Shown here piece by piece: positions 1 to 19,433 of a stretch of DNA of 19,433 bases; position 1 is the first letter of the stretch, and each line of letters starts with the position of its first letter. The stretch comes from Promethearchaeota archaeon (GTDB lineage: Archaea > Asgardarchaeota > Lokiarchaeia > Sigyniarchaeales > SOKP01), in assembly GCA_016839745.1 (NCBI GenBank), contig JAEOTS010000090.1, forward strand, positions 1 to 19,433, given 5' to 3'. Made by a program: the position numbers and the translations under genes. A model generated the notes under the pieces. It was not told where the DNA came from, ran no database searches, and was given only the letters and a program-made list of their open reading frames with translations.

Positions 1-785
1 AAAATACGATCTGCTTCGCTAGGATGACCTACATTCTCATGAGCCATTATTCCAGAAACTTCGCCGCTTATAACTACATCAATTTTGTTAAATTCTTTTT
101 CAATTGCGTTCCGAGCTACTTTTACTAAATTTCGATTATCTTCTACAAATCGTTCAACTATACTTTCGTCTTCAATCCATTCCCATCCCCCTGTTCCTCC
201 TAAGCTTAACATTCTTTGTTCTCCTCCTGCTTTGCCCTTAGCCGTATTAAATGTGTGGGCAGAAATAATTGAATTTTCTGATTTCACTTTCGATCCTTCA
301 TTTGTAACTATATACTTCTGATCCGAGTATAAATCCAGTAAAAGAGTTCTAGTAGGCAATTTAAAGCGAAATTCTTTGTTCAAAATTTTATCTAGATCTA
401 TTAAAAAATGCTGTTTTTCTTCAACAGATATCTCTTCAAATTTTTGTTTCACAGGGGTTTTCCAGTTTGCTTGAACAACTTCTTCATCAGAAAATACTAT
501 TGGGATTTTTCTTTTACTAACTTTAGCTAATTTTATAGCCTCTTCAATGCCATTTTCAATTCCAGCTTTAGTCAAATTTGCTGTAGAAAAAAATCCCATA
601 CCTCCGTTTGCGAGTACTCGAATTGCAATTCCATTAGAAAATGTAATTCCCCCGCTTAGGATAACTCCATTTCTCGCAGCATAATTTTCGTTTCTCGATG
701 CGATAACCCTTGCTTCGATATAATTTGCTCCATGAGCTGCACCATACCCTACAGCAAAATCTGCTAAATCTTTTCCATCCTCCAT
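1..785 (-). CDS. tldD: TldD/PmbA family metalloprotease, TldD subunit (3' end runs off the window)
   Basis: Not in the ORF track. Manual translation from ATG at 785 gives MEDGKDLADFAVGYGAAHGANYIEARV...GIAIRVLANGGMGFFST...SGIMAHENVGHPSEADRI, open to the window edge. It contains the TldD N-terminal GxxIRV motif and the HExxGHxxEAD metal-binding motif. Confidence 0.92.
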   Translation of the reverse strand, partial: MEDGKDLADFAVGYGAAHGANYIEARVIASRNENYAARNGVILSGGITFSNGIAIRVLANGGMGFFSTANLTKAGIENGIEEAIKLAKVSKRKIPIVFSDEEVVQANWKTPVKQKFEEISVEEKQHFLIDLDKILNKEFRFKLPTRTLLLDLYSDQKYIVTNEGSKVKSENSIISAHTFNTAKGKAGGEQRMLSLGGTGGWEWIEDESIVERFVEDNRNLVKVARNAIEKEFNKIDVVISGEVSGIMAHENVGHPSEADRI

Positions 786-963
786 TCTTAGAACCTAATT
801 TCTCCTATACAATTGATTAATCATATGTTATCTATTTTAATAATATTTCTCCGTCTCTTTTTTTAAATAATCTTAACCACTTAACATATTAAACTCAGAA
901 TAGTTGAGATTAAAATCTAATTAATAATAATATTAAATAGCAAAGTAATTTGAATTACTAATT

Positions 964-3948
964 TTGGTAAGAAATGTGCCTAATTCGAAAAAACCTAAGA
1001 AAAAAACTCCTGCTGATGAGAAGCAAAAATCTCTTTTCTCTTTTGTAGAAAAACCAGAAGTAAAGATAGAGAAAGGAGACAAGAGTATTTCGAAAGAGGA
1101 AAAGAAGGAGATAAAGGAGCCAGTTAAAAATAATAAACAACCTGAAACAAAAAAAATTAAAGAAGAGTTCAAAAAAGGAACTCCAAAAATGCATTATTTC
1201 AAAAGTAATGGAGCACCATTTGGACTAAAAGAGGGTGGTCTTCAATTAAAAAATTTAAAAAGAGAATCGGTAAGCTCAAAATACCTTAGATTTTTAATTG
1301 AAAAAGGAGAGATTGTTGAGGATTTAGAAAGAGGTCTTCTTTTAGATGTTGATTACGACGGTGGATTAAATAAAGCTTATTGTAAATTTTACGATTTAGA
1401 CACTGACGAAATTAGAATTTGGGTTGATACCACTGATCACGAACCCTATTGTTTGAGTAAGGAACCGATTTCGATACTTGAACAATTGAAGTTTACAGAT
1501 AAAGCAGGTAATAGAAAAAAATTAGTAGATTTTGAAGGTTTTAATAAATTCGAAGAAATAAAGCGTATTGAATTACTCTCTGATAAAACAATTCCAATGA
1601 CGAAAATCTACGGAAAGACCCCAATAGATGTAGGAGGATCAGGATTAAATATTAAAAATATTTTAGCTGAAAATGAAAAAAAAGCGTGGGAAGCCGATAT
1701 TCGATATCATTTAAATTATATTCTAGATCGACAATTAATACCAGGACTGATTTATCGAATCGAAAATAGCAAGCTTCAAAGAATCGATTTCAAAGAACAC
1801 TCTGCAGAAACAAGAAAATTAACAGATGAAATGAGAAATTTATTTAAGGGTGAAAATCCCGAAATTCAAGAATTTTCAGATAAATTCATCGATATTTTCC
1901 TCACGCCAATCCCTGATGTGAAACGTTTAGCAATGGATATCGAAGTAGAAATAGGAGAACACGATTATAGGATTCCAGATGCTCGTCTTGCAAAACAAGC
2001 AATTATTTCTATATCATTTGTAGGTTCGGACGGTTTAAAACTTGTCTATGTTTTAGAACGCGAGGGATTCAGTTTTGACAAACTGCACACAGATTTCCCG
2101 GATGATGCGAAAATATACTTCTTCAAATCTGAAAAAGAATTACTGACCGAATCTTTTAGGATCATATGGGAATATCCAGTACTCATAACTTTCAATGGAG
2201 ATAATTTCGATTTAAATTATATGTTCCACAGAGCAGAAAAATTGAGAATCGACAAAGATCTTAACCCTATTCATGTAAAGAGAGGCTTTGGAATAATGGC
2301 AAAAGCGGAATGTGATTTAAGGAAGGGAATCCACATAGATATTTTTAACTTCTTCTTCAATAGGAGTATTTCCGGCTATGCGTTTGGCGGATCCTACCAA
2401 AGCTCATCCTTAAACGCAATCAGCGAAGCCTTATTAGGTGAAAAGAAGTACGAGCACGAAGAAGAAATTCACGATATGGAATACGATGTTCTTTCTTGGT
2501 ATAATCTAAAAGATTCGATTTTGACCTTAGATCTAACAAAATTTAATAATTCACTTGTGTGGAATTTGATCATTCTGTTATGTAGGATAACAAAATTACC
2601 AATGCACGATATGATACGAAGGCAAATTTCAACATGGATACAAAATATTTTCTATTTCGAGCATCGTAGAAAAGAAATCCTCATTCCTAGAAAGTCTGAA
2701 ATATCTGAAGCGAAAAAAGGTGGAGCAATGATGTCAAAATTTGATGATGAGAAATTTCAAGGTGCGTATGTTATCGATCCTGTTCCGGGGATTCATTATG
2801 ATGTTGTAGTGATGGATTTTGCATCCCTATACCCATCAATCATAAAGGAGTTTAATTTATCCTACGAAACTGTACTCTGCCCTCATAAAGATGATGAAGA
2901 TAACCTTATAAAAGGTACGCCCTATCATATTTGTACTCAGAAGATGGGAATTTTTGCTTATGTGGTTGGATTTTTCCGAGATACTAGAGTAAAATACTTT
3001 AAACCGATGTCAAGTGACAAATCTCTAACTCAAAAACAGAGAAGTTATTATCATACTATTCAACAAGCTCTAAAAGTATTCATTAACGCCAGTTATGGTG
3101 TCTTTGGATCTCAAAATTTTCCTCTGTTTTGCTTACCTGTTGCAGAAAGCACTACAGGAATCGGTCAATACTCTATAAAACAAACTATACAGAAAGCAGA
3201 AGAGCTTGGGGTAAAAGTATTGTATGGAGATACTGATAGTGTTTTTCTTCTCAATCCCTCTAAAGCTCAGATGAAAGAAATATCAGATTGGAGTGAAAAA
3301 GAGCTAGATTTAGACTTGGAAGAGGAAAAGACCTACCAATTCTTAGCACTTTCGCAGAGAAAGAAAAATTATATAGGGATATATAAAGATACTAAATTTG
3401 TTGATATAAAAGGACTGGTAGCAAAAAAGAAAAATACACCAAATTTTATTAAAAAAGCATTCAGCCAATTAATAGAAATCCTTAAAGAAATCTCTAACGA
3501 TGAAGAGTTCAAACTCGCGAAGAAAAGAATCATCGAAATTGTTAAAAGTAACTTAAAGAAAATAGGGCAACCCGACACATTCACGTTAGAAGATTACGCC
3601 ATAAATATCGGCCTGCAAAAAAACCTCAAAGACTATGTAAAAACCATTCCTCAACACGTTAGAGCCGCTAATACATTTATAAATACAGAAATTAGTAAAT
3701 TAGGCAAAGACGCTAGTGACGATGAAATTAATGCAATAAAAAGGAAATTTCAAAAAGGAGATTCAGTGAGATTTATAAAGAGTAAAGGACCCCTTGGAGC
3801 TAAAGTTATTGAGATGGCAAGACTTCAAGATATTGATCCACAAAAGTATCGCGAGCTATTAAAATCCGCACTAGAGCAAGTTTTAGACGCGCTTGATATA
3901 TCGTTTGAAGAAATAAGTGGAATTAAGAAAATGGATGCGTTTTTTTAA
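964..3948 (+). CDS. polB1: Family B DNA polymerase, PolB1-like, with proofreading exonuclease
   Basis: ExoI AMDIEV, ExoII TFNGDNFD, ExoIII YNLKDS, FQGAYV (Y-GG/A motif), polymerase motifs DFASLYPSII, QQALKVFINASYGVFG and YGDTDS. The LLDVDYDG N-terminal segment and overall layout resemble archaeal B1. Start uncertain (TTG 964 or GTG 976). Confidence 0.95.
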   Translation: MVRNVPNSKKPKKKTPADEKQKSLFSFVEKPEVKIEKGDKSISKEEKKEIKEPVKNNKQPETKKIKEEFKKGTPKMHYFKSNGAPFGLKEGGLQLKNLKRESVSSKYLRFLIEKGEIVEDLERGLLLDVDYDGGLNKAYCKFYDLDTDEIRIWVDTTDHEPYCLSKEPISILEQLKFTDKAGNRKKLVDFEGFNKFEEIKRIELLSDKTIPMTKIYGKTPIDVGGSGLNIKNILAENEKKAWEADIRYHLNYILDRQLIPGLIYRIENSKLQRIDFKEHSAETRKLTDEMRNLFKGENPEIQEFSDKFIDIFLTPIPDVKRLAMDIEVEIGEHDYRIPDARLAKQAIISISFVGSDGLKLVYVLEREGFSFDKLHTDFPDDAKIYFFKSEKELLTESFRIIWEYPVLITFNGDNFDLNYMFHRAEKLRIDKDLNPIHVKRGFGIMAKAECDLRKGIHIDIFNFFFNRSISGYAFGGSYQSSSLNAISEALLGEKKYEHEEEIHDMEYDVLSWYNLKDSILTLDLTKFNNSLVWNLIILLCRITKLPMHDMIRRQISTWIQNIFYFEHRRKEILIPRKSEISEAKKGGAMMSKFDDEKFQGAYVIDPVPGIHYDVVVMDFASLYPSIIKEFNLSYETVLCPHKDDEDNLIKGTPYHICTQKMGIFAYVVGFFRDTRVKYFKPMSSDKSLTQKQRSYYHTIQQALKVFINASYGVFGSQNFPLFCLPVAESTTGIGQYSIKQTIQKAEELGVKVLYGDTDSVFLLNPSKAQMKEISDWSEKELDLDLEEEKTYQFLALSQRKKNYIGIYKDTKFVDIKGLVAKKKNTPNFIKKAFSQLIEILKEISNDEEFKLAKKRIIEIVKSNLKKIGQPDTFTLEDYAINIGLQKNLKDYVKTIPQHVRAANTFINTEISKLGKDASDDEINAIKRKFQKGDSVRFIKSKGPLGAKVIEMARLQDIDPQKYRELLKSALEQVLDALDISFEEISGIKKMDAFF

Positions 3949-3970
3949 ATAATTAATTTCTCTGTAAATC

Positions 3971-5248
3971 TTACTTAATATCTTTTAAATCAACTCCCTT
4001 CGTTTCCTTTACAAATAGGAAACCTAGGGGAATTATCAAAAGATTTCCAAAGACAAAAATAATAAAAGTGATTCCTAAGCCGAGTTCTAGTACGATAAAA
4101 CTACTCATTAACAGTCCCGTTGTAATACCTACAGCTCCGATTAAGCTTCTAATTCCTATCCCAGTTCCTCTTCTATCTGTGGGCATTAATTCTAACGCAA
4201 TAATTCTAATAATCCCCCATAACCCCCAATAAGAGATGTGACTTAAAGCATAACCAATGAGTACTAATAGAAACGCATTTGATGTATGATTTGCCCCTAA
4301 AACCCACATAATCACTGAAATTGGCAATAGTAATGACCATAAATATAGTAGCGGTTTCCTTCCAATTCGATCTGCTAGAAATCCATTAGTTAAGTACGCA
4401 ATCAAGACTGTAAAAATTGTCATCAAAAATATTAAACTAACTTGATTTTGGGGTATAGAACCGATATCATCGATGTATTTCTCAAATAAACCTATAAAGA
4501 GATTCGAAAATCCGAACAAAAACGATATGATTAATATATAAATAAACGGCTTTTTGTTCTCTGTTTGAAAAACTGATTTTATATCTCCAATGAATGAGCG
4601 AGAATCTCTCCCCGGGGCTTCTTTCATTGATTGAAATTCGGTAGTTTCTTTGAGTGTAAAATAAATCACGATACTTAAAGGAATTCCGAATATTATAGGG
4701 AACAATGTCATCGCTCTCCAATTTGGATTTAATTCTGTTACAAAAATTAATCGAAAAATTACCATTATTATTGCTCCCAATAATCCCGTCATTAATATAA
4801 TATTTGTATTCAAGGCACGTTTATTTTGTTTTGATTCTTCATTTGCGTAAATTAGCCAAATGTCGCTCATGAAGAAAAAATACAAGATAAATTGAAAAGC
4901 AACATACATCACATAACTAACGGATAAAAACATTCCTAACGAAGCAATGCTCATTCCAAGGATTGTAATTGCCAACATTCGCTTGCGTCCAACTTTATCA
5001 ACTAAATATTGGTTAAAAAACAAAAAATACATCCCAATTGAGATAATACTTCCCGCTAATGTTACAATAGCGCTGGTAATATTGTCGTCTACTGTAGGAA
5101 AAAATTCTTCAACTATTACAGAAGGCATTGAGCCGGGATAAAGAGTACTGTAAGTATCCAGAATCTGGACGAGCATTAATACGAAGATAAGATACATGAA
5201 GTAAGATTTTGATCTTGTTGATTGATCATTATTAGTAATTTCTACCAT
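3971..5248 (-). CDS. MFS transporter, substrate unknown
   Basis: About 12 hydrophobic segments; motif A in both halves (LVDKVGRKR, LADRIGRKP); ELMPTDRRG and KETKG sugar-porter-like motifs. Confidence 0.9.
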   Translation of the reverse strand: MVEITNNDQSTRSKSYFMYLIFVLMLVQILDTYSTLYPGSMPSVIVEEFFPTVDDNITSAIVTLAGSIISIGMYFLFFNQYLVDKVGRKRMLAITILGMSIASLGMFLSVSYVMYVAFQFILYFFFMSDIWLIYANEESKQNKRALNTNIILMTGLLGAIIMVIFRLIFVTELNPNWRAMTLFPIIFGIPLSIVIYFTLKETTEFQSMKEAPGRDSRSFIGDIKSVFQTENKKPFIYILIISFLFGFSNLFIGLFEKYIDDIGSIPQNQVSLIFLMTIFTVLIAYLTNGFLADRIGRKPLLYLWSLLLPISVIMWVLGANHTSNAFLLVLIGYALSHISYWGLWGIIRIIALELMPTDRRGTGIGIRSLIGAVGITTGLLMSSFIVLELGLGITFIIFVFGNLLIIPLGFLFVKETKGVDLKDIK

Positions 5249-5366
5249 TTTTATTCAACTTTAATTGTTTATGCAACTGGTTCCGAATATAATTCGTTAT
5301 GATGAAATAGATGTTAAACTACAATCTTTATAAATATTTAGTATCAGCAGATTATACTAAATGACT

Positions 5367-6449
5367 TTAAAGAATTATATATAAGAGAGCCATAATTAGA
5401 CCGCAAAAAATAGGATTTAAAAAATTATCATCAATTTTAAGACTTAGTAAATCAATTATTAAAAATACAAGTGCTCCGCTTAACGATATTATAATCATCT
5501 TGGAGAGCATTAAGTGTGGCTCAAACAACCATAATGCAAAAAAACTTACTCCTAATGAAGCAAGAAACCCGGAAATATATCCAATTATCGTTTTGCTGCT
5601 TTCTTTTGGAAAATGGTGTTTTCCAAAACTAACTCCCATAATAGAAGCGACTCCATCACCAATACTCGTAATTAAGGTAGCTGCAGTAAAGATACCAAAT
5701 GGTAAAAAAAGTAATGGAATTAAAGAGAGAACTAAGACTGTATTTTTTGTTAATTCGTAGTTTTCGTTTCTTTTTAGAGTTTTGATTAATAAGTTCGAAA
5801 GGCAATCAGGCAAAAGACTATAAACATTCGATTTTTCAAATATAAAAGCTAAGCGTACGAAATCCAATGCTGCGAATAAAATAACTCCCGTATAACCTAT
5901 AGTTAGAATTAAAAACATTGCGTATTCATACCCAGAAACTCCATATATTTGGTCTGCGCCCCATAAACCTTCCCATACATCAACTGCAAAAATTCGTAGT
6001 ATAATAATAATCAAACCGGGAAGCAAATGAAAGATTTTCCTGTGAAAGTCAGTTCTTAGAGAGTAAGATTTGTTGTTAATTTGATTCTTATTCATTATAT
6101 CGTATTTTTCAAGAAACTTAGTAATTGTACGACTTTCCCTAAGTTTAGGATTGTCTTTTAAGACAATTTTAGATTGATACAGCAGAATTAGGAATACTAA
6201 CAAAGGTGCAAAAATACATATGATATTCATGGAGAATGCCTGATGAAATATTACATCTTCAGTAACGCGTGGGTAAAAGAATGGATAAAGAATTCCAGAA
6301 ATAATCCACAAAACAAAATTTATAAAAGAATTACTAAAAACATGTTCTTTAGGAAACATCCTTTTCAATCTAATCGCAAAGTATAACTGACCAATCCCTA
6401 TTGAAATAAATAATAAAGTAATAGGTAATGTAATTAAATTGAAAACCAT
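5367..6449 (-). CDS. CTP-dependent polyprenol/dolichol/phytol/diacylglycerol kinase family membrane protein (SEC59/DGK1/VTE5-like)
   Basis: RKIFH motif, GDGVASIMGVSFGKH...SKTIIG CTP-binding motif, DDN motif near the C-terminus, multiple TM helices and an extra N-terminal TM block. Confidence 0.85.
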   Translation of the reverse strand: MVFNLITLPITLLFISIGIGQLYFAIRLKRMFPKEHVFSNSFINFVLWIISGILYPFFYPRVTEDVIFHQAFSMNIICIFAPLLVFLILLYQSKIVLKDNPKLRESRTITKFLEKYDIMNKNQINNKSYSLRTDFHRKIFHLLPGLIIIILRIFAVDVWEGLWGADQIYGVSGYEYAMFLILTIGYTGVILFAALDFVRLAFIFEKSNVYSLLPDCLSNLLIKTLKRNENYELTKNTVLVLSLIPLLFLPFGIFTAATLITSIGDGVASIMGVSFGKHHFPKESSKTIIGYISGFLASLGVSFFALWLFEPHLMLSKMIIISLSGALVFLIIDLLSLKIDDNFLNPIFCGLIMALLYIIL

Positions 6450-6512
6450 ATTCTAATAAAATATCAATGTAAAAAATAATTTGTGAAATCTCTAACTCTA
6501 ACAATGAATTTT

Positions 6513-6794
6513 TCATCGAAATTGTGGTAAAATCTCGACAAACAATAATGCCATATTTTTTGGAAACAACCCAACTCTATCGCCATCTGTAACTTCCTTG
6601 CCAACTTCACAATATTTACCGTTTACAAATATATGACTAAGTTCATCTTCCTTTATTACAAGCTTTTCAAGAATATCATAAACTATATGAACTTCAGAAG
6701 GTTTGATATTGAAAGACACTGGAAGTCCTTCCTCTAAGTCAATTTCCTTTACATTTTCCCTTAGCTTCCCATACAACTTAACTAAAATAGACAT
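6513..6794 (-). CDS. MoaD/ThiS-fold (beta-grasp, ubiquitin-like) protein without terminal Gly-Gly
   Basis: From ATG 6794: MSILVKLYGKLRE...HIFVNGK...VTDGDRVGLFP matches the MoaD/SAMP pattern. The start was moved from the track's 6821 because the fold begins at MSILVKLY. Confidence 0.8.
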   Translation of the reverse strand: MSILVKLYGKLRENVKEIDLEEGLPVSFNIKPSEVHIVYDILEKLVIKEDELSHIFVNGKYCEVGKEVTDGDRVGLFPKNMALLFVEILPQFR

Positions 6795-6844
6795 CCTTAA
6801 TACACACCTATACATCAACAAGTTAAATAAGATAAAAATGTTTG

Positions 6845-6900
6845 TTTTATAAAAAATTAAAGGAAAATAATAAAATAAGATTAAAAAATATTAAAAAAAG
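6845..6900 (-). terminator. Oligo-T rich archaeal terminator region after the tes operon
   Basis: The minus strand just past the stop at 6903 carries several T runs (A runs on + at about 6851-6856, 6883-6888 and 6893-6899). Confidence 0.45.
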
Positions 6901-6902
6901 AT

Positions 6903-7190
6903 TTAAAGACCAAATAGTAAGAATTGATCTAAAAATTCTTGAACTTTTTTCACATTCTCTTCGCCAAGAGCTTTTTCTGCCTGGATTTTTAGATCCAAGA
7001 CTGTGCTCAGACTCTGGACGACCACATTTTGAATTGTGCTATTAAATATGGACTTCTGTTGGTTTTGTTTTTTGAAATACTCTACTCGATCAATCATAGC
7101 CTCTTGATATTCTTCCGCTGTGGTTGTTTTGAGTTCTACGAGTTTCCGTAACTTTAAACCGTCTTTGGTTTCGATTAATTCGTCCACCAT
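6903..7190 (-). CDS. Hypothetical 95-aa helical protein, translationally coupled to tes
   Basis: Its ATG directly abuts the tes stop (TAG|ATG). An SD-like AGGTGA lies in the last tes codons, 8 nt upstream. Composition is protein-like. Confidence 0.8.
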   Translation of the reverse strand: MVDELIETKDGLKLRKLVELKTTTAEEYQEAMIDRVEYFKKQNQQKSIFNSTIQNVVVQSLSTVLDLKIQAEKALGEENVKKVQEFLDQFLLFGL

Positions 7191-8933
7191 CTATTCATCA
7201 CCTAACTCCGTTTTCCTCATGCCTCCGTTCTGAGCGACTTCTTGCTGAATCTCTTCTCTGGATTGACCTCTTGTAGTGTCGAACTCTTCTCTGACTTTTT
7301 GCGTAATTTTTTTAGCTACCTGCTTCTCTATACTTTCACGATGGATTGTGTTCATCGTACAAAAACTTACCTCTTTAACAGAACCATCGGGCATTGCTAC
7401 GCCGAAATGAACGATACATCGTTTAACACGTTCTATATCCATGTTATATGCGTCTTGGAAGTGCATACTTGATAAAAGCAACGTACCGTGAGTGAATGAG
7501 CTAATACTTTCCCAATCACCATTCAATAATAGTCTACTGAACATTTCCATGAGTTTACCAGGCTTCTTGGTGTATTGCAATATCCCTAACAGGAATCGAG
7601 CTCGAAGTTGTGTTTTATCTAAAAAATCAAGACCGCTATCTAAAGTTTTACCCATGTCGCCTAGCATTCCTTCAAAGAATTTAACCGGTTGTTTTTCTTT
7701 ATGTTTTATTTTTTCCCAAAATCTGTTAGCGAAATCTATGACTTTCAGAGGATCGAAGTAATCCAAAATAGGAACCATCTCATTTGTCTCAGGATCAACT
7801 ACTAAGTATGTCGCAAAACCACAGTCAGGCGAGCAAGTAAATTCAACGGGTTCAACATCAGCGAGATAAGCTATAATCCTCCCAAATTCCACTATGGTGC
7901 TTAAGGGGTACCATGCTTCGTCCATTCTAATTTTACCGCCAGTTTGAGTTTCGATTTCCTTAATAACATCAGCGTTAGTAATTCGTAACTCGTCCATCTC
8001 TTCGGCTGTAATACGACCGCATAAGGACACAGGTTGGAAGGTTATCCCTCTTATAACATCAATATTATCAAGAGCAAACTGAATGATATTTCCAACTTCA
8101 ATATCCGTAATTCCTTTGACAATCGTAGCTACTAAATTAATGGACGATAATCCCGCTTTTCTGCAATTTTCTACAGCACGCATTTTGTATGGCATTAAAT
8201 TCTTAATGCTTCGTGTCTTCTCATAAGTTGCATTATTTATCCCATCAAATTGTAAGTATAAAGTATCCAGGCCCATCTCGTATACTTTCTTAGTCCACTC
8301 AAGCCCACCTTTTTTTTGCTGGAAACCATATCCGTTTGTAGCGACGATTACTTCTTGAAATCCATGATCTTTTGCCATTTTACAAATTTCAGGAAAATCT
8401 TTTCGAACTGTTGGTTCGCCACCAGTAAACATAATAGCAACAGCGGGAATTGGTTTGCTTCTGAAGTGTGTCATTATCCTATCGATTTCTTCTAATGATG
8501 GTTCAACTAAATATCCCGATTTTTGAACATTCGCATAGCAGAAATTGCAATTAAAATTACAACGGTTTGTTAAATCTATTAAAGCTAAAGTACAGGTTGA
8601 TAAATGTTCATTACATAATCCACAATTATAGGGACATCCTCTCTCGTCGTCTGAAGCACAATCGGCAGGATTTGCTTCGCCGTCTTTTTCAAATTGCCAA
8701 GCGATTGTTCCGTCCGTATTTTTCATTTGAAAATGAGTCCATTTGTAATATTTTGCGTCTGAGCTAATAATGTCTTTAAAATCGCCGTGTTCAGAGCAAT
8801 TTTTAACCATGAAAATTTTTCCGTCTTCTTCTTGAACTACAGCATCTATCCGTTGAAGACATTCAGGGCAGACTGATGCCGTTTTTCTGTAGTATTTCTC
8901 GTTTAAAACATTTGTTCCGTCTAAATGATACAT
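7191..8933 (-). CDS. tes: Tetraether lipid synthase (Tes / GDGT-MAS, MJ0619 family) radical SAM enzyme
   Basis: N-terminal rubredoxin-like SVCPEC...KNCSEHG, auxiliary-cluster motif GCPYNCGLCNEH, radical SAM motif TNRCNFNCNFCYAN, TGGEPT, YLQFDG, FQPVS, and C-terminal CSPDCG...MHFQDAYNMD.ERVKRC..H...FC.MN. This is the full domain signature of the family. Confidence 0.88.
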   Translation of the reverse strand: MYHLDGTNVLNEKYYRKTASVCPECLQRIDAVVQEEDGKIFMVKNCSEHGDFKDIISSDAKYYKWTHFQMKNTDGTIAWQFEKDGEANPADCASDDERGCPYNCGLCNEHLSTCTLALIDLTNRCNFNCNFCYANVQKSGYLVEPSLEEIDRIMTHFRSKPIPAVAIMFTGGEPTVRKDFPEICKMAKDHGFQEVIVATNGYGFQQKKGGLEWTKKVYEMGLDTLYLQFDGINNATYEKTRSIKNLMPYKMRAVENCRKAGLSSINLVATIVKGITDIEVGNIIQFALDNIDVIRGITFQPVSLCGRITAEEMDELRITNADVIKEIETQTGGKIRMDEAWYPLSTIVEFGRIIAYLADVEPVEFTCSPDCGFATYLVVDPETNEMVPILDYFDPLKVIDFANRFWEKIKHKEKQPVKFFEGMLGDMGKTLDSGLDFLDKTQLRARFLLGILQYTKKPGKLMEMFSRLLLNGDWESISSFTHGTLLLSSMHFQDAYNMDIERVKRCIVHFGVAMPDGSVKEVSFCTMNTIHRESIEKQVAKKITQKVREEFDTTRGQSREEIQQEVAQNGGMRKTELGDE

Positions 8934-8984
8934 TTTATATTTTCTCCATAAAATTACTAATTAACCAAAAATAGGATTTAAGCT

Positions 8985-8992
8985 ATTTAAAT
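8985..8992 (-). promoter_or_regulatory. Candidate TATA box (TTTAAATA) for tes
   Basis: Lies about 50 bp upstream of the ATG at 8933. An SD-like GGAG sits about 10 nt before the start. Confidence 0.4.
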
Positions 8993-9010
8993 AAAATCAG
9001 ATTACTATTA

Positions 9011-9041
9011 TTATTACTAATATTATTAAAGTTAGTAATAA
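9011..9041. repeat. Inverted repeat TTATTACTAA-N11-TTAGTAATAA
   Basis: Perfect 10-bp arms at 9011-9020 and 9032-9041, upstream of tes. Confidence 0.6.
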
Positions 9042-9110
9042 GTTTTAAAACTAAGATCGAAGCCCCTTCAGCTATTATATTAGAAGTATTTAAAAAAACT
9101 ACTTTATTTT

Positions 9111-10178
9111 TTAATTTTCACTATTTCTTTTTTTTGCTTCAACAATTGCTGCTCCCATTTCAAGTACTCTGTTAAACGGCTCTACAGCATCTTCTCTAGG
9201 TCTTAGGCTAATTGCTTCATCTTGGCAGACGCTAGCACATAAACCACATCCAAGGCACAAATCCCGATCCACTATCGCAACATCTTCCATAGTTATAGCC
9301 TTTACTGGACACCTTTCGACACAATTTCCGCAAGCAATACACAATTCTTCATCGATGATTGATTCAAATATAGCATTCATAAATTTTTGCTTATCTTGTC
9401 CAAATTGCGTCATGCCTTTCATGGAGATACAGCAACAAGGACAACAATTACAGATATTAGATAAATGTTTTGAATTTGCTCCGGCGTGAACTAACCCTGA
9501 TTCATCGGTTTCTTTAATGATTTGAATGGCTTCCTCAGCGGTTATTTTTCTTCCCATACCATTTTCGATATAGTATTCAGCCGCAACTCCAAAGCTTAAA
9601 CAAGTTTCCATGGGATGTTCACACCCATCACCTAACAACTGTGCTTCTTTTCGACACACACAGTCAGCTACAGAAATTACTCGTGCGTTCCTTATTGAAT
9701 TTTCAAGCATCTGATAAGGAAAAAGCGTAGTTTCAGTTTGAATAGTTTCTTCTAAGGGAATCACTTTAAAACCGGGAACATTACTCGCGCCTATCTCTTC
9801 AAGACCTGCCTCGTAGTAATAATCTTTAAAAAGTTGAGCTAGTTCTTTATCAATTTTGTTAACTGAGTATTCGTATAAACCTATCATGAAAGGAGCAGAG
9901 TTATAAAGAGTCTTGTTATCTCGCCTTGATCGAAAAATAAGTCCCTTCTTTGCCATTGCTTCAAGTTTGTCTGTAATTTCAGCGACATTCTTACCTGCTC
10001 TTCTCGCAATACTTTGGGCTCTTTCTGGTCTTATAGTTAAGAAAGTAGTCAATTCAGCTTCTTCCTCAGTAAATAGACGCTTTAAAATTTCAATTTCAAC
10101 TCCCGAATCAGTTTTCCGGAAACCAATTGGAAATTGATCTAGAAATTCCCTTAATTTTTCGTACGAATCAACACTCAT
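9111..10178 (-). CDS. Fe-S protein: N-terminal winged-helix-like region, Cys-rich core, C-terminal 2x[4Fe-4S] ferredoxin domain
   Basis: CVCR, ETC, ICNCCPCCC, CIACGNCVERCP, CLGCGLCASVC. The N-terminus YEKLREFLD..PIGF..TDSGVEIEILKRLFTEEEA is typical of an uncharacterised anaerobe family. Confidence 0.88.
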   Translation of the reverse strand: MSVDSYEKLREFLDQFPIGFRKTDSGVEIEILKRLFTEEEAELTTFLTIRPERAQSIARRAGKNVAEITDKLEAMAKKGLIFRSRRDNKTLYNSAPFMIGLYEYSVNKIDKELAQLFKDYYYEAGLEEIGASNVPGFKVIPLEETIQTETTLFPYQMLENSIRNARVISVADCVCRKEAQLLGDGCEHPMETCLSFGVAAEYYIENGMGRKITAEEAIQIIKETDESGLVHAGANSKHLSNICNCCPCCCISMKGMTQFGQDKQKFMNAIFESIIDEELCIACGNCVERCPVKAITMEDVAIVDRDLCLGCGLCASVCQDEAISLRPREDAVEPFNRVLEMGAAIVEAKKRNSEN

Positions 10179-10238
10179 AGTAATATAACTATATTTTTCT
10201 TTTATTATCTAATAATCATTTTAATTTAAAAATAAAGG

Positions 10239-11627
10239 TTAAGTAAATTTCTTAGTTAAAGAGGAGGTGAGTTTACTCAATTCACTAGAAATTTTAAGTT
10301 GAAAAATATGATTTTCTTCTAATTCTTTAAAATTGTTTGGCAACTTTTCAATATTTTTATTATAATATTGCTGGATATTATTCAGATCGGGTAATTCTGT
10401 TATTAATAAACCTTCTTTCATCACAGGAATTAGGAGTGCTTCTGAGTTTAGAGGTGTTGGCTCACTTTCTAACATCAATATGTCTTCTTTAAACTCTCCT
10501 TGCCCGTTATAAAACCTATAGATTTGTTTTTTACCGGGATAGGTTAATTTATCTTCACTTATTTTAATTCTAGGTTTATTGTTATATTCTATTAATTTGT
10601 ATACTCCCGCTATAGCTGGGTCGTCACGAGAGGTAGCTAATTCAGTACCAACTCCAAAAGCATCGATTGGAGCATTGTTATCAAGAAGTTTTCTGATTTT
10701 GTATTCGTTTAAATCAGAACTAGCAACGATCAACACTTTATCACATCCATTCTCATCAAGGATTTTTCTTACTTTTTTTGAATGTTCAACGAGATCACCC
10801 GAGTCAATTCGTACAGCTTTAATAGAGTTTTTGAATTTAGTAATCCTTTTGGCTGCTTGTTCGGTATCATAGGTATCAATTAAGAGGATGGAATTATCTC
10901 CGTAAATATTATTGTAAACTTCGAAACTCTCCATTTCATTATCAAATCTTTGGATAAAACTATGTGCCATTGTCCCGCTTGAATTAATACCCAGTTCAAT
11001 ATCAGCGATTACATTACTCGTACCGTTAAATCCCGCTATATAACTAGCTCTTGCAGCGTAAACGCCAGCAAGTGGGCTGTGCGATCTTCTCGTTCCAAAC
11101 TCTAATAAAGTTTTGTTTTGTGCTACATTTTTTATTCTAGACGCTTTTGATGCTACTAAGGTCTGATAATTAATAACATTTAAAATATAGGTTTCTGCCA
11201 ACTGAGCGTGAAACATTGGACCTTGAATCTTCATTACAGGCTCGTTTGGAAAGAAGAAATTTCCCTCTCTCATTGCCCACATATCCAATTTGAAATTAAA
11301 ATTAGGTAAATAATCGTCAAAAAAACTAGGATCGATTTTTTTAAAAACCTCTTTCTTCGTTAGGAATTCTATTGTTTTTTCAGTAAACCTTGCATTCTGT
11401 AGATAATGAACTACCTGCTCTAAACCGGCAAAAATTAAATAATTACGATTTTTAGGATATTTCCTGATAAAAAAATCAAAAACGGCAATATCATCCTTTT
11501 CTTTAATATTATTATCGAGATTGTACTGATAATACGCTGCGCCCATTGTTAGTTCGTAAAAATCTGTACTCAAGATTAAATTTTCGTCGTTAATGAATCC
11601 CGATTTCGGACTGTTCATTGTCATCAT
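10239..11627 (-). CDS. pncB: Nicotinate phosphoribosyltransferase
   Basis: TDFYELTM, EFGTRR, GTSNV, GTMAHS (phospho-His), LIDTYD, VRIDSGD, FGVGT and VYKL motifs. The start may be any of the first three Met codons. Confidence 0.95.
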   Translation of the reverse strand: MMTMNSPKSGFINDENLILSTDFYELTMGAAYYQYNLDNNIKEKDDIAVFDFFIRKYPKNRNYLIFAGLEQVVHYLQNARFTEKTIEFLTKKEVFKKIDPSFFDDYLPNFNFKLDMWAMREGNFFFPNEPVMKIQGPMFHAQLAETYILNVINYQTLVASKASRIKNVAQNKTLLEFGTRRSHSPLAGVYAARASYIAGFNGTSNVIADIELGINSSGTMAHSFIQRFDNEMESFEVYNNIYGDNSILLIDTYDTEQAAKRITKFKNSIKAVRIDSGDLVEHSKKVRKILDENGCDKVLIVASSDLNEYKIRKLLDNNAPIDAFGVGTELATSRDDPAIAGVYKLIEYNNKPRIKISEDKLTYPGKKQIYRFYNGQGEFKEDILMLESEPTPLNSEALLIPVMKEGLLITELPDLNNIQQYYNKNIEKLPNNFKELEENHIFQLKISSELSKLTSSLTKKFT

Positions 11628-12536
11628 CTAGATTATTTTTTTTTTAAACCCTGTGACCCTTTTCAACATAAATCCTAACATCCTGTCCTTATTTACTCCC
11701 CCATTGCATGCAATCTTATCTCCCAATTTAAACTTATCGCTGGAGTAAAGTTTCTCGCTTACCCTTATAATTAATTTGTCAACATTTTCAATATCTTCTT
11801 TTCTATAATCGCTTTTTTTTTTCAATTGGGGTCCGAATTCAATATATTTTAAGGTTATAAGATAATAAGTAGTTATATTCCCTTGGAAGTCATCCTCTTT
11901 CTCTGCTATGTCTGTTATTTCGGCTTCATAAATAGTGATTCTGTTGTGTCTAGCTAGAGGGGAACTAACAGCGCCTTCATTAATTAAGCTACCATCTTTA
12001 ATAACAATTTTTTCTACTTTTTTTTCAAAATCTTTAGGTAAAGTAGTAGTTTTCCAATCTGATAATTTAAAATAATTTTTCTTTAAAGAATAAATAAATC
12101 CAATCCAAAAATGATTACAAAATCCCATATTTGAGCCTACTCTACAATCGCAATCTCGTTCTGGATCATTGATGTTTTTTGGTGTTATCGATAAATACGA
12201 ACCCGATTTCCAATTAAAACCTTTGAAGTGTAACTCGATTTCATGGTTCTTATCGTTTACGACTTTAATATCTGTAATCGATTCTCGATCTTCACCATTT
12301 ATTTTATTAATTGCGGTATTTATTTCACTCGATATGATCTCTCCTTCTTTCTGTTGTAATAAGTCTGTTAATTCTTCTTCTGCGGAGGAATCAAGAATAA
12401 AATCTATTAGTTCTGATTTTTTAAATTTTGAAAACCCTTTTATTCCAAAATCCCGACATGTCTGTTTCAATTCGTCTAAATTTAGAGATTGGAGTAAATA
12501 TTTCAAATAAGTCTTATCATCAATTTCTCTATTCAT
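11628..12536 (-). CDS. Hypothetical nucleic-acid-binding protein: HeH/Rho_N-like N-terminus, SWIM-type Zn finger, OB-fold-like C-terminus
   Basis: LNLDELKQTCRDFGIKGFSKFKKSELIDFIL (Rho_N/SAP-like); CDCRVGSNMGFCNH (CxC-x8-CxH); beta-rich C-terminus ending KFKLGDKIACNGGV. Its stop abuts the pncB start. Confidence 0.75.
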   Translation of the reverse strand: MNREIDDKTYLKYLLQSLNLDELKQTCRDFGIKGFSKFKKSELIDFILDSSAEEELTDLLQQKEGEIISSEINTAINKINGEDRESITDIKVVNDKNHEIELHFKGFNWKSGSYLSITPKNINDPERDCDCRVGSNMGFCNHFWIGFIYSLKKNYFKLSDWKTTTLPKDFEKKVEKIVIKDGSLINEGAVSSPLARHNRITIYEAEITDIAEKEDDFQGNITTYYLITLKYIEFGPQLKKKSDYRKEDIENVDKLIIRVSEKLYSSDKFKLGDKIACNGGVNKDRMLGFMLKRVTGFKKKII

Positions 12537-12619
12537 ATAATTTCAAGCCCAATAATTCTAAAATGTGAATTCTCCAAGTATAATTTAAATTATTTGCTTA
12601 TATTTATGACTGTTGTAAT

Positions 12620-12633
12620 AAATTGTTCATAAT
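12620..12633 (+). repeat. Left arm (AAATTGTTCATAAT) of 14-bp inverted repeat flanking tetR
   Basis: Exact reverse complement of 13268-13281. Confidence 0.7.
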
Positions 12634-12634
12634 C

Positions 12635-13249
12635 TTAATTTGACATTGTCCCTTTAACAAGAACATCTGTTAAATTTTCAATAAGTTCTTCCTCTTCAAG
12701 TTCAAAATCACTCCGAATCCACCAAATAAAGACTCCAAGTACCGTAGATGTCCAAACTCTAGCTGTTATTTTAGGATTTTGATCACGAGCTCCGAATTCT
12801 ATTAGTCTTGAGATGATTTTTTCTACCTCATTCGTAAAATTGTCAAGAATTTCATTTCTTTTGTTTCTGTATTTTTGATCCATTCCCCCCATTTGCTCAA
12901 AAAAAATTAGAAATGATTCTTTTTTTTCTTTAAACATCTTAGCGTATGCTCGAAAAAGATTCGTGACCGCAGAGATTGGTGGAATTCTGTTTTGTTTGAA
13001 ATAGATAAATAATTCTCTAAATTTGCTTATCATAAGTTCAGCTAATCCACTAATTAATACTTCAATTACGTCCTCTTTTGAATTAAAGTAATTATAGAAG
13101 TTCCCTACACTCGTATTAGCCCGTTTTGTGATATCTTTTATACGAGTATTATTAAATCCTTTTTCTTCAAAAACAGAGAGAGCTGATATTATAAATAAAT
13201 CTCTCTTTTCCTTCTTTATTATTTCAGACTTTTTCTCTCTTAAGCTCAC
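12635..13249 (-). CDS. TetR/AcrR family transcriptional regulator
   Basis: N-terminal HTH ALSVFEEKGFNNTRIKDITKRANTSVGNFYNYFNSKEDV followed by a helical ligand-binding domain; GTG start. Confidence 0.93.
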   Translation of the reverse strand: MSLREKKSEIIKKEKRDLFIISALSVFEEKGFNNTRIKDITKRANTSVGNFYNYFNSKEDVIEVLISGLAELMISKFRELFIYFKQNRIPPISAVTNLFRAYAKMFKEKKESFLIFFEQMGGMDQKYRNKRNEILDNFTNEVEKIISRLIEFGARDQNPKITARVWTSTVLGVFIWWIRSDFELEEEELIENLTDVLVKGTMSN

Positions 13250-13267
13250 TTATGGTCAACTCAAAAA

Positions 13268-13281
13268 ATTATGAACAATTT
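13268..13281 (+). repeat. Right arm (ATTATGAACAATTT) of 14-bp inverted repeat flanking tetR
   Basis: Exact reverse complement of 12620-12633. Confidence 0.7.
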
Positions 13282-13450
13282 GTATTATGTCAAAATTCAA
13301 AAAAATTATTATTACATTTTAAGAAAATATGTTAAAATTTATTACTTTTTAATTTCAATTTTCGATTTATTTATTATAGTTTTGGGGTTTCTTGTATCTA
13401 ATTATATTTAATGATATGTATATCTATTAGAAGTAAGAATTTAACTAAAA

Positions 13451-13467
13451 TTTACCAAGTTGGTAAA
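13451..13467. promoter_or_regulatory. Palindrome TTTACCAA-G-TTGGTAAA, candidate operator
   Basis: Perfect 8-bp arms with a 1-nt centre, in the divergent intergenic region upstream of tetR. Confidence 0.5.
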
Positions 13468-13572
13468 AAAAACTAATATGGGCGGCGGGAAAATGATGGG
13501 GATTTTTGAAAAAGTGTTTTTTTAATATCTTTCCTATATTTTTCGTTGAGTAATAAAGATCAATACAAAATA

Positions 13573-13586
13573 AATGAACGTTCATT
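13573..13586. promoter_or_regulatory. Perfect palindrome AATGAACGTTCATT, candidate TetR operator
   Basis: 14-bp perfect palindrome, extending to 18 bp (13571-13588) with one mismatched pair. It overlaps a second dyad, ATTCA-G-TGAAT (13584-13594). Confidence 0.55.
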
Positions 13587-13638
13587 CAGTGAATAAGGAT
13601 TCGGTAAAAATTAAGAAATTTTAACCGTTGCAAGTGTA

Positions 13639-13654
13639 GGAAAACATTTATATA
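13639..13654 (+). promoter_or_regulatory. Archaeal BRE + TATA promoter (GGAAAACA-TTTATATA) for the small repeat protein
   Basis: Consensus TTTATATA at 13647-13654 preceded by a purine-rich BRE, about 95 bp upstream of ATG 13748. Confidence 0.6.
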
Positions 13655-13747
13655 CTAACCTATCTTTCTTTATTAAAAAAAAAGATCTATTTGATTAACA
13701 TATTATTTGACTAAAAAATTACAAAAAGGAAATAAGTGAACATAAAA

Positions 13748-13957
13748 ATGAGTGACATTACACCAGAATATTTGGATTATTTTGGCGAAATTAAATTCGC
13801 CGAAGAAAAGAGTTTAAGTGCACGCGATTTTGCAAGCTCTTTTATGAAACATTTTTCAAAAGAAGAGAGAATACCAACTGGGAGTTATAAATTCGCCGAA
13901 CTTAACAATCCCCGTATGAAAGATTTCGAGGATTCCTTTAATAGATATTTTGAATAA
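13748..13957 (+). CDS. Small 69-aa protein with internal tandem repeat
   Basis: ATG 13748 (the track starts at GTG 13736). It has its own promoter and a T-rich tail. The repeat KFAE-x5-xxDFxxSFxx[HY]F is preserved in frame at a 96-nt period. Confidence 0.72.
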   Translation: MSDITPEYLDYFGEIKFAEEKSLSARDFASSFMKHFSKEERIPTGSYKFAELNNPRMKDFEDSFNRYFE

Positions 13958-14121
13958 ACTAACAAAAATTTTTTTAAAAATCTCTTTATATTTTAATTTT
14001 TCTTTACAATTTTAAATAATATCATATTTCAATTTCGATTATTTATAGAAGTTTAATTTATATTTGAGGAAAGTCAATAAAAATTAATTTATTCATTAAA
14101 AAATAAAATTGGTAAGTGATA

Positions 14122-14967
14122 ATGGTACTGTTTGATGAAGTTGAGGAGAAGTTTATTGAAACCAATGGAATTAAACTTCATACTATGATAATTGGAGAGG
14201 GTCCACCTTTAATTCTACTTCATGGGTTTCCAGATTTCTGGTATGGATGGAGAAGCGTAATTCCGGACCTTAAAAATGATTATAAACTGATTATCCCTGA
14301 CATGAGGGGATATAACTTATCTGATAAACCTAAAGGCGTAGATAATTATAAAATTGAGATTTTAATGGAAGATATTAAAGGTTTAATAGAATTTTTAGGT
14401 CTTGGGAAGGTTTTTCTTGCCGGACACGATTGGGGAGGCGCAGTGGCATGGGCGTTTGCTGAAAAATATCCTGATTTTTTGCACAAAGTAGCGATATTGA
14501 ACGCTCCTCACCCAAAAATATTTCAAAAAAAATTACGAACAGATAAAAAACAGCAGGAAGCCAGTTATTACATTTTCGAATTTCGTAAACCCGATGGAGA
14601 AAAATTTCTCTTTGAGGATGATTATAAGTGGCTAAAATTCGCTGTTTTTAAAGGAATGAAAAATAAAAGCAATTTAACTGATTTCGATAAGGAGCAGTAT
14701 TTAAGTGCTTGGAAACAACCCGGAGCGATTTTGGGAGGAGTAAATTACTACAGAGCAAGCACTACTTCTAAAGACCTGACTGGGATAATAAAAATTCCAA
14801 CATTAGTGATCCATGGTATGGAAGATGTGGCTGTTTTATCTTCAGTATTGGATGGATTATCCGATTATGTAAACGATTTAAAAATTGTTCGTGCTGAAAA
14901 TTCGTCCCATTGGGTGATGCACGACCAACCAGAACTAGTTGTTTCCTCCTTTAAAGAATTTTTTTAG
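14122..14967 (+). CDS. Alpha/beta hydrolase, epoxide hydrolase subfamily
   Basis: HGFP oxyanion motif, DMRGYNLS, GHDWGG (Asp nucleophile), lid tyrosines (ASYY, NYYR), HGMED and SHW catalytic His. Start ATG 14122 (or GTG 14116). Confidence 0.92.
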   Translation: MVLFDEVEEKFIETNGIKLHTMIIGEGPPLILLHGFPDFWYGWRSVIPDLKNDYKLIIPDMRGYNLSDKPKGVDNYKIEILMEDIKGLIEFLGLGKVFLAGHDWGGAVAWAFAEKYPDFLHKVAILNAPHPKIFQKKLRTDKKQQEASYYIFEFRKPDGEKFLFEDDYKWLKFAVFKGMKNKSNLTDFDKEQYLSAWKQPGAILGGVNYYRASTTSKDLTGIIKIPTLVIHGMEDVAVLSSVLDGLSDYVNDLKIVRAENSSHWVMHDQPELVVSSFKEFF

Positions 14968-14968
14968 C

Positions 14969-15000
14969 TTTTTTTTCCTTTTTTCTTTTATTCTTTTCTT
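14969..15000 (+). terminator. Oligo-T terminator
   Basis: Consecutive T runs in a pyrimidine-rich tract immediately after the hydrolase stop. Confidence 0.6.
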
Positions 15001-15112
15001 AAATCTAATTTTAAATAAAAACATAGACGCTTCTCAACATTTTTCCTCGGATTTTCGACTTAATATTACAAAAAGCATAGATTTATATGTTTACATTTTG
15101 TTGAAAAATCAT

Positions 15113-15128
15113 AAGAAACATTTAACTA
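15113..15128 (+). promoter_or_regulatory. Candidate BRE + TATA (AAGAAACA-TTTAACTA) for the 148-aa gene
   Basis: Same AAACATTTA junction as the 13639 promoter; about 45 bp upstream of ATG 15172. Confidence 0.4.
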
Positions 15129-15171
15129 AAATCCGAAATTATTTTAATCGTTAAAATAAAATTTTGAAACT

Positions 15172-15618
15172 ATGACTGAAAAAGAAGCTTGGGCTTTACA
15201 GCTTGATTGGTTGAATATTGTATCGATTCTACGATTGGATACCATAGACCAAATCCCAGAAATTAAAAGAGATAGGGTTATTAAGAAAATTTCTAAACTT
15301 TATGGGGCAGAATCACTTCTTTCTTTCAAACCGAGTGAATTAGATGAATTAGTAGCAAATGAATTAAGAGAACTAATGAAAAAAGAACTGGTAATGCACG
15401 CTAGGCGAAAAGAGAAACTCGAGAGACAAATGAAAGCTAGGATGTCCCCTTTTAAGAATCAAGGAGTAATGAGGATTGATATGAACGAAATTAAAGACAT
15501 GAATCCTGACGAATTAATGAAATTTTTCTCTAAACAATTAATGGGTAAAAAAGACGATGACGATCAGGACGACGATAACGATAAATATAATGAAGATAAG
15601 AATTCATACTATATTTAA
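15172..15618 (+). CDS. Hypothetical 148-aa helical/coiled-coil protein with acidic tail and C-terminal YYI (HbYX-like)
   Basis: Clean ATG ORF filling the gap between genes; charged helix NELRELMKKELVMHARRKEKLERQMKARM; tail KKDDDDQDDDNDKYNEDKNSYYI*. Confidence 0.85.
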   Translation: MTEKEAWALQLDWLNIVSILRLDTIDQIPEIKRDRVIKKISKLYGAESLLSFKPSELDELVANELRELMKKELVMHARRKEKLERQMKARMSPFKNQGVMRIDMNEIKDMNPDELMKFFSKQLMGKKDDDDQDDDNDKYNEDKNSYYI

Positions 15619-15650
15619 AAGAATTAAACAAAATAAGTAAAAAAAAGTAT

Positions 15651-17273
15651 CTAATTAATTTTATACTTTAAGTGCTTTAATTCGACTCTTTTTATGTTCT
15701 TGTAGAATAAAACGAATATTGCATATATTGTTGAGGACCATATAATCCAAGAAAGTGCTTGGTACGTATCTATGTTTAAAAAATAGTTAATGAAGTCTTC
15801 TAAAACATAAAACCCTAGATCTGTTAAGTCCCCTGGCATATCAACTATCTTTGGATAAAACTGAATTGCGATTGCTTCGTGTGTGTTATTTTTTAAGTTC
15901 TTAAAAATATTTGCAACAGTTTTATTGTTTGGATCATCTAATTTTAGCTTAGTAAAGGTGTTTAAATCTTCATTTGTGTGAATATCGGACCCTGCAATGC
16001 AAATTAAACTGTTATTCATGCAAAATTCACGAATTTCCGTGTATTTGTTGTAGCTTCCTCCATTGATAATTTCAAAACCATCAACTCCCCAATCTCTTAA
16101 TTGTTCAAGAGTATAGGGGGCACCAAATCCTCCTTCAGGATTAGGTTCATAATGATAATGATTTACCGTTATAAAGCCGCCATTAGCTTTTACATAACTT
16201 ATTAGCTCTGAAGAATTCATCACTTTAGGACCTCCAGGAGTGTAAGATTCGGGAGGAACGATTTCTTCCTCTAAACCAAAGTAATTCATATGAATTTCAG
16301 GGTTAGTTTCGTGATTTGTCCATTCTTCTGCTATCCAAACCGTAAAATCCAATCCGTTTTTTTCAACAAAGTCTCGAGCAATTCGAGCTCCTCTTATGTT
16401 ATCGTGATCAGAAAAAGCTGCACCGGATATACCATGCTCCATATACCATATAACTCTTTCTTCGGGAGTAAGCCATCCATCAGAAAAAATAGTGTGAACG
16501 TGAAAATCAAACAAAAATTCGTTGTCTTCAAGAGGTGTAGTGGGCACAATTCTATGAGGAGGGAATTGAATAGATAGTAAAACGATATTTGTGCCAAGTA
16601 ATAAAAGTATGATTCCAGCAAAAAAAACAGATTCTTTTGTCAAATTATAGGTAATTCTAGTCTTTTTTGAATTAGCTCTTCGAATATTATGCTCGATTTT
16701 CCTCGCAAGATTAAGTTTAAGCCTTGGATGGATTAGCTTTAGTAGCGTGTAACCAACTTTGATCCCTACTAAGATATAGCAAAGGTGTATTCCTATTTGA
16801 ATAGGAACCATGAAGTATCTACTGACGAAGAAAAAACCTTGAATTAAAAAACCTATTAGGATTATTAACAAAATTACTAGGAGCGTTATAGAAAAGACTT
16901 TAAATACAAAGTAAATGATATCTGTTATTATATGCCTAATTTGGTTATACTTTTTTGAATACAATTTCCCCCTTTTTCTTAAGAAAACATAAATAACTCG
17001 AATAATAGGGTATATTATTAATAAGGGTAAAAGCCAAGTAAACTCATATTCAAAGATAAAAGCGATTATTGCAAAAGGTTCAATAATATATCTAAACCAT
17101 GGTAGAACGCTAGAATACGCGGAAGAAACATCGTTTTGTCCAAGAGCATCGTAAAAGACTATCTTTCTTGGTCCTATTACTGCTAAAAAAACCAAAACAA
17201 CAATCCAAATAGAAAAGATTAGTGTTATTATCGAAAATACTTTATTTTTTAATAAAAAAGACTTTAGTCGCAT
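15651..17273 (-). CDS. Multi-pass membrane protein with PHP-family phosphoesterase domain
   Basis: PHP motifs DFHVHT..SDG, FSDHD, AEEW, VNH and GSDIH; several N-terminal TM helices and one C-terminal TM helix. Confidence 0.87.
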   Translation of the reverse strand: MRLKSFLLKNKVFSIITLIFSIWIVVLVFLAVIGPRKIVFYDALGQNDVSSAYSSVLPWFRYIIEPFAIIAFIFEYEFTWLLPLLIIYPIIRVIYVFLRKRGKLYSKKYNQIRHIITDIIYFVFKVFSITLLVILLIILIGFLIQGFFFVSRYFMVPIQIGIHLCYILVGIKVGYTLLKLIHPRLKLNLARKIEHNIRRANSKKTRITYNLTKESVFFAGIILLLLGTNIVLLSIQFPPHRIVPTTPLEDNEFLFDFHVHTIFSDGWLTPEERVIWYMEHGISGAAFSDHDNIRGARIARDFVEKNGLDFTVWIAEEWTNHETNPEIHMNYFGLEEEIVPPESYTPGGPKVMNSSELISYVKANGGFITVNHYHYEPNPEGGFGAPYTLEQLRDWGVDGFEIINGGSYNKYTEIREFCMNNSLICIAGSDIHTNEDLNTFTKLKLDDPNNKTVANIFKNLKNNTHEAIAIQFYPKIVDMPGDLTDLGFYVLEDFINYFLNIDTYQALSWIIWSSTIYAIFVLFYKNIKRVELKHLKYKIN

Positions 17274-17333
17274 AAATATATCTTTGTTCTTATCCTTTAA
17301 AATCTTTCAATTATCACGATTTTCTTTTAATAT

Positions 17334-18518
17334 TCAAACAAATGTGTCTATCGTGGTTAGATCATTAGAAAACTTTTGATATATTCTTACATCCACCACA
17401 GGGAGGTTTTCACATATAACTTGAGTTAATTCTTTTGGATCTATCTTACATCTATAAAAAGGCTTTTTACCTTTTAATACAAGAAAAAGTACTGGAATGT
17501 GGATATTAGAAGGAGCTAAGTTTAAATTTTTACCTAAATCAAAAGATCTTTTTAACTTGTGAATAATATATTCATAGATTTTTCCTTTAGTTCTAAATTC
17601 TGTTTTGAAATAGATAGTTTCCCATCGGGAGGCTCTATTTGATAACTTTATTTTTTTAACTTCTTTAACATATTTGTCTTCTTTAGTGATTGTAACTAAA
17701 AACGCTCCTCGTTTGAACGAAAAATCTGTAGAGCACGCAGCTTCAGAAGATCCTGGGTTATAAACCCAATCCTCTAAAATAAATTGTAAATGGTAATGAC
17801 CAAGGGCAAGATAATTTATTCTCTCTTTTAGGTGCTTAATTCTTACGTAGTTAACACCCGGAACATGCTCCATTTGACCCTCAATACCAAAATGTTGGAG
17901 GAGAATGTGAAAATTCCCATCGTCTTTTATGATTCCTTCCTTTAAAGTTAATAAGTAATCCTCTGGTTTTTCTTTCAAATATCTAGACCCATATATAACT
18001 ACATTTTTAACTTGAATTTTACCACCTTTTCGAACTCGAAAATCATATGGCTTAAATATATCTTCTGGGGACGCATTGATGTCAGCGTCAAGGAGCACGA
18101 TAAGCCCTAAACTCGCTATGAATTTAAGCCATGATTGACCGCGATGATTAAATCTTACTCCTCTTGAGAACTTGCGAATATCGTGATTTCCTTCTATCGC
18201 TATGATTAAAATTCTTTCATCTGTTTTATTTTTGAAATCTCTTAAAATATTAACAATTTTAGTTAATTTGCCCGGTAACATTTCTAACGATGTAAATACA
18301 TCACCCCCTAATAAAATAAAATCAACTTGGTGGGTGATAGCCTTAGATAATATTTCTTCAAATGCAAAAATAAAATCGTTTGCCCGATTTTCATTTCGAT
18401 ATTGATGGCTCCCTAAGTGGATATCGCTTGCATGTATGAATTTTGTAATTTTATTGTCGTTTTCTTGAGTTTTTTCGTAATTTCTTAATTGCAGGTCAGG
18501 TAAATTAACGCTAGTCAT
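17334..18518 (-). CDS. mre11: Mre11/SbcD-family metallophosphoesterase nuclease
   Basis: All five phosphoesterase motifs (SDIHLG, GGDVF, EGNHD, QHFG, LGHYH) plus YNPGS and a capping-domain-sized C-terminus. May be a paralogue rather than the main mre11. Confidence 0.85.
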   Translation of the reverse strand: MTSVNLPDLQLRNYEKTQENDNKITKFIHASDIHLGSHQYRNENRANDFIFAFEEILSKAITHQVDFILLGGDVFTSLEMLPGKLTKIVNILRDFKNKTDERILIIAIEGNHDIRKFSRGVRFNHRGQSWLKFIASLGLIVLLDADINASPEDIFKPYDFRVRKGGKIQVKNVVIYGSRYLKEKPEDYLLTLKEGIIKDDGNFHILLQHFGIEGQMEHVPGVNYVRIKHLKERINYLALGHYHLQFILEDWVYNPGSSEAACSTDFSFKRGAFLVTITKEDKYVKEVKKIKLSNRASRWETIYFKTEFRTKGKIYEYIIHKLKRSFDLGKNLNLAPSNIHIPVLFLVLKGKKPFYRCKIDPKELTQVICENLPVVDVRIYQKFSNDLTTIDTFV

Positions 18519-18723
18519 AGACTTTATAAGGTTGATATCGATTTGCTATAATATGAATTATTATCAGTAAAGATTTATAAATTGAAAAAGTCTAAAGAAA
18601 TAGTGAATATAATAAAAAGACAAATTTATTAACATTCTATGAATTATTCGATTTACAATTGTGTGAAACTTAATTAAAACTTTAATTGTTTAGCCTAAAT
18701 TATTGTCCGAGATCTGTTATTAA

Positions 18724-19299
18724 ATGTCAGAGGATAAATATAAATACGATGCTGGTACGATTCATGGAAGATTTCAAATCCTTCACAACGATCACATGAA
18801 ATTTTTATTAGCGGGAAAAAAATTATGCAAACACTTGATTGTAGGAATTACAAATCCAGATCCATCTTTAACTAAACATCACGACTCAAATCCACACCGT
18901 AGTCAACCATTTGCTAACCCTTTAACATTTTACGAGCGTTATGTAATGATAAGGGAAACTTTGTTTGAGAAAGGGCTGGTATTTACAGAGTTTTCAATAG
19001 TTCCTTTTCCTATTAATGTCCCTGAATTATTAAAATATTATGTTCCTATGAATGTTGTCTTCTTCCTTTCGATTTACGACGATTGGGGCAGGCAGAAGAA
19101 AACATACTTACAATCTTTAGGATTGAATGTCCATGTTCTATGGGAGGTTCCATTAGAGAAAAAAGGACTCAGCGGGAGTGATATACGTGAATCTATGCTT
19201 AAAGATGAACCGTGGGAACATTTAGTCCCTCCAGCCACAGCAAGACTCGTTAAAGAGTGGAGTATCGTAAAAAGGTTAAAAGATTTCAGTTCTAAATAA
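18724..19299 (+). CDS. Nicotinamide/nicotinate-nucleotide adenylyltransferase-like cytidylyltransferase-superfamily protein
   Basis: HGRFQILHNDH (HxGH variant), VGITNPD, NPLTFYER, SGSDIR and WEHLVP match NadM/NadR-type NMN adenylyltransferases. Confidence 0.8.
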   Translation: MSEDKYKYDAGTIHGRFQILHNDHMKFLLAGKKLCKHLIVGITNPDPSLTKHHDSNPHRSQPFANPLTFYERYVMIRETLFEKGLVFTEFSIVPFPINVPELLKYYVPMNVVFFLSIYDDWGRQKKTYLQSLGLNVHVLWEVPLEKKGLSGSDIRESMLKDEPWEHLVPPATARLVKEWSIVKRLKDFSSK

Positions 19300-19345
19300 G
19301 GAAACTTAATAACTCTAGTTGAATAATTAGTTATCTCCAGAGATA

Positions 19346-19432
19346 TTATTGCTTAAGTTTTGGATCTGTTTTGGGTGATTGCACTATAAGAGAGAATATT
19401 TCTGGAATTTGATTTAATGGGTTTAAAAAAAA
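19346..19432 (-). CDS. Possible 3' end of a gene entering from the right edge
   Basis: Open minus frame ...FFLNPLNQIPEIFSLIVQSPKTDPKLKQ*. Another frame is also open for a similar length, so the frame is unresolved. Confidence 0.25.
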   Translation of the reverse strand, partial: FFLNPLNQIPEIFSLIVQSPKTDPKLKQ

Positions 19433-19433
19433 A

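Follow-up and report, generated by a model that had tools for sequence, protein, structure and literature searches.

The 148-residue protein and its surroundings

The window, by which we mean the entire 19,433-nt stretch of Promethearchaeota DNA analysed here, carries on its forward strand an open reading frame that starts with ATG at 15172, stops with TAA at 15616-15618 and encodes a protein of 148 amino acids. The product ends ...DKYNEDKNSYYI, with the Tyr-Tyr-Ile-stop codons positioned at 15607-15618. An earlier note, made by reading the DNA letters, had drawn attention to this frame (15172-15618) and its YYI ending, and both were reproduced exactly. The gene and the regions of its product are as follows.

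15172..15618, + strand: complete coding sequence, 148 aa, 17.7 kDa, pI about 5.4
15172..15378, + strand: residues 1-69, compact five-helix N-terminal domain (AF2 pLDDT 90-97; conservation)
15379..15465, + strand: residues 70-98, long and highly basic helix that continues the last helix of the domain (AF2; charge +7)
15466..15549, + strand: residues 99-126, moderately conserved segment (pLDDT 53-73; entropy profile)
15550..15591, + strand: residues 127-140, acidic variable linker, predicted to be disordered (AF2; entropy; charge)
15592..15615, + strand: residues 141-148, E-D-K-N-S-Y-Y-I-COOH, conserved putative docking motif (conservation; synonymous codon variation)

The AF2 model of the protein, which was built on 18 homologues, comprises the five-helix domain (residues 1-69), a long helix that extends to about residue 95 and a weaker helical segment formed by residues 104-124. 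Residues 1-95 are modeled as helical with pLDDT values >90, in keeping with the helical N-terminal core that had been proposed from the sequence, and the N-terminal domain harbors four residues (W7, W13, I16 and L57) that are invariant across the family. Charge is strongly segregated along the chain: residues 70-98 have a net charge of +7 (pI about 11), and residues 127-148 have one of -7 (pI about 4). The basic helix displays a weak heptad pattern only. Residues 99-126 follow the pattern G-hydrophobic-hydrophobic-x-I-D ... P-D/E-E-L-x-K, and a short amphipathic helix is modeled here at low confidence. The acidic and disordered linker described in the earlier note is borne out by the model, in which residues 127-148 have pLDDT values <50 and neither fold back nor dock onto their own domain.

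A 204-nt AT-rich intergenic region precedes the gene, and 32 nt separate its stop codon from the end of a convergent gene. The neighbors in the window encode an alpha/beta hydrolase, a PHP-domain membrane protein, metallophosphoesterases, TetR, a Rho_N-domain protein, NAPRTase, a radical-SAM enzyme and a 73-aa ORF. No proteasome gene is present near the gene for the 148-aa protein; the proteasome genes of this genome are located on other contigs. Across genera, the Rho_N protein and the 73-aa ORF are the only recurrent neighbors, and as these genera form one family-level clade, this arrangement may represent inherited synteny.

The Rho_N protein (11628-12536, reverse strand) consists of 302 aa with an N-terminal Rho_N (SAP-like) domain as its sole domain, and it is the most persistent neighbor across genera (47-59% identity). 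The 73-aa ORF (13736-13957, forward strand) belongs to no known family and lies upstream of the gene for the 148-aa protein on the same strand. It recurs in this upstream position in most genera with 33-48% identity, sometimes with a hydrolase or HEAT-repeat gene intervening, and its product could be a functional partner of the 148-aa protein. The convergent downstream gene (15651-17273, reverse strand) codes for a protein of 540 aa. The N-terminal half of this protein is hydrophobic and multi-pass, and a PHP domain is matched weakly (E 6e-4). Next comes the gene for a 394-aa metallophosphoesterase; in more distant relatives, a gene for a 650-aa purple-acid-phosphatase-like protein is found directly downstream of the 148-aa gene instead. 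In the region 6513-8933 (reverse strand), the radical-SAM enzyme, which possesses a zinc ribbon of the HMPTM type, has as neighbors a 95-aa ORF and a ubiquitin-like protein of 102 aa (ThiS/Ub-Mut7C). Relatives again show the radical-SAM gene and the 95-aa ORF, and in none of the compared loci did we find the ubiquitin-like gene.

Distribution of the family and conservation of its C-terminus

A word-indexed search recovered 234 homologues at E<=0.01, and those carrying an organism name all stem from Lokiarchaeota/Promethearchaeota. An exhaustive HMMER search of 1.8 billion cluster representatives of all lengths returned 24 clusters at 50% identity; fused or longer forms were not found in this all-lengths search, in which the sole hit of that kind was a low-complexity match to a protein of 937 aa. 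Within the GTDB family to which the organism belongs (Lokiarchaeia), 61 of the 68 genomes, representing at least nine genera, carry the gene, and they do so in a single copy. The 234 homologues and the presence of the gene in most genomes of its own family refute the initial classification of the protein as an orphan.

None of the seven genomes from the sister family within the same order contains the gene, and it is essentially absent elsewhere among 301 Asgard genomes, in which three stray matches were encountered. Two of these are strong copies (G218:C267 and G295:C363) from genomes assigned to two other Asgard families. They reside on contigs of 2.8-3.3 kb, and contigs of only about 3 kb probably point to mis-binning and not to a true wider distribution. 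The third match is marginal and partial (E 1.7e-4). Confinement to one family-level clade speaks for a late, lineage-specific invention that was not inherited by eukaryotes, and this weakens the special interest that had been seen in the protein on account of the kinship of its host with eukaryotes.

With the query and 22 members of the family, searches of Pfam, NCBIfam and ESM Atlas produced no family match. Membership in PAC2 (PF09754) was rejected, as neither the query nor the 22 members had such a match in Pfam and the real PAC2 proteins of the genome score 1e-25. A proteasomal AAA+ ATPase (PAN, Cdc48/VAT) was likewise dismissed in view of the missing AAA match, the length of 148 aa and the all-helical model. 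The earlier note had recognized neither Walker motifs nor a PAC2-like pattern, and Pfam finds neither an AAA nor a PAC2 domain. No fold match at E<=0.001 was obtained in Foldseek-PDB and VIA-wide searches, either with the full model or with a model of the N-terminal domain only; the best VIA Z values (4.8-5.3) do not rise above the noise expected for helical domains. Peptide-binding domains of the MLLE/PABC type come up repeatedly at Z 4.0-4.8 and are no more than a weak lead.

PDB profile matches to the N-terminal region of eukaryotic uS19/eS15 reached E values of 0.006-0.03 only, and homology to uS19 was rejected after BLASTP and hhalign comparisons with the genome's own uS19 and with an Asgard uS19 alignment (hhalign probability 0.07-0.1). 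In the taxonomic family studied here, uS19 (contig C118; L128:1450-1980, reverse strand) is extended at its N-terminus by an acidic stretch of roughly 30-45 residues and has a length of 164-177 aa, versus 131-139 aa in other Asgard families. The uS3 protein encoded next to uS19 bears a long acidic C-terminal tail.

A three-residue motif at the end of a protein can arise by chance, as the earlier note had cautioned, and the bare Hb-Y-X ending indeed occurs at chance level in this genome: it is present in 50 of 3245 ORFs of at least 100 aa, compared with about 47 expected from composition, so that there is no enrichment. According to ProEnd, about 0.9% of archaeal proteins end in HbYX, most of them uncharacterised (PMC11475706). 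Since the bare ending is found at chance level, the case for a functional tail rests on its conservation and not on its occurrence.

Among the 120 homologues listed, 119 end in YYI, and the lone exception has the appearance of a frameshifted fragment. Members with 32-45% identity retain the motif, as do all genera sampled (nine genera), and the variants of the tail that we saw are limited to a single GFYI, a single SYHL and a single SYYL, the latter two occurring in proteins that are 86% identical to each other. The sequence-weighted entropy at E141, D142, Y146, Y147 and I148 amounts to 0.0-0.4 bits and equals that of the buried core residues W7, W13 and L57; the weighted frequencies of Y146 and Y147 are 1.00 and 0.96, respectively. 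Positions 132-140 of the linker have an entropy of 2-2.7 bits; positions 132, 136 and 138-140 reach 2.2-2.7 bits, yet their acidic character is retained. Across the family, 38-62% of the residues between -24 and -4 of the tail are D/E. The comparison of homologues that the earlier note had proposed consequently came out in its favor: the penultimate Tyr and the aromatic residue preceding it are near-invariant while the linker varies. The conserved block comprises eight residues (family consensus E-D-x-[N/T]-[S/G]-Y-Y-I, an HbYX or Y-Phi-type ending) and extends beyond a minimal HbYX motif, with D142 being invariant and E141 and I148 near-invariant. Codons within the motif vary synonymously (TAC/TAT, ATT/ATC/ATA, GAA/GAG), and hence selection acts on the protein. 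The gene is real, single-copy and under purifying selection at the protein level. Judged by these alignments, the tail clearly has the properties of a functional short linear motif carried by a tether that is flexible and acidic.

Alpha-ring pockets and the tails of proteasome partners

Studies with peptides on the human 20S proteasome identified NLSYYT as the optimum activating sequence; P3 must be Tyr, P2 is preferably Tyr or Phe, at P4 Ser works best with Gly being tolerated, the free carboxylate is essential, and the P3 Tyr hydrogen-bonds to the conserved alpha-Glu25 (PMC8907193). Set against this rule, the tails of the family have Ser or Gly at P4, Tyr at P3 (Phe in one member) and Tyr at P2 (His in one member), and the consensus [S/G]-Y-Y-I fits both the HbYX motif and, closely, the published Y-Phi rule. 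Y146-Y147-I148 provide the hydrophobic-Tyr-X sequence at the extreme C-terminus, and the segment carrying them is predicted to be flexible (pLDDT <50; variable acidic linker).

Two 20S alpha subunits and at least three beta subunits are encoded in the genome. The alpha subunits possess the pocket residues known from Thermoplasma acidophilum (Lys66, Leu21, Val24, Gly19, Pro17 and Glu25), whose roles in the alpha-ring have been described (PMC12352868, PMC8907193), and P18, G20, L22, V25, E26 and K67 (C82 numbering) show no variation in an alignment with both alpha paralogues among its sequences.

Known proteasome partners of the same genome have tails of related types. PAN ends in ..SRMYT, and the two Cdc48 proteins end in ..DDMYR and ..SNLYK. 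Two PAC2/Pba paralogues are present as well (contig C94:18154-18969 and contig C42:20972-21763), one with a classical HbYX ending (..KSLYI) and the other with an ending of the Y-Phi type with Phe at P2 (..SYFR). PAC2-A of this genome ends in ..TEDKRKSLYI; its tail reads [ED][ED]K[RK]KSLYI in 30 of 30 genomes of the family, likewise in the additional genera checked, and DK[ST][LI]YI in the sister family. PAC2-B has the ending [DE]SYFR in each of the eight relatives sampled, which represent eight different genera, as well as in the genome itself. The two types of PAC2 tails suggest two modes of recognition on one archaeal 20S with two alpha paralogues.

Jointly, the tails of PAC2-A and PAC2-B share with the 148-aa protein the Ser at P4, the Tyr at P3, the Tyr at P2, the Ile at P1 and the upstream E-D-K. 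A pattern that we defined post hoc, [DE][DE]K-x(1,2)-[STG]-Hb-Y-[IL]-end, is found among the 3245 ORFs in the 148-aa protein and PAC2-A only. The complex predicted from three copies of alpha C82 and residues 96-148 attained a score of 0.17 (mark 0.32), a value that speaks neither for nor against binding.

Candidate receptors of the tail

We tentatively view the 148-aa protein as the representative of a new family of tail-docking 20S adaptors or regulators, the most plausible of the readings considered here. The gene product would be a cytoplasmic, lineage-specific protein of the adaptor type, whose five-helix domain and basic helix bear an acidic disordered tether of roughly 20 residues. The tip of this tether, [S/G]-Y-Y-I-COOH, would act as a short docking peptide, and its likeliest receptor would be the pocket between subunits in the alpha-ring of the 20S proteasome. 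In such a complex, the terminal carboxylate would pair with the pocket Lys (K66 in T. acidophilum, K67 here), the P3 Tyr would fill a hydrophobic pocket (L21/V24/A154) and could hydrogen-bond to the conserved Glu25, and the P2 Tyr would bridge toward the Pro17 loop. Through this contact, cargo, another regulator or nucleic acid would be brought to the 20S by the N-terminal domain, which might instead keep the 20S at their location. With a single tail per chain, binding to the 20S would be weak unless the protein oligomerises.

We infer the 20S as the receptor and, in the same manner, any outcome of the docking, be it gate opening, tethering or inhibition. The earlier note had envisaged an ATP-independent gate-opener or substrate adaptor. 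Its assignment as a 20S ligand gains from the conservation of the tail, from the published rule for activating peptides and from the similar tails of the PAC2 proteins, and loses from the confinement of the family to one taxonomic family; a role as an activator is no better supported than one as an adaptor, tether, assembly factor or inhibitor. Points against docking on the 20S are the one homologue with His at P2, the neighborhood free of proteasome genes and the chance-level frequency of Hb-Y-X endings in the genome.

PbaB from Pyrococcus furiosus is an ATP-independent activator of the 20S that forms a homotetramer and binds via flexible C-terminal 'tentacles' tipped with HbYX (PMC3605417). 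The 148-aa protein would resemble PbaA/PbaB (PAC2) in its independence from ATP and in its flexible C-terminal segment that ends in a conserved Hb-Y-X. It differs from them in that it lacks a PAC2 domain, has half their size, is all-helical instead of forming a three-layer alpha/beta/alpha structure, possesses a much more acidic linker and is found in one family, whereas PAC2 is widespread. With Rpt5, PA200/Blm10 (YYA-type) and the NLSYYT peptides, it shares Tyr-Tyr at P3-P2, Ser/Gly at P4 and the free carboxylate. Unlike the Y-Phi peptides, it has an invariant Ile/Leu at P1, a position at which Thr was the most favored of the residues tested on the human 20S and at which Rpt5 has Ala (PMC8907193). 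Moreover, in contrast to the human system, its cognate 20S comes from an archaeon and possesses two alpha paralogues. Like PI31/Fub1 and other non-ATPase HbYX regulators, the 148-aa protein consists of a globular domain that is followed by a disordered C-terminal region with an HbYX-type end, and, as with these, the outcome of docking (inhibition, activation or a function as a transport adaptor) is not obvious from the sequence. It has no relationship to PI31/Fub1 in sequence or fold, and the tail of PI31 is proline-rich, whereas that of the 148-aa protein is acidic. On these comparisons, an HbYX-tailed ligand built on a new scaffold appears to be a credible, if still provisional, description.

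Acidic tails with aromatic or aliphatic ends are generic docking devices, as exemplified by the tip of bacterial SSB, by gp2.5 of phage T7, by the p97 tail that docks onto PUB/PUL domains and by the EEY end that docks onto CAP-Gly. The main rival, in our view somewhat less likely, is that a protein with the same architecture uses E-D-x-x-[S/G]-Y-Y-I-COOH to dock onto a non-proteasomal, probably lineage-specific partner, for which the Cdc48 N-domain, another reader of C-terminal peptides, the Rho_N protein or the product of the 73-aa ORF would be candidates. The conserved block of eight residues exceeds what a minimal HbYX motif needs, and a block of this length would equally suit a different and more specific receptor. 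In addition, the 20S is universal in archaea and the family occurs in one taxonomic family, so that a co-restricted partner would be natural, and Hb-Y-X endings are common by chance. The Rho_N gene and the 73-aa ORF adjoin the gene in most genera, but synteny within a single family-level clade may be mere shared ancestry. The last four residues match the experimentally determined preference of the 20S and the PAC2 tails of the lineage, which argues against such a partner. A PDZ-type reader of hydrophobic-x-hydrophobic C-termini was considered as a receptor and set aside, since neither PDZ_2 nor PDZ_6 turned up in the genome; an obvious candidate receptor other than the 20S is thereby removed, as far as a genome that is only 89% complete allows. 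By inspection, PCNA PIP box, MIM1 and LIR motifs were rejected, as the spacing of hydrophobic and aromatic residues is unsuitable.

We consider it unlikely that the 148-aa protein is associated with nucleic acids or chromatin, with the basic helix, alone or together with the five-helix domain, binding DNA or RNA and the tail serving self-regulation, either by auto-inhibition (as in HMGB1) or by recruitment through its tip (as in SSB and T7 gp2.5). In E. coli SSB (..DDDIPF) and T7 gp2.5, an acidic disordered linker leads to a partner-recruiting tip with an essential free carboxylate. The 148-aa protein resembles such tails in its acidic linker, its aromatic/aliphatic tip and the basic region upstream, and it differs from SSB-type proteins in the lack of an OB fold and in the sequence of the tip. 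The strong segregation of charge (basic residues 70-98 versus acidic residues 127-148) would suit this role, and so would the recurrent Rho_N (SAP-like) neighbor and a weak, non-significant resemblance of the fold to the ssDNA-binding domain of DnaT and to helical domains of sigma factors (Z 3.8-4.7). However, for helical domains such fold matches do not exceed the noise level, the family searches brought up no family that binds nucleic acids, and the AF2 model is devoid of a fold-back of the tail. Binding of nucleic acids would, moreover, be compatible with the tip also docking on the 20S.

A C-degron, or a latch for intra- or intermolecular self-assembly (such as the I-x-I of sHSPs), in place of a device that regulates another machine, is in our view very improbable: by general reasoning, conserved extreme C-termini can act as protease tags and a small, largely charged protein is typical of regulators with a short half-life, but an acidic spacer of roughly 20 residues followed by an eight-residue motif is more elaborate than known C-degrons, and AF2 shows no docking of the tail on its own domain.

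Returning to the 20S as the receptor, to our knowledge few ATP-independent partners of archaeal proteasomes are known, essentially only PbaA/PbaB, and the regulation of the Asgard 20S has not yet been studied experimentally. If our reading is correct, a new adaptor family would be added to the very short list of archaeal non-ATPase proteasome partners, and the recognition of a P3 Tyr (Y-Phi) described for the human 20S would operate in an Asgard archaeon. A wider proposal, to which we give a rather low likelihood, holds that the 148-aa protein founds an undescribed ATP-independent family of 20S ligands of the Lokiarchaeia with a eukaryote-type Y-Phi ending, and that it belongs to a larger, lineage-specific Y-Phi-tailed set together with PAC2-B (..SYFR) and a family of 166-aa proteins (..S-Y-[Y/F]-S). 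Should this set be real, the 'human' P3-Tyr mode and a multi-adaptor 20S network would already exist in an Asgard lineage. The evolutionary reach of either proposal is limited, as the restriction of the 148-aa family to one family-level clade says little about the ancestor of eukaryotes.

The 166-aa family has no Pfam match and is represented by two paralogues (contig C116:10130-10630 and contig C17:38576-39076), of which the copy on C17 shares its strand with a Cdc48 gene and lies about 0.9 kb downstream of it. Its tail reads S/T/D-Y-[Y/F]-[S/A/T] in 28 of 29 homologues of the same taxonomic family, and the 166-aa protein may be another tail-docking protein that is associated with the 20S or with Cdc48.
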